In this document: positions 1 to 64,000 of the stretch, in pieces | Position numbering within the stretch: the first letter of the stretch is position 1 | How the letters are laid out: every line of letters starts with the position of its first letter | DNA from: an uncultured Eubacteriales bacterium | GTDB lineage: Bacteria > Bacillota > Clostridia > Oscillospirales > Acutalibacteraceae | DNA length: 64,000 bases | Assembly (NCBI GenBank): GCA_900317025.1 | Contig: ONFG01000004.1 | Location: 20,454 to 84,453, forward strand | Direction: 5' to 3' | The notes under the pieces: generated by a model | Databases searched by the model: none | The model's input: the letters and a program-made list of their open reading frames with translations, nothing else | Told to the model about the DNA's origin: nothing | Translations under genes and position numbers: made by a program

Positions 1-1343
1 GAAAGATTTGCTTCGTCGACCTTATTTGCTTTTACATATGCAGCCCATACATCGTTAGCGTTTGTGCCGAGGTCAGCCATAACCTTTGCAACGTTTTCAC
101 GTGTCCAATCTTTCTTCTCATTCTCCGGAGCGTCCGGGGAAGCAATTTTGGGCTTAGCAACATACTCATAAACCTTATCAGCTACCATCTGAGCAGTATC
201 AGCGTTTTCATCAAGAACAATACCTACTACTTTACAAGTAGATGTAATAACCTTTGCAGGACCGCACTTGTCTGTATTCCTGAACTTTGCTTCAATTGCG
301 AATTTAGTAGAATCTACAGGGTTCTCAAGCTGACCGCCTGTGATATAAAGTATATCGCCGTCAGCGTCTGCTGTGAGAAGAAGGTCACAAGTCTGGGGGC
401 AATCCTTGTTCTTATCATAGCCCTGAACGATAAGCTTAACGATGTGGCCCTTCGGGATAACGATGTCAATGCTCTTGTAGACATCTCTGTTATCATCACC
501 CTTAGCAGCATTCTTAACGCCGTTTACAAACTTCTTAACTTCTTTTCCTGTTTCAGGATCAATCACAGGATCACCGTTTTCGTCTTCTTCAGTCTCCTGA
601 TAAAGACCCCAGTTATTCTGTGTACGCCACTTTAATTCGTCACCGTAGTAGTGACCGCCATTTGTTTCATCCCAAACATAGAAAACCATACCTGTCAAAT
701 CGTCAAAGCCGTTGGAAGCCTCGAATGTGAAGGAGATCGTCTGTGTCTCTGTATCCGAGAGATCTACCTCGCTGCCACGTCCGATATCGCCAGCCTTAAG
801 AGTATTGTCCATTACAGGAGTCTCTGTAGGTGTTGTATCATCGGAAATGTTATATGCAGCATATGCTTCGGACTTTCTGTAGTAGTTAGCATCATCAGGA
901 TTAAGAGAATACCAAGCTACCGGAGGCTCGCCTGCAGAAAGGTCTGTGATAAGGAAAATGCTGTTGCCAATATTCTTCTTACCGGTATTATCTCTGCTTG
1001 CATCAAAAGAAGCTGTCTGGATAGAACCAAGATCATCTGCCTTGTTGTTGAAAATAAGCATAACGCCAACAACGGAGATAGATGCCTTGTAAACATTTTT
1101 ACCGATTTCGGGAGCTGCTGTCATCTCAAAACCAGGCCATCCTGCCAATTCAGGGCTCCAACCGGGACCGCAAGAATAAAGAGAAACCTTCTCTCCGTTT
1201 GCCGTCCAGTTATCCGGTGCAAGGAAATAATAAGTAAGTGTCGGGTCAGTCTCGTCAGCAGCAGCTGTTGTTGAGAATGCGACGCAGAAGATCGACATTA
1301 CCATAGCAACTGCAAGCACAAGACTTAAAAGTTTCTTGGACAT
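1..1343 (-). CDS. Secreted protein, truncated by the window edge (signal peptide; possible starch-binding-module-like segment)
   Basis: Absent from the ORF track because it has no stop inside the window. My reverse-strand translation from ATG 1343 (SD AAGGAGG at 1354-1360) reads MSKKLLSLVLAVAMVMSIFCVAFSTTAAADETDPTLTYYFLAPDNWTANGEKVSLYSCGPGWSPELAGWPGFEMT... and stays open for 447 codons down to position 1. It has a hydrophobic h-region and an AAA/D cleavage-like site. The YYF..PDNW...WPG.EM...IFNN pattern recalls CBM25/26-type modules (memory-based, weak). Confidence 0.8.
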   Translation of the reverse strand, partial: MSKKLLSLVLAVAMVMSIFCVAFSTTAAADETDPTLTYYFLAPDNWTANGEKVSLYSCGPGWSPELAGWPGFEMTAAPEIGKNVYKASISVVGVMLIFNNKADDLGSIQTASFDASRDNTGKKNIGNSIFLITDLSAGEPPVAWYSLNPDDANYYRKSEAYAAYNISDDTTPTETPVMDNTLKAGDIGRGSEVDLSDTETQTISFTFEASNGFDDLTGMVFYVWDETNGGHYYGDELKWRTQNNWGLYQETEEDENGDPVIDPETGKEVKKFVNGVKNAAKGDDNRDVYKSIDIVIPKGHIVKLIVQGYDKNKDCPQTCDLLLTADADGDILYITGGQLENPVDSTKFAIEAKFRNTDKCGPAKVITSTCKVVGIVLDENADTAQMVADKVYEYVAKPKIASPDAPENEKKDWTRENVAKVMADLGTNANDVWAAYVKANKVDEANL

Positions 1344-1936
1344 TTGTTAAATTCCTCCTTAAAAAATAAAAAATTAAATATTGATCCAAAGAAAAATCGG
1401 CTTACGCAAAATATTAAGATATCACCCCTCTTAGATAGTTTTGCACAGCCCGTCCGCCGAATGCCGAAACGGCAAAGTCGTAATATGCCGCACGGCTTGT
1501 CCGACGTCCGCTCCGCCTTGGTGGCCTCGCAGGAAGCGAACCGCACACAAATGAGCTTGAGTTTTTCCTTGGGTATTTACAATACACTCAAAAACACATT
1601 TTCTATATTATACACCAAACTTTTAATATAGGAAAGTGTTTTTTATATAAATCTTGGTTACAGTTTTGTTACTTTTGTAATTTTCTCTTCGTTTTTGTAA
1701 CCTTAAATTTCATTATACACGTAAATTCTAAAATCCATGTGATAATTTGACGATTTTTTGTGATATTTTTTCGCGCTGAGAAATTAGCATTCAACACATA
1801 TTTGGATATTACTATGATTTTTTATCATCTATTTTGCGCATAAATCTCTTTTTGCGTAACCAAACTAGAATTCAATATAACATTGCTGTACCGCGCCGTA
1901 TGTGGTATAATGGTAGTACACTGCAAGGGAGGTATT

Positions 1937-2434
1937 ATGATGAAACAAAGCACTGCGCCGCTCGCCGCTTCCTCGGCGATCATGATCTTGTGCGGATTTT
2001 ATAATACGATCTTCAATGTTCTGCGCCGGGTGTTTCACCTGCTCGGAACGGTTCGTGACGCCGCCGAGCTGCAGGAGGAATACATCGGGTCGGCAGGGTG
2101 GCGCGATATCGCCGTCTCCGTTTACGATCTGGTCGTGATATTCAACCTGTCGTCCGGGGCGCTCGCCGTTTTGCAGATCATCGCGGGTATTCTGGGCGCG
2201 GTCTTCGCGGCACTCTACGCATTTCGCGAAAAAACGCCGAAGGGAACGTGGCTGCCGGCTTTTTTCGGAGGCTTATGTATCGTCTTCGGGGCGGCTTCGT
2301 CCTTTTCATTATATATGTCACACAGCGCGGGAGCATTTCTTGCGTTTACGCTCGCCGTCACTCAGCTTGCCGTTCCGATCGTATTTATGATAACGGCGGT
2401 ACGCTTCAGACGCGGCGCAAAGAAGCTAATTTAG
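1937..2434 (+). CDS. Small multi-pass membrane protein, function unknown
   Basis: ORF 1883..2434. I moved the start to ATG 1937 (MMKQSTAPLAASSAIMIL...) because GGGAGG lies about 6 nt upstream. Hydrophobic segments run throughout. Confidence 0.7.
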   Translation: MMKQSTAPLAASSAIMILCGFYNTIFNVLRRVFHLLGTVRDAAELQEEYIGSAGWRDIAVSVYDLVVIFNLSSGALAVLQIIAGILGAVFAALYAFREKTPKGTWLPAFFGGLCIVFGAASSFSLYMSHSAGAFLAFTLAVTQLAVPIVFMITAVRFRRGAKKLI

Positions 2435-2526
2435 TTAATTTAAAATCAAAGGTGAATCCGAAGGGATTCAAAGCCCGCTGCTAAAAAGCATCCATTTAAA
2501 AACTAAATTCTAACAAAAAGGGGATA

Positions 2527-3522
2527 ATGTGCATGAAAATACTTATCGTCTTTACCGGCGGCACGATCGGCTGCACCGAGAAAAACGGCGTTGCCGACGT
2601 AGATTCCGCGACGTGTGACAGGATCGCCGCTATATGCGCGAAGCTCGGGCAGGAGACGGAGCTTGCTTTTCCGTACAATATGCTCTCGGAGAACGCCGAC
2701 TGCGGCACGCTCTCGAAGCTTGCCTCGTTTATGCTCTCTATCGACTACGAAAAATACGGCGGCGTTATCGTGACCCACGGCAGCGACACACTGGCTTATA
2801 CGGCGAATCTGCTCTCGGCGGCGCTCTCTTGGATAAGTATACCCGTGATAATAACGGCGGCAAACTACGTCATGACCGACAAACGCTCAAACGCCGAGGA
2901 CAACCTTCACGCCGCCTGCGCGTTCATCGAAGAATCAGCGAAACAGGGGAGGGGCGGCGTTTTTGCAGCATGGAAGAACGACGGAAATAGTGCTCAGATA
3001 CACCTTGCAAGCCGCCTGCTTGAATCCGACGCATTCGGGAATTTTGAGTCCTTCGGCGGAAGACCGTTTGCACGGCTCGACGGTGGGCGCTTCGAGTACG
3101 CGCCCGATCAGGAAGCAATCCGGACAAATACACTTGCGTTTCTCAAAAACAGGCGGATAACTCTGAAAAACAACGTGGCGCTGATCCACAGCTACGTCGG
3201 ACTTGACTACGGAACGCTCAATATAAAAGGAAAAGACGCCGTCTTACTGAAGCTTTACCACTCCGGTACGGCGTGCATGACGGGGGAGAGGACAGCTTTT
3301 AAAAACCTCGCCGAAATGTGCCGAAGCGAAAACGCAGATCTGTACATCACCCCCGCCCGCCGCGACACCTACGTTTACGGCTCGTCAAAGGGCTTTAACA
3401 GCACCGCCGCGATACCACTTTACGGTATGAGTGAATACCGCGCGTACACCCTGCTTTTGCTTGCATATTCGCTCGAAGGGGCGGATCGCCGCGCCGTACT
3501 TGGGCTCGAGTCTATTAGCTAA
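2527..3522 (+). CDS. L-asparaginase / GatD-type amidohydrolase family protein
   Basis: N-terminal ILIVFTGGTIGC (asparaginase TGGTI threonine motif) and HGSDTLAYTA (HGTDT-type motif). ATG 2533 is an equally plausible start. Confidence 0.75.
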   Translation: MCMKILIVFTGGTIGCTEKNGVADVDSATCDRIAAICAKLGQETELAFPYNMLSENADCGTLSKLASFMLSIDYEKYGGVIVTHGSDTLAYTANLLSAALSWISIPVIITAANYVMTDKRSNAEDNLHAACAFIEESAKQGRGGVFAAWKNDGNSAQIHLASRLLESDAFGNFESFGGRPFARLDGGRFEYAPDQEAIRTNTLAFLKNRRITLKNNVALIHSYVGLDYGTLNIKGKDAVLLKLYHSGTACMTGERTAFKNLAEMCRSENADLYITPARRDTYVYGSSKGFNSTAAIPLYGMSEYRAYTLLLLAYSLEGADRRAVLGLESIS

Positions 3523-3671
3523 ATTGCCTATTTATTCCAATAGAAGTTTGTATATAAATTTTATGTTTTCCTTTGACACTTTGCTGTAATTATGATAAAA
3601 TAGAAGATGGGAATTTGGATAGTTTGATATTGGCTGTCTTGTATTCTTTGGAAATGAAAAGAAGGGCTGCA

Positions 3672-4409
3672 ATGAAGGACATTATCGTTATCGCATCCGG
3701 AAAGGGCGGAACGGGAAAATCAACGGTCGCCGTAGGGCTTGGCACTGCACTGGCGCACGACGGCTGCCGTGTGCTGCTGATCGACTGCGACAGCGGTATG
3801 CGCGGACTTGACATCATGCTCGGCGTTACGCAAAACCTCGTTTTCGACATCGCTGACGCAGTAAGCGGGAGCTGCACCGTTGAAAACACGGTCTACCCGT
3901 GTCCCGACAAGAAAGGGCTTTTTCTAATGCCTGCGCCGCTCAACGCTTACGACGAGGTCGCCCCGCAGATATTGGGGCAGCTCGTAGACGGCGTTGCCGA
4001 CATCTTTGATTATGTGATAATCGACTCGCCGGCGGGAGTAGGCAGCGGCTTCGAGGCGGCGGCGTTTCCCGCAAAGCGGGCGCTGGTTGTCGTCAACACC
4101 GAGCCGACAAGCATTAGAGGCGGGCAGACAGTGGCTTCAAAACTGCGTTCGTGCGGCATAGATGATATAAGGCTCGTTATAAACCGCTTCAATCGCCAAA
4201 CCTTCCGAAAGATGGCGCTTTACAAGGATCTCGACGAGATAATCGACATCACGGCGCTCCAGCTTATCGGCATCATTCCCGAAGACTACTCGCTCGCAGC
4301 CGCCATTCAATCCGGAAAAAGCGGCAGCATGACCTCCCCGGCAATGAAGGCTCTGGAAAACATCTCTCATCGCCTTAGAGGGGAACTTACGCCGCTTATG
4401 ATCAAATAA
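3672..4409 (+). CDS. MinD/ParA-family P-loop ATPase (orphan, no adjacent minC/minE)
   Basis: ORF 3573..4409 trimmed to ATG 3672 (MKDIIVIASGKGGTGKSTVAVGLG...). Deviant Walker A GKGGTGKS, then LIDCD and IIDSPAG motifs typical of MinD/ParA. Confidence 0.8.
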   Translation: MKDIIVIASGKGGTGKSTVAVGLGTALAHDGCRVLLIDCDSGMRGLDIMLGVTQNLVFDIADAVSGSCTVENTVYPCPDKKGLFLMPAPLNAYDEVAPQILGQLVDGVADIFDYVIIDSPAGVGSGFEAAAFPAKRALVVVNTEPTSIRGGQTVASKLRSCGIDDIRLVINRFNRQTFRKMALYKDLDEIIDITALQLIGIIPEDYSLAAAIQSGKSGSMTSPAMKALENISHRLRGELTPLMIK

Positions 4410-4456
4410 TTTGGGGTTTGAAACATCTGACAACCGAATATTAGGAGGAAACACTT

Positions 4457-4858
4457 ATGAATATCGCATTTATAGCGCACGACGCAAAGAAAGAACTCAT
4501 GGTGCAGTTCTGCATCGCTTACTGCGGAATTCTCAGCCGCCACAATCTCTACGCTACCGGCACAACGGGAAAGATCGTCTCGGAGACGACAGGGCTTAAG
4601 ATCGTGAAGTTCCTTTCCGGCTCGCAGGGCGGCGGTCAACAGATCAGCGCAAAGATAGCCTGTGACGAGATAGATATGCTTCTCTTCTTCAGAGATCCGA
4701 TCAACCCGAAGCCGCACGAGCCGAACGACATGAACCTTCTTCGCATCTGCGATATGCACAATGTACCGGTCGCAACGAATATCGCAACAGCTGAGCTGCT
4801 TATCCACGGCCTTGAAAGAGGCGACCTCGACTGGCGTGAGGTAATGCGCCGCCACTGA
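4457..4858 (+). CDS. mgsA: Methylglyoxal synthase
   Basis: 133 aa: MNIAFIAHDAKKELMV...ATGTTG...SGSQGGGQQI...FFRDP...HEPN, the characteristic MgsA signature. SD AGGAGG upstream. Confidence 0.9.
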   Translation: MNIAFIAHDAKKELMVQFCIAYCGILSRHNLYATGTTGKIVSETTGLKIVKFLSGSQGGGQQISAKIACDEIDMLLFFRDPINPKPHEPNDMNLLRICDMHNVPVATNIATAELLIHGLERGDLDWREVMRRH

Positions 4859-4913
4859 TCCCCGTCAACTGACGAGAGCATCATAACGCCGGGTACAAAT
4901 TATAATAAGGTAG

Positions 4914-5027
4914 GACGCAGGCAAAATGCTCAAGTTACCGAACACTTTGCGTGCGTACTGAAAAAAGGTTTGACGCAGGCAAAAGAGACGGAGTTTCCGA
5001 ATGGTTTGCGTGCGTACTGAAAAAAGG
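4914..5027 (+). repeat. Two tandem copies (period 58) of a hairpin module: GACGCAGGCAAA - variable loop of 20-21 nt - TTTGCGTGCGTACTGAAAAAAGG
   Basis: Copy A is 4914-4968 and copy B is 4972-5027. The arms form an 11-bp stem with one conserved G/G mismatch, and the loops differ in sequence. The second copy ends 12 nt before the hisS ATG. The same core occurs at 21831-21888 on the other strand. Confidence 0.9.
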
Positions 5028-5039
5028 AAAGATCTGTAA

Positions 5040-6392
5040 ATGGAAATTTTGACAAAGAAAGTTAAGGGTGCGGAGGATATACTGCCTTCCGACGCCTGCC
5101 GCTGGCAGTTCCTTGAGGAGCTGATGAGAGACGAGGCTGAGAAGTGCGGCTTTAAGGAGATCCGTACACCCGTTTTTGAACACACCGTTCTGTTTAACAG
5201 AAGCGTCGGAGAAACGACCGACGTTGTTCAGAAGGAAATGTACACCTTCGATACGAAGGGAGGCGAGAGCATCACGCTGCGCCCCGAGGGTACGGCAGGC
5301 GCTGCAAGAGCATACCTTGAACACGCCCTCTATAACGACGGTCTTCCCGTTAAGGTGTATTACCATCTCACCTGCTACCGCTATGAGAAGGCTCAGGCGG
5401 GCAGACAGCGCGAATTCCACCAGTTCGGTATGGAAACATACGGCGCGGCAGATGCCAAAGCAGACGCGGAGATGATCTGCGCCGCAAACGGCATTTTCGA
5501 CAGGCTGGGTCTTGAAAATATCCGACTGGAAATTAATTCCATAGGCTGTAAGACGTGCCGCAGCAGCTATACTCAGGCACTCAAAGAGTATTTTACAGCA
5601 AGGAAGAGCGAGCTTTGCGATACCTGCCTTTCAAGGCTCGACCGCAACCCGATGAGGATCCTCGACTGCAAAAACGAGAGCTGCAAAAAAGTAGCCGAAA
5701 CGGCGCCCGTTGTTCTCGACTACATCTGCGAGGATTGCTCGACACACTTTGACAGAGTAAAGACGTTCCTCGACGCTGCCGATGTTTCGTATACGGTGAA
5801 CCCGACGATTGTAAGAGGTCTTGACTATTATACCCGTACTGTCTTTGAATTTGTTACCGACGCTATCGGCGCTCAAGGCACTGTATGCGGCGGCGGAAGA
5901 TATGACGGCCTTATAGAAGAGCTTGGCGGCCAGCCGACCCCGGCTCTCGGCTTTGCAATGGGCATCGAGCGCCTTTTGTTGGTGCTCAAGGCTCAGGGGA
6001 TAGAGCTTCCCGGCACGCCCACCTGCGACCTCTACATCGCTTCGCTCGGAGTTGACGCCGAGATCAAGGCGTTCTCGCTGTCTCAGAAGCTCCGTTCGGC
6101 TTCGATCATCACAGAGACCGACATCGTAGGCAGAAGCCTGCGCGCTCAGATGAAATACGCCGACAAGATATCGGCAAAGTACAGCGTTGTCATCGGTGAC
6201 GACGACCTGAAGAACAACACCGTCAGAGTCAAGGATATGCGCAATAAGGAGAATTCCTTCGACGCCCCTCTAGACGAGGAAGCGTTTCTTGAGGTCTTCA
6301 CCGATAAGGCTGATCTCGACGGGTTTTCCGCAGACCTTGAAAACATAAAAAAGCTTTTGGAATCACTCAGCGAGGGAAGCTCCGATGAATGA
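5040..6392 (+). CDS. hisS: Histidine--tRNA ligase
   Basis: 450 aa with class II aaRS motifs (..LRPEGTAG.., ..YRYEKAQAGRQREFHQFG.., ..GGGRYDGL..). Confidence 0.95.
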   Translation: MEILTKKVKGAEDILPSDACRWQFLEELMRDEAEKCGFKEIRTPVFEHTVLFNRSVGETTDVVQKEMYTFDTKGGESITLRPEGTAGAARAYLEHALYNDGLPVKVYYHLTCYRYEKAQAGRQREFHQFGMETYGAADAKADAEMICAANGIFDRLGLENIRLEINSIGCKTCRSSYTQALKEYFTARKSELCDTCLSRLDRNPMRILDCKNESCKKVAETAPVVLDYICEDCSTHFDRVKTFLDAADVSYTVNPTIVRGLDYYTRTVFEFVTDAIGAQGTVCGGGRYDGLIEELGGQPTPALGFAMGIERLLLVLKAQGIELPGTPTCDLYIASLGVDAEIKAFSLSQKLRSASIITETDIVGRSLRAQMKYADKISAKYSVVIGDDDLKNNTVRVKDMRNKENSFDAPLDEEAFLEVFTDKADLDGFSADLENIKKLLESLSEGSSDE

Positions 6393-7311
6393 CTGGACCG
6401 AAATAAAGATCAACGTGCCTAACGAGTACATAGACGCCGCCGGCGATATCGCCCAGATGGCGGTACCCTACGGCATCTATATCGAAGATTATTCGATGCT
6501 TGAACAGGAGGTCGAAGAGATCGCTCACATCGACCTTATCGACGAAGAGCTGCTTAAAAAAGACCGAACAAATGGCGTAGTCCACATCTACATAAGCCCG
6601 GAGGACAACCCGGGTGAGGCTGTGTCGTTCCTTAAAGAACGCTACACAAGCGAGCGTATACCATTTGAGATAGAGACCGCCGGCTGTGCCGAGGAAGACT
6701 GGCTCAACAACTGGAAGCAGTATTTCAACCCGATCGAGGTCGGCGAAAAGCTGCTTATCCGCCCGACGTGGCGCAGCGAGTACGACGCAAAGGGGAGAGC
6801 CATACTAAATCTCGACCCTGGCATCGCCTTCGGAACAGGCGCTCACGAAACGACCAGGCTCGTTCTCGGCGTTATCGAAAAGCTCGCAGGCCCCGGAAAG
6901 AATTTTCTCGACGTCGGCTGCGGCAGCGGCATTTTGTCTGCTGCGGCGCTTATTCTCGGCTGCGACGAAGCTTTCGGCGTAGATATAGACGAGATGGCTG
7001 TAAAAACAGCCTATGAAAACGCAGATCTAAACGGCGTTACAGACCGCTTTACGGCCGTATGCGGAAATCTCACCGACAAGGTGCAGGGGAAATACGATAT
7101 TATCGCGGCAAACATCGTTGCGGACGCTATCATCGCGCTTACCGCAGATATCGAAAAATTCATGAAGCCCGAGACCGTTTACGTAATGAGCGGCATCATC
7201 GACTCGCGCAGCGAGGAGGTCGAGGCCGCGGTATCCAAGCATCTCGAGATAACCGAAAAGTACGAAGATAACGGCTGGGTCTGCCTTACAGCAAAGCTTA
7301 GGAATGCTTAA
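6385..7311 (+). CDS. prmA: Ribosomal protein L11 methyltransferase
   Basis: 308 aa with PrmA-type motifs (FGTGAHETT, DVGCGSGILS). The start overlaps the hisS stop by 8 nt. Confidence 0.9.
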   Translation: MNDWTEIKINVPNEYIDAAGDIAQMAVPYGIYIEDYSMLEQEVEEIAHIDLIDEELLKKDRTNGVVHIYISPEDNPGEAVSFLKERYTSERIPFEIETAGCAEEDWLNNWKQYFNPIEVGEKLLIRPTWRSEYDAKGRAILNLDPGIAFGTGAHETTRLVLGVIEKLAGPGKNFLDVGCGSGILSAAALILGCDEAFGVDIDEMAVKTAYENADLNGVTDRFTAVCGNLTDKVQGKYDIIAANIVADAIIALTADIEKFMKPETVYVMSGIIDSRSEEVEAAVSKHLEITEKYEDNGWVCLTAKLRNA

Positions 7312-7439
7312 GGGAACATCTTCTAAAAATTATGTGAAAAATTGGTGTTTTCTATTGTATTATTCTTTTCTTTACTGTAATATTATTAAGGCACTATTAA
7401 ATTTTACTTTATAAAATTTTAAAGGGGGACACATTTTAC

Positions 7440-8747
7440 ATGGCCATCACATCAAGCTCGGGAAGCACCGTTTCCCGACACTTAGCAGTAGTAAAAAAAT
7501 ACTTTAAAAAGCCGATGACGCTCGTCATTGCCATCCTCTCGCTCGTTACGATCGTAGCGCAGTTCATGATGACAACGGCTGCGTCAAAGATCACACCGGA
7601 GCTTACTTCTATGCTTTCTGCTCTCGGTGAATCCGGCGTTGAATTAACAACAGAAACTTCGACTTCAAATCCGCTCTCGTTTATCATTTCGGCAGTTATT
7701 ACTCTGTGCCTGTTCATGATATTCGTGTTCTCGGTAATGCCTAACGGCGGTCCGACCATCTGGTTCTCGATCCTGCACGCGCTTTCCGTTATCCAGCTTA
7801 TCCTCAACGCTATCGGCGCACTCTTTGTAGTTGTTCTTGAGATCGTTTTCATCTTTGCAACGCCTACTCTCGTCAACTTCATAGCCAACAGCTCGGAGGA
7901 AGGAGCGTCAATGACCCCGGAACAGATCGAAGCTATCACAAGAGGCGTCTCTTCCTTCAGAGTCACACTTCTCATCATGCTTCTTGTAACGGTAATTATT
8001 TACGGCGTATATCTCTACTATCTCAACTCTCAGACAGCGTTCCTCAAGAGCGTTACTCTTACCTGTAAGAACCCGCAGCTCAAGAGCAAGGGTGCTGTTC
8101 CTTACGGCAACCTCTCCATCGTATTCGGCGTTATCTCTCTCGTTGGCGTAGTTATCTTTTACCTCATGGTAGGCAACCCCGACAGCAGCGTTCTTGCTGA
8201 AATGGATATCGAGACTCCTGTTGATTTTTCGTTCATCAACAAGATCGTTACTCCTATACTTATCTATTCTGTCACCAACGCTCTTTACATCTCTCTCAGA
8301 GGCTCTTTTGCAAAGGGCTGGGCTAAGTTCGCTAAGGATAACGAGGATCTCGTTTACGAGTCCGTAGGTTCTTCCACCAGACTTTCCGACGTAAGCCCGA
8401 TACCGACTTATAAGTCTTCAAACCGCGCTTCCAATGAAGCAAGACAGCAGAGCCAGCCTTACCTCACAGGTGAGGAAGAGGATCCCAACAAGAAGTCCTC
8501 TTACATTCCCGAGGAGCTCCAGACTGATTACAGTCAGGAGCCTCAGATGTATGGTCAGCAGAACTATGGCGGCGATATGTACGGCAACCCCTACGGCGGT
8601 CAGCCGCAGAACCCGTATGGCGCACAGGGCAATCCGTATGGCGGTCAGCCCGGATTTGGCGGCGATCCGTTCGCACAGTCTCCCATGGGAGGTTCCAATC
8701 CCTACGGCGGCGGTCAAGGCGGCGGCTACAACAACGGCATGATGTAA
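7440..8747 (+). CDS. Multi-pass membrane protein with C-terminal Q/G/Y/P-rich low-complexity tail (uncharacterised family; paralog at 47946..48917)
   Basis: 435 aa with at least 6 hydrophobic helices. The segment YYLNSQTAFLKSVTLTCKNPQLKSKGAVPYGNLSIVFG aligns with IWYSQTQTEFVKSLRLTLVNSVARNKGAHTYGVFSISIS of the 48-kb ORF. The tail has NPYGGQP-type repeats. Confidence 0.8.
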   Translation: MAITSSSGSTVSRHLAVVKKYFKKPMTLVIAILSLVTIVAQFMMTTAASKITPELTSMLSALGESGVELTTETSTSNPLSFIISAVITLCLFMIFVFSVMPNGGPTIWFSILHALSVIQLILNAIGALFVVVLEIVFIFATPTLVNFIANSSEEGASMTPEQIEAITRGVSSFRVTLLIMLLVTVIIYGVYLYYLNSQTAFLKSVTLTCKNPQLKSKGAVPYGNLSIVFGVISLVGVVIFYLMVGNPDSSVLAEMDIETPVDFSFINKIVTPILIYSVTNALYISLRGSFAKGWAKFAKDNEDLVYESVGSSTRLSDVSPIPTYKSSNRASNEARQQSQPYLTGEEEDPNKKSSYIPEELQTDYSQEPQMYGQQNYGGDMYGNPYGGQPQNPYGAQGNPYGGQPGFGGDPFAQSPMGGSNPYGGGQGGGYNNGMM

Positions 8748-8776
8748 TAATCCCGCTGATTTATATGATAAGATCA

Positions 8777-8809
8777 ACGGCTTACGGAGCTTCCGTAAGC
8801 CGTTTTTTA
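8777..8809 (+). terminator. Rho-independent terminator
   Basis: ACGGCTTACGGA / TCCGTAAGCCGT, a 12-bp stem followed by TTTTTT. Confidence 0.85.
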
Positions 8810-8959
8810 TATTCGTCTTTAATAATGCAGGAGCCGATCTGCTCGTTATTTGACCGATAAAGATTGAAAAACTTTCTCTTCAATGATATAATATAGCTAC
8901 GAGCTTGCTTTACAATAATGCAGCAAAAGCGTACATTACGAAAAAGAGGTATTTACCAT

Positions 8960-9925
8960 ATGAGCAAAAGCCTGAGCAGGCTGTGGATAATCATTCCCTG
9001 CTACAACGAAGAAAACGTACTTCCCATCACATCGGAGCTTTTTTTGAATGAGCTTAACGATCTCATAGATAAAAAGAAGATCGCTGAAGACAGCCGCATA
9101 CTTTTCGTAAACGACGGCAGCAAAGATAAGACCTGGAACATCATCTGCGACCTCGCAAAGATAGACCCTCACTATATCGGCATAAGCCAGAGCCGCAACA
9201 GAGGTCACCAGAACGCCGTTCTTGCCGGAATGATGGAGGCAAAGGAAAAAGCCGACATCACGATCTCGATAGACTGCGACGGTCAGGACGATATCGCCGC
9301 TATGGAGGCCATGGTGGACGAGTATCACAACGGCAACGAGGTAGTTTACGGCGTAAGAAGCACACGCAAGACCGACACATTTTTTAAGCGCTTCACCGCA
9401 GAAAGCTTTTACAAGCTTCTCAACGCGATGGGTGCCGAGGTCGTTTTTAATCACGCAGACTATCGCCTCGTTTCGTCAAAGGTACTGAAGGAGTTCGCCG
9501 AATTTCAAGAGGTAAATCTTTTCCTCAGAGGGCTTATCCCGCTCGTCGGGTTCAAGAGTACATCAGTCTACTATGAGCGTCACGAGCGCATCGCAGGCGA
9601 ATCGCATTACCCGCTAAGCAAAATGCTCGGGCTTGCCTTTGACGGCATAACGAGTCTCAGCGTCAGACCGATACAAATGATAACCATGTTCGGCTGCTTC
9701 GTGGCATTCATGAGCTTCCTCGGGATAATCTGGGCGATCATCGACGTGATACTCGGAAAGACCGTTCAGGGCTGGGCAAGCATGACGTGTATAATCTGCT
9801 TTTTCAGCGGTATCCAGCTCATCTCTCTCGGCATCATCGGCAACTACATCGGAAAGATATACATGGAGGTCAAGCACCGCCCGAGGTATATCATCAGCGA
9901 GCGCACATGGGAAAATGAAGAATAA
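8960..9925 (+). CDS. Family 2 glycosyltransferase with C-terminal TM helices (GtrB / polyprenol-phosphate glycosyltransferase type)
   Basis: ORF 8918..9925 trimmed to ATG 8960 (MSKSLSRLWIIIPCYNEE...). It has VNDGSKD and DCDGQD (DxD) motifs and two C-terminal hydrophobic helices. Confidence 0.85.
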   Translation: MSKSLSRLWIIIPCYNEENVLPITSELFLNELNDLIDKKKIAEDSRILFVNDGSKDKTWNIICDLAKIDPHYIGISQSRNRGHQNAVLAGMMEAKEKADITISIDCDGQDDIAAMEAMVDEYHNGNEVVYGVRSTRKTDTFFKRFTAESFYKLLNAMGAEVVFNHADYRLVSSKVLKEFAEFQEVNLFLRGLIPLVGFKSTSVYYERHERIAGESHYPLSKMLGLAFDGITSLSVRPIQMITMFGCFVAFMSFLGIIWAIIDVILGKTVQGWASMTCIICFFSGIQLISLGIIGNYIGKIYMEVKHRPRYIISERTWENEE

Positions 9926-9940
9926 TCTTAAAATTTATAA

Positions 9941-9970
9941 GCGGGTACTCGATGAGCACCCGCTTTTTTA
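9941..9970 (+). terminator. Rho-independent terminator
   Basis: GCGGGTACTC...GAGCACCCGC stem followed by TTTTTT. Confidence 0.8.
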
Positions 9971-10065
9971 CTAATAATTATACTAATACTCAAAACGCGC
10001 CTGCAGCGCTATAAAAAGCTTTTAAAGCTTTTTAATTGAGTTTAGTATAACATCATCTTGTTTTA

Positions 10066-10731
10066 TTATGGAAAACCCGTCTCACCGCCGTTATCAAAGG
10101 CAGCTATCTTAGAGCGGATCTCGCTTTCAATCGCAGCAAGCTGCTCGTAGCCCGTCGTCTCGCCGACGTCTGAGAGATACTTTTTATGTACTTCGACGCT
10201 GCATATGCGTCTGTCGTGAAGGAAGCCCTTATCCTTGTACTCGGCTTTTATGATCTTAGTTTTTACAACGTCGTTAGCGCCGGAAAGTATCATCGTAAAC
10301 ACGTTGTAGGTATCTCTTATATCGTCGAAAACGCCCCTCAACTCGTCAAATGAAAAGAGCCTTGCGCTGCCCTTTGAGATTATGTATTTACGCCCGACGA
10401 TAAGATCTCTGTTGAGATAGACCGTACCGAATCGAAAATCCTCTTCGAGAAGCTTTGCCTCGGGGCCTTTTGCTATCTCTCCGAGCCGCTTTCTCAATCG
10501 CACGCCGTCTGATATGTTCATTATGATTATAACAAGGGAAACGCCGAAAAGCAGCGATACTGCGACGAATATAAATTTGTTCATCGGCAGACCTCTTCTC
10601 AGCCGCACGAACCGCTGGAAAAGCCTGTGAAACACGTAGAGAATCATCGGTATCGCGAAAAGTAAGGCCGGCTTTGCCTTCTGAAAGCCCTTGATGTAGG
10701 CGTAGATCTCTTTTTTTAAGCTTTCGTTCAT
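10066..10731 (-). CDS. Membrane-anchored protein of unknown function (paralog of 16637..17197)
   Basis: 221 aa, SD GGAGAA upstream, two N-terminal TM helices. DFRFGTVYLNRDLIVGRKYIISKGSARLFSFDEL aligns with DFQTGISIFDNTMIVGNNCIISRDLGRITFFNEI of the other ORF. It lies directly downstream of maf. Confidence 0.75.
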   Translation of the reverse strand: MNESLKKEIYAYIKGFQKAKPALLFAIPMILYVFHRLFQRFVRLRRGLPMNKFIFVAVSLLFGVSLVIIIMNISDGVRLRKRLGEIAKGPEAKLLEEDFRFGTVYLNRDLIVGRKYIISKGSARLFSFDELRGVFDDIRDTYNVFTMILSGANDVVKTKIIKAEYKDKGFLHDRRICSVEVHKKYLSDVGETTGYEQLAAIESEIRSKIAAFDNGGETGFP

Positions 10732-10747
10732 AGCTTTTCTCCAAATG

Positions 10748-11302
10748 TCACAGAAGCATTTTCAGCTTCTGCTTCAGTGTGCCGACAGGCATTCCGACAA
10801 CGTTGTAGTAGTCTCCGTTTATTCTTTTTACAAGAAGCGCGCCCTTTCCCTGTATGCCGTAGGCTCCCGCTTTGTCCATAGGCTCGCCCGTGGCGATGTA
10901 TTCGTTAATGTCCGTATCTGTAAGGCGGTAGAACTCTACCTCTGTCGTCTCCGAAAAGCTTATGTTCTGCCCCTTGTAAAAAACGCTGCAGCCGGTTATT
11001 ACCTTGTGGGTCCTGCCGGAAAGAAGCTTGAGCATCTCTGCCGCCTGCGACTCGTCCTCAGGCTTGCCGAGCATCATATCGTCGATAAAAACGCCCGTGT
11101 CGCAGCCGATAACGACGTCGTCGGCAGGTCTTTTTTCGGCTATGTGCCTCGATTTTTTCAGCGCAAGATACTCGGGATACTGCTCAAGCTCAATGCTCCT
11201 TCTTACGGTTTCTTCTATATCGGCAGGGATGATCTCGAATTCTTCAAATATAAGCTTCAAAAGCTCTTTTCTTCTCGGCGAAGCCGAAGCAAGTATTATC
11301 AT
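10748..11302 (-). CDS. maf: Maf-like nucleoside triphosphate pyrophosphatase / septum formation protein
   Basis: 184 aa: MIILASASPRRKELL... and ...KAGAYGIQG..., the Maf family signatures. Confidence 0.9.
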   Translation of the reverse strand: MIILASASPRRKELLKLIFEEFEIIPADIEETVRRSIELEQYPEYLALKKSRHIAEKRPADDVVIGCDTGVFIDDMMLGKPEDESQAAEMLKLLSGRTHKVITGCSVFYKGQNISFSETTEVEFYRLTDTDINEYIATGEPMDKAGAYGIQGKGALLVKRINGDYYNVVGMPVGTLKQKLKMLL

Positions 11303-11424
11303 TTTTCATTCTCCTAACGGTTTTATGCAAAGTGGTATATCCAATTTAATTTTACTACATTATCATTTCAAACGCAAATTAAAAATGCACAATTAATCAT
11401 TTTACCATTCGGTAAATATGACGA

Positions 11425-11453
11425 TTGACAGGTCAATATGAATGGTGTAAAAT
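11425..11453 (+). promoter_or_regulatory. Sigma-A type promoter (TTGACA-17-TAAAAT)
   Basis: TTGACA at 11425-11430, a 17-nt spacer, then TAAAAT at 11448-11453. This also argues against the track start ATG 11438, which lies inside the spacer. Confidence 0.6.
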
Positions 11454-11491
11454 TACACTATAAGATATATTCAGCAGTTCAGGTGATGAAA

Positions 11492-11926
11492 ATGGATAGA
11501 AGTGGATTCATAAAAGCCTGTGACACAAACCTAAAAGCGGTAAGAACCGAATTCTCGTTCAACCAAGAAAAGATGGCGTACATTCTCGGCATATCTAAAA
11601 AGACGCTCGTCGAGATAGAAAAGGAGCGCTCGTCGCTCGGGTGGTCGGGAAGCGTTACGCTTTGCTCGATCTTTCACGAAAGCAGCGTTCTTAACGAGAC
11701 CTTCGGCGATGTTTTCTCTCTTATTCATGAGATCGCGTTTGAAAACAGCGAGCCGAACTACAGAAAAGCCAATACCACCCGTATATGGTGGCACACCGTA
11801 TCGGAGAAGAAGGGCTTTATCATTGAGCAAAACATCGTTTCACAGCACTACCGTCTTGTGGCGCCCGACAACAGCATACTGGCGTCGTCGTTTGATCTCG
11901 ACGACCTGCTCAAGCTTATAGGATAA
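11492..11926 (+). CDS. XRE-family helix-turn-helix protein with uncharacterised C-terminal domain
   Basis: ORF 11438..11926 trimmed to ATG 11492 (SD AGGTGA; ATG 11486 is also possible). NQEKMAYILGISKKTLVEIEKERSSL is an XRE-type HTH. The stop is 11 nt before the next gene. Confidence 0.75.
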   Translation: MDRSGFIKACDTNLKAVRTEFSFNQEKMAYILGISKKTLVEIEKERSSLGWSGSVTLCSIFHESSVLNETFGDVFSLIHEIAFENSEPNYRKANTTRIWWHTVSEKKGFIIEQNIVSQHYRLVAPDNSILASSFDLDDLLKLIG

Positions 11927-11937
11927 GGGGGATATCT

Positions 11938-14900
11938 ATGGAATTTGTATTGACTTTGACTGTCATAGCCGTTATCGTTCTGGCGTTCTTCGTGATCAGT
12001 CTTCACTCAAAGAATAAACGTAACGAGGACGAGCTGAAAACAGTAAGAAATCAGCTTCGCGATCTCTACAACAAGTCGTTCTATATGTACGATATGATAA
12101 ACTCGATGGAGGCGCCGCCACAAAAGGCTCAAAAGACTTCTGAAGGACCCGCTCCCGAGGTCATATCAAAAAAGCCTCTTGCTTACCGGCAGGAAACAAA
12201 CAACGTTTCAACAGCTCAGCCCGCCGTTCATGCAGTCGAAGCTTCACCGAAGCCATCGCTTACGCTTGACAAAGAAAAGGCACAAGCGGCAGCCCCGGCT
12301 GCTCAGCCTGCAAATGTACAGACGGCAAGCGTTCAGCCTGTACAGCAGACAGTGGCAACCGATGAAAATGCTGCTTCCGCTGCCGCTCAAAGCAGCGCCG
12401 TGAGAGTAAATGTCCCGACTTCGCCTTCACAAACGAATATCCCGAAGCCTATCGCGCAGCCGGTTCGATATGGAGAGGATCTTTACCACAGCGAGAAGGC
12501 AAAGCTTTCGCAGCCGCAGAATAAGCGCCATATCGAAGAGTGGCTCGGAACGAGGCTTTTCAATATCGCCGCTTCTCTGCTCATATTTATAGGTCTTATA
12601 CTCTTCTGTACGCTCAGCACGGAAGAGGTAACAAATACAATGAAGATGGCGGCAATGTTTACCGTCAGCGGAGGCTTTATCTGCGCCGGCGCGTTCCTTT
12701 CCCGCAAGGATAAATCCATCTTCCCGCTCGGAATGCTCGGCTGCGGCTTCGGCGCATTCTTCATTTCGATACTTCTGTCTCACATCTACTTCCACTCTCT
12801 CGGCGATATAGCGGCATTCGGGCTTATTCTTGTGTGGTCGGCGTTAGCGCTGTTTATGTCAAAGAGGCTCAATTCCGTTATCCTGAGCGTTACGGCGCAC
12901 GTCGGCACGGCAGTTTCAATCTGCTTCGCCTTCACGCTCGGCTTTACTGCCGAAAGAGTGATACTGCTGACGATTTACCAGCTTGCGGCTATCGCCGTTA
13001 TCATCATCGGCAACATATTCTGCTGCCGCAAAACGTATCGCTTCGGCCTTATCATGTCGCAGTGCCTTCTCCTTTATACTTCTATTGCTATGAGCAGGGC
13101 TTTCAGCGAAAAGTTCATCATGCCTGAGTCTATTTCCGCTGCGTTTGGAATCACCATTTTTGCCGTTCAGTTTATCGCTGTAAGCTTTGTTTCTTATCTC
13201 GTTTCGACTTCCGCCGCAGCACTTGAAAAAGAAGGCTCCATGATCCGCGAGAACGCAAAGGATATCGAGGAGAAAAAAGACTTTAACAGTGCCTTCGGCT
13301 TGAAGAGAAACGCCGAAAAGCTCTTTATGGCGGCTTCTTCGGTCCATGTAGTGAACAAATTGCTCTGGGCGTTCGGCACGCTCTTCTCTGCCGGCAGCAT
13401 AACGCTCTTTGTCTCTCAAAACGTATACAATAAAGACGCGATACTTCCCACGACTATCGCTCTGTGTGCCGCAGCTATCCTGCACCTTGCGGTAACTCTC
13501 TTTTTGGAAGAGAAACTCAATTTCAGCGACCATCTGGCAACTCTTTCTATATGGTTCATCTCTACGATGATCGTAGTTTCTCTCTTTGTCGGAGCGTACA
13601 ATACAGGTCTTCCGTTTGCGTTCATTTACGCTATGCTTCTCATCGGCATCTTCAAGCTGACAAAGAACAAGGGCGTAACGCCGATCACCGCAGCTGTCCT
13701 CTTCGCCGAGGCAGTTTATATGAACGTCTACGGCTATTTTGAGGCAGAAAACGTCTGGGTAAGCATACCGTATATGTTCGCAATAGGCGTCGTTCTCCTG
13801 CTTCTCTGGTTCGTGCAAGGCGGCGAAGAAAAACAGCGCTACTTCAAGTACATGAAGATCTCGGAGTATCTCTGGATAAGCGCCTCTATCATATCTATCA
13901 ACGCAAGCGAATTCAGCGATATCTCTATCCCGCTTATAATCAGCGAATTCGCGTTGATGAATATTATCTGCTACTTCATCAGGTTCGGCGGAGAAAACGA
14001 GCCGGAGCTTAGATCGGTAGTAAAAGTCGAATCGCTTCTTACCGTATATGTCGGTATGCTCTCGCTCTCATTTGAAAACGCCGACGCGCTTGGCGATAAC
14101 AACATCATCAAGGCAGTTCTCATAGTTATGGTCGGTCTTATCACCGCCGTTTACGTTTACGACTTTGCAAAATCTAAATCGACGCTGCTGAGAGTAGTTT
14201 CCGCGCTTACTGTCTCACTGTACGTCACATTCTTTGCGATCGGCTTCTGTCAGCACTTTAAGCCGCTTTTTATCTATGCAAACACACTCGGCTGCCGCCC
14301 GTTGCTCTTTATCTTCTCGTCAGTCCTCCTGCTTATCTATTTCTTAACGAAAGACCGCAAGCTCACGACATTTATCTGGGTAGGAATCGTATTCGATATT
14401 CTGTCCATGGGCTTTGCCGGATACCAGGCTCTTGTAAAATACGCAACCGACGGCGACGGCAACACGCTGCCTCTTCATATGATCGTAACCGGCATATCGC
14501 TTGCCCACGCCGCCGCAATACTCGGGTTCTCGTTCCTTATGAATTCGATGGAAGCCGGCAGCGAGGATCTTCCGCGCTTCAAAAAAGACATATCGAGGTA
14601 TGTATCCTTCCTATGGATAAACCTTGCTTTCCCGACTATAACATACTGGGCGTTCTATAAAACGGCACTTACCGACTATAGATTTGATCTTGCAATGATC
14701 GTTCTCACCGCCGTCAATACTGCCGTATTCGCTCTTAAATATCAGGGCGATAAAGGGACTCCGTTCAATATGACGGTACGGGTCGTTTCGGCCTTAGCCT
14801 TCTACACGGCTCTCCCGACGCTCGCCGACGGCTCGTCCGAAACGAGCGGCTATGTAATCTGCGTAATACTTATGCTCTCGCTCGCGGCGCTGTTCTTCGT

Positions 14901-15582
14901 TAAAGCGCGTGAGATCATGTCGGGCAGTCATATGGTATGGGCGCAGGTATATATCGGCATCAATTCCACGATACTCGTCAACTGCTCGTGCAGCGGACTT
15001 TCAAGCAAATTTGACTTTGCCTACATATTCTCGATAGTTACGATGATAACTGCCCTTATCTGCATCATCGTGGGCTTCGTCGCAAAGGCAAAGGGACTAA
15101 GGATATACGGACTCGTAGTCGTCATGCTCTGCATAATCAAGCTCGTAACGATCGACATCAGCGGTGCAGACTCCGTTGCCAGAGTTCTCGCATTCATTGT
15201 CGGAGGCATTATCTGCTTCATTATAAGCGGTATCTACAATACGTTTGAAAAGCGTTTGAAAATAGTTGAGCAGCCTCAGCCCATTGCGGTAATGAACGGC
15301 TCAGGCGCTCCGGCACAAAGCTTTTCCCATACAAGCGCCCAGCCTATATATGATACAGCAACAGGGGAGATGTTCGGAAGTAACCCGCAGGCAGAAAACT
15401 CTTCGTCTCAAACACCTGCCCCCGAGATAACTCCCGAGCAGAAAACTGCCGAGCCTGTTATCGAATCAGCTACGGAAGCACCGACAAACGATTCACCCTC
15501 CGAGGTGAGCGATAAAACTGAGGATAAAACCGAAACATCAGACAACACCGAAAGCAAAGACAAAACAAAAGATCAGGAATAA
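11938..15582 (+). CDS. Giant polytopic membrane protein, DUF2339-like (1214 aa)
   Basis: N-terminal TM helix, then a charged helix, then a P/A/Q-rich linker of about 150 aa, then more than 25 hydrophobic helices, then an S/T/E/P/D-rich tail. This architecture and the segment HIEEWLGTRLFNIAASLLIFIGLILF resemble DUF2339 proteins (memory-based). Confidence 0.8.
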   Translation: MEFVLTLTVIAVIVLAFFVISLHSKNKRNEDELKTVRNQLRDLYNKSFYMYDMINSMEAPPQKAQKTSEGPAPEVISKKPLAYRQETNNVSTAQPAVHAVEASPKPSLTLDKEKAQAAAPAAQPANVQTASVQPVQQTVATDENAASAAAQSSAVRVNVPTSPSQTNIPKPIAQPVRYGEDLYHSEKAKLSQPQNKRHIEEWLGTRLFNIAASLLIFIGLILFCTLSTEEVTNTMKMAAMFTVSGGFICAGAFLSRKDKSIFPLGMLGCGFGAFFISILLSHIYFHSLGDIAAFGLILVWSALALFMSKRLNSVILSVTAHVGTAVSICFAFTLGFTAERVILLTIYQLAAIAVIIIGNIFCCRKTYRFGLIMSQCLLLYTSIAMSRAFSEKFIMPESISAAFGITIFAVQFIAVSFVSYLVSTSAAALEKEGSMIRENAKDIEEKKDFNSAFGLKRNAEKLFMAASSVHVVNKLLWAFGTLFSAGSITLFVSQNVYNKDAILPTTIALCAAAILHLAVTLFLEEKLNFSDHLATLSIWFISTMIVVSLFVGAYNTGLPFAFIYAMLLIGIFKLTKNKGVTPITAAVLFAEAVYMNVYGYFEAENVWVSIPYMFAIGVVLLLLWFVQGGEEKQRYFKYMKISEYLWISASIISINASEFSDISIPLIISEFALMNIICYFIRFGGENEPELRSVVKVESLLTVYVGMLSLSFENADALGDNNIIKAVLIVMVGLITAVYVYDFAKSKSTLLRVVSALTVSLYVTFFAIGFCQHFKPLFIYANTLGCRPLLFIFSSVLLLIYFLTKDRKLTTFIWVGIVFDILSMGFAGYQALVKYATDGDGNTLPLHMIVTGISLAHAAAILGFSFLMNSMEAGSEDLPRFKKDISRYVSFLWINLAFPTITYWAFYKTALTDYRFDLAMIVLTAVNTAVFALKYQGDKGTPFNMTVRVVSALAFYTALPTLADGSSETSGYVICVILMLSLAALFFVKAREIMSGSHMVWAQVYIGINSTILVNCSCSGLSSKFDFAYIFSIVTMITALICIIVGFVAKAKGLRIYGLVVVMLCIIKLVTIDISGADSVARVLAFIVGGIICFIISGIYNTFEKRLKIVEQPQPIAVMNGSGAPAQSFSHTSAQPIYDTATGEMFGSNPQAENSSSQTPAPEITPEQKTAEPVIESATEAPTNDSPSEVSDKTEDKTETSDNTESKDKTKDQE

Positions 15583-15592
15583 ATTACAAATA

Positions 15593-15630
15593 GGGGAGAG
15601 CCGGGACAAGCGGCTTTCTCCTTGTTTGTG
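15593..15630 (+). terminator. Rho-independent terminator
   Basis: GGGGAGAGCCG / CGGCTTTCTCC, an 11-bp stem with two G-U pairs, followed by TTGTTTGTG. Confidence 0.65.
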
Positions 15631-15858
15631 CGCGGTCGTCTCCTTTGAAGGTACACGTACAGCATATTATGTCAAGCACCCCGCAGGAATATGCCCGTCC
15701 TTGTGACGGTCAGCGCTTGCCGACACACGTAGATGTAAAATATCGTCAGATAGAAAAGTAAGGCGTATTCGATACGCCGATCCGTGTGGAGACCGGCTAA
15801 GCCTTACAAAAAAGTAAAATCGGAACTGCCTGCGCCCGCTTGGGCGCCGCCCGCCCGG

Positions 15859-15887
15859 TTGAAAAAAATATAGTATGGTGTTATAAT
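15859..15887 (+). promoter_or_regulatory. Sigma-A type promoter (TTGAAA-17-TGtTATAAT)
   Basis: TTGAAA at 15859-15864, a 17-nt spacer, and an extended -10 TGTTATAAT ending at 15887. Confidence 0.65.
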
Positions 15888-15925
15888 AGTGTTGTTGGAA
15901 AATTTCTTCCGAAAGGGTGTTTATA

Positions 15926-16621
15926 ATGAGTAAAAAAGCTGATCTGAAAAAGGACGTAAAAAAAGATAAGATCCCTATCCCGGATTACACAAAGGGCGAA
16001 GAGATATTTAATATGGTAACGCATATCGTCGGAGGAGCTATGGGTATCGCCGTGGCTGTGCTGTGCATCGTTTTTGCGGCGAAAAAGGGTAATCCCTACA
16101 GCGTTGTGAGCGCCGCCATCTTCGGCTCGATGATGATCGTGCTTTACAGTATGTCGAGCATTTACCACGGATTAAGCCCTAAGCTGAGAGCAAAGCGCGT
16201 TTTCCGTGTTCTGGATCACTGTACGATATTTTTGCTTATCGCCGGAACATATACGCCTATCGCTCTCTGCACGCTCAGAGAGTATAATACGGCACTCGGA
16301 TGGGTATATTTCGGGATCGTGTGGGGTCTTGCATCTCTCGGCGTTACGCTTACCGCAATAAACCTTGAAAAATTCAAGGTCCTCGGAATGATTTTTTACA
16401 TTGCGCTGGGCTGGTGTATCCTGCCCGTTTTGCCGAAGCTTCTGACGATAATGGGAAAAGGCGGCGTTATATTCCTCTTTCTCGGCGGAGTAAGCTACAC
16501 CGTCGGCGCAGTGCTTTACGGCGTGGGGAAGAAGAAGCGCTATATGCACTCCGTTTTTCACATCTTTATCGTGGTCGGAAGTCTGCTGCACTTCTTCTGC
16601 ATTCTGTTCTATGTGCTGTGA
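15926..16621 (+). CDS. Hemolysin III / PAQR family membrane protein
   Basis: ORF 15917..16621 with ATG at 15926 (SD AAAGGG). Seven TM segments with the SSIYH, LDHCTIFLLIAGTYTP and HIFIVVGSLLHF motifs typical of HlyIII/YplQ. Confidence 0.85.
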   Translation: MSKKADLKKDVKKDKIPIPDYTKGEEIFNMVTHIVGGAMGIAVAVLCIVFAAKKGNPYSVVSAAIFGSMMIVLYSMSSIYHGLSPKLRAKRVFRVLDHCTIFLLIAGTYTPIALCTLREYNTALGWVYFGIVWGLASLGVTLTAINLEKFKVLGMIFYIALGWCILPVLPKLLTIMGKGGVIFLFLGGVSYTVGAVLYGVGKKKRYMHSVFHIFIVVGSLLHFFCILFYVL

Positions 16622-16636
16622 TTGAGAGGTGTGAAG

Positions 16637-17197
16637 ATGTACGATCAATTAAAGGCATATTGCGTCGCGCGCCGCACTCCGCGCACCGTGTTATCTATTA
16701 TTATCGCCGTCGTCGTATCCGCCTTCATGTACCCAACGGTCGGCTTGATGATGACGTCATTTGGCTTAAAGCATATCGACTTGGGCGTGATAGTCCTGGC
16801 AGTGTTCGGCGTATGGCTCTATCACGCGATACTCGCGAAGCCCGAGAAGCGTTTTGAAAAGAAGATCGCCTACTGCCAAAGGCACGGGCTGCTCGACTCC
16901 GTTTACGCCGATTTTCAAACGGGAATTTCGATCTTCGACAACACCATGATCGTCGGAAACAACTGCATAATCTCGCGCGATCTCGGGCGAATCACCTTCT
17001 TTAACGAAATTCAGGCGATACGTCAGAAGCTCGTCACAAAGGGCGACGAGGAATCGGAGGAGACATTTCTGTATTTTCAAGCTATGGTTCGCAGCCGCTG
17101 GGTAACATTATCGCACAACGGCGGCGGGATCACCGGATATGAAAAGCTTGGAAATTATCTGATATCAAAGAATCCCATGATAGTCGTAAAAAAATAA
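16637..17197 (+). CDS. Membrane-anchored protein of unknown function (paralog of 10066..10731)
   Basis: ORF 16622..17197 with ATG 16637 after GAGAGGTG. Two TM helices plus the conserved IVG..IIS..F.E block shared with the 10-kb ORF. Confidence 0.75.
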   Translation: MYDQLKAYCVARRTPRTVLSIIIAVVVSAFMYPTVGLMMTSFGLKHIDLGVIVLAVFGVWLYHAILAKPEKRFEKKIAYCQRHGLLDSVYADFQTGISIFDNTMIVGNNCIISRDLGRITFFNEIQAIRQKLVTKGDEESEETFLYFQAMVRSRWVTLSHNGGGITGYEKLGNYLISKNPMIVVKK

Positions 17198-17208
17198 TTC
17201 TCAAACAC

Positions 17209-17244
17209 AAAAGCATCGGACAAATCACTGCCCGATGCTTTTTA
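17209..17244. terminator. Bidirectional terminator between convergent genes
   Basis: AAAGCATCGG / CCGATGCTTT stem with T-runs on both strands. It sits between the 16637..17197 gene and the gyrA stop. Confidence 0.8.
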
Positions 17245-17263
17245 TTATAAATATTTAACCGAT

Positions 17264-19840
17264 TTATTCGTCCGTGTTTTCCACATCGTTTTGATCTTCT
17301 GTGGAGATCTCGCCGCTTTCCTCCGTATCGGCTGTGTCGGCGTTTTCGGGAATATCCTCGCCCTCGTCCTTATCCTCGTTCGGAGAACGCGCGATAGTCA
17401 CGACCTTAGCGCCCTCAGCAAGCTTCATTACGGTAACTCCCTTGCTCGGTCTTGCGCAAACTCTGATAGTCGAGGCTGCTATCCTAATGATCGTGCCGTT
17501 GTCGGCGATGAGAATGATATCATCGTCGGTGTCGACTACCTTGATTGCCGCAACATAACCGTATTTATCGACGTGGTAGTTAAGAAGACCCTTACCGCCC
17601 CTGTTTTGGATACGATAGTCGCTTATCGGGCTTAGTCTGCCGTAGCCTGTCTCGGATACGGTGAGAACGTAGCCGCTCTCTCTTAGCCTTGCCATACCGA
17701 CAACGCAGTCGCCCTCTGAAAGCTTCATTACATGAACGCCGCGGGCGTTTCTGCTCATGGCTCTGATGTCGTTTTCATTGAAGCGTATAGCATAGCCGTA
17801 CCTTGTAGCGACAATAAGCTCGTTGCTGCCGTTTGTAAGACGTACCCACGAAAGCTCGTCGCCCTCGTCGAGGTCGAGCGCGATAAGACCGCTCTTCCTG
17901 ATCGAACGGAACTGGCTGAGCTCAACGCGCTTAATGAAGCCTTTGTTCGTGACGAATACGATGTACTTGCCCTCTTCCGGCTCGTCTTGAGGAACCTTTA
18001 TCATCGCGCTGACGCGCTCACCCTCGTCAAGCTGGATAACGGAGTTGATCTTTTCGCCCTTTGCCGTTCTGCTTGCTTCGTGGATCTCGTAGCACTTGAT
18101 CCTGTATGCCTTGCCGTGGTTTGTGAAGAACATAACGTAATCGTGGCTGTTGATGACGAACATATCGACCGCGCCGTCGTCCTCACTCTTTGCGACGCCG
18201 GCGATACCTCTGCCGCCTCTACGCTGGAGCTTGTATGTATCGGCGTTAAGGCGCTTGATGTAACCCTGGTCCGTAAGCGTGAGCACGCACTCCTCGCGGG
18301 GGATAAGGTCTTCGATATCGACCTCGCCGCTGACGCTCATAATCTCCGTTCTGCGCTCGTCGCCGTACTTATTGCGGATCTCGGTCACCTCGTCTTTTAC
18401 GATGCCGAGCTTTCTCTCCTCGCTTGCAAGAATGTCATTAAGGTCGGCGATCTTTGCGTTGAGAGCTGCGATCTCGTCCTCGATCTTAGTCTGCTCGAGG
18501 TTTGTAAGCTGTGCAAGCCTCATGTTGACGATAGCCTGAGCCTGAACGTCGTCAAGCCCAAAGCGCTCGATAAGAGATGCCTTTGCGGAGGCGGGGTCCT
18601 TACTCGAGCGGATTATCCTTACGACCTCGTCGATGTTGTCGATGGCGATCTTCAAGCCCTCTAAGATATGGAGCCTATCCTGCGCCTTTTTAAGTTCAAA
18701 CAGAGAGCGCCTTGTAATGATCTCGACCTGGAAGTTGATGTACTGCTTCAGAATATCTTTAAGCTTCAGCACCTTCGGCTCGCCGTTTACGATAGCAAGC
18801 ATGATCGCGCCGAACGTTACCTGCATCTGCGTATATGTAAAAAGCTGATTGAGAATGACCTGAGCGTTGAATTCACGCTTTACGTCGATCTCAATATGCA
18901 TTCCGTTTCTGTCTGAATGGTCTTCGATATTTGAGATTCCCTCGATCTTCTTGTCGCGGACATACTCTGCGATCGTCTCGATAAGCTTCGCCTTGTTCAC
19001 CTGATATGGCAGTTCGCTTACGATGATCTTCGCTCTGCCGCTCTTCTCCTCGACGATCTCGGTTCTAGCTCTGACGGTTATCTTTCCTCTGCCCGTGGCG
19101 TAGGTGGCTCTTATGCCGCTTCTGCCCATGATAAGACCGCCTGTGGGGAAGTCGGGCCCCTTTATGAACTCCATGATCTCGTTAAGGCCGGAGTTCGGAT
19201 TCTCGTCGTTCAGAATATCTGGGTTATCTATAAGGTAGCAAATAGCGTCGATCGTCTCGCTAAGATTGTGCGGCGGGATATTCGTCGCCATACCTACGGC
19301 GATACCTGTACTGCCGTTTACGAGCAGATTCGGAAACCTTGTCGGAAGGACGGACGGCTCCTTTCTTGTGTCGTCGTAGTTCGAGGTGAAATCTACCGTA
19401 TCTTTGTCGATATCGCGGAGCATCTCAACGGATATCTTGCTCATTCTAGACTCGGTGTAACGGTAAGCAGCAGGCGGGTCGCCGTCGACGCTACCAAAGT
19501 TGCCGTGACCGTCGACAAGCGGATATCTCATGCTGAAATCCTGCGCAAGTCTTACGAGAGCGTCGTAAACGGATGCATCACCGTGGGGGTGGTACTTACC
19601 GAGCACGTCGCCGACGGTGGTAGCGCACTTCTTGTAGGGCGCAGTAGGAAGGATATTATTCTCGTATTTTGCGTACAGTATCCTTCTGTGAACCGGCTTC
19701 AAACCGTCTCTTACGTCGGGCAGCGCGCGGCTCACAATAACGGACATGGAGTAGTCAAGGAACGACTTCCGCATTTCCTTGTCCAAGTCTACATCTATGA
19801 TTCGGGATTCGGGAATACCCGGGTTAAATTCGTTATCCAT
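17264..19840 (-). CDS. gyrA: DNA gyrase subunit A
   Basis: 858 aa with [18 protein letters not shown], the active-site region [10 protein letters not shown]-terminal beta-pinwheel repeats and an acidic tail. Confidence 0.97.
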
Positions 19841-19879
19841 GTTATCCTCAACTTCTTAACGGGTGTGTATGGTTTACAA

Positions 19880-22035
<2,156 letters not shown>

Positions 22036-22143
22036 ATATTGCTTTTCCAATAAGTTCTTTCGGTGCTTACGCAATGCCTTTTGACGATCTCCGTTCTTAT
22101 AAGAAAAACGCGAAGCATCTCCGAAATTATTCAGTCTTCAGTA

Positions 22144-22557
22144 TTAATCAAACGTCGTTCCTTTGAGAGGGTTCTCGTCGAACTCGACTTCGTTGTACTT
22201 TGTCTTCTTATGCCTGCGGCGGTTTTTCTTTCGCTTCGGCTCAGGGTCGCGCTGACCCTCTATCTCAAAAAGCCTTACGTTAAGCGGTGTGAGCGCGAGA
22301 TAAATTATTATAACGCCCACCGTCAATATAATATTTGGCAAAAGCGTTTTATTATTCTCGCTGAAAAGCATAAGCGTATTCAGCGTTATCAGCAGTGCTG
22401 CAAATACGACAGCTAGCTTTACACAGCGTGCTCTGTATTTTACCTGTGAAAGCTTTCCGCACTTTCTGCATTTCATCGTCTTACCGCTCATTAAAGATGC
22501 ACTCGCCTTATATCCGAGTTTCTTTCCGCAGTAGGGGCATTCGGGCAGCTTGAACAT
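22144..22557 (-). CDS. Zinc-ribbon membrane protein (CPYC...CRKC, 2 TM, basic tail), uncharacterised
   Basis: 137 aa: MFKLPECPYCGKKLGYKASASLMSGKTMKCRKCGKLSQVKY, then two hydrophobic helices, then KRKKNRRRHKKTK. It is a paralog of the N-terminus of the upstream 962-aa protein. Confidence 0.8.
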   Translation of the reverse strand: MFKLPECPYCGKKLGYKASASLMSGKTMKCRKCGKLSQVKYRARCVKLAVVFAALLITLNTLMLFSENNKTLLPNIILTVGVIIIYLALTPLNVRLFEIEGQRDPEPKRKKNRRRHKKTKYNEVEFDENPLKGTTFD

Positions 22558-22586
22558 TTCAGATTTTTACCTTTCGTTTGACCGTA

Positions 22587-25475
22587 TCAGTGATTTTCGC
22601 CGAAGTATTCGTCAGCCTGACGCTTTATTTTTTTCTTCTTCTGCGAAACCTTAGAGCGGACGTTATCAGTCTCTTTCAAGCTTATACCCTTTGACTTGCG
22701 TTTTCCGCCCTCGTTGTTGATTTGATCCTGGCTGAGTCTTGCCTGCTTCATCTGCTCACGTCTGATTTGTTCTGCCTTATCGGCGTTGCTCTGGCGGCGC
22801 TGCTGCTCTGCCTTATTCCTTTCAGACTGAGCCTTTTTGCGCTCTATCTCGCTGAGCTTCTTTTCATTCTCTTCGCGGCGCTTCTCAGCGTCGGCTCTCT
22901 CTGCGATAATTTTCGCTTTATCCTGTGAGGTAAGCTTCTTCTGCGGCTCGCTTTCCATCTCAGCCTTTACTTTGTCGAAGATCTCCTTCTCGGCGGCTGC
23001 GTAGCTGTCCTGCTTGACCGGCTCAAAAACCTTTGTGTAGCTCTTTTTATCGGAGCTTTCGCTCGTCGCACCGCTTCTGCTCTTTCTTTCGGAACGCTCA
23101 GCTTTTACCGCGCTTTGAGGTGCGGTTTTTTTTTCCTTATCTCTAGCCCTGCGCCTTGCTTCCTTATCGGCAAGTCTGCGCTCGCGTTCTTCCTGTTCAA
23201 ACAGTTCCTGACGCTCGCTCTCTGTTGCCTCGATTATTCTTTTTTTAATTCTTCCGAAGAAGCCAAGCTCCTCGCTGCTCTTTTGAGTATTTTCTTTCTT
23301 TTCGGCATTACGCTGAGCTTCCTCACGTGCGCGGCGAAGTCTCTCTTCTGTCTGAGCCTTTCTTTTTTTCTCATTTTCTTCGGCTTCAGCGGCAGCAGCC
23401 TTTGCGGCGTTCGGGAATTTTTTCTCGTAGCGTGAAAGAGGCTGTTCCTCCTCCGGCTCGTCTATAACATCTTTGAGGTCTTCTTCCTCTTCGTCCTCGT
23501 TCTCTTCTTCCTCTTCTTTTTCGTCGCTGTTGCTCTCTATGTCTTCTTTGCTGTCTTCTTCGGGATCCACGTCGAACTCATCATCCTCTTCTTCATCGGA
23601 TGCTTCGTCGGCTCCCTCTTTGTAGCTGGAAGTCTGATACTCCGAAAGATCCAGCTCCTCCTGGAACGACTTTTCCTCGTCCTTTTCGCTGTCAGAGTAA
23701 TCTACGACAAAAGCTTCTTCTTCCACGGAGTCTTCAGCCTGATCTTCTTGTTCTTCCTCTGTATCTTCTTCGTTCTCTTCATCAAACAGATCGTCGATAT
23801 CCTCTTCGTCCTCATCGAGAGTATCGTCTTCTGCTTGAAATTCTTCCTCGCTGTCTTCGTCGTCGGGCTCGTCTGAATCGAATAATTCCTCCTTATCCTC
23901 CTCGCCGTCGTTTTCCACATCTTCCTCAACGAGTGTGAATGAAGGCTCGATCTCTTTTACGATTTCCTCTTTGATTTCCGCTTCAATCTCCGAATTCTCT
24001 TCCTTTTCGAGAGTAATCAAGCTTACTTCTTCGGTCTGCTCTTCAACGTCCTGCTCTGTCTCTTCGGAAGTTTCTTCCTCTTCGGGCTCCTCGGATTCCT
24101 CTTCATTTTCGGAAGGCTCGCCGAAGCTCATCATCTTGTCTATCTCTTCTTCGATCTGCTGCTCTGCAAGTCGAAGGTCGCCGATATCTTCGTCCTCATC
24201 TTCGCTCTTTTCAAGCTCCGGCTCTTTTTCTGCTGTTTCCGGCTCTTCATCCTCTGCTGCTTCCGGCTCTGCCTCAGCGGGTGCAGTTACTTCTTCTTCA
24301 GGCTTAGCTTTTTCTTCATCAAAAAAGCTTACGTGGATAACGCTGCTCTCGGGATAATACTCAAAAAGCTTGCTTTCCGCCTTTTCCGGCTCGTCAATCT
24401 CATCTTTCTTCTCCTCTTCAAAAACAGGTTCGGGGCCTTTTTCCGGCTCAAGCTCAGGCTTCACGCCGAACTCCTGTTCTTCCTCCTCGCTCGGAGCGGA
24501 ATCAAAGATATTCATGATCTCCTCGTCTTCCTTTTCGTCCTCCGTCGGTTCGGACTGCGCTGGTATCTCCTGCGTAAATATATCTACGTGAAGTTCTTCA
24601 AGCGTAACCGGGAAATAAACGAAATCCACCTCTGTGGTCTTTGTCATTTTATGGTAAACAGGCTCACGCACTTTAGCGGTTTTTACCTGCGGCTTATCCT
24701 CTTTTTCTTCGTGAGAGCTGCTGAAAATATCCTCGGCACTGCCGCTCTGCCTGTAGCTTTCGGTAAAGCCAAACTGATAGCTTACAGGCTCGTTTTCTTC
24801 CTCTTCTTTTGCGTCGATCTCGTCAAACTCTTCGTTTTTTGTCTCCGCTTCTTCTTCCTTGTCGGAGTAATCTCCCATAACACTCCATGAACGGTCTCTG
24901 TAATCGCTTTGAGTATCGCTTTCGTCTTCTTCATAAGAAGCAGGATCCTTCTTCGGCTCCTCATCGTCATCGTCTACGATAACATATGTCTTTATAAAGC
25001 TGTTGAATCTATCCTTGAATGAACCGCTTTTCTTTCCCATATTATTCAGCTCCTCTTGGCTGCTTTTCTTTTCTTCTCTCTTAACTTTTTCAGGCTCCGC
25101 TTTCTTCTTTTGTCGGGAGCTTTTGGGGCTTTTTTTCTTTTTTCCTGCTACCGGCGTTCGCGCTCGCTCTCCCTTTATGGGGTCCAGATAAAAATACAGC
25201 GGCGTTAAAAAGAAGAACACCGCGAACGGTATGAGCACTATCGCGCAGGCAAGGGCAAGATTCTTTATTATGTTCATCTTAAACAGAAGCGCTGCGGTGC
25301 CGACGGCTATCACAAGAATGATCGCCGTCGTGATATAGATCTTTCTGCTGTAGGAAATATTGGAATTCTTGTTGCAGTGGGGGCAGGTATGCTCGCCGCT
25401 GCTTATCTCGGACAAAGCCCCGAAATACGAGACCTCGCCTCCGCAATAAGGACACCTTCTAATGTTCTTGCCCAT
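22587..25475 (-). CDS. Zinc-ribbon membrane protein with giant polyacidic and ER/K-rich cytoplasmic tail (962 aa)
   Basis: ORF 22587..25499. ATG 25475 (MGKNIRRCPYCGGEV..., SD AAAGGGA) is preferred, and the TTG at 25499 forming TTGA with the remB stop is the alternative. Order of elements: CPYC/CPHC ribbon, 2 TM, KKKKSPKSSRQKKK, about 520 aa dominated by E/D, about 270 aa of E/R/K/Q-rich helix-like sequence, then a basic end. Confidence 0.85.
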   Translation of the reverse strand: MGKNIRRCPYCGGEVSYFGALSEISSGEHTCPHCNKNSNISYSRKIYITTAIILVIAVGTAALLFKMNIIKNLALACAIVLIPFAVFFFLTPLYFYLDPIKGERARTPVAGKKKKSPKSSRQKKKAEPEKVKREEKKSSQEELNNMGKKSGSFKDRFNSFIKTYVIVDDDDEEPKKDPASYEEDESDTQSDYRDRSWSVMGDYSDKEEEAETKNEEFDEIDAKEEEENEPVSYQFGFTESYRQSGSAEDIFSSSHEEKEDKPQVKTAKVREPVYHKMTKTTEVDFVYFPVTLEELHVDIFTQEIPAQSEPTEDEKEDEEIMNIFDSAPSEEEEQEFGVKPELEPEKGPEPVFEEEKKDEIDEPEKAESKLFEYYPESSVIHVSFFDEEKAKPEEEVTAPAEAEPEAAEDEEPETAEKEPELEKSEDEDEDIGDLRLAEQQIEEEIDKMMSFGEPSENEEESEEPEEEETSEETEQDVEEQTEEVSLITLEKEENSEIEAEIKEEIVKEIEPSFTLVEEDVENDGEEDKEELFDSDEPDDEDSEEEFQAEDDTLDEDEEDIDDLFDEENEEDTEEEQEDQAEDSVEEEAFVVDYSDSEKDEEKSFQEELDLSEYQTSSYKEGADEASDEEEDDEFDVDPEEDSKEDIESNSDEKEEEEENEDEEEEDLKDVIDEPEEEQPLSRYEKKFPNAAKAAAAEAEENEKKRKAQTEERLRRAREEAQRNAEKKENTQKSSEELGFFGRIKKRIIEATESERQELFEQEERERRLADKEARRRARDKEKKTAPQSAVKAERSERKSRSGATSESSDKKSYTKVFEPVKQDSYAAAEKEIFDKVKAEMESEPQKKLTSQDKAKIIAERADAEKRREENEKKLSEIERKKAQSERNKAEQQRRQSNADKAEQIRREQMKQARLSQDQINNEGGKRKSKGISLKETDNVRSKVSQKKKKIKRQADEYFGENH

Positions 25476-25495
25476 AACATTTTCCCTTTCGGATA

Positions 25496-25750
25496 TCAAT
25501 AATTTGAAGCGCAGCGTTTGAGAAGTGTCTGAGAAGACAGCTGGCTGATATAAATCTTTATCCCGCCATCTTCATACGCCGCAACAAACGACCTCGGCAG
25601 CTCATAAGAAACGGTAACCACCCGCCCCTCACGCTCTGCCAGTGCAAGGTAATTTCTCGTATTTTTTGATATGGTCGAGGTATCAAGATCAAATATCCCG
25701 ATTATCGAGGTCTTTAGTATCACGACGTCCGATCCAAGATGAAGATACAT
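25496..25750 (-). CDS. remB: DUF370 protein (RemB/YaaB-like)
   Basis: ORF 25496..25846 trimmed to ATG 25750 (MYLHLGSDVVILKTSIIGIFDLD...SQLSSQTLLKR) with GGGAGAGG upstream. The size (84 aa), the pattern and the position after recF match DUF370/RemB. Confidence 0.8.
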   Translation of the reverse strand: MYLHLGSDVVILKTSIIGIFDLDTSTISKNTRNYLALAEREGRVVTVSYELPRSFVAAYEDGGIKIYISQLSSQTLLKRCASNY

Positions 25751-26010
25751 AGCATAACCTCTCCCGATAAAATACACTTGAAAGCTCCTGTTTTTCGCCA
25801 GAATGCCCTGTAACGGTTTTTCGAGCATAAACTGCAGAAACTCCATTTTATATTATAACATATTTAAAGGGCTTTGTGGGCGATTCTACGAAATTTTTTT
25901 TGAAAATTTTTATATTTTTTCGAGTGAAAAACGGTTTAAAAAGATCGGATAAATATCTCTTGATAAAATAAACAAAAAGTACGCGATAAATTATGCATTA
26001 GTGACTACTA

Positions 26011-27120
26011 TCAAGCTTCTATCCTGCCGCCGTTTATCTTAAAAAGCTTACCGTCTTTAAGCCTTTCAACAGACGCCGCCTCACAGCACGTAATAAATAC
26101 CTGACGGTCGCCGATCTCGTTCAAAAGAAACTCCTGCCGCGTTGAATCAAGCTCACTCAAAACGTCGTCAAGAAGAACGAGAGGCTCCTCCGAAACAGAA
26201 AGCTTTATAAGCTCCTCCTCGGCTATCTTCATCGAGAGCACGCAGCTTCTCTGCTGCCCCTGCGACCCAAAGGTACGCACGCTCCCGCCGTTTATCGTTA
26301 TATCTATATCGTCCCTGTGAGGACCTATCGTCGTAAATCCCGCTGAAAGATCCTCCCGTCTGTTTTTCTGCATATAGTTGAGCATATAGTCGCGGGCACT
26401 GTCCGCCGACGCCCTGTATTCCTTTGGAATAGTGCTCGAGTATGATATCTCCAGCGCTTCACGCCCGTGAGATATCCCGTCGTGGTAACGGCTTGCACAT
26501 TCGCAAAGCCGCTCTACATATTTCATGCGTATCCTGACGATCCCCGCTCCAAGAGATGCAAGGCGAATATCCCACGCGTCAAGCGTATCGGCAAGCTCCG
26601 GATGAGCCGGGATATCCTTTAGCAGCGTGTTCCGCTGGGCAAGCGTTCGTTTGTACTCCGACAAAGCCTCCTTAAAGCTCGGCTTTATCTGGCAGACCGC
26701 GCCGTCGATAAAGCTTCGGCGCTCGGACGGACCGCTCTTCACAAGAGACAAATGCTCCGGAGAAAATACGACCGCGCAAAGCCTTCCGAGAAGCGCCGAG
26801 GTACTCGGCTGATTAACACCGTTTAAAAGTATCTCTTTTTTACCTTTTGCGTAAACGATCTCAGCCGACTGCTCTCTTCCTTCGGAGAAAAAATCGGCGT
26901 GAAGCTTAGCGTGATCGCTTCCGAAGCCAATAAGCTCGCTATCTTTAGCGCCGCGAAAGCTCCTGTTACCGCTTAAAAGCCAGATCGCTTCAACAAGGTT
27001 CGTTTTCCCCTGCGCATTCGTTCCGTAGATAACGTTCACGCCGGGGCAGGGGCGTATCTCGCTGTTTTCAAGGTTGCGAAAGCCCTCAAAGCGAAGCGAA
27101 GTCACCCTCATTTTGCGCAC
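26011..27120 (-). CDS. recF: DNA replication and repair protein RecF
   Basis: 369 aa with Walker [14 protein letters not shown], the signature region SQGQQRS and Walker [11 protein letters not shown]. Confidence 0.95.
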
Positions 27121-27323
27121 ACCTCAAGCACTATGCCGTTGCACTCGGCTTTGTCGCCCGGGCGCATTTTCTTGCCTCTCATAGTGCAGACCTCTCCGTT
27201 TACGAGAACTCCGCCGTTCTGAACGAGAAGCTTTGCCTGCCCGCCCGTGCCGAAGCCCGCTATTTTCAAAAGGCTGTCGAGCTTGATAAACTCTGTATCA
27301 ATATATATTTTTTCGGTCTTCAA
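27108..27323 (-). CDS. yaaA: S4-domain RNA-binding protein (YaaA/RlbA-like)
   Basis: 71 aa: [45 protein letters not shown] is an S4-like fold signature. It occupies the conserved slot between dnaN and recF. Confidence 0.85.
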
Positions 27324-27340
27324 ATTTATTCCACTCCTTA

Positions 27341-28435
27341 TCAGATCCTCATCGGAACGACCAGGATCAGGAAGCTGTCGCCGTTTACCGGTAGGATCTT
27401 GAGAGGTCTGTTAGGACCGTTGAACTCAAAGATAAGCTCGTCGGCGTCTACGTTTTTTACTGCGTCAAGCATATAGCGGTTATTAAAACCGATCTCGATC
27501 TCCTCGCCGTCAAAATCAAGGTTGATGTAGTCGCTCGCCTTACCAACTGCCGTCGTACAGAATATCTTGATTCCCTCGTCGGCAACGATAAGGTGAACGG
27601 GCTGCTGCATCTTGTCGCTTGTAAGAAGAGACATTCTCTCGACCGACGAGATGATCTTTCTAGTCTCGACCGTCAGAGTCGTTGCGCTGCCCTTCGGGAT
27701 AGTATCCTTATAGCTTACGTATTTGCCCTCGATGAGTCTCGAAACGACGGAGTAACCCTCGATCTTAAAGACTGCGTGCTTCTTTCCGACGACTACGGTA
27801 ACGGGGCTTTCGTCGTCACAGGTGATCTTTAGCAGCTCGCCGAGAGTCTTCTTTGGGAGTATGAATTCAAATTTTTTATCGGTGTCGATCTTTTCACGCC
27901 TTACCGACATTCTGAAGCCGTCTATAGACACGAGGTTGAGGTAACCGCCGTCAACGTCGAAGAGCGAGCCCATCAGAGCAGGCTTTGCGGGATTGTCACT
28001 GATAGCGTAGAACGTATCACGGATCATAGTCTTAAGTACTCCCGCCTCAATAGAGAACGTCTGAAGCGTATCGAAGCTCGGCAGCTCCGGATATTCATAA
28101 GATGAGATACCGATGATCTGATAGTCGGCTACGCCGGAATTCACATATGCAAGCAGCTTATCGTCCGTTTCGAGCGTGATGATCTCATCGGGCATACGCT
28201 TTACTATTTCTGAGAAAAGACGTGCACTGAGAACGATGTCGCCCTCTTCAACGACTGTTGCCGCGATCTCCGTTGTAATGCCGATATCAAGGTCATAACC
28301 GCAAAGAACTGCGGTAGAGCCGTGAGCTTTGATAAGTATACCCTCAAGAGAGGGATTGGAGCTTTTTGTCGATACGGCTCTCTGAACTGTCGTTACCGCA
28401 GAGACCAGCTCCGTCTGATTGAATACAGCCTTCAT
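27341..28435 (-). CDS. dnaN: DNA polymerase III beta sliding clamp
   Basis: ORF 27341..28591 trimmed to ATG 28435 ([37 protein letters not shown]...). This gives 364 aa, a typical clamp length, and the sequence ends ...LILVVPMRI. Confidence 0.93.
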
Positions 28436-28864
28436 GCTTTTGTTTCCTTTCATTTTTCTGTCAGAGCAATGATCTTGTTCGCATTTTTCGACCGAACGGG
28501 AGAAAAAGCGAAAATTTTCTATATGGGAGCGAAGCTCCTTAAATAATAGATAATAATATATAGTATATTTAGTAGTAGTAGTAGGGGGCAAGGAAAAGTG
28601 GAAATCACCAATGATCCCGCGCCATCAGCGGGAAAATCGTTCGTAACGTATTTTCACTTGTTTGAACATTCTTAACAGGTGAAAATGGAACTATGTGGAA
28701 TATGAGGAAAAGTCTATGTGGAATGTTATGGAAATGTTGATAACTCGATGCTTGTTCTTGCAACTTGAGTCGAACACTTTATGAATAAATTATGAACAAA
28801 AGGGCGTTTATTTTTCATAAATAATGAAAGAAACTTCTTTCATTATTACTCCCTGTAATCTTTG
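28436..28864. other. oriC segment (dnaA-dnaN spacer) with DnaA-box-like 9-mers
   Basis: TGTTGATAA at 28735-28743 has 1 mismatch to TGTGGATAA. The 11-mer CTATGTGGAAT repeats directly at 28691 and 28714, with boxes at 28694-28702 and 28717-28725. The context is AT-rich. The position is as in the bipartite oriC of Bacillus and Clostridia. Confidence 0.6.
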
Positions 28865-30193
28865 TTACATATCCTGTATATTCTTTATAATGTCTTCGAC
28901 TGTCTCTTTAAGACGAATATCCTTTTCGAGCTTCTTTTCCATTTCCTGATTTGTGTAGACGATGGTCGAGTAGTGTCTGCCGCCGAACTCCTCGCCGATA
29001 GCGGTCATTGAAAGACCTGTTACCTGGCGAACTATGTAAATAGCAACGTGTCTGGCATTGCTGAGGTTAGCGCGCCTGTTCTTGACAGAGCGGATATCCT
29101 CGGGGCTTACGCCGTAAGTTCTTGCGACCTCTTCGATTATCTTCTCTACTGTTACAGGGACGGGGACGTCGTTCGTCTGAACGTCGGAGATTACCTCCTG
29201 AGCAATCGCAATAGACGGCTTTTCTCCGTTGAGGTAGCTTTTCGCTTTTATCTTTTTTACGACGCCTTCGAGCTGGCGGACATTAGTCTTGAGCTTGTTT
29301 GCTATGTACTCACAGATGTCGTCGGGAATCTCAAAGTCGAGAGATTCCGCCTTGCTTTTGAGAATCGCTATCCTCGTTTCGATATCCGGCGGCTGAATGT
29401 CTGCGATAAGACCCCACTCAAAGCGGGTGCGAAGGCGCTCTTCGAGCGTCTTTATTTCCTTCGGCGGGCGGTCTGAGGTGAGGACTATCTGCTTCTTTGC
29501 TTCATAAAGAGCATTGAAGGTGTGGAAGAATTCCTCCTGAGTCGACTCCTTGCCTCCGATAAACTGAACGTCGTCGACGAGAAGAACGTCGGCGTTTCTA
29601 TATTTCTGTCGGAACTCCGCTTGATTTACGTGACGCAGAGAATCTACGATCTCGTTTGTGAAGTCGTCACCTTTAACGTATGCGATCTTCATGTCGGGAT
29701 CGTTGCTCAGAACCTCGTTGCGGATAGCGTGAAGAAGGTGAGTTTTTCCGAGACCTGAGTTACCGTAGATGAAAAGCGGGTTGTATGCGCCGCCGGGATT
29801 CTGTGCAACCGCGAGAGACGCTGCGTGAGCAAATTTATTTGAAGAGCCTACGATGTAGTTATCGAAGGTTAGCGGCGCATCGTCGTCGTCCGAGCGTTCG
29901 TTTTCATCTGCCTTTGATTCGGGAAGCTCGACCTCCTCGGGGATGACGAGCTTTATGTCAAAGGTCTGACCGAATATCTCGGCGAAAGCGTCTCTTATTA
30001 ATGAAAGGTAACAGCGTGTTACCGTTTCGCGGTGGAATGCATTCGGCACGAGCAGCTTGATCTGATAAATGCCGAAATCGATATCCTGCGGCTCAATACG
30101 GCTGATCCACGTCTGAAAAGCCACCTTTGTGATCCTTTGCTTGCAGTAGTCGCAAACAAGCGGCCATGTTTCATTAAATGAATCCATAGTCAA
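28865..30193 (-). CDS. dnaA: Chromosomal replication initiator protein DnaA
   Basis: 442 aa with AAA+ Walker A GNSGLGKTHLLHA, Walker B LLVDDVQF and a C-terminal DNA-binding domain (..RHVAIYIVRQVTGLS...IGEEFGGRHYSTIVY). TTG 30193 and ATG 30187 are both candidate starts. Confidence 0.97.
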   Translation of the reverse strand: MTMDSFNETWPLVCDYCKQRITKVAFQTWISRIEPQDIDFGIYQIKLLVPNAFHRETVTRCYLSLIRDAFAEIFGQTFDIKLVIPEEVELPESKADENERSDDDDAPLTFDNYIVGSSNKFAHAASLAVAQNPGGAYNPLFIYGNSGLGKTHLLHAIRNEVLSNDPDMKIAYVKGDDFTNEIVDSLRHVNQAEFRQKYRNADVLLVDDVQFIGGKESTQEEFFHTFNALYEAKKQIVLTSDRPPKEIKTLEERLRTRFEWGLIADIQPPDIETRIAILKSKAESLDFEIPDDICEYIANKLKTNVRQLEGVVKKIKAKSYLNGEKPSIAIAQEVISDVQTNDVPVPVTVEKIIEEVARTYGVSPEDIRSVKNRRANLSNARHVAIYIVRQVTGLSMTAIGEEFGGRHYSTIVYTNQEMEKKLEKDIRLKETVEDIIKNIQDM

Positions 30194-30682
30194 AATAACC
30201 CCCTGTACATTACATATGAAACGGAGACAAGCGCTTTTGCGCCCGAGTCCGCCGGAAGGCGGTTTGGATTTCCGAGCGTGACTTTGATACTGATATCATG
30301 TCTTTCTGAGATCCGTATAAATAGCCTTTACTGCCGGACACACCTATCCATAATGAAATTCAACAATTAGAATTATTATAGCATAACGCGGAGCTTATTT
30401 CAACAATAACTTGGAATTAAAATGTGGAAAAGTGTCAAAAAAATGTCAAAATAATCAAAATCAGAAAAAAATAGATAAATTTGAATTGAAGGTAACATTT
30501 TTGTTCATTTTCACGAAATTGAGTATTTCCGTTTATTTATATTGACTTTTTTCTGATTTTTGTTTAAATTAATTCTATAATACCTTTTGCTATGCCTTGA
30601 AGCAAGGGGGCAAAAAATCGCTTGATCTGCGGATTTTTGGAGGTCTTGGGAAAAAACTTGAAGCAAAACAGCGTTTTTTCTA
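30194..30682. other. oriC segment / dnaA control region with DnaA-box-like site and AT-rich tract
   Basis: TGTGGAAAA at 30423-30431 has 1 mismatch to the DnaA box, and CTATCCATA at 30343-30351 has 2 mismatches. A strongly AT-rich run at 30430-30590 carries reiterated TGTCAAAA/ATCAAAA. The region lies between the divergent dnaA and rpmH genes. Confidence 0.6.
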
Positions 30683-30712
30683 TTGACATAACGCCTGTAT
30701 TTAAGGTATAAT
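30683..30712 (+). promoter_or_regulatory. Sigma-A type promoter of rpmH (TTGACA-18-TATAAT)
   Basis: TTGACA at 30683-30688 and TATAAT at 30707-30712. Confidence 0.65.
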
Positions 30713-30752
30713 GTTAAATTGCAAGGTTGTATACCCGAAAGGAGGGGTTAGT

Positions 30753-30887
30753 ATGCTGAGAACATATCAGCCGAAGAAGCTTCACAGAAAAAAGGAGCAT
30801 GGTTTCAGAAAGAGAATGGCTGACCGCAACGGTCGTAAGGTGTTGGCTCGCCGCAGAGCTAAGGGCAGAAAGAGACTTACATACTGA
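30753..30887 (+). CDS. rpmH: 50S ribosomal protein L34
   Basis: Missing from the ORF track because it is under 60 aa. My translation is [44 protein letters not shown], 44 aa, with SD AAAGGAGGGG upstream. Confidence 0.95.
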
Positions 30888-30994
30888 TGCTCTTGAATTC
30901 ACCTGACAGTTACGCAGGGTATATCTTCGCATGAGGATATACCTGTTTGGACTGTCTTTTAAGCGCCGGGTGTTCCGGTGACAGTGGGGTTATT

Positions 30995-31351
30995 ATGGCT
31001 GTTCTGGATACAATTAAAGAAAACAATACGTTCAGACGGCTGTACAGAAGCAAAAAGTGCTACGTATACCCGCAGATAGTAGTATACGCGGCGAAGAATC
31101 GTCTGGGAGAGTTTCGCTACGGCATAACGACTAGTAAAAAGATCGGCAACGCCGTTTCGAGAAGCAGATGCAGGCGAGTCATAAGAGCGGCTCTTTTTGA
31201 GTACGCGGACGAGCTGTCTCAGTGCAAAAAGGGTTACGATGTGGTGATAGTTGCGAGAAAGAAAACGGCTTTTCTGAAGTCGACGCAGCTTGTGGAGCCT
31301 ATCGGCGACAGTCTGAGACAGGCGGGGATAATCGACAAAAAGAATGTATGA
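30995..31351 (+). CDS. rnpA: Ribonuclease P protein component
   Basis: ORF 30947..31351 trimmed to ATG 30995 (MAVLDTIKENNTFRRLYRSKK...). It has the RNR-type motif KKIGNAVSRSRCRRVIR and sits directly after rpmH. Confidence 0.9.
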   Translation: MAVLDTIKENNTFRRLYRSKKCYVYPQIVVYAAKNRLGEFRYGITTSKKIGNAVSRSRCRRVIRAALFEYADELSQCKKGYDVVIVARKKTAFLKSTQLVEPIGDSLRQAGIIDKKNV

Positions 31352-31361
31352 GTGATGAGAT

Positions 31362-31643
31362 ATGAAGAAGCTCGTAATATGGCTCATCAGGTTTTATCAG
31401 AAATACATATCGGCGAACACGGCGCCCTGCTGCCGCTTTTCACCGACCTGCTCTCATTACGGCATTGAAGCTGTAGAGCGCTTCGGGGTGATAAAGGGCG
31501 GAGCGATGACGCTTTGGCGCATTTTAAGGTGTAATCCGTGGAATCCGGGAGGTTACGATCCCGTCCCCGAAAAAAAATCAAATGATCTAAGAAAATACAA
31601 GTTTATTGAATATAAAGCAGTAAAGAACAAGAGAAGAAATTAA
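31362..31643 (+). CDS. yidD: Membrane protein insertion efficiency factor YidD
   Basis: FYQKYIS...[19 protein letters not shown]...[15 protein letters not shown] is the YidD signature. Confidence 0.92.
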
Positions 31644-31738
31644 AAGACCTGCGCCAGATCGATATTTTTGTGTTTGAACTAAATTATTAATGCGGTATAT
31701 TATTTTGTGTTTAATGGTGCGGTCGAAAGGGCAAGTAG

Positions 31739-32770
31739 ATGAACGCTTTATTTGAATCTTTAGGCTATGTCTTCGGATATTTGCTTTGGTTTGCTTACGG
31801 TCTCGTTAAGAACTTCGCTATAGCGATCCTTATCTTTACGGTGATCCTGAGGGCGCTGCAGTTCCCCCTTCAGATCAAAAGTCAGAAGTCAATGGCAGGA
31901 ACGATGCGTCTCCAGAAAAAGCAGCAGGAGATACAGGAGAAATACGGAAAGGACCGAGATAAGGTTAACGAGGAGCTTTCAAAGCTCTATGAAAAGGAGA
32001 ACATAAGCCCGACCAGCGGCTGCATGACCTCCTTTATACCGATGTTTCTTCTTTTCGGAGTATATTACGCCATCAGAAATCCGCTTACAAACACGCTCCA
32101 TATCGCAAAGGACAGCGTAGAAGCAGCGCTCGGCTTTGCAAAGGGGCTTCCCGTAGTCGGCAGCAGCATCGAAGGCTACTACGGGCAGATCAGCTTTATG
32201 AGCCTTTACCCGGACGTTAAGAACAACGCCGAGTTTCTCGCTCATACTGGTTTTTCCGACGCCGACATTTCCAAGCTCGATCAGTTTGCGGAAGGCTTTA
32301 AGATGTTCGGGCTGAATCTGCTCGATATGCCTAACTCTCACGGCTTGTGGTCGGTGTTCATCCTGTTCCCGATCCTCTGCTTTGCGACGAGCTTCGCTAC
32401 AACGTTCGTTTCCATGAAGATGAACGGTCAGAGCCTTAGCCTTAAAGGGCAGCAGGGCTGCATGAACTCGATGTTCCTGCTCATGCCGCTTATGTCGGCG
32501 TGGATCTCTTATACGGTACCGTCTGCTATCGGCCTTTACTGGATCTATTCGAGCATTATCGGATTTATAACAACGATCATAATCCATAAATTTTATAATG
32601 CGCAGGCGCTCACCGCTCAGGACGAAGCAAGGCGCATCGCATATCTTGAAGAGACTGAGCTTACCGTCAAGAAGGCGGCAAGAGTTTACAGCGCTCCCGC
32701 TCAGCCTACGCTTTCAAAGAAGCCGCAGGGCTCGGGTAAGTCCGGCGGAAAGAAAAAGAAGAAAAAATAA
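31739..32770 (+). CDS. yidC: YidC/Oxa1-family membrane insertase (SpoIIIJ-type)
   Basis: 343 aa, multi-pass, with a conserved polar/TM pattern, a basic C-terminal tail (GKSGGKKKKKK) and the rnpA-yidD-yidC-jag synteny. Confidence 0.9.
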   Translation: MNALFESLGYVFGYLLWFAYGLVKNFAIAILIFTVILRALQFPLQIKSQKSMAGTMRLQKKQQEIQEKYGKDRDKVNEELSKLYEKENISPTSGCMTSFIPMFLLFGVYYAIRNPLTNTLHIAKDSVEAALGFAKGLPVVGSSIEGYYGQISFMSLYPDVKNNAEFLAHTGFSDADISKLDQFAEGFKMFGLNLLDMPNSHGLWSVFILFPILCFATSFATTFVSMKMNGQSLSLKGQQGCMNSMFLLMPLMSAWISYTVPSAIGLYWIYSSIIGFITTIIIHKFYNAQALTAQDEARRIAYLEETELTVKKAARVYSAPAQPTLSKKPQGSGKSGGKKKKKK

Positions 32771-32812
32771 TTGCCGCTTCTCTGCGGTATTTGAAGAATT
32801 GAGGTGTCAAAT

Positions 32813-33712
32813 GTGATAAAAGAAGCTTTTGGCAAGGGTGACACAATAGAAGAGGCTTTGGAGCTTGCTTGCAGTGAGCTTGGCGTAGAGCCGGAAAAAG
32901 CGGAGTACGAGGTCGTTAAGGAGCCTAAGGAGAAGAAGTTCGGCATCTTCGGCGGCAGCCCGGCAGAGGTTCGTGCTTACATTACGGTAACGCCTGCATC
33001 GGCAGCCGATGAATATGTAAAGAATATCCTAAAGTGCATGGGTCTCGACAACATCGAGACTGAGGTCAAGGAAGGCGAAAACACGGCCGAAATCAACCTT
33101 ATGGGCGACGACGTTGGCTTTGTTATAGGCAGACGCGGCGAGACGCTCGACGCACTTCAGTACCTCGCAGGTCTCGTTGCAAACCATGTTGACAATCAGT
33201 ATTACAGGATCACTATCAACACTGGCAACTACAGAGAAAAGAGAGAGGAAACGCTCGAAAGGCTCGGAAAGAAGCTCGCTCTCAAGGCTATCAAGACCGG
33301 CAAGAACGTAAACCTTGAGCCTATGAACCCGTATGAGAGAAGAATAATTCACACGGCGGTTCAGCAGGTAAACGGCGCGATCTCGTTCTCTGAGGGGGAG
33401 GATCTCGAGCGCCACGTCGTTGTAGCGCCCGACCCGAAGAACCCTGTAAAGCCGAGAAGGAACTTCCGCGACAAGCGTCAGGGAGGACGCGGCGGCAGAG
33501 GCGGCAGGAGAAACGGTCAGATCGGCGGCTACAGAAAGACGACTCCCTACAAGGAGAGCTTCGAGCGCAAGCCTTATCAGAACCGTTACAACAAGCCCGT
33601 TGACGACGAGATGATAACTACTCCTTCTTCAACTTTGAGCCAGAGAAGCCCCATCGAAAAGGCAGGTCTTCCTCTTTTCTCGAAGATCGAGAAGAAGCCT
33701 CTCGACGAATAA
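32813..33712 (+). CDS. jag: Jag (SpoIIIJ-associated) KH/R3H RNA-binding protein
   Basis: ORF 32804..33712. GTG 32813 is preferred (MIKEAFGKGDTIEEALE..., SD GAGGTG 6 nt upstream). It has Jag_N, KH (GRRGETLDALQYL) and R3H (ERRIIHTAV) motifs and an RG-rich tail. Confidence 0.9.
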   Translation: MIKEAFGKGDTIEEALELACSELGVEPEKAEYEVVKEPKEKKFGIFGGSPAEVRAYITVTPASAADEYVKNILKCMGLDNIETEVKEGENTAEINLMGDDVGFVIGRRGETLDALQYLAGLVANHVDNQYYRITINTGNYREKREETLERLGKKLALKAIKTGKNVNLEPMNPYERRIIHTAVQQVNGAISFSEGEDLERHVVVAPDPKNPVKPRRNFRDKRQGGRGGRGGRRNGQIGGYRKTTPYKESFERKPYQNRYNKPVDDEMITTPSSTLSQRSPIEKAGLPLFSKIEKKPLDE

Positions 33713-33746
33713 TAACAGAATAAACTCCCTCGTTGTCGGGAGAATG

Positions 33747-33781
33747 AAAACAGCGAAGGTATTTTACCTTCGCTGTTTTTT
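33747..33781 (+). terminator. Rho-independent terminator after jag
   Basis: AAAACAGCGAAGGTA / TACCTTCGCTGTTTT stem plus a T-run. Confidence 0.9.
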
Positions 33782-34156
33782 ATGAGAAGTGATATGACAG
33801 CAATGAATAAAAAAGAGATAACACCTTTAAAGTTTTATGGTATTCATATGAGAATATACCTCATCATATATGCTGTTCTGTTAGGCGTCTCAATCATGAT
33901 TTGCGGGTTCGGAGAAAGTGACCTTGGCGCAGTATCTGCTTTATTTCTGTTTGTCTTTTTGATATTATTTGCTGTTTGCGGCGTCGCTGCTGCTGTTTTA
34001 TCTGCAATATGCACGTTTGTTATTTCTAAACTATTTAAAGAAAAAAAGAATATGATACCAACCGTAATTTTTACTCTGCTTTCTGCAGCGTATTTTATTT
34101 CATTGGGAATAAGCATACAGTCTATGCTTGATCTTAACTTTTCAATACCTGGATAA
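33782..34156 (+). CDS. Small membrane protein (3-4 TM), function unknown
   Basis: 124-aa ORF that is very hydrophobic and AT-richer than its neighbours. The start is uncertain (ATG 33782, 33794 or 33803) and no candidate has a strong SD. Confidence 0.5.
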   Translation: MRSDMTAMNKKEITPLKFYGIHMRIYLIIYAVLLGVSIMICGFGESDLGAVSALFLFVFLILFAVCGVAAAVLSAICTFVISKLFKEKKNMIPTVIFTLLSAAYFISLGISIQSMLDLNFSIPG

Positions 34157-34176
34157 TAGATTATTGGTGAACGTAA

Positions 34177-35553
34177 ATGAATTGTTTTGATAATAAAATC
34201 ATCGCCGCAATATCTACTCCTGTCGGCGTAGGCGGCATAAGTGTAATAAGAATTTCAGGAAATGGCGCCGTTGAAGTCGCTGATTCCGTTTTTAATTCGG
34301 TGAGAGGAAAGAAACTTGCCGAGCTTAAGGGCTACACGGCGCTTTTCGGTAAGGTGTACGACGGAGAAGAGCCTATAGACGAGGCTGTAGTAACCGTTTT
34401 TAAAGCGCCTCACAGCTATACCGGCGAGGACGTCGTGGAGATATCTTGCCATGGCGGAATGTACGTAACGAACCGTGTTCTGAGAACGGTCTTAAAAAAC
34501 GGCGCAGTTCTCGCGCAGCCGGGCGAGTTTACGGAGCGCGCTTTTTTTAACGGCAAGATAGACCTTACCGAATCGGAAGCCGTTATGGATATAATTTCCG
34601 CAAAGGGTAGGGCTGCGGCACGTTCTGCTCTGGGCATAAAAGAGGGAAGGCTTAGAGCTGAGATAGACGAGGTGAAGTCGCTGCTTATCGAAAACGCCGC
34701 TCACCTTGCCGCATGGGCAGACTATCCCGAGGAGGATATACCCGAGGTGACTGACGACGCACTTCTCCACAATCTTACAGAAGCTTGTGGAAAACTTGAA
34801 GTGCTTTTAAGAAGCTACGACAGCGGGCGAGTCGTTAAGCAGGGAATAGATACGCTTATCATTGGCAAGCCGAACGTCGGAAAATCCACTTTGATGAACT
34901 TTCTGACGGGCGTTGAAAAAAGCATTGTAACCGATATCCCCGGAACAACGAGGGATATTATTGAGGAGACGGTAGTTATAGGCAACGCCGTGCTGATTTT
35001 GTCAGATACGGCGGGACTTCGTGATTCGGAAGACCCGATAGAAAAGATAGGCGTAGAGCTTGTTAAAAAAAGGTTAATGTCGTGTGGGCTTGCGCTCGTA
35101 GTCTTCGACGCTTCACGCTCGCTTGATGAAAACGATTTCCGTATGCTTGAGCTTCTCGGCGATGTTCCGAGCGTTGCTGTTATCAATAAAAATGACCTCG
35201 AATGCGTCGTTGACGCAGAGTTTATAAAATCAAAGGCCGACAAAACTGTATTCGTTTCGGCGGCAAAGGGTAAGGGGTTAGATGAGCTGACTGCCGCTGT
35301 TGAAGAGATAACGGGCGCTGCCGCTTTCGACGAAAACGCCGCTGTGCTTTCAAACGAAAGGCAGTATCAGTGTGTTGTAAAGGCGGTCGAGCCGCTGAAA
35401 GAGGCTCAGAGTGCTCTTGAAGCGGGCATTACGCTTGACGCGGTTACGGTGCTCATTGAAGAGGCTATTCAGAGTCTGCTTGAGCTTACGGGCGAGAGGG
35501 CGAGCGAGGAGATAGTTCATAATGTCTTCTCTAGGTTCTGCGTGGGAAAGTAA
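34177..35553 (+). CDS. mnmE: tRNA modification GTPase MnmE
   Basis: 458 aa with G1 GKPNVGKSTLMN, G3 DTAG and the C-terminal FCVGK motif. Confidence 0.95.
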   Translation: MNCFDNKIIAAISTPVGVGGISVIRISGNGAVEVADSVFNSVRGKKLAELKGYTALFGKVYDGEEPIDEAVVTVFKAPHSYTGEDVVEISCHGGMYVTNRVLRTVLKNGAVLAQPGEFTERAFFNGKIDLTESEAVMDIISAKGRAAARSALGIKEGRLRAEIDEVKSLLIENAAHLAAWADYPEEDIPEVTDDALLHNLTEACGKLEVLLRSYDSGRVVKQGIDTLIIGKPNVGKSTLMNFLTGVEKSIVTDIPGTTRDIIEETVVIGNAVLILSDTAGLRDSEDPIEKIGVELVKKRLMSCGLALVVFDASRSLDENDFRMLELLGDVPSVAVINKNDLECVVDAEFIKSKADKTVFVSAAKGKGLDELTAAVEEITGAAAFDENAAVLSNERQYQCVVKAVEPLKEAQSALEAGITLDAVTVLIEEAIQSLLELTGERASEEIVHNVFSRFCVGK

Positions 35554-35684
35554 TTCCGCTGCTCTCATGATATATTGGGGTTTCTCACCCCAAACCCTTG
35601 GCAGCTTTTTTTATAAAAGCTGCGCAAAAAACTTTATGATATTACATTTTGGAGAGTTTACCATCAAAAATAGGAGTGATTCAT

Positions 35685-37568
35685 TTGAGTTATTTTGCCG
35701 GAAGCTATGATATCGCTGTTATCGGCGCCGGGCATGCCGGGATAGAGGCGGCGCTTGCGGGCGCAAGGCTCGGCTGCAAAACTGTCGTGTTTACGATCAA
35801 TATGGATGCCGTTGGCAACTGCCCGTGCAACCCGTCTATCGGCGGCACAGCAAAGGGGCATCTCGTTCGTGAGATCGACGCTCTCGGCGGCGAGATGGGC
35901 AAGACTGCCGACGAGTGCCTCCTTCAGATGCGTATGCTCAATAGAGGAAAGGGTCCGGCTGTTCACTCGCTGCGCGCACAGATTGACAGGCGCAAGTACA
36001 GCGAGGTCATGAAGCATAAGCTTGAAACACAGGAAAATCTTGAACTTCATCAGGCTGAGATTGTCTGTGTCAAAGAATGCGGCGGCGTCTGGAAGCTTGA
36101 AACAAGGATGGGCGCAGAGTACGAGTTTAAGGCTGTCATCATTGCGACCGGAACTTATCTCGGCGGACGTATATTTATCGGTGAGGTGTCTTACGAAAGC
36201 GGACCGGACGGTATTTTCCCGGCAACGTTTCTCGGTCAGTCGCTCAAAGACCTCGGTATTTCTCTGAGGCGCTTTAAAACGGGAACGCCCGCGCGTGTGC
36301 TGCGTTCGAGTATTGATTTTTCAGACCTTGAAGTGCAGGCGGGCGATGAGCCTGTTGTACCGTTCTCATACGAAACAGAGGAGCAGCTTGAAAATAAGGT
36401 CGTTTGCCACGTAAGCTGGACAAACGAAAAAACAAAGCAGATAATACTCGATAACATTAATAGGTCGCCTCTTTACAGCGGTATGATACACGGCGTAGGG
36501 CCTCGCTACTGCCCGAGCATTGAAGACAAGATAGTCCGTTTTGCCGACAAGGAGCGTCATCAGCTTTTTATCGAGCCGTGCGGAGAAAATACGGAGGAGA
36601 TGTATCTTCAGGGAATGTCTTCCTCGCTGCCGGAGGAGGTTCAGCTTCAGTTTTACCACTCGATAAAGGGGTTGGAAAATGTCGTGATGATGCGCTGCGC
36701 CTATGCGATAGAGTACGACTGTGCCGACCCTCTCCAGATGAGTAATACGCTTGAATTTATCGAGCACCCCGGTTTGTACGGCGCGGGGCAGTTCAACGGT
36801 TCTTCGGGTTACGAAGAGGCTGCGGCACAGGGGCTTGTTGCCGGCGTGAATGCCGCGCTGAAGATCAAGGGCGAAGAGCCGATGATACTCGACCGTGCCG
36901 GCTCGTATATCGGAACGCTTGTAGACGATCTTGTAACTAAGGGCGCAAACGACCCCTACAGAATGATGACGTCCCGCAGCGAATACAGACTTATACTCCG
37001 TCAGGACAACGCCGACGAGAGATTAACTCCCATCGGAAGAAAAGTGGGCTTGATAAGCGACGAGAGATACGAAAAATTTCTCAAAAAGCAGGAGCTGAAA
37101 GCTCGGGAATTAAAGAGAATAAGAAGCACTGTTATCGCTCCGGGTGAGAGGGTGAACGAGATTCTTGTTTCACGTGAAACATCTCCGCTAAACACAGGGG
37201 CAAAGCTGATTGACCTTATTAAGCGGCCGCAGCTTTCGTATGAAGCGCTGGAGGAGATCGACATTACGCGTCCTCAGCTCGACGCCAATATTTTTGAGCA
37301 GATCGAGGTAGAGGTCAAGTACGAAGGATACATAAAAAAGCAGCTTGCGCAGGTCGAGCAGATGAGGCGTCTTGAAAGAAAAAGCCTTCCTGCCGATTTC
37401 AATTACAGCAGTATCCAAGGACTGAGACTCGAGGCGAGGGAGAAACTGAACAAGGTCCATCCGACGAACCTCGGACAGGCTAGCCGTATTTCGGGCGTTA
37501 GTCCTGCTGATATCAGCGTACTTGTGATATGGCTTTCAAAGGGTGGAGAAAATGCAAAAACTGATTGA
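35685..37568 (+). CDS. mnmG: tRNA uridine 5-carboxymethylaminomethyl modification enzyme MnmG
   Basis: ORF 35649..37568. TTG 35685 is preferred (SD AGGAG 8 nt upstream), giving MSYFAGSYDIAVIGAGHAGIEAA (FAD dinucleotide fold). Confidence 0.95.
   Translation: MSYFAGSYDIAVIGAGHAGIEAALAGARLGCKTVVFTINMDAVGNCPCNPSIGGTAKGHLVREIDALGGEMGKTADECLLQMRMLNRGKGPAVHSLRAQIDRRKYSEVMKHKLETQENLELHQAEIVCVKECGGVWKLETRMGAEYEFKAVIIATGTYLGGRIFIGEVSYESGPDGIFPATFLGQSLKDLGISLRRFKTGTPARVLRSSIDFSDLEVQAGDEPVVPFSYETEEQLENKVVCHVSWTNEKTKQIILDNINRSPLYSGMIHGVGPRYCPSIEDKIVRFADKERHQLFIEPCGENTEEMYLQGMSSSLPEEVQLQFYHSIKGLENVVMMRCAYAIEYDCADPLQMSNTLEFIEHPGLYGAGQFNGSSGYEEAAAQGLVAGVNAALKIKGEEPMILDRAGSYIGTLVDDLVTKGANDPYRMMTSRSEYRLILRQDNADERLTPIGRKVGLISDERYEKFLKKQELKARELKRIRSTVIAPGERVNEILVSRETSPLNTGAKLIDLIKRPQLSYEALEEIDITRPQLDANIFEQIEVEVKYEGYIKKQLAQVEQMRRLERKSLPADFNYSSIQGLRLEAREKLNKVHPTNLGQASRISGVSPADISVLVIWLSKGGENAKTD
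37166..37181. promoter_or_regulatory. parS centromere-like site (perfect TGTTTCACGTGAAACA) inside mnmG
   Basis: Exact 16-bp palindrome matching the Firmicute parS consensus. Confidence 0.9.
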
Positions 37569-38256
37569 TTACAGCCGTGAGCTTGGCTTGGAGCTTGACA
37601 AAACGACGCTTGAGCGTTTTGATGCGTATATGAAGCTCGTTATTGAGTGGAACGAAAAAATAAACCTCACATCTATAACCGAGCATGACGAATTCATTGT
37701 AAAGCACTTCTGCGACAGCATTTCGCTGCTTGGAAATGTTGAATTAAAAAAAGGTGCAAAAGTGATAGACATAGGCACGGGTGCGGGCTTCCCTGCGATA
37801 CCTTTGAAAATAGTCCGCCCCGATCTGGATATCACGATGCTTGACAGTCTGAATAAGCGCCTTGTTTTTATCAGTGACGAGGTATTACCTGCACTCGGGC
37901 TTGAAGCCGATGTTATCCACGCAAGAGCGGAGGAGCTTTCAAAAGATAAAAAATACAGAGAGAGCTTTGATGCTGCCGTAAGCAGAGCAGTTGCGAATCT
38001 CTCGGCGCTCAGCGAATACTGCCTGCCGTTTGTAAAGGTAGGTGGAACGTTTGCCGCTATGAAAGGTCCTGACTGCGACAATGAGGTAAACGTAGCCGCA
38101 AACGCGATCGAGCTTCTCGGCGGAGAGTGCATCGACATAAAGCGCTTTGATCTCCCCGACGGAAGCACACGCTGCATAGCGGTTATAGAAAAAACAAAGC
38201 CCACCCCGGCGAAGTACCCGAGGCGGGGCGTAAAGATAAGTAAGTCGCCTTTATAA
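37552..38256 (+). CDS. rsmG: 16S rRNA (guanine527-N7)-methyltransferase RsmG
   Basis: ORF 37543..38256 (the start may be GTG 37543 or ATG 37552). It has the SAM motif DIGTGAGFPAIPLKI and the mnmG-rsmG synteny. Confidence 0.93.
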   Translation: MQKLIDYSRELGLELDKTTLERFDAYMKLVIEWNEKINLTSITEHDEFIVKHFCDSISLLGNVELKKGAKVIDIGTGAGFPAIPLKIVRPDLDITMLDSLNKRLVFISDEVLPALGLEADVIHARAEELSKDKKYRESFDAAVSRAVANLSALSEYCLPFVKVGGTFAAMKGPDCDNEVNVAANAIELLGGECIDIKRFDLPDGSTRCIAVIEKTKPTPAKYPRRGVKISKSPL

Positions 38257-38263
38257 ATAATTG

Positions 38264-38294
38264 ATCCCCGCTCGATCGTGAGCGGGGATTTTTG
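38264..38294. terminator. Bidirectional terminator between rsmG and the convergent membrane-protein gene
   Basis: ATCCCCGCTC / GAGCGGGGAT stem followed by TTTTT. Confidence 0.85.
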
Positions 38295-38306
38295 ATAGAA
38301 TAAATA

Positions 38307-39245
38307 TTAATATGATCTTTTTTCTTGTCTTTTGAATATATGAATAAGTATAAGCAGCCAGATAATCACATCGACTCCTGTAACGACAATCAATATTTTT
38401 ATAGATGTATCGTCTATCTTCTCTATTGTGTGTTCGGGATTTTCGGGGTCTACATACATTTGTATCGAGTCGCCATTGTTTACCGTACTCGTTTTTGTAT
38501 CTTTGTTTCTGTAAACATTGTCGCCGTAAGTGTAGGCATATGTATATTCGTATTCGTCCCTTGTTTCCTCACCATTCTCCTCGTCGTAACCGATTATCTG
38601 AGTTGTGTGAGAGACGTGCTCTACAATGGCTGTGGTTTCGTCAAAATTCTGTATTGACTGGAAGTAAAAATACAGTCCTCCGCCAAGAGCCAAAGCTATC
38701 GATCCGAATATAAGCGTCGAGATAATAAAAGCAACGGCTTTCCCTAAGCATCCGCCGCTTTTACCGGGCTGCTGTGTCTGCTGGGTGGGGTGGGCGTTTG
38801 TGTAACCCTGAACGCTTGGGAAAGTTCCGTTTTGGTAAGCCTGATTGTAGCTGTTATACTGCACATTCTGCGGATAACCCTGACCGTACATCTGTCCGTA
38901 GCCCTGCTGACCGAGCGGTATCTCGACGTACTCGACAGGCGCCTGCGTCATGCTTTGAGCGAGATTCTGCTCGAGATTCTGAAATCCGTTTTTTAAGACG
39001 AAATATTCTGATACTATGTATCTTACAAGCTCGGCAATCAAAAGCACTATCAAGAATATTAGCATGACTGTCTTTGACCAGCCGGGAAGTTCGATGTTCA
39101 GTTCTTCCGCAAGCTTCGGAATAAATATTCCGAAAAGTATAGGCATTGCGATCACAAGCACGATTCTAAGTATCACGCCCTTGAGAATCTTGAAGACAAA
39201 GTTTTGTATTGGATTCTGATTCTGGAAGCTGTCGTTTGTTGACAT
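38307..39245 (-). CDS. Membrane protein with Q/Y/G-rich linker and DUF3592-like C-terminal domain
   Basis: ORF 38307..39407 trimmed to ATG 39245 (MSTNDSFQNQNPIQNF..., SD GGAGGA). It has two N-terminal TMs, the linker QGYGQMYGQGYPQNVQYNSYNQAYQNG...QQTQQPG, then a TM + beta-rich domain + TM arrangement. The DUF3592 call is memory-based. Confidence 0.75.
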   Translation of the reverse strand: MSTNDSFQNQNPIQNFVFKILKGVILRIVLVIAMPILFGIFIPKLAEELNIELPGWSKTVMLIFLIVLLIAELVRYIVSEYFVLKNGFQNLEQNLAQSMTQAPVEYVEIPLGQQGYGQMYGQGYPQNVQYNSYNQAYQNGTFPSVQGYTNAHPTQQTQQPGKSGGCLGKAVAFIISTLIFGSIALALGGGLYFYFQSIQNFDETTAIVEHVSHTTQIIGYDEENGEETRDEYEYTYAYTYGDNVYRNKDTKTSTVNNGDSIQMYVDPENPEHTIEKIDDTSIKILIVVTGVDVIIWLLILIHIFKRQEKRSY

Positions 39246-39433
39246 TAGCTGTTCCTCCTGCTTTCTTGTGACTTCAATCTCTGAATGGTGATTCGATATT
39301 ATAATTATAGATAGTTTATTAGTAGGTGTCAATAAACTAATTTTAAAAAAATTTTTTCTCGTTCTATATTTCGACAAGTTAAGACTTATCTGCTGTGATA
39401 TAATCATATCACCGACGAAACACAGGTGAGATT

Positions 39434-40228
39434 ATGGAAAAGACAGTAAAGGGTGAGAGCAAGATTGCGATGATACCGGTTTTTCGTATTTCCGCCGACC
39501 CGTCGGTAATATCGCAAAGCTACTCCAGAAAGGAGCTTTCCTCTCTTTCAAAGAGCATAGAGCGAAACGGCATTCTGCAGCCGATAACCGTAAGAGATAT
39601 CACGCCGTATGAGTTTGAGCTTGTTTCGGGAGAAAGGCGGCTTAGAGCGGCGGTAATGGCGGGCTTTACGGTCGTTCCGTGCATAATAATCCACTGTTCG
39701 AGAAGACAGTCGGCGGTATATAGGCTTGTCGAGAATATCCAGCGAGAGAGCGGCGACAGCTTCAAGCGTGCACAAGCGCTTGAAACGCTGATAAAAAGCT
39801 ACGGCTTCACCGAAGAACAGGCGGCGCTCCAGCTTGGTATAAGCCGCCGTAGGCTTTGTGAATATCTAAGAATACTTTCGTTTACTCCAAGAGAGCGGCA
39901 GATCATCGAAATGGGGGATCTAAGCTTCTCTCAAATGCAGCAGCTTATAAAGATAAGAGACAAGACGTCGCGCAGAAGAGTTCTGTCAAAGGTGATTAAA
40001 GGCGAGCTTACCGAGAGTGAAACGCAGTCACTCGTCAACAGCGTTCTGAGAAGCGAGCCTTTGCCGATACACAAGCTTATAGTAAAGGATCTGCGCCTTT
40101 TCTGCAACACCATCGAGCGCGCCGCCGCCACAATGAAGCGGTCGGGAATAGACGCATCGCTGGAAAAGAGAGAAAATGAAAGCAGCGTGGAATACCGTAT
40201 AGTTATACATAAGAAAACGGCGGGCTGA
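39434..40228 (+). CDS. ParB-family protein in the Noc position (nucleoid occlusion-like)
   Basis: 264 aa with a ParB N-terminal domain (ILQPITVR...ELVSGERRLRAAVMAG). It is located between rsmG and soj, as noc is in Bacilli. Assignment as Noc versus a second ParB is unproven. Confidence 0.8.
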   Translation: MEKTVKGESKIAMIPVFRISADPSVISQSYSRKELSSLSKSIERNGILQPITVRDITPYEFELVSGERRLRAAVMAGFTVVPCIIIHCSRRQSAVYRLVENIQRESGDSFKRAQALETLIKSYGFTEEQAALQLGISRRRLCEYLRILSFTPRERQIIEMGDLSFSQMQQLIKIRDKTSRRRVLSKVIKGELTESETQSLVNSVLRSEPLPIHKLIVKDLRLFCNTIERAAATMKRSGIDASLEKRENESSVEYRIVIHKKTAG

Positions 40229-40313
40229 CACGTACATCAAAACAGCGTACTCCTCATATCCATATACACATTTCTTCATACCCCATTTCACCGTCCACAG
40301 CGGTGAAAGCAGG

Positions 40314-40341
40314 AAGCCCGGGCTTTGGCTCGGGCTTTTTG
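40314..40341 (+). terminator. Rho-independent terminator
   Basis: AGCCCGGG / CTCGGGCT stem followed by TTTTT. It is preceded by a second hairpin, TTTCACCG/CGGTGAAA, at 40286-40308. Confidence 0.7.
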
Positions 40342-40383
40342 CTGCTTTATTCGGTGAAATATACAATAAACACCGCGCATTAT

Positions 40384-40399
40384 TGTTTCACGTGAAACA
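40384..40399. promoter_or_regulatory. parS centromere-like site (perfect TGTTTCACGTGAAACA) upstream of soj
   Basis: Exact 16-bp consensus palindrome in the noc-soj spacer. Confidence 0.9.
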
Positions 40400-40517
40400 A
40401 TGAAAAACATAAAAACGACTGTCGCTATGAAAAAAATCTAAAAACCCCTTTTCATTGGTGCTTTAAAATGATATAATAATCCTTGTAAAGAAAAGAAAGA
40501 AAGGACAAGAGCCGACA

Positions 40518-41282
40518 ATGAGTAAAATAATTGCAATAGCCAACCAAAAGGGCGGCGTCGGCAAGACGACGACAGCCGTAAACCTTTCGGCAGGGCTTGG
40601 AATGCTCGGTAAAAAGGTGCTTCTTGTGGATATTGACCCGCAGGGAAACGCTACGAGCGGCGTGGGCATTGATAAAAGAGCTACGCAGCACAGTACATAC
40701 GACATCTTCGTAGAGGGCATGAGCGGCAAGGACACCGTAGTAAGAACGAAATTTGAAAATCTCGATCTTCTGCCGTCAAGCCTTGATCTTGCGGCGGCAG
40801 AGCTTGAAATAGCAGACAAAAAGCACCGTGAGGCAATACTTAAATCCGCGGTCATCCCGATGAGGGGAAATTACGATTACATAATCATCGACTGCCCGCC
40901 TTCGCTCGGACTTATCACGGTAAATGCGCTTTGCCTGTGCGACACTATCCTTGTGCCGATACAGTGCGAGTATTACGCACTCGAGGGATTGTCGCAGCTT
41001 ATGAACACAGTTCGCCGAGTAAAGCGCCAGTACAACGAACACATAGAGATCGAAAGTGTGCTTCTCACGATGTACGACGGAAGGCTCAACCTAACTCAGC
41101 AGGTTGTTGAAGAGGTAAAGCGGTTCTTCCCGAGAAAGGTGTTCAATACCGTTATCCCGAGATCGGTTCGCCTGAGCGAAGCGCCGAGCTTCGGTACGCC
41201 GATAATGTATTACGACAGATCGGGAAAGGGCAGCGCCGCTTATCTGGAGCTTGCTAAGGAAATAATAAGTAAAGACAAATAA
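40518..41282 (+). CDS. soj: Chromosome partitioning ATPase Soj/ParA
   Basis: 254 aa with the deviant Walker A NQKGGVGKTTTAVNL and ParA motifs. Confidence 0.95.
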   Translation: MSKIIAIANQKGGVGKTTTAVNLSAGLGMLGKKVLLVDIDPQGNATSGVGIDKRATQHSTYDIFVEGMSGKDTVVRTKFENLDLLPSSLDLAAAELEIADKKHREAILKSAVIPMRGNYDYIIIDCPPSLGLITVNALCLCDTILVPIQCEYYALEGLSQLMNTVRRVKRQYNEHIEIESVLLTMYDGRLNLTQQVVEEVKRFFPRKVFNTVIPRSVRLSEAPSFGTPIMYYDRSGKGSAAYLELAKEIISKDK

Positions 41283-41319
41283 AAATGATCTGACATCTGA
41301 AATCAAAGAGGTGACATAA

Positions 41320-42195
41320 ATGGCAATGAAAAAAGGCGGGCTGGGAAGAGGTCTCAGCGAGATATTCCTTCAAAACGAGAGCGAGGATCAGAACAGCACC
41401 GTTACACTGAAGATATCCGAGATAGAGCCTAACAAAAAGCAGCCTAGGCGCGACTTTGACCCCGAAACTCTTAAAGAGCTTTCCGACTCGATCGAGCAGC
41501 ACGGCGTTATTCAGCCGCTCGTTGTTCGCCCTCTGTTTGACGGCGGCTACGAGATCGTAGCGGGCGAGAGGCGCTTTCGTGCGGCGAGAATGGCGGGTCT
41601 TACGGAAGTTCCCGTTGTTATCAGGGAGCTTACCGATTCGCAGTCGATGGAGCTTGCGCTTATCGAGAACCTGCAGCGTGAGGACCTTTCCGATCTGGAG
41701 CTAGCGATGGGCTACGATTCTCTTATAAAAGAATACGGCATGACGCAGGAGAAGGTAGCCGAGACGGTGAATAAATCCCGCTCGGCAGTCGCAAACACAC
41801 TGCGACTGATGAAGCTTCCTGAGCCTGTAAAGACGATGCTCAAAAACGGCGACATCAGCTCCGGTCACGCGAGGGCGCTTTTAGGTCTCAATGATCCCGA
41901 TCTTATCGAAAAAACGGCAGACGACGTTATCGAGAACGGCTTGAGCGTTCGAGAGACAGAGAAGCGTGTGCAGTTTCTCAACAGGCTTGCTGAAAATGGT
42001 GAAGAGGAACAGCCTCCAAAGGAGAAGATCGACCGCCGCCCGCAGTATTACCGCGAGGTAGAGCTTTCGCTTTCCGAGAGCTTCGGCAGAAAGGTCCAGG
42101 TCAACCAGAAGAACAAAAACAGCGGAACGCTCGTGCTTGAATTCTACGGTGAGGACGACCTTAAAGAGCTTATGAAAAGATTTAGGGAGGATTGA
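41320..42195 (+). CDS. spo0J: Chromosome partitioning protein Spo0J/ParB
   Basis: 291 aa with VIQPLVVRP, GERRFRAARMAG and an HTH region, directly downstream of soj. Confidence 0.95.
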   Translation: MAMKKGGLGRGLSEIFLQNESEDQNSTVTLKISEIEPNKKQPRRDFDPETLKELSDSIEQHGVIQPLVVRPLFDGGYEIVAGERRFRAARMAGLTEVPVVIRELTDSQSMELALIENLQREDLSDLELAMGYDSLIKEYGMTQEKVAETVNKSRSAVANTLRLMKLPEPVKTMLKNGDISSGHARALLGLNDPDLIEKTADDVIENGLSVRETEKRVQFLNRLAENGEEEQPPKEKIDRRPQYYREVELSLSESFGRKVQVNQKNKNSGTLVLEFYGEDDLKELMKRFRED

Positions 42196-42197
42196 TA

Positions 42198-42725
42198 GTG
42201 AAGCTTTCATTGGAAACCGAAAGGCTTATTCTTCGCCCTTTCACTATGGATGATGCCGAGGATATGTTTACCGGCTGGGCGAGCGATCCGGAGGTCACAA
42301 AATATCTGACGTGGCCAACACATACGTCGATAGATCAGACGAGATTCGTACTTGATCTTTGGATAAAGGAGTATAAGGATCCCAAGAGAATAAACTGTGC
42401 TATCGAGACAAAGGAAGACCACAAGCTCATTGGCGGCATTGATATTGTCGGCTATGAGGAAGGAGTTCCCGTTATAGGATACAACCTTTCGAGAAAATAC
42501 TGGGGAAAGGGCTATATGACCGAGGTCTGCCGCTGTATGCTCAACTATCTGTTCTCGCGAGGGTATCCCGATGTAAGGATAGATGCCGTGGTAGAGAATA
42601 TCGGTTCTAACAAGGTCATTCAAAAGTGCGGCGGCGAACTGATAAAGACCGAGGAAGAATGCTTTAAGATGAAGAATGATAAGATCTTCACGGTGAATAA
42701 ATACGTTGTAAAGAATAAATATTGA
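42198..42725 (+). CDS. GNAT-family N-acetyltransferase (RimJ/RimL-like)
   Basis: ORF 42192..42725 with GTG 42198 after AGGGAGGA. TERLILRPFTMDDAEDMF..W..DPEV..YL is the typical Acetyltransf_3 N-terminus. Confidence 0.85.
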   Translation: MKLSLETERLILRPFTMDDAEDMFTGWASDPEVTKYLTWPTHTSIDQTRFVLDLWIKEYKDPKRINCAIETKEDHKLIGGIDIVGYEEGVPVIGYNLSRKYWGKGYMTEVCRCMLNYLFSRGYPDVRIDAVVENIGSNKVIQKCGGELIKTEEECFKMKNDKIFTVNKYVVKNKY

Positions 42726-42745
42726 TATAAAAGGAGAAACCTGAA

Positions 42746-44023
42746 ATGATCGACATCAAGTTTTTAAGAGAAAATCCGGACGCAGTAAAGGAAAATATCA
42801 AGAAAAAGTTCCAGGACAGCAAGATCCCGCTCGTTGACGAGGTGATCGAGCTTGACAATCAGCGCAGATCAACTCAGCAGCAGGCTGATGGTCTCAGAGC
42901 TGACAGGAACAAATATTCAAAGCAGATCGGCGCTTTGATGGGTCAGGGCAAGAAGGAAGAAGCTGAGGAGATGAAGAAGCTCGTTACCGAGAAGTCCGAG
43001 GAGCTTGCAAGGCTCGAGGAGCAGGAGACGGAACTTTCCGAAAAGGTCACAAAGATCATGATGACTATCCCGAACATCATCGACGAGAGCGTGCCGATCG
43101 GCAAGGATGACAGTGAGAACGTCGAGATCGAAAAGTTCGGTGATCCCTTCGTTCCCGATTTTGAGATCCCGTATCACACCGACATTATGGAAAAACTCAA
43201 CGGCATCGACCTGGACAGCGCACGCCGTGTTGCCGGCAACGGGTTCTATTACCTCATGGGCGATATTGCGAGACTTCACTCTGCAGTTATCGCTTATGCC
43301 CGCGACTTCATGATCGACAGAGGCTTCACATACTGTGTGCCGCCGTTTATGATAAGAAGCAACGTCGTAACGGGCGTTATGAGCTTTGCTGAGATGGATG
43401 CTATGATGTACAAGATTGAGGGCGAGGATCTTTATCTTATCGGGACATCTGAGCATTCGATGATTGGAAAGTTCATCGACACAGTTATCAAGGAAGAGGA
43501 GCTTCCGAAGACGCTCACGAGCTACTCGCCTTGCTTCCGCAAGGAGAAGGGTGCTCACGGCATCGAGGAGAGAGGTGTTTACAGGATCCATCAGTTCGAG
43601 AAGCAGGAAATGATCGTAGTTTGCAAGCCCGAGGAAAGCAAGATGTGGTTTGATAAGCTCTGGCAGAACACGGTCGACCTTTTCCGTTCACTCGATATCC
43701 CCGTTCGCACGCTCGAATGCTGCTCCGGTGACCTCGCAGACCTCAAGGTTAAGAGCATAGATGTAGAAGCATGGTCTCCGAGACAGAAGAAATACTTCGA
43801 GGTAGGCTCCTGCTCGAACCTCGGCGACGCACAGGCAAGAAGACTTAAGATAAGAGTCAGCGCCGGCAAGCAGAAGTATTTCGCTCACACGCTCAACAAT
43901 ACCGTTGTGGCTCCGCCGAGAATGCTCATCGCGTTCCTTGAGAATAACCTCAACGAAGACGGCTCCGTCCGTATCCCCGAGGTTCTCAGACCTTACATGG
44001 GCGGCAAGGAAGTGATAAAATAA
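42746..44023 (+). CDS. serS: Serine--tRNA ligase
   Basis: 425 aa with an N-terminal coiled-coil arm (MIDIKFLRENPD...) and a class II catalytic core. Confidence 0.95.
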   Translation: MIDIKFLRENPDAVKENIKKKFQDSKIPLVDEVIELDNQRRSTQQQADGLRADRNKYSKQIGALMGQGKKEEAEEMKKLVTEKSEELARLEEQETELSEKVTKIMMTIPNIIDESVPIGKDDSENVEIEKFGDPFVPDFEIPYHTDIMEKLNGIDLDSARRVAGNGFYYLMGDIARLHSAVIAYARDFMIDRGFTYCVPPFMIRSNVVTGVMSFAEMDAMMYKIEGEDLYLIGTSEHSMIGKFIDTVIKEEELPKTLTSYSPCFRKEKGAHGIEERGVYRIHQFEKQEMIVVCKPEESKMWFDKLWQNTVDLFRSLDIPVRTLECCSGDLADLKVKSIDVEAWSPRQKKYFEVGSCSNLGDAQARRLKIRVSAGKQKYFAHTLNNTVVAPPRMLIAFLENNLNEDGSVRIPEVLRPYMGGKEVIK

Positions 44024-44344
44024 ATCCAGCTATAAAGAATTTTACTTAGCGAGATGAATGTCTCGGACGAGCTGCGAAGATTCTGGCTTACTGCGATATC
44101 GACGGATTCGGACTTCGCCGCACCGACGTAAAAAATGAGAGGAGCCGAGTAGTCCGCAAGCAATCGGAGCTTGAAGCCATAAAATCCGGCGAAAGAATCT
44201 TTGTATGTGTCACCGTCAACTATAAGGAGGTCCTCAGAGAATGGAGCAGATTTACCGGATTTGTAAGCCGATGCGCACCTGAGATATTCTTTGAGGAGAA
44301 GGAAAGAGTTACCGAGACTATTAAACATATGAATCCCGAGCATA

Positions 44345-44391
44345 CAAGATAAAAGACAAGCTCCGCTGCGGTGAAAATAGCAGCGGAGCTT
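44345..44391 (-). terminator. Rho-independent terminator of the SleB-like gene
   Basis: AAGCTCCGCTGC / GCAGCGGAGCTT 12-bp stem (44358-44391), followed on the minus strand by GTCTTTTATCTT. Confidence 0.8.
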
Positions 44392-44396
44392 ACGGT

Positions 44397-45053
44397 TTAC
44401 ATACAAAATACGTGCTTACCGATAGTTAGCATGATCGGTCGCGAACGGATCCATCTGCTTGTAGCCGTTACGGGATTGTAGTAGTAAATGCAGCCGTTGG
44501 AGGGATCCCAGCCATTGAGCGCGTCTACGGCGGCGCGCTTGCTCGATTCCGCAACGGGCTGGTTTATCTGACCGTCGTCAATGCACGAAAACGCGCCCTT
44601 CTGGTAGACGACTCCGGCTATTGTATTAGGGAACGACGGGTGCTCCACGCGGTTCAGAATCACCGCGCCGACTGCAACCTGCCCCTCGTAAGGCTCGCCT
44701 CTTGCCTCGGCAGAGATCGTTCTCGCGAGAAGGTCTACCTCGCTCTGAGAGTAGCCGTAGCTGCCCGAGCTCTCCGAAAGTCCGAGATACAGCAGCGTTT
44801 TAGAGCCTGCTATCCCGTCGGGCGTAAGTCCTACGCTTTTTTGAAACGCGACGACAGCGTCCCTCGTCTGCTTGCCGTAAACGCCGTCGACTGCGCCACT
44901 GTAAAAGCCGAGCGACTGAAGCTTTTGCTGGATCTGCGTTACCTCGCCGCCGGTTGAGCCGTACTTCGACAGCGCCGAGACGTGCATCCCGATTATCGCC
45001 GCCGCAAGCGATAATACCAGCAGCAATGAAATGAGTACAAATAGCTTTTTCAT
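44397..45053 (-). CDS. Cell-wall hydrolase, SleB-type (signal peptide + PG-binding domain + Hydrolase_2 domain)
   Basis: 218 aa with a signal peptide (MKKLFVLISLLLVLSLAAA), the PG_binding_1 repeat (GEVTQIQQKLQSLGFYSGAVDGVYGKQTRDAVVAFQ) and a SleB-type catalytic domain (ARTISAEARGEPYEGQVAVGAVILNR...YYYNP). Confidence 0.88.
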   Translation of the reverse strand: MKKLFVLISLLLVLSLAAAIIGMHVSALSKYGSTGGEVTQIQQKLQSLGFYSGAVDGVYGKQTRDAVVAFQKSVGLTPDGIAGSKTLLYLGLSESSGSYGYSQSEVDLLARTISAEARGEPYEGQVAVGAVILNRVEHPSFPNTIAGVVYQKGAFSCIDDGQINQPVAESSKRAAVDALNGWDPSNGCIYYYNPVTATSRWIRSRPIMLTIGKHVFCM

Positions 45054-45271
45054 ATGTTTCTCCTTGCAGTAAACTTATGGTGATATTGTTTGCCGGATAC
45101 GGAAAATTATTCAAGGCGGAGCTGATTTTTTAGGGAGTGCGCAGGGAAAGAAAGAATTATATCAAAAAAATTTAAAAAAAGTTCCAAATAGCTCTTTATA
45201 TTTTTTCCAAGATATAGTATAATTATCGTGTAGGATTTTTTCCGTATAATTTTTTCAGGAGTGTGAAATAA

Positions 45272-46135
45272 ATGTTAGTAAACGCAAAGGAAATGCTCGT
45301 AAAGGCTAAGGCAGGTCATTACGCAGTAGGTCAGTTCAACATCAATAACCTCGAGTGGACGAAGGCTATCCTTCTTACAGCTCAGGAGCTTAACTCTCCC
45401 GTAATTCTCGGTGTTTCCGAGGGTGCAGGCAAGTATATGACGGGCTTCAAGACTGTAGCCGCTATGGTAAAGGCTATGGACGAGTCTCTCGGCATCACTG
45501 TTCCGGTAGCTCTTCACCTCGACCACGGCACATATGAAGGCTGCTACAAGTGTATTGAAGCAGGCTTTACGTCTATCATGTTCGACGGCTCTCACTATCC
45601 GTTTGAGGAGAACCTTGCAAAATCCAGCGAGCTTGTAAACGTTGCTCACAACCTTGGTCTTTCAATCGAATGTGAAGTAGGCTCCATTGGCGGCGAAGAA
45701 GACGGAGTTGTAGGTATGGGCGAGTGCGCAGATCCCGAGGAGTGCAAGGTCATCGCTGATCTCGGCGTTGATATGCTTGCAGCAGGTATCGGTAACATTC
45801 ACGGCAAGTATCCCGAGAACTGGCAGGGGCTTTCCTTTGAGACGCTCGACGCTATCCAGGCTAAGACAGGCGAGATGCCGCTCGTTCTTCATGGCGGTAC
45901 GGGTATCCCCGCTGACATGATAAAGAAGGCCATCACTCTTGGTGTTTCCAAGATTAACGTTAACACAGAGTGCCAGCTCTCCTTCCAGGAAGCTACAAGA
46001 AAGTACATCGAAGAGGGCAAGGATCTTCAGGGCAAGGGCTTTGACCCGAGAAAGCTTCTCGCACCCGGCTTTGAGGCTATCAAGGCTACGGTCAAGGAGA
46101 AGATGGAGCTCTTCGGTTCCGTTGGCAAGGCTTGA
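45272..46135 (+). CDS. fba: Class II fructose-1,6-bisphosphate aldolase
   Basis: 287 aa with YAVGQFNINNLEW, HLDHG and LVLHGGTGIP motifs. Confidence 0.93.
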   Translation: MLVNAKEMLVKAKAGHYAVGQFNINNLEWTKAILLTAQELNSPVILGVSEGAGKYMTGFKTVAAMVKAMDESLGITVPVALHLDHGTYEGCYKCIEAGFTSIMFDGSHYPFEENLAKSSELVNVAHNLGLSIECEVGSIGGEEDGVVGMGECADPEECKVIADLGVDMLAAGIGNIHGKYPENWQGLSFETLDAIQAKTGEMPLVLHGGTGIPADMIKKAITLGVSKINVNTECQLSFQEATRKYIEEGKDLQGKGFDPRKLLAPGFEAIKATVKEKMELFGSVGKA

Positions 46136-46163
46136 TCTTTGCGTTTAAACTCTAAATAATGTT

Positions 46164-46205
46164 ACCGCTTCGCAATAACTTTATTGCGAAGCGGTTTTCT
46201 TTTTT
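46164..46205 (+). terminator. Rho-independent terminator after fba
   Basis: ACCGCTTCGCAATAA / TTATTGCGAAGCGGT 15-bp arms followed by a TTTTCTTTTTT run. Confidence 0.9.
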
Positions 46206-46278
46206 AACAATTGAGTTAATAACTTATCAGAATAATCAAAAAGTTTGCTCATTTTTTACTATTTATACTCTAAAATGC

Positions 46279-46307
46279 TTGATTTTTATGTGGAAATATG
46301 ATATAAT
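46279..46307 (+). promoter_or_regulatory. Sigma-A type promoter (TTGATT-17-TATAAT)
   Basis: TTGATT at 46279-46284 and TATAAT at 46302-46307, about 64 nt before ATG 46371. Confidence 0.6.
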
Positions 46308-46370
46308 GACTTCTGTTTGGAAGTGTGTAATAAATTAGTTGTACTTTTGTTTCAAGGGTGAATTATCATT

Positions 46371-47903
46371 ATGGATTTGGTCGATATGCTAAACGCTGTA
46401 TTAGAAGATTACTCTGATGTGAGAATTTCACAGATCACCGGAATAGAGCGTACAAGATTAAACAGGATAAAAAACGGAAAGTTTAAAATAACGATCGAAG
46501 AGCTGAGGAAAATAGTGAATTCTTTTATGCTCAGTGAAGAGAAGGCAAAGGAGCTTTACGATCAGTATCTTTACGAGAAGCTGGGGAAGGACAGGTATAA
46601 TTCTCGTCTTATCGCTAAGGAATTTCTTATAAGCCTTAACACAGACGAAAGCCTTGGCCTGTTCAAAAATAGTATACTGAAAACGTCGCTGAGTGAAGAT
46701 TTTGATATAAGCGAGGATATCGTGGCTATCAACGGAGCTTTTTCCGTTAGGCGTGCGTTAAACTATGTAATGATACAGGCCACGACAAATAAAGACAAGA
46801 TAAGGGCGATAAGCTCGCCCTTTAGCGACTATTTTCTCGCTCAGATATTTCTTATAACTTCGTCGGAGCCGGAGCTTGAGCTAGACCATATCTATTCTCT
46901 TTCTTCTATAAACGAGCTTACAGAGCCGCTGACCTACTATATGAGCGTTGCGAAGGCTGTTTACCCGATCTTTATGCTCAATACGGGGTATAATGCATAT
47001 TATACGCTGGTGGGTCACACCACTAACGCTTTAATGCCTTACTGTGTTATCACGAGCAATTTCTTTATGATGATAGCACCCGACGGAACGTCGGCTGTTA
47101 TCACAAAAGCAAAATCGGTTATCGAGCTGCAAAAGAAGCTCTTTGATGAGCGCAAAAAGCGCTGCTCGTCCTTTATTCAAAGGATAAGAAGCACCTATAG
47201 CTATTTGGAGTATTATTGCTCGATCATTGAAAAATCTACGGCTTCTATAAGCAGCGGAGTTTACTATTCCATTGATTATGAGCCGTGTGTACTGTGCTTC
47301 TTTAAGAAGGAAGAACTGGAGCAGTGCATCACTAATATCAGTAACGATGAAAAGCTTGTTTCTCTGTTTTCTCAGTTTGTAGGTAGCTCTTACGATAGCT
47401 TCAGGAAAAACAAGCAGATATCCTTCTTTACAAAGGCGGGGCTTCGCTCCTTTATAGAAACGGGAACGATCGCAGAAATCCCCGATTCTATCGGTCTCGT
47501 TTTAAGCAGTGAACGGCGAAAAGAGGTTCTGCAAAGAGTGCTTGATAAGATGAAGGAAGAAAACAGTAACAAAATATACTATCTTCTCAACGAAAATGAA
47601 TTTGCTCCACCGTTAGGTCTGCGTTTCCTTGGCTCGGGAACAAAGACAGATCATCTGTTTGTTATTTCGAACAGGTACGGTGACGGCAAGAGTATCCTTT
47701 CCTTTGAAGACGACTCGAAAAGCAAAGAAGCGACGCATTCTCCCGACATTACAAGCAGCGGTTTCAGATCTATTCTCCGTTTTTCAAATCCAGAGATCAC
47801 GGCAGCGGTTTATGATTTCGTGGTTTCGCTCCACGATACCAACATGGTCTACTCTAAAGAAAAAATGATAGAGTATATGGAGCGGACGATCGCCGAAATG
47901 TAA
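46371..47903 (+). CDS. HTH (XRE-like) protein with large uncharacterised C-terminal region (510 aa)
   Basis: The N-terminal ISQITGIERTRLNRIKNGKFKITIEELRKIV resembles an XRE-type HTH. I recognised no motif in the remaining ~440 aa. GC is lower than in neighbouring genes (about 38% in a sampled 60 nt versus about 47% in fba). Confidence 0.75.
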   Translation: MDLVDMLNAVLEDYSDVRISQITGIERTRLNRIKNGKFKITIEELRKIVNSFMLSEEKAKELYDQYLYEKLGKDRYNSRLIAKEFLISLNTDESLGLFKNSILKTSLSEDFDISEDIVAINGAFSVRRALNYVMIQATTNKDKIRAISSPFSDYFLAQIFLITSSEPELELDHIYSLSSINELTEPLTYYMSVAKAVYPIFMLNTGYNAYYTLVGHTTNALMPYCVITSNFFMMIAPDGTSAVITKAKSVIELQKKLFDERKKRCSSFIQRIRSTYSYLEYYCSIIEKSTASISSGVYYSIDYEPCVLCFFKKEELEQCITNISNDEKLVSLFSQFVGSSYDSFRKNKQISFFTKAGLRSFIETGTIAEIPDSIGLVLSSERRKEVLQRVLDKMKEENSNKIYYLLNENEFAPPLGLRFLGSGTKTDHLFVISNRYGDGKSILSFEDDSKSKEATHSPDITSSGFRSILRFSNPEITAAVYDFVVSLHDTNMVYSKEKMIEYMERTIAEM

Positions 47904-47907
47904 TAAT

Positions 47908-47941
47908 AAAAGGCTTTCACTAAAACGGTGAAAGCCTTTTG
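47908..47941. terminator. Bidirectional terminator between convergent genes
   Basis: AAAGGCTTTCAC / GTGAAAGCCTTT 12-bp stem flanked by A-runs and T-runs. Confidence 0.85.
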
Positions 47942-47945
47942 CATA

Positions 47946-48917
47946 TTAAGGTATCTGATTTTTGCGCCTGCTGTTTTTCATGATACGCGCCATATTAGGA
48001 TCCTGAACGGCGCCGATAGTGTCAACGTCGTTGTAGTAGATCGTCCCCATTGTGTTGGCCTCGTCCACCATTTCGGAATACCTCATAGCGGCGACCGAAA
48101 TGCAGAACGGAACAAGACCTCTGATGTAAGCCAGCGCAAGGCTCACATAAATGTACATCGGCTCAAGATTTATCCCGAAGCCGCTGAACGCATCTTTATA
48201 GCAGTAGTAGAAAAATGTCATTCCGCCGGCGACAAAAAGCAGCGCCACCGAGATCGAGATCGAAAAAACTCCGTAGGTGTGAGCGCCCTTGTTTCTAGCT
48301 ACCGAATTCACAAGCGTCAGCCTGAGAGATTTTACAAACTCCGTCTGAGTCTGAGAATACCAGATCATAATAATAAGAACCACACAAACGAGTGCTGTTG
48401 CCAGCAGGATGGTTACCTTATAGGCTGAGATCTGGCTGACTGTAACGTTGAAAAGCTTCCCAATCTCCTCGAAAAACTCAGGCTTTTTAAAAGCAAAGAG
48501 AACGAGGAAGAAAGCCGCAAAGACAAAGCAGAGCGAGAAAAAAAAGAGCTGCAGCATCGACAGCGCATAGCTTACCGAAAGACTGATGTCCGGAGAGGCC
48601 TCGTAGCTTGGGTCGCGGCTCGAGAAAAAGAAGCTCAGAAATACGAAGATAAAGATCAGCGCCGCAAGACTTGAAAGTATCATAAAGGTGCTTTCAACCA
48701 TCTCAACTCCAAGATCGGGGCTGATCTTCGAGGTGACTAGCTTTAAAAGAGTTACCTCAAGCGGCTCGTTTTTTGTGATAGAAAGATAACCGATACCTAA
48801 AACGTGAAGAAAAAGAAGGATCGGGATTATGATAATTACGGGCTTTCCTCCGAACTTTTTAACGAGAAGGAAATTCCGTTCGTAGTTGTTAGACGGGTGG
48901 TACATATCGTTACCCAT
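47946..48917 (-). CDS. Multi-pass membrane protein, paralog of 7440..8747
   Basis: 323 aa, SD GGAGGTG, at least 6 TM helices. It shares the block SQT.F.KS..LT....KGA..YG..SI with the 7.4-kb ORF. Confidence 0.8.
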   Translation of the reverse strand: MGNDMYHPSNNYERNFLLVKKFGGKPVIIIIPILLFLHVLGIGYLSITKNEPLEVTLLKLVTSKISPDLGVEMVESTFMILSSLAALIFIFVFLSFFFSSRDPSYEASPDISLSVSYALSMLQLFFFSLCFVFAAFFLVLFAFKKPEFFEEIGKLFNVTVSQISAYKVTILLATALVCVVLIIMIWYSQTQTEFVKSLRLTLVNSVARNKGAHTYGVFSISISVALLFVAGGMTFFYYCYKDAFSGFGINLEPMYIYVSLALAYIRGLVPFCISVAAMRYSEMVDEANTMGTIYYNDVDTIGAVQDPNMARIMKNSRRKNQIP

Positions 48918-49169
48918 GAACGCACCTCCGAAATAATTCCCAAAAAAACAGAAACGTCCATTAAATTATTAAAAAACAATTTCTATGATTACATTTTAGT
49001 GTATTTCTCAGGGAATTACAATAGTTTTCTATAAATTAAGTTCTTTTTTGCGAAAATTTATCATTATACACATTAAAACCACTTTGTTTATGATCTTTTT
49101 TATGGTCTAACAGGGTGCTTTTGTAATCAATTTGAAGTATAGTTTTCAACATTCATTAGGGAGGATGTT

Positions 49170-49215
49170 GAAAAAAGAGCGAAAAAGATCGCCGAGCTAT
49201 TATGCATCGGCGATC
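49170..49215 (-). terminator. Rho-independent terminator of the DUF1846 gene
   Basis: GATCGCCGA / TCGGCGATC stem (49187-49215), followed on the minus strand by TTTTTCGCTCTTTTTT. Confidence 0.8.
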
Positions 49216-49232
49216 AAAATAAAACTAAATTA

Positions 49233-50717
49233 TTATCTGTGATATAGTTTATCGGACTCATACTGTGGCTCACAGGTGAGGTCGATGCCGAGCCTGCGGA
49301 AGATGTCCATATCCTCCTGCGAGAGGATAACGACGGAATGCACCTGAGTACCCTTGAGCTTCGATACCTGTTCGAGAGCAAGCTTTGCGTTTGAGTCGTT
49401 TTCGGCGCTGACAGAAAGCGCCACAAGCACCTCGTCAACGTGCATTCTCGGGTTCTGGTTCTTCATTACGTTCGTTTTGAGGTTCTGAATAGCTCTAACT
49501 ACCTCCTTTGGAAGCAGAAGCACCTCGTCGTCGATGTCGGCGAGAGTTTTGAGTGCGTTGAGCATCATAGAGCATACGGCACCGAGAAGGTCGGTCGTTT
49601 TGCCCGTTACGATCCTGCCGTCGTTAAGCTCGATCGCTGCGACCGGATCGTGGTAATTCTCCGAGAATTTATTTGCAACGGCAGCTACCTTGCGGTCGTC
49701 CTTCGTGATTTCAAGGCGGTTCATAAGCATCTCGATCTTCTTTACCTCGCCGAGAGCCGTTCCCGTTACCTTGTTTTTAACAAGCGCTGCATAATAGCGC
49801 CTGATGATCTCCTGACGTGAAGCTTCGCGAATGACCTCGTCGTTGGTAATTGCGAAGCCGACCATATTTACGCCCATATCGGTAGGCGACTTGTACGGAG
49901 ACTCGCCGTAAATTTTGGTGAATATTGCGTTGAGAACTGGGAATACCTCGACGTCGCGGTTGTAGTTTACCGTTGTCTTGCCGTAGGCCTGCAAATGCCA
50001 AGGGTCGATCATGTTTACATCGTTTAAGTCGGCAGTTGCCGCCTCGTAGGCGAGGTTGATCGGGTGCATAAGCTCCATGCTCCAAACGGGGAACGTCTCA
50101 TACTTTGCGTAGCCTGCCTTAACGCCTCTCTTGTTCTCGTGGTAGAGCTGAGAAAGGCACGTTGCCATCTTGCCACTGCCGGGGCCGGGCGCAGTTACAA
50201 CGACGAGCGGGCGGGAGGTTACGATGTAGTCGTTCTTGCCAAAGCCCTCTTCGCTTACGATAAACTGTGGGTTTGACGGGTAGCCGTCAATGATATAGTG
50301 AAGGTATACCTTGATTCCGAGGTTTTCAAGGCGAGCCTTAAACTTGTCTGCGGAAGGTTCGTGATTGTACTGCGTTATAACGACGCTGCTTACGTAAAGG
50401 CCGATCTCCGTAAGCTTGTCCATAAGGCGAAGGATATCCATGTCATATGTGATGCCGATATCGCTGCGCATCTTGTTCTGCTCGATCGCGGAGGCGTTGA
50501 TGGCAAAAATGATCTCCGTCTTTTCCTTGAGCTTCAGAAGCATTCTAACCTTGCTGTCCGGCTCGAATCCGGGAAGCACACGCGAGGCGTGGTAGTCGTC
50601 AAAGAGCTTGCCGCCGAACTCCATGTAGAGCTTGCCGCCGAAGCTGCCGATCCTCTCGAGGATCTTTTCCGACTGAAGCTGAAGATACTTGTCGTTGTCA
50701 AAACCTTTTTTATTCAT
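49233..50717 (-). CDS. UPF0371 / DUF1846 family protein
   Basis: 494 aa. The N-terminus FDNDKYLQLQSEKILERI...KLYMEFGGKLFDDYHASRVLPGFEPD matches my recollection of the DUF1846 family. Confidence 0.8.
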   Translation of the reverse strand: MNKKGFDNDKYLQLQSEKILERIGSFGGKLYMEFGGKLFDDYHASRVLPGFEPDSKVRMLLKLKEKTEIIFAINASAIEQNKMRSDIGITYDMDILRLMDKLTEIGLYVSSVVITQYNHEPSADKFKARLENLGIKVYLHYIIDGYPSNPQFIVSEEGFGKNDYIVTSRPLVVVTAPGPGSGKMATCLSQLYHENKRGVKAGYAKYETFPVWSMELMHPINLAYEAATADLNDVNMIDPWHLQAYGKTTVNYNRDVEVFPVLNAIFTKIYGESPYKSPTDMGVNMVGFAITNDEVIREASRQEIIRRYYAALVKNKVTGTALGEVKKIEMLMNRLEITKDDRKVAAVANKFSENYHDPVAAIELNDGRIVTGKTTDLLGAVCSMMLNALKTLADIDDEVLLLPKEVVRAIQNLKTNVMKNQNPRMHVDEVLVALSVSAENDSNAKLALEQVSKLKGTQVHSVVILSQEDMDIFRRLGIDLTCEPQYESDKLYHR

Positions 50718-51138
50718 CGTACACCCACTCTTTTTCTAATTATCCATTACACATTTCAAAAAGAAATACAACAGAGTAATTATATCACAACACCTTTCCT
50801 TAAATCAACGCCGTTCATCCAAGTGTAACCAATTGTAAATATTGCGGGGTGTCCCCGCTGACAGTACGCGTTTTTATACTAATTTCAAATTAAAAGCTTT
50901 AATTTGAAATGCGCGTGTAGTGGCGCCCGGCGCCCCTGTTTTGTTGGAAGTGAAGCTGTATATTCGTACGCGCAGCCCGCTTTAACGTAATTGTGAATTG
51001 ATTGTAAACAAATCGGTGATACAAAAATAAGTAGTGATTTTTTCTTGATTATGTGGTACAATTATCATAGGTATGTACGGGGTAAAATAATATAGATATA
51101 TTAAGAGCTTCGTATAATGAATTTATGAGGTGATAAAA

Positions 51139-54045
<2,907 letters not shown>

Positions 54046-54050
54046 AATTT

Positions 54051-54079
54051 TCACCCCGGCGGGATTTTCCCGTCGGGGT
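54051..54079 (+). terminator. Probable terminator hairpin after secA
   Basis: CACCCCGGCGGGA / TCCCGTCGGGGTG 13-bp stem. The T-run comes only about 15 nt downstream. Confidence 0.55.
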
Positions 54080-54122
54080 GGTTGCGTGATGAGTTATTTT
54101 TTGTAAAATTTTGATTTAATAC

Positions 54123-54151
54123 TTGTACTGCAAAGAGTTTTAGTTTATAAT
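54123..54151 (+). promoter_or_regulatory. Sigma-A type promoter (TTGTAC-17-TATAAT) upstream of mreB
   Basis: TTGTAC at 54123-54128 and TATAAT at 54146-54151. Confidence 0.55.
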
Positions 54152-54287
54152 AGATACATAAATGTAATTTTTTTAAAACATCAGTGTAACGGTTGTAAAA
54201 TCCGGTGTAACTTTAATTCTTTTAAGAAAAGAATAACGGAAGAAAACATCTGCATCATGTATTACGAGCGTGAAAGGAAAGATCGAA

Positions 54288-55292
54288 ATGTTTGCAAGAG
54301 ATATAGGTATAGACCTTGGTACGGCTAATACGCTTGTCTACCTTAAAGGTAAGGGCGTAGTTATGCGCGAGCCGTCGGTCGTTGCGGTAGATACAAGAAA
54401 CGACGATGTTCTTGCAGTAGGAACACAGGCTAAGGATATGATCGGCAGAACGCCCGGCTCGATCGTTGCGGTGCGTCCGCTTCGTGACGGCGTCATCGCC
54501 GACTTTGATATCACGGCGACTATGCTTGAAAAGTTCATCAAGAGTACGACCCACACCGGCGTGTTCAGCCACCCCAAGATAGTTATCGCTTTGCCTTCCG
54601 GCGTTACCGAGGTAGAGCGCAGAGCTGTTGAAGACGCAGCCGAGAGCGCGGGCGGCAGAAACATCGAGCTTATGGAAGAGCCGATGGCGGCGGCGCTCGG
54701 TGCAGATCTGCCTGTTTTTGAGGCTGTAGGATCAATGGTCGTTGATATTGGCGGCGGCACGAGCGAGGTCGCAGTTATCAGCTACGGCGACATCGTCCAC
54801 TCTTGCTCAGTAAGAGTGGCGGGCGACAAGTTTGATGAGGCGATAATCGCATTCATCAAGAAAAACCACAACGTTTCCATTGGCGAGCGCACCGCCGAAG
54901 ACGTTAAGATACTGATCGGTTCGGCGTTCCCTTATGAAAACGAAGAGCCTATCGAGATCAAGGGCAGAAACCTTGCCGACGGTATGCCGCTCAACGTAAA
55001 GGTAACTCCCGCCGAGATAAGAGACGCGCTTGCAGACTGCTTTGCAGTTATCATCGATGGCATAAAGCAGACGCTCGAGCAGACTCCTCCGGAGCTTTGC
55101 GCCGATATCCTCGACAGAGGCATCGTTCTCACGGGCGGCGGAGCACTCATCAGAGGGCTTGACAAGCTCATCTCGAGAGAGACGAATATCCCCGTTTATG
55201 TTGCGGAAAACCCGCTCGACTGCGTGGTACTCGGCACTGGCAAGCGCCTTGAAATGGACGAGGAGCAGGATTATTTCGGCGATTATGAGTGA
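54288..55292 (+). CDS. mreB: Rod shape-determining protein MreB
   Basis: ORF 54270..55292 trimmed to ATG 54288 (MFARDIGIDLGTANTLVY...) with SD GAAAGGAAAG. It has the actin-fold phosphate motifs. Confidence 0.95.
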   Translation: MFARDIGIDLGTANTLVYLKGKGVVMREPSVVAVDTRNDDVLAVGTQAKDMIGRTPGSIVAVRPLRDGVIADFDITATMLEKFIKSTTHTGVFSHPKIVIALPSGVTEVERRAVEDAAESAGGRNIELMEEPMAAALGADLPVFEAVGSMVVDIGGGTSEVAVISYGDIVHSCSVRVAGDKFDEAIIAFIKKNHNVSIGERTAEDVKILIGSAFPYENEEPIEIKGRNLADGMPLNVKVTPAEIRDALADCFAVIIDGIKQTLEQTPPELCADILDRGIVLTGGGALIRGLDKLISRETNIPVYVAENPLDCVVLGTGKRLEMDEEQDYFGDYE

Positions 55293-55554
55293 TGCGGAGA
55301 AGTTTCTCGTCGTTAAGAAATATGTCGACGAGTGCGACGCATTTTCTCTGCTTGCGGGGGGCGCTCCGAGAGATGAATACGATGTCGGGTCAATAAGGAT
55401 AGCCGAGTGTATTTCAAAAGAGGATACGTCGAAATGGATAGCGGCAGTAATTGCAGGGGTAATGTCCGCTTCGTTTGACGAAGACGTTTCACCCGGGCTA
55501 CTTATCGAAGCGGCGGAGAAGATAAGATATGAGCTGCGAGAGGTTGCAGAATGA
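55285..55554 (+). CDS. Small cytoplasmic protein (89 aa), DUF1871/YugE-like, nested between mreB and mreC
   Basis: Internal ATG 55285 of ORF 55159..55554 (MSDAEKFLVVKKYVDECDAFSLLAGGAPRDEYDVGSIRIAECI...). The start overlaps the mreB stop by 8 nt, and the stop overlaps the mreC start as ATGA. The family call is memory-based. Confidence 0.6.
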   Translation: MSDAEKFLVVKKYVDECDAFSLLAGGAPRDEYDVGSIRIAECISKEDTSKWIAAVIAGVMSASFDEDVSPGLLIEAAEKIRYELREVAE

Positions 55555-56411
55555 AAGAACACGATCACGCAAAAAAAATACTAACGACGACGCTCGTTGT
55601 TTTGCTCGTTACGGCAGCGGTAACGGCGGCGGTCGATAAAAATATATTTGTCGATTTTTACACGATGATCTCTAAGCCGTTTCAGCAGACGACGGCAGAG
55701 CTCTCCGGCGACCCGTCAGGCGGACGCTCAAAGGACGAACTGCTGAAGGAGAACAACGAGCTTCACGAAGAGGTAAATGACCTTGTGAGCCGTGTTATCG
55801 ACTACGATACGATAAAAAAAGAGAACGAGATACTCAGAAAATATTACGGTATAAAGGACGACCACCCCGACTACGGCGTAGCTGTGGCAAACGTTATCCG
55901 CCGTGACCCGAACGATGACTTTTACGGCTTCACCATCGACAAGGGCAGCCGCGACGACGTAAAGCGCGGCGACCCCGTTATCAACGACAGCGGGCTTGTC
56001 GGCTGGGTGAGCGAGGTGAGCGTTACCACAAGCAAGGTAACGACGCTGCTGTCTCCCGAGGCTAAGGTCGGCGCGATGGATCAGAAAACGCAGGACAGCG
56101 GCATCGCTACAGGGCGCGCTTCACTCGCAGACGAAGGTCAGCTCGTTCTTTCGGTGATCTCGGCTGACAATAAGATGAAAGAGGGCGACATCGTAATCAC
56201 AACGGGAGTAGGCGGAGTTTACCCCAAAAACCTTGTTGTGGGCAGAGTTGTAAAGCTCGACTATAACGAATTTGACACGACGCCCTACGCTGTTATCGAG
56301 CCTTTCGGCGACCTGAGAACTGTTTCCGACGTCGTTGTTATAACCTCGTTCGAGGGGCAGGGCGTTATTGAAGAGGCTGAAGAAACCGACACAGGTACTT
56401 CCGGAAAATAA
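55551..56411 (+). CDS. mreC: Rod shape-determining protein MreC
   Basis: 286 aa with an N-terminal TM, a coiled coil (ELLKENNELHEEVNDL) and beta-rich MreC domains (..GLVGWV.EV......V..L). Confidence 0.9.
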   Translation: MKEHDHAKKILTTTLVVLLVTAAVTAAVDKNIFVDFYTMISKPFQQTTAELSGDPSGGRSKDELLKENNELHEEVNDLVSRVIDYDTIKKENEILRKYYGIKDDHPDYGVAVANVIRRDPNDDFYGFTIDKGSRDDVKRGDPVINDSGLVGWVSEVSVTTSKVTTLLSPEAKVGAMDQKTQDSGIATGRASLADEGQLVLSVISADNKMKEGDIVITTGVGGVYPKNLVVGRVVKLDYNEFDTTPYAVIEPFGDLRTVSDVVVITSFEGQGVIEEAEETDTGTSGK

Positions 56412-56442
56412 TAAAGCATTTTGAGATCGAAAAGCGAGGTGA

Positions 56443-57045
56443 ATGCTCTTGGTGCCAAGAAAATATTACAGATATGCGCTCTACGCGGCGGAGCTGTTTT
56501 TGCTTTATGTTATCGAGGGTACGCCGGGGCTGATACCCGTTATCTACCACGCGAAGCCCCTGCTGCTCGTATCCATGGCTGTTTCTGCGGCGGCGTTTGA
56601 GCTGCCGTACTTTTCGCTTTTTTTCGGAGCTGCGTGCGGGCTTATTATCGACGTCGGCTCGGGCGGTCTTATGGGCTTGTCGTCAATGATACTTGGCTTT
56701 ATATGCTACTACGAATCAAGCTGGAACGATAAATACATAAAGAATAATATCTACCTGGTGCTTCTCTACAGTGCGGCAGCCTCGACTTTTATCGTGGGAT
56801 TAAAGTGGTTCGTGTTCAGCTTCATTCCCCAGTACGACGGCGTATTTGATATATTAAAGGAGCACTACGTAACGAGGGCGCTCTACACATGGGCGGTAAC
56901 GCCGCTTATTTATCTCATCACGATGGGAGTTTCAAGGGCGTTCACAAAAGAAAAGCGCAGGATAAAGGTAAAGAAAAGAAAGAGAGTCCCGCCGTCTATG
57001 CGCTCGAGCGCAAGCAGACGAAGAGCAAAAAAGGCGGATATATAA
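56443..57045 (+). CDS. mreD: Rod shape-determining protein MreD
   Basis: 200 aa with about 5 TM helices and a basic tail, in the position after mreC. The start is uncertain (ATG 56443, TTG 56449 or GTG 56452). Confidence 0.8.
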   Translation: MLLVPRKYYRYALYAAELFLLYVIEGTPGLIPVIYHAKPLLLVSMAVSAAAFELPYFSLFFGAACGLIIDVGSGGLMGLSSMILGFICYYESSWNDKYIKNNIYLVLLYSAAASTFIVGLKWFVFSFIPQYDGVFDILKEHYVTRALYTWAVTPLIYLITMGVSRAFTKEKRRIKVKKRKRVPPSMRSSASRRRAKKADI

Positions 57046-57078
57046 ACACAAAACAAACTCAAAGAAAGGAGTCTGAGA

Positions 57079-59076
57079 ATGCGTAAGACAGAGCTTAACA
57101 ACAGCACAACGAGCGTCAGAGCGGCGGTCTGCGCGCTTCTTACAGTGGCGATCTTCGCAGCCTTTGCGGTAAGGCTCTTTTCGTGGCAGATAATCAAAAG
57201 CGACGATTACCAGGACGACGCTCTCTCATCGGCTTCGTACACTATGACGACAGAAGCCGCAAGGGGAGAGATACTCGACCGCAACGGTAAGGAGCTTGCC
57301 GTGAATGACGCGGGCTACATGATAATCTTTAACAAGCTCTACATGAAGGAGGGCAGCGAGAACGAGGTCATCAATAAGCTTATCGGTTTGATGAACATTC
57401 GCCACGAAGCGTGGATAGACGCGCTGCCTATATATATAGATGAAAACGGAGCGTACAGCTTCAAGGAGGGCAACGAGGCGACAGTCGACTTCATCAAGAG
57501 TAAGGCTATGCTCGACATGAACAAGTACGCCACCGCCGCCGACTGCATGAGCGCTTTTGAGGAGCGTTTCGACCTTGAAGAAAGCGACTATACCCCGCAG
57601 GAAAAGCGCGACATAATCAGCGTGCGCTACAATATGGAGTTCAAGGGCTACTCAAATTCAACGCCCTATCGCTTTGCCGAGAATATCAGCCGCGATATGA
57701 TCGCGATAGTTCTCGAAAACTCGCAGGGCTTTCCCGGCGTTGAGTGCGCAAGCACTTTTTTCCGTTTTTATAAGGAAGGCTCGCTTATCCCGCACCTGAT
57801 TGGAACGGTAGGCGCTATCTCGCAGGACGAGTACGACAGCCTCAAAGACAAGGGCTACACCCTCGACGACATCGTCGGCAAAAGTGGCATAGAGTCTGCT
57901 CTTGAGGAAAACCTCAAGGGTACAGGCGGCGAGAAGAGGATAACTAAGACCTCCGACGGCGCGATAGTCGACGAGGTCGAAACGGTCAGGGCCGTTCCGG
58001 GAGATACGGTCTACCTTACGATAGACTCAAAGCTCCAGGAGGCGACAAACAAGGCGCTCGCAAAGAACGTTACGGAGGCGGGAAAGAATTACTCCGACTG
58101 CGTTGCGGGAGCGGCGGTAATGCTCGACGTGAACGACTTCTCTGTCCTTGCCTGCTCGACCTACCCGTCGTTTGACGTACAGAAGTACATGACGGACGAG
58201 AAGTATTATACTCAGCTCATCACAGACGAAAAGCTCCCGCTCTTTGACAGAGCGCTCACGGGTAATTTCATCGTCGGCTCGACGTTCAAGCCGTGTGTTG
58301 CGGCGGCGGGTCTTGAAGAGGGAGTTATAACGAGCAGCTCGACGATCTTTTGCAGCCAGAATTACGACTACTACAAAACCGATATCATCAAGTGTATGGG
58401 CTACCATTCTTCACAGAACGTGGAACAGGCGCTTGCAAATTCCTGCAACTACTATTTTGCGGAGGTCGGCAGAAGGCTCGGCATCGAATCGATGGATTTC
58501 TACGCCGAGAAATTTGGTTTGGGAGTAAACACGGGCATAGAGATCTACGAGAGCAGAGGTATCCTCGCCGGAAGAGATTCCGAGATATGGTACGAGGGAA
58601 ATACCTGCCAGGCTGCTATCGGTCAGTCCGATAACGCGTTTACGCCGATACAGCTCGCGACCTACGCCGCGACTGTCGCAAACGACGGAGTAAGGCTTCG
58701 CACCCACTTCGTCGATAAGATAACGGACTACACGAAGAACGAAACGAAGCTTGACAATTCCCTGCAGCCAGAGGTGGTTGAAACGGTAGGCGTTTCGACC
58801 GAGAATATGAGGACGGTCAAGTCCGGTATGCGAAAGGTAGTTACCTCGGGAACGGCGAAGGATGTCTTCGCGAAATACAAGGTAGCTATCGCCGCAAAAA
58901 CGGGAACTGCCGAGAATATCGGCAGCGACAACGTGACCTTCATCGCGTTTGCACCTTACGATGACCCGCAGGTAGCTCTTGCCGTGGTGATAGAGCACGG
59001 CGGCAACGGCAAATACTCGATGAACACCGCAAAAGCAATGCTTGACGCATACTTTGCCGAAACGCAGAAACGATAA
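57079..59076 (+). CDS. mrdA: Penicillin-binding protein 2 (elongasome transpeptidase)
   Basis: 665 aa with an N-terminal TM, a PBP dimerisation domain and the transpeptidase motifs STFK, SSQN and KTGTA. Confidence 0.92.
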   Translation: MRKTELNNSTTSVRAAVCALLTVAIFAAFAVRLFSWQIIKSDDYQDDALSSASYTMTTEAARGEILDRNGKELAVNDAGYMIIFNKLYMKEGSENEVINKLIGLMNIRHEAWIDALPIYIDENGAYSFKEGNEATVDFIKSKAMLDMNKYATAADCMSAFEERFDLEESDYTPQEKRDIISVRYNMEFKGYSNSTPYRFAENISRDMIAIVLENSQGFPGVECASTFFRFYKEGSLIPHLIGTVGAISQDEYDSLKDKGYTLDDIVGKSGIESALEENLKGTGGEKRITKTSDGAIVDEVETVRAVPGDTVYLTIDSKLQEATNKALAKNVTEAGKNYSDCVAGAAVMLDVNDFSVLACSTYPSFDVQKYMTDEKYYTQLITDEKLPLFDRALTGNFIVGSTFKPCVAAAGLEEGVITSSSTIFCSQNYDYYKTDIIKCMGYHSSQNVEQALANSCNYYFAEVGRRLGIESMDFYAEKFGLGVNTGIEIYESRGILAGRDSEIWYEGNTCQAAIGQSDNAFTPIQLATYAATVANDGVRLRTHFVDKITDYTKNETKLDNSLQPEVVETVGVSTENMRTVKSGMRKVVTSGTAKDVFAKYKVAIAAKTGTAENIGSDNVTFIAFAPYDDPQVALAVVIEHGGNGKYSMNTAKAMLDAYFAETQKR

Positions 59077-59204
59077 TGCGCTTCACGCACAAAAACTATA
59101 AAACTAATAAAGAAGGCTTGCTGGGCGAGACTAGCCGCGCGGGACGAAAATCGTGTAAAAGTCGAGCTAACAACGCGAGCTGCTCCCGGGCGCACGCCCG
59201 GCGG

Positions 59205-59233
59205 TTGACAAGGGTAGATCGGTGTAATATACT
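59205..59233 (+). promoter_or_regulatory. Sigma-A type promoter (TTGACA-17-TATACT)
   Basis: TTGACA at 59205-59210 and TATACT at 59228-59233. A GC hairpin, CCGGGC/GCCCGG, abuts the -35 element. Confidence 0.6.
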
Positions 59234-59260
59234 ATAGATATAAGACGAAAGGACGCTAGT

Positions 59261-60484
59261 ATGAGCAATTACTCTCACAGAGGATATGAGCACAGAACGG
59301 GCGGGTACGGCAGACGCCGCCATAAGGCCTCTGGCTTTAAGCGCAAAAGCGGCGGCGGTACGGCGGCTAAGGTCGCCGCGGTAACTGCGGTATCGATCGG
59401 CATTTTGGCGCTCGTTTACCTCTTTGCCGACAATATAATGCCCTTCGTCGATTCGATAAAAGGCGCGCAAGGGCCGACCCCCGACGTTCCCGTTTCCGCG
59501 GGGATAAAAGAGACAGCCGAGCAGCCGCCGGAACAGGCGCAGGGAAGCTTTGACTCCGTCGACGGCAGCGTCTTCGTGCAAAACGGCAGCGGCTATGTGC
59601 CGTTCAAGGGTATTGAAACGACCGCGAAAAATTATTCCGCGATCCTCAACAGCATATCTTCCTCGATGTCGGAAAGCGTGAATATCTACAGCGCCGTTAT
59701 CCCGACGAACGCGGAGTTCGGATTGAAGGGTGTGCTGTCGGGTAATGGTTCTCAGAGGGAGAATCTTGATATCATTGATTCGTCTCTTTCGGACAGGGTA
59801 AAGGTCATCGACGTTTACTCGGCACTCGAAGCGCAGAAAAATGACTACATATTCTACCGCACCGACGAGAGCATGACCTCGAAGGGCGCTTACTACGTCT
59901 ATAAAAAGATAGCCGAAACGGCAGGCTACGGCGAGAGGACGGTCTACTCGCTGAGTACTCTTTCCGAAAAAAGCGGCACGCTTTCGCCGTTTTACGGCTC
60001 GTTTGTAGAGCGCACGACCGACCCGAAAACGCAGCCCGAGGGCAATCCGGAGCTTGCAAAGAGCGCCGATACGATCGAGTATTACAAGCTGCCCGTTCAC
60101 TATAACTGCTACAGCGTAGACCCGAAAACAGGCGGAAAGGTAGAGACCGACCTCTTTAAGGAGAGCGCCGCGGCAGTGGATCTTCTGAAGATATTCCCCG
60201 CAAAGGACACGGCGCTGCTTGAGATAGAAAACGTTCAGGAGAGCGGCAGCAAAAAGCTCCTTATCGTCAAGGACCACTCGGCCGAACCTGTTATCGGCTA
60301 CCTTGTGCCGCATTACAGCGACGTTTACGTAGCCGACGTGTCGCTCTACAGCGGAAACCTCATGGAATACGTCAACGAGAATGAGATCACCGACGTTCTC
60401 ATAATCAACGGTATCGAAGACGCCAATAACTCACTTTACTGTCAGAGATTGAGGGATTTATTTGACCACAGTATATCAGATTAA
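59261..60484 (+). CDS. Membrane-anchored DHHW-family-like protein (AlgJ/AlgX-type SGNH-like fold) with degenerate DHHW motif
   Basis: 407 aa with a basic N-terminus and one TM. FYRTDESMTSKGAYYVYKKI sits where the family has YRTDHHWT..GAY.AY (memory-based). Confidence 0.7.
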   Translation: MSNYSHRGYEHRTGGYGRRRHKASGFKRKSGGGTAAKVAAVTAVSIGILALVYLFADNIMPFVDSIKGAQGPTPDVPVSAGIKETAEQPPEQAQGSFDSVDGSVFVQNGSGYVPFKGIETTAKNYSAILNSISSSMSESVNIYSAVIPTNAEFGLKGVLSGNGSQRENLDIIDSSLSDRVKVIDVYSALEAQKNDYIFYRTDESMTSKGAYYVYKKIAETAGYGERTVYSLSTLSEKSGTLSPFYGSFVERTTDPKTQPEGNPELAKSADTIEYYKLPVHYNCYSVDPKTGGKVETDLFKESAAAVDLLKIFPAKDTALLEIENVQESGSKKLLIVKDHSAEPVIGYLVPHYSDVYVADVSLYSGNLMEYVNENEITDVLIINGIEDANNSLYCQRLRDLFDHSISD

Positions 60485-61217
60485 CGGTTACAGAAACAAC
60501 AATTACATAGGCGGCGACAGTATGCTTGGTCGGAAGATTGAGGTAAAGGTCGTTTCATCGATACCGTACGCAGGGCTTTACAACGGATATTATATGTCGG
60601 GTACACGCCGAAAGAATATTTTCCTACTCTCCAAGGAGCGCCCGAGAGACCACGTTCGCTGTACGGTAATCGCGATCGCTCAGAGCAGAAACAGTACGCA
60701 GGTCAAGCTCATCGCTGCGCCGGAGGGTCAGATCTACTACGAGCCGCTTATCAAAAAGAGGCTCAAAAGGCTGCGCAATTTTCGCGTAGGCAGGATAAGC
60801 TGCCTTTACGAGAAGTCGTGCGGTGCGATCGTCTTCTACAGGGCGCCCGAGGAGCTTATGGTTCTGCTCGTCAAGAATAAAAACGGCCGTTACTGGTCGT
60901 TTCCGAAGGGACACGTTGAGCTTGGCGAGAACGAACGCCAGACGGCTATAAGAGAGATCAAGGAGGAGACTGACCTCGATGTCGTTATCCAGCCGGGCTT
61001 CCGCGAAACGAGTGATTACTGCCCGTTCGGTAAGGTGAGAAAGCGCGTTGTCTTCTTCCTTGCGGAGGCGAAGAGCGACGATGTACATATCCAGGAAAGC
61101 GAGATCGACTACTTTATCTGGGTGCCGTTCTCAAAGGCTCGATCCATGTGCAGCTATGACAACGATCTTCGCGTTATCGACAAGGCGGAGCGCTACCTTG
61201 GCGGGCAGACAAGCTGA
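60462..61217 (+). CDS. NUDIX hydrolase with an extra N-terminal domain of about 95 aa
   Basis: Nudix box GHVELGENERQTAIREIKEETDL. TTG 60462 has SD GAGGGA 5 nt upstream, and ATG 60522 is the alternative start. Confidence 0.85.
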   Translation: MTTVYQINGYRNNNYIGGDSMLGRKIEVKVVSSIPYAGLYNGYYMSGTRRKNIFLLSKERPRDHVRCTVIAIAQSRNSTQVKLIAAPEGQIYYEPLIKKRLKRLRNFRVGRISCLYEKSCGAIVFYRAPEELMVLLVKNKNGRYWSFPKGHVELGENERQTAIREIKEETDLDVVIQPGFRETSDYCPFGKVRKRVVFFLAEAKSDDVHIQESEIDYFIWVPFSKARSMCSYDNDLRVIDKAERYLGGQTS

Positions 61218-61225
61218 GGTGCGCC

Positions 61226-61867
61226 ATGAGTGAGAGAGGTCACAAGGAGCTTGCCGCCAAGGCGGTAGAAGCCCTAAAAAAGGAGTACCCGGGAGCGGTA
61301 TGCTCACTTATATATGATAAGCCGCACGAGCTGCTCATCGCCACACGCCTATCGGCGCAGTGTACCGACGCACGCGTGAACATGGTAACACCGGCGCTTT
61401 TTGAGCGCTATAAAACGCCGCAGGAGTTCGCCGAAGCGGACGTTTCGGACATCGAGAATTACATAAAAAGCTGCGGACTATACAAGACTAAGGCGAAGGA
61501 TATCGTAGAGATGTCGAGGCAGATATGCGAGGACTTCGGCGGCAGCGTTCCCGACACGATAGAGGGCTTGACCTCGCTTTCGGGCGTCGGGCGTAAGACG
61601 GCGAACCTCATTCTCGGTGACGTTTACGGCAAGCCCGCCGTCGTAGTCGACACTCACTGCATACGCATAACGTCGCGCCTCGGTTTTCACAATATAAAGG
61701 ATGCCGTGAAGATCGAAAAGATCCTTCGTGAGGCGCTCGATCCGAATGAGTCAAACGACTTCTGCCACCGCCTTGTGATCCACGGCAGAGCAGTCTGTAC
61801 GGCACGCTCACCGAAATGCGGGGAGTGCTGCATGAGTGAGTTTTGCAGGTTTGCGAAGAAACAATAA
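61226..61867 (+). CDS. nth: Endonuclease III
   Basis: 213 aa with the HhH motif LTSLSGVGRKTANLILG, a catalytic-region D and the [4Fe-4S] cluster loop CTARSPKCGECCMSEFC. Confidence 0.95.
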   Translation: MSERGHKELAAKAVEALKKEYPGAVCSLIYDKPHELLIATRLSAQCTDARVNMVTPALFERYKTPQEFAEADVSDIENYIKSCGLYKTKAKDIVEMSRQICEDFGGSVPDTIEGLTSLSGVGRKTANLILGDVYGKPAVVVDTHCIRITSRLGFHNIKDAVKIEKILREALDPNESNDFCHRLVIHGRAVCTARSPKCGECCMSEFCRFAKKQ

Positions 61868-61871
61868 AACC

Positions 61872-61903
61872 AAGGGTATGCAAAAATTGTTCTGCATACC
61901 CTT
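61872..61903. terminator. Bidirectional terminator between nth and the anti-sigma gene
   Basis: AAGGGTATGCA / TGCATACCCTT 11-bp stem. Confidence 0.75.
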
Positions 61904-61908
61904 ATGCA

Positions 61909-62913
61909 TTACTCATTATATACTGCGGTGAGGTCGCCTGCGGTGCGTGCTGTCAAGTCCTGACGAGAAACGCTGCCGGTCGGTGAGTCGGGCGTTTCGG
62001 TCGCTTGCGGCGTATATTTGACGTTTTCCTGCTTTTTGAAAAGTCCCTCCTTCCTCATATCATAAACTTCCGTTTTATCCTTATAAATTAGGGTTATCGT
62101 GTAGTTGAAGTCTTCTGACGGAGCAGCTTCGCAGTCTGCGTATGAGTAACCACCTGTGTAGCCGGATGCTTCAAAAACTCCTTTGAACGGAATTTCTCGA
62201 ATGTAAATATTTACATTCCATGTACTACTTTCTTTATTGAATGTATTTTGAGAAAAGGTGTTGACAGGTTTTCCGTCTTTTGTGGCAAGGTGAAATACCC
62301 ATTCTTGATTTAAATAAGAATCGTCACTGTATTGAAATTCCGTTATGACGTTGATATTATCGCTGTTTGGCGCATAGCCGTAAAAAAACAGCTTAAATCC
62401 GACCGTGACAAGCGAGAAAACGCAGAAAAGTGAAGCAAAGGATATAACTGCGGTTCGGCGAAATCTTTTGAGGGCGGATTTGTTTTCGGAAAAACGAATG
62501 TGCGAATAATAATGAAATGAGAGGATCCAGCCGAGCGTAACCGTCAGTATTGCCATAATATCGACAGAGGCAAATATCAATGTCTGAATGGCCGCCAAGC
62601 TGCCGCCGCCGGTGTAGATAGTCATAGACACCGTGATCCCGGCGATTATCAAAGCGACTATAATTACCAATGCGGCAGCGGTAATGACACGAAGCTGTTT
62701 TATGCTTAGGCGCTGTTTCATTTTGTGTATATTCTTTTTGTCGCTGTCCTTTTCGATAACGAGCGTGCTTTTCATCTGCGAAAGCTCCTCACGGCAGAAT
62801 TTGCACTCCTCCAGATGCTCCTCCACCAGTGCGCGGCTGTCGGAGCTTACGGCGTTGTCTGCGTAAAGCGGCAGCAGGTCGTTTATAACGCTGCACGTGA
62901 TCTTACTTTTCAT
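61909..62913 (-). CDS. Anti-sigma factor (zf-HC2 N-terminus, multi-TM, extracytoplasmic domain)
   Basis: ORF 61909..62931 with ATG 62913 after AAAGGAGA. It has the zinc-binding anti-sigma motif (C..V..LLPLY.D........V..HL..C..C) and sits directly downstream of the ECF sigma gene. Confidence 0.85.
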   Translation of the reverse strand: MKSKITCSVINDLLPLYADNAVSSDSRALVEEHLEECKFCREELSQMKSTLVIEKDSDKKNIHKMKQRLSIKQLRVITAAALVIIVALIIAGITVSMTIYTGGGSLAAIQTLIFASVDIMAILTVTLGWILSFHYYSHIRFSENKSALKRFRRTAVISFASLFCVFSLVTVGFKLFFYGYAPNSDNINVITEFQYSDDSYLNQEWVFHLATKDGKPVNTFSQNTFNKESSTWNVNIYIREIPFKGVFEASGYTGGYSYADCEAAPSEDFNYTITLIYKDKTEVYDMRKEGLFKKQENVKYTPQATETPDSPTGSVSRQDLTARTAGDLTAVYNE

Positions 62914-62927
62914 ATATAGATCTCCTT

Positions 62928-63413
62928 TCATTCTGATGTTTTCTCAATCCCTTCGATTATCATTTTCTTTGCGCGGAAGTAAGTGACCCGTGCCCAGCCT
63001 GCGCTCTTGCCGAATATTATGCCGATCTTTTCAAAGCTCAGCTCGCCGAACACCCGAAGATTAAAAACCTCTTTGTACGGTTCGGGCAGCTCATGCAGCA
63101 GCTTGTGCAGCGCCATCGCCTGCTCCTCGTTTTCAATGCGTTCTGTCAATATCACGTCAGAGACGGCGGCTTCCGGTGCGTCTTCAAGCGGAATATGCTT
63201 CTGTCGGCAATATGAGTAGTACGTATTCCGGGCAATCGTGAAAAGCCACGCTCTGATATCCTTTTTGCCGTCGAAGCTGTCAATGCTGTTAAGAGCCTTT
63301 ACAAACGTCTCCTGAGCGATCTCTTCCGATATGCTCTCATCACGGCACAGCGCACGCATATACAGGAAAACATCTTTGAAATACAGTCTGTATATCTCTT
63401 CAAAGCCGGACAC
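62928..63413 (-). CDS. ECF-type RNA polymerase sigma factor
   Basis: 161 aa with sigma-70 region 2 (ISEEIAQETFVKAL...WLFTIARNTYYSY) and region 4 (ELSFEKIGIIFGKSAGWARVTYFRAKKMI). Confidence 0.9.
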   Translation of the reverse strand: MSGFEEIYRLYFKDVFLYMRALCRDESISEEIAQETFVKALNSIDSFDGKKDIRAWLFTIARNTYYSYCRQKHIPLEDAPEAAVSDVILTERIENEEQAMALHKLLHELPEPYKEVFNLRVFGELSFEKIGIIFGKSAGWARVTYFRAKKMIIEGIEKTSE

Positions 63414-63656
63414 GGTATCACCTCCCCGGGGAAAATAATGAAAACTTAAAATTGCGGAAATGCTTCACGTTCTCTCATTGAGTGCCACTCATAATATTAA
63501 CTCATTCAAAAGGATAATGTTACAGTTTTTCCAAAAAAATCTTATTTCTGGTCTATAGGAACGTGGATTTTATGTATAAACATTTTAGATGATGCACAAA
63601 ATATCACTTAGGGCTTGTGCAGAATTCACAAAGATTACAAACTTTAACAAAAGTGG

Positions 63657-63684
63657 TTGCATTTCTGTAACTTTCTGTTATAAT
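63657..63684 (+). promoter_or_regulatory. Sigma-A type promoter (TTGCAT-16-TGtTATAAT)
   Basis: TTGCAT at 63657-63662 and an extended -10 TGTTATAAT ending at 63684. Confidence 0.55.
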
Positions 63685-63765
63685 ATATATAGTTAATTTT
63701 TACAGACGTGTAACAATTAAGTTCCGCAGGGTCACCTGTGGTCAGAAATTTAGGGGTTGTTTAGA

Positions 63766-64000
63766 ATGTCAGAATTTGAAAGAGATGATTTTGAGATCAC
63801 TCCCGAGCTGCTGGCAAATTTTGAGTCTGATGATAAGTACTGCGCATACGAAACAGACGAGAAGACGATCGAGCAGATAAGGGAGGAAAGATACCGCAGG
63901 CAGGAGCAGAGGCGGCTGAGAAGGAAGCGTGAGCTTCGCTCGACCATCATGAACTATTTCATGCCGACTGCGGCGCTCGTTCTGCTCGTGAGCACCGTTT
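63766..64000 (+). CDS. Hypothetical protein, truncated by the window edge (acidic/basic N-terminus followed by a TM helix)
   Basis: Not in the ORF track because it has no stop in the window. My translation from ATG 63766 is MSEFERDDFEITPELLANFESDDKYCAYETDEKTIEQIREERYRRQEQRRLRRKRELRSTIMNYFMPTAALVLLVSTV..., open to the window end. Confidence 0.65.
   Translation, partial: MSEFERDDFEITPELLANFESDDKYCAYETDEKTIEQIREERYRRQEQRRLRRKRELRSTIMNYFMPTAALVLLVSTV

Follow-up and report, generated by a model that had tools for sequence, protein, structure and literature searches.

A family of zinc-ribbon, two-helix membrane proteins encoded between remB and gyrB in the origin cluster of Oscillospiraceae-type Clostridia

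Introduction

Few gene neighbourhoods in Firmicutes are as conserved as the block running from dnaA to gyrA, which is also very stable. In the stretch of DNA analysed here (64,000 nucleotides, hereafter the window), two minus-strand genes lie within this block, between remB and gyrB, and the larger one encodes a protein with a tail of some 850 aa. The locus raises the question of whether these genes are a chance interruption or a regular part of the cluster, and what their products might do there. The original prediction took them for an insertion; they are not a one-off, as the remB-gyrB location recurs across Oscillospiraceae-type Clostridia, in which the cluster order is dnaA-dnaN-yaaA-recF-remB-[A(-B)]-gyrB-gyrA and the type A gene is the fixed part. 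The cluster in the window also includes dnaN and recF.

Gene layout of the locus

The genes and the spacer of the locus, in the order of transcription, are as follows.

25496..25750, minus strand: remB (RemA-like, DUF370), matching NCBIfam NF046065 MtxRegRemB at 56.7 bits (cutoff, 40)
22587..25475, minus strand: large type A gene for a zinc-ribbon, two-transmembrane-helix (ZnR-2TM) protein, 962 aa from its ATG, with a TIGR04104 match and syntenic homologs
22144..22557, minus strand: small type B ZnR-2TM paralog, 137 aa, TIGR04104 score 37.9 bits
21824..22143, minus strand: spacer before gyrB, 320 nt, with 3-4 imperfect direct repeats of ~57-76 nt each
19880..21823, minus strand: gyrB, the downstream neighbour, from the list of open reading frames and the contexts of homologs

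The two paralogous frames were found where they had been predicted, their N-terminal modules being 30% identical over 106 aa (BLASTP; E=5e-12), and the peptides quoted for them (CPYCGKKLGY..., CPYCGGEVSY..., LTPLNVRLFEIEG, LTPLYFYLDPIKG and the KRKKNRRRHKKTK tail) are all present. The true start of remB is M33 of the listed frame (25750), its homologs being 82-86 aa long with MYLHLG as first residues. The large gene almost certainly starts at the ATG at 25475 (MGKNIRRCPYC), since all homologs begin at the equivalent position and GAAAGGGAAAA lies just upstream, and not at the TTG at 25499, so the suggested overlap with the remB stop is abandoned. This ATG sits 20 nt past the remB stop, and the syntenic full-length homologs of its product measure 939-1047 aa. 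The small gene starts 29 nt past the stop of the large one, and its product ends in a tail conserved in type B (KxKKNRxRHKKTK...FDENPLKGTxFD); gyrB starts at about 21823. An Rfam scan of the window gave no match, and promoter and terminator scans gave signals at chance level.

Linkage to remB and gyrB across metagenomes

The linkage was surveyed by running a hand-made, context-blind DNA pattern that covers the zinc ribbon only on metagenomes, which yielded 114 loci with a family member. We observed remB directly upstream in 96 of 102 testable loci (~94%; 42 of 45 non-redundant clusters) and gyrB downstream in 60 of 62 (19 of 23 non-redundant clusters). Apparent exceptions to the remB linkage (L074, L101, L132, L049, L107/L140, L023 and L070) turned out on inspection to be unrelated zinc ribbons, truncated or chimeric contigs, or artefacts of open reading frame calling, and those among the non-redundant clusters are artefacts or weak hits. 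All close homologs share the identical gene context, as do distant members of type A (P0044 and P0070) and type B (P0075 and P0127). The proposed link to the origin cluster was thereby upheld: scattered, unlinked homologs would speak against it, and nearly all members found are located between these two genes, remB and gyrB. Across Oscillospiraceae-type Clostridia, with many gut and rumen members among them, the pair is conserved as part of the cluster.

The tail-bearing type A gene leads, and roughly one locus in four has the short type B gene behind it. The type A start lies a median of 18 nt from the remB stop, with a 4-nt overlap in seven cases, and the median gap from A to B is 9 nt; the gap to gyrB has a median of 168-369 nt, and a long spacer is typical of the family. 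The gene spacing links the pair to remB, not to gyrB. Conservation of position inside a single family-level clade could also reflect inherited synteny without functional coupling.

One contig filed as 'phage' is a bacterial origin contig with the same gene order. A mobile-element origin of the pair was ruled out, because there was no plasmid match and this misfiled contig was the lone 'phage' match.

The zinc-ribbon and membrane-hairpin module

The N-terminal module of the large protein comprises two features.

25350..25463, minus strand: C4 zinc ribbon, residues ~5-42, with C8, C11, C31 and C34 (CxxC-x19-CxxC)
25194..25346, minus strand: two-helix transmembrane hairpin, residues about 44-66 and 73-94, AlphaFold2 (AF2) pLDDT >90

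The four cysteines are invariant across 89 sequences, and the CxxC-x19-CxxC spacing is kept in nearly all of 165 proteins. In the AF2 model of the module (pLDDT 88, pTM 0.70), the zinc ribbon is built of beta strands (pLDDT ~90), and a strand that follows the second helix (residues 95-99) pairs with it, so that the N- and C-terminus both face the same side of the membrane. Of 118 family members, 97 have a basic juxtamembrane segment. Together these features bear out the predicted topology, with a cytoplasmic tail and a cytoplasmic N-terminal ribbon clamped onto the membrane hairpin.

As for the identity of the family, profile searches recovered an existing model and name, TIGR04104 (CXXC-20-CXXC protein), to which neither a function nor literature is attached. 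This model was matched by 87 of 89 family members. The window proteins match it significantly (E 1e-5 to 1e-9; profile positions 2-86/90 of 93), yet score below its cutoff of 45 bits (small protein, 37.9; large protein, 25.3 at full length and 31 for the N-terminal module alone), and are therefore counted as a divergent branch. Judged by these profile matches, the pair are type A and type B members of an uncharacterised TIGR04104-related family. They share with the model a CxxC-about 20-CxxC ribbon followed by two transmembrane helices, and differ from it in that the model spans 93 positions, whereas the large protein adds a tail of 850 aa. Descriptions of TIGR04104 that were found make no mention of an obligate remB-gyrB location or of an A/B pair. 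Some relatives carry the name CXXC-20-CXXC protein in public sources.

Among other Pfam families, LITAF-like PF10601 (12.1 bits; gathering score, 23.8) and TMEM55-type PF09788 (13.8 bits; gathering score, 30) remained below threshold. Sequence searches of the PDB returned no relatives, nor did a Foldseek comparison with the PDB (best E = 3). A word-indexed protein search with the N-terminal module of the large protein gave two fragments only, and the same kind of search with a diverse alignment (A3) was dominated by low-complexity candidates.

Anatomy and conservation of the giant tail

The tail of the large protein falls into three regions, the second of which holds a copy of a family-wide motif.

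24960..25151, minus strand: basic juxtamembrane patch and conserved SFKDRFNSFIKTYVIVDDDD, residues 109-172
23436..24959, minus strand: polyacidic, mostly disordered region, residues 173-680, pLDDT <50 apart from short helices at 312-336 and 433-449
23637..23651, minus strand: DLSEY, residues 609-613, a copy of D[LIFV]S[ELKQ][FYL]
22590..23435, minus strand: ER/K-type long-helix region and basic C-terminal end, residues 681-962

Residues 109-164 carry a net charge of +12, and in the homolog alignment S152, F153, K154, F157, F160, K162, T163, Y164, I166, V167, D168 and D169 are invariant. Of the 516 residues from 165 to 680, 227 are acidic and 38 basic (net charge about -189). At 44% acidic, this stretch was somewhat overstated as 'mostly E/D' in the original prediction, which had the basic patch, the acidic part, the ER/K helices and the basic end right. 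AF2 predicts residues 109-680 to be mostly disordered, and the polyacidic region contains the conserved islands PVYHKMTKTTEVDF, EEIMNIFDSAPSEEEEQEFG, LFEYYPE, LAEQQIEEEIDKMM, FVVDYS and LDLSEYQTSSY. Residues 681-962 (58 acidic, 79 basic) include the conserved stretches SRYEKKFPNAAKAAA, GFFGRIKKRIIEATESERQELFEQEERERR and SLKETDNVRSKVSQKKKK and three long helices in the AF2 model (688-734, 752-800 and 850-922; pLDDT 62-92), which consist of 49-61% charged and 2-11% hydrophobic residues and have a heptad a/d occupancy of 0.07-0.25 and 10-14 opposite-charge i/i+4 pairs each. As predicted, these helices show the sequence pattern of ER/K single alpha-helices (SAH), with no hydrophobic heptad seam.

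SAH domains occur, for example, in myosin VI/X and caldesmon. The predicted helices of the window protein resemble them in length (47-73 residues), in composition (~50-60% E/K/R), in their many i/i+4 opposite-charge pairs with hardly any hydrophobic seam, and in their appearance in AF2 as isolated long helices; they differ in being bacterial, membrane-tethered and set behind polyacidic disorder. A second comparison can be made with the ZipA-type layout of membrane anchor, disordered linker and binding motif. The window protein likewise has a membrane anchor, short conserved motifs and a disordered cytoplasmic linker that is long and charged, but there is no homology, its anchor is a zinc ribbon plus hairpin, and its acidity is extreme.

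The evolution of the tail bears on whether it matters at all. It is unlikely, in our judgement, that only the ZnR-2TM module is important, for instance in a structural or assembly role, and that the giant tail is a tolerated low-complexity expansion. Several observations favour such an expansion: tails in the family are anywhere from 0 to about 1200 aa long; the acidic region is rich in indels (73-203 gap columns between relatives); some homologs (P0021 and P0025) have acidic tandem repeats that are plainly of recent date; and the motifs of the long tail are specific to their clade. On the other hand, more than 10 motif islands are kept, in the same order and with the same charge layout, across homologs of 730-1310 aa; the layout of the long form (basic patch, ~510 aa of acidic disorder, then ~280 aa of ER/K helices) is found in homologs of 35-56% identity; many aromatic residues are invariant in the tail alignment; pLDDT values of the predicted ER/K helices reach 92; and dN/dS is about 0.17 for the acidic part and 0.16 for the helical part, as estimated from a single close pair (L001/L003, with dS near saturation) because dS is saturated elsewhere. 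These comparisons, and a short motif common to long and short forms (see below), indicate that the tail is under purifying selection and functional.

The giant tail is restricted to one rumen/gut clade, in which the type A tail expanded to ~470-1200 aa. Its presence and layout are preserved there, as had been anticipated, but most of the family has no such giant acidic tail, and hence a family-wide function cannot depend on it. Some tails in the family are net basic. The tails of short members vary widely in charge and sequence, and HMMs of the long-tail islands found no match in short forms, so that one tail-based mechanism cannot apply to the whole family.

Possible functions

We propose, tentatively, that the type A protein is a membrane-anchored cytoplasmic scaffold working with RemB. 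The zinc-ribbon face and short tail motifs would bind one or more soluble partners, most probably RemB, which is encoded alongside and is paralogous to the DNA-wrapping regulator RemA, as the gene order suggests; replication or nucleoid proteins are alternative candidates. Binding would hold or sequester the partner at the membrane, and in the long form the acidic disorder and stiff ER/K helices may serve as a long spacer that repels the nucleoid and displays the motifs far from the membrane. RemA/RemB (PF04025) enter this proposal as genomic partner only, the ZnR-2TM proteins having no sequence relation to either. The function of RemB itself is little known (PMC8481266); the protein was discovered in 2009 and its role has been unclear since (Winkelman et al., cited in PMC8481266). 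A bolder and rather improbable version is that type A is the missing partner of RemB, a membrane-anchored tether or anti-activator by which this RemA-like, DNA-wrapping protein would be captured, with the polyanionic tail of the long form as a DNA decoy.

We consider it quite doubtful that the tail motif, in the form D[LIF]S[EL][FY], is a beta-clamp-binding-like peptide that brings DnaN, or a different replication or repair protein from the cluster, to the membrane. The clamp-binding consensus is QL[SD]LF, which the motif resembles, and dnaN and recF are encoded in the same cluster. Of 109 non-redundant type A tails, 18 contain D[LIFV]S[ELKQ][FYL], where shuffles give an expectation of 0.8; the motif is common to long and short forms and is often placed at the extreme C-terminus, some relatives ending in YDLSLFE-COOH or YDFSLFEE. 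Nonetheless, it is present in only about 17% of non-redundant tails, and the LDLSEY of the window lacks the Gln and carries Glu at a position for which the consensus requires a hydrophobic residue.

A gyrase, DNA-mimic or nucleoid-tether role of the tail is speculation. Its specific form, in which the zinc ribbon and/or the polyanionic tail would bind GyrB/GyrA in the manner of YacG or of a DNA mimic and so tune or sequester gyrase at the membrane, is likewise quite doubtful, even though gyrB is the next downstream gene in essentially all loci, the 516-aa region is strongly negative, and both negatively charged gyrase inhibitors and the zinc-finger inhibitor YacG provide precedents (PMC10886550). 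YacG acts on GyrB/GyrA through Trp insertion and its C-terminal tail (PMC10886550); it resembles the window proteins in its small C4 zinc-binding module, and the ZnR-2TM genes adjoin the gyrase genes. It is, however, a soluble proteobacterial protein of 65 aa (PMC10886550) without a transmembrane hairpin, whereas the window proteins are membrane-anchored. The analogy to YacG drawn in the original prediction found no sequence support, there being no detectable homology: YacG PF03884 gave no Pfam match at E<=1 for the window proteins, nor in any of the 89 members, and hhalign to a YacG sequence aligned only 16 columns at the first CxxC knuckle with a probability of 27%. Moreover, the long spacer parts the pair from gyrB while remB abuts it, and most family members lack an acidic tail.

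Conclusions

To return to the scaffold proposal, an extra membrane zinc-ribbon gene tied to remB in a major gut and rumen family offers a concrete handle on RemB, and since members occur in cultured human-gut genera and species (Hominenteromicrobium, [Clostridium] leptum and Ruminococcoides), experiments are feasible in these. The long form combines an anchor, polyacidic disorder, conserved short motifs and an ER/K rod with a clarity that is unusual for a bacterial protein, and could be useful as a model of disordered scaffolds in bacteria. If type A proteins do capture RemB, either nucleoid or origin-proximal DNA organisation, or the control of matrix or sporulation genes, would be coupled to the membrane across Oscillospiraceae.

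RESULTS

Two genes encoding a large (type A, 962 aa) and a small (type B, 137 aa) protein lie between remB and gyrB.

Genes of the cluster and its neighborhood in the window
28865-30193, minus strand, dnaA
end at 27341, minus strand, dnaN
27108-27323, minus strand, yaaA (S4-domain gene)
26011-27120, minus strand, recF
25496-25750, minus strand, remB (NCBIfam NF046065, 56.7 bits versus cutoff of 40)
22587-25499, minus strand, large ORF as listed, including TTG start (ATG at 25475)
22144-22557, minus strand, small ORF
19880-21823, minus strand, gyrB
17264-19840, minus strand, gyrA
15917-16621, plus strand, HlyIII-family gene, adjoining the 1214-aa multi-TM gene
11938-15582, plus strand, 1214-aa multi-TM protein with low-complexity ends

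Both proteins begin with a C4 zinc ribbon and a 2-TM hairpin (ZnR-2TM, or N-module), and since these modules align with 30% identity over 106 residues (E=5e-12), the tandem paralogy put forward in the original prediction is real. All large-protein homologs begin at the position equivalent to the ATG at 25475 (MGKNIRRCPYC), and the purine-rich GAAAGGGAAAA lies just 5' of it; the protein is therefore taken as 962 aa, and the TTG start overlapping the remB stop, suggested earlier, is unnecessary. Mechanical ORFs of remB, gyrB, and dnaN are too long at the 5' end compared with homologs (25751-25846, 21824-21904, and 28441-28591, respectively), the true starts by homologs being MYLHLG, MESSENT, and MKAVFNQ. 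Cumulative GC skew reaches its minimum at ~26 to 28 kb of the window and rises thereafter, consistent with a replication origin adjoining dnaA/dnaN, near which (region ~26000-30000) rnpA-yidD-yidC diverge on the plus strand. Counterparts of the 1214-aa multi-TM and HlyIII-family genes are found downstream of gyrA at two homolog loci, L005 and L009, too; the positional counterpart of the 1214-aa protein is a DUF2339 protein in L005 and has no Pfam match on record in L009.

Pfam holds no model for the N-module, returning just subthreshold generic zinc-ribbon matches. NCBIfam TIGR04104 (cxxc_20_cxxc; cutoff, 45 bits) scores 37.9 bits, below the cutoff, with the small protein and 25.3 bits with the full-length large protein (31 bits with its N-module alone), and at E<=1e-3 it picks up 87 of the 89 family members. 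Relatives are publicly named "hypothetical protein" or "CXXC-20-CXXC protein"; the 126-aa member P0215 carries the public name "DNA-directed RNA polymerase subunit RPC12/RpoP" in one case, a misannotation to which the zinc ribbon gave rise. Searching 1.84 billion representatives with a profile returned 501 clusters at E<=1e-3 (154 at E<=1e-10). Carriers with a name are Hominenteromicrobium (1682-member cluster), [Clostridium] leptum, Ruminococcoides intestinihominis, and Ruminococcaceae/Oscillospiraceae MAGs. Type A members carry the signature CPYCGK..SY...GE[HY]xC..SNI and a tail of 0 to ~1200 aa, and type B members MFKLPxCPYC...Y.Y...C.HCKK.F.V and a short, basic tail. No PDB relative was found by sequence or by fold (best fold match, E=3); the exact sequence of the large window protein was absent from a 15-billion-protein collection.

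The order recF-remB-large-small-gyrB surrounds every close homolog in six metagenome contexts and eight GTDB genomes (L011-L018), the carrier genomes being "uncultured Ruminococcus sp." RUG MAGs, Clostridiales RUG777 and RUG322, Acutalibacteraceae fecal_MAG_43, and Clostridia RGIG1247. The same place is taken by distant members of type A (167 and 255 aa) and of type B (100 and 104 aa). Scanning of metagenome contigs with a context-blind DNA pattern, encoding only CPYC-x15-GE[H/Y]xC, returned 120 loci, 114 of them with a family ORF. At testable loci, remB lay immediately upstream in 96/102 and gyrB downstream in 60/62; clustering at 70% identity left 49 clusters, with counts of 42/45 and 19/23. 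Given this near-constant context, the ZnR-2TM gene is a conserved part of the cluster in Oscillospiraceae-type Clostridia rather than the local insertion originally proposed. Type A stood alone at 60 loci and was followed by type B at 22, one more being scored A-A; the B-A order was never seen among the loci surveyed. Apparent context exceptions proved to be unrelated zinc ribbons, truncated or chimeric contigs, or ORF-calling artifacts. The N-module was absent from plasmids, and the single "phage" match, L147 (MT836192.1, GenBank "UNVERIFIED: Bacteriophage sp."), was rejected as such, being a bacterial origin contig (dnaA-S4-recF-remB-ZnR2TM-gyrB-gyrA). Some relatives have a 143-aa 4HBT thioesterase gene between gyrB and gyrA (L022, 7655-8086; L143, 7404-7835), a further case of a lineage-specific gene joining the "invariant" cluster.

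Intergenic spacing across the family
remB stop to A start, median 18 nt (seven 4-nt overlaps)
A stop to B start, median 9 nt
A to gyrB, B absent, median 369 nt
B to gyrB, median 168 nt

With gaps in the window of 20 nt (remB-A), 29 nt (A-B), and 320 nt (B-gyrB), the distances are short toward remB and long toward gyrB, so the pair groups with remB (and recF), and a long leader remains in front of gyrB. As the cluster is inherited very stably, position kept within a clade does not, alone, prove functional coupling. The 320-nt spacer upstream of gyrB (21824-22143) contains three to four imperfect direct repeats with a unit of ~57 to 76 nt. Examples are 21936-21970 and 22001-22035, which share 86% identity, and a 27-nt family of four copies starting at 21833, 21890, 21966, and 22056. 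The spacer has no Rfam match and might serve gyrB as a leader or promoter element.

Layout of the large protein (full-length structure prediction and composition)
residues 1-108, zinc-ribbon strands and TM helices 44-66 and 73-94, pLDDT 71-85
residues 109-164, basic juxtamembrane patch, net +12
residues 165-680, acidic region, 227 acidic and 38 basic of 516, mostly pLDDT <50
residues 312-336 and 433-449, predicted short helices within the acidic region
residues 681-962, C-terminal region, 58 acidic and 79 basic
residues 688-734, 752-800, and 850-922, long helices, pLDDT up to 92

Predicted alone with 89 family sequences, the N-module reached pLDDT 88 and pTM 0.70. Because strand 95-99, after TM2, pairs with the zinc ribbon in this prediction and the juxtamembrane segment is basic in 97/118 family members, ribbon and tail are both placed in the cytoplasm, as originally predicted. 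The long helices contain 49 to 61% charged and 2 to 11% hydrophobic residues, with 10 to 14 i/i+4 opposite-charge pairs and a heptad a/d occupancy of just 0.07 to 0.25; of the two forms suggested earlier, they resemble ER/K single alpha-helices rather than coiled coils.

Tail length in type A is bimodal, the majority being <300 aa and of either net sign; the nonredundant tails of >=468 aa, 13 in number, are all net negative (median net charge, -115). In six syntenic homologs, 37 to 56% identical to the window protein, short conserved motifs (islands) keep their order: SFKDKFNKFIKTYIIVDDDD, PVYHKMTKTTEVDF, EEIMxFFDSAPSEEEExEFG, LFEYxPE, LAEEQIAKDLDxMMSF, EGAVEYxP, FVVDYS, LDLSEYKTSNY, SRYEKKFPNAAKAAA, GFFxKIKxRIIEATESERxELFEQEERERR, KITxQDKxKIIAER, KAEQIRREQ, and SLKETxxVRSKVSQKKKK. 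The 50-residue charge profiles of these homologs are superimposable, and the islands are also kept in 15 further long forms of 573 to 1309 aa from a deep profile search. The L001/L003 locus pair, the sole one with unsaturated dS, gave dN/dS values of 0.08 (N-module), 0.17 (acidic region), and 0.16 (C-terminal region). That the tail is functionally inert is thus unlikely, since both the islands and the low dN/dS speak against it. The small-paralog tail is conserved separately (K(L/R)KKNRHRHKKTK...FDENPLKGTSFD).

The acidic part is rich in indels (73 to 203 gap columns). Recent tandem acidic repeats in the long-form homologs P0021 and P0025 (e.g., EDEPISEKDEEYYRFEEEDEQEVTA x5 and EEDDDYYIFDEEDDEEVS x3-4) show that this region grows through repeat expansion; DNA repeats in the window copy are merely weak. 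At homolog locus L007 (6567-6700), an N run (scaffold gap) within the repetitive acidic region splits the large gene into three ORFs, and large-type genes are likely apt to be fragmented or undercalled in MAGs.

HMMs of the long-tail islands found nothing in the short forms. A motif common to long and short tails, D[LIFV]S[ELKQ][FYL], occurs in 18/109 nonredundant tails versus 0.8 expected from shuffling, with copies in the window protein (LDLSEY, residues 609-613) and in short forms (DFLDISELNL-COOH, YDLSLFE-COOH, and YDFSLFEE). It resembles the beta-clamp-binding consensus QL[SD]LF and is a candidate lead; a role for type A as a replisome or clamp tether seems quite improbable.

DISCUSSION

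The zinc ribbon faces the cytoplasm on a 2-TM hairpin, the tail is cytoplasmic and under purifying selection, and placement after remB is obligate. We tentatively propose that type A may be a membrane-anchored scaffold, which would bind a soluble partner with its ribbon face and with the short motifs of its tail; in long-form proteins, the ER/K rods together with the polyanionic disordered segment would serve as an extended spacer or brush. RemB, the operon partner, would be the most economical and likeliest candidate for the partner, and the descriptive parts of this account are far more secure than that assignment. RemB is a paralog of RemA, a DNA-binding transcriptional activator, and little else is known of it (PMC8481266).

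The original prediction centered instead on gyrase, with a membrane-tethered polyanion that could act as a DNA mimic and with YacG as an analogy. The analyses made here lent this reading no support. We consider this as doubtful as a clamp tether, because (i) YacG homology is lacking, hhalign giving 27% probability over 16 columns against an approximate YacG sequence, and PF03884 (YacG) matching neither the window proteins nor family members in Pfam; (ii) YacG is a soluble, 65-aa, proteobacterial protein (PMC10886550); and (iii) most family members are without the acidic tail.

To conclude, a model and a name exist for the N-module family, but no function or literature, a literature search on TIGR04104 having found no publication. 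As far as the literature searched shows, the near-obligate remB-gyrB position and the A/B pairing are both undescribed. With its polyacidic and ER/K parts, the 850-aa tail represents a new variant in architecture, limited to one clade from rumen and gut. The finding is real, and it opens a way into RemB and into the biology of the origin cluster in a dominant gut family.
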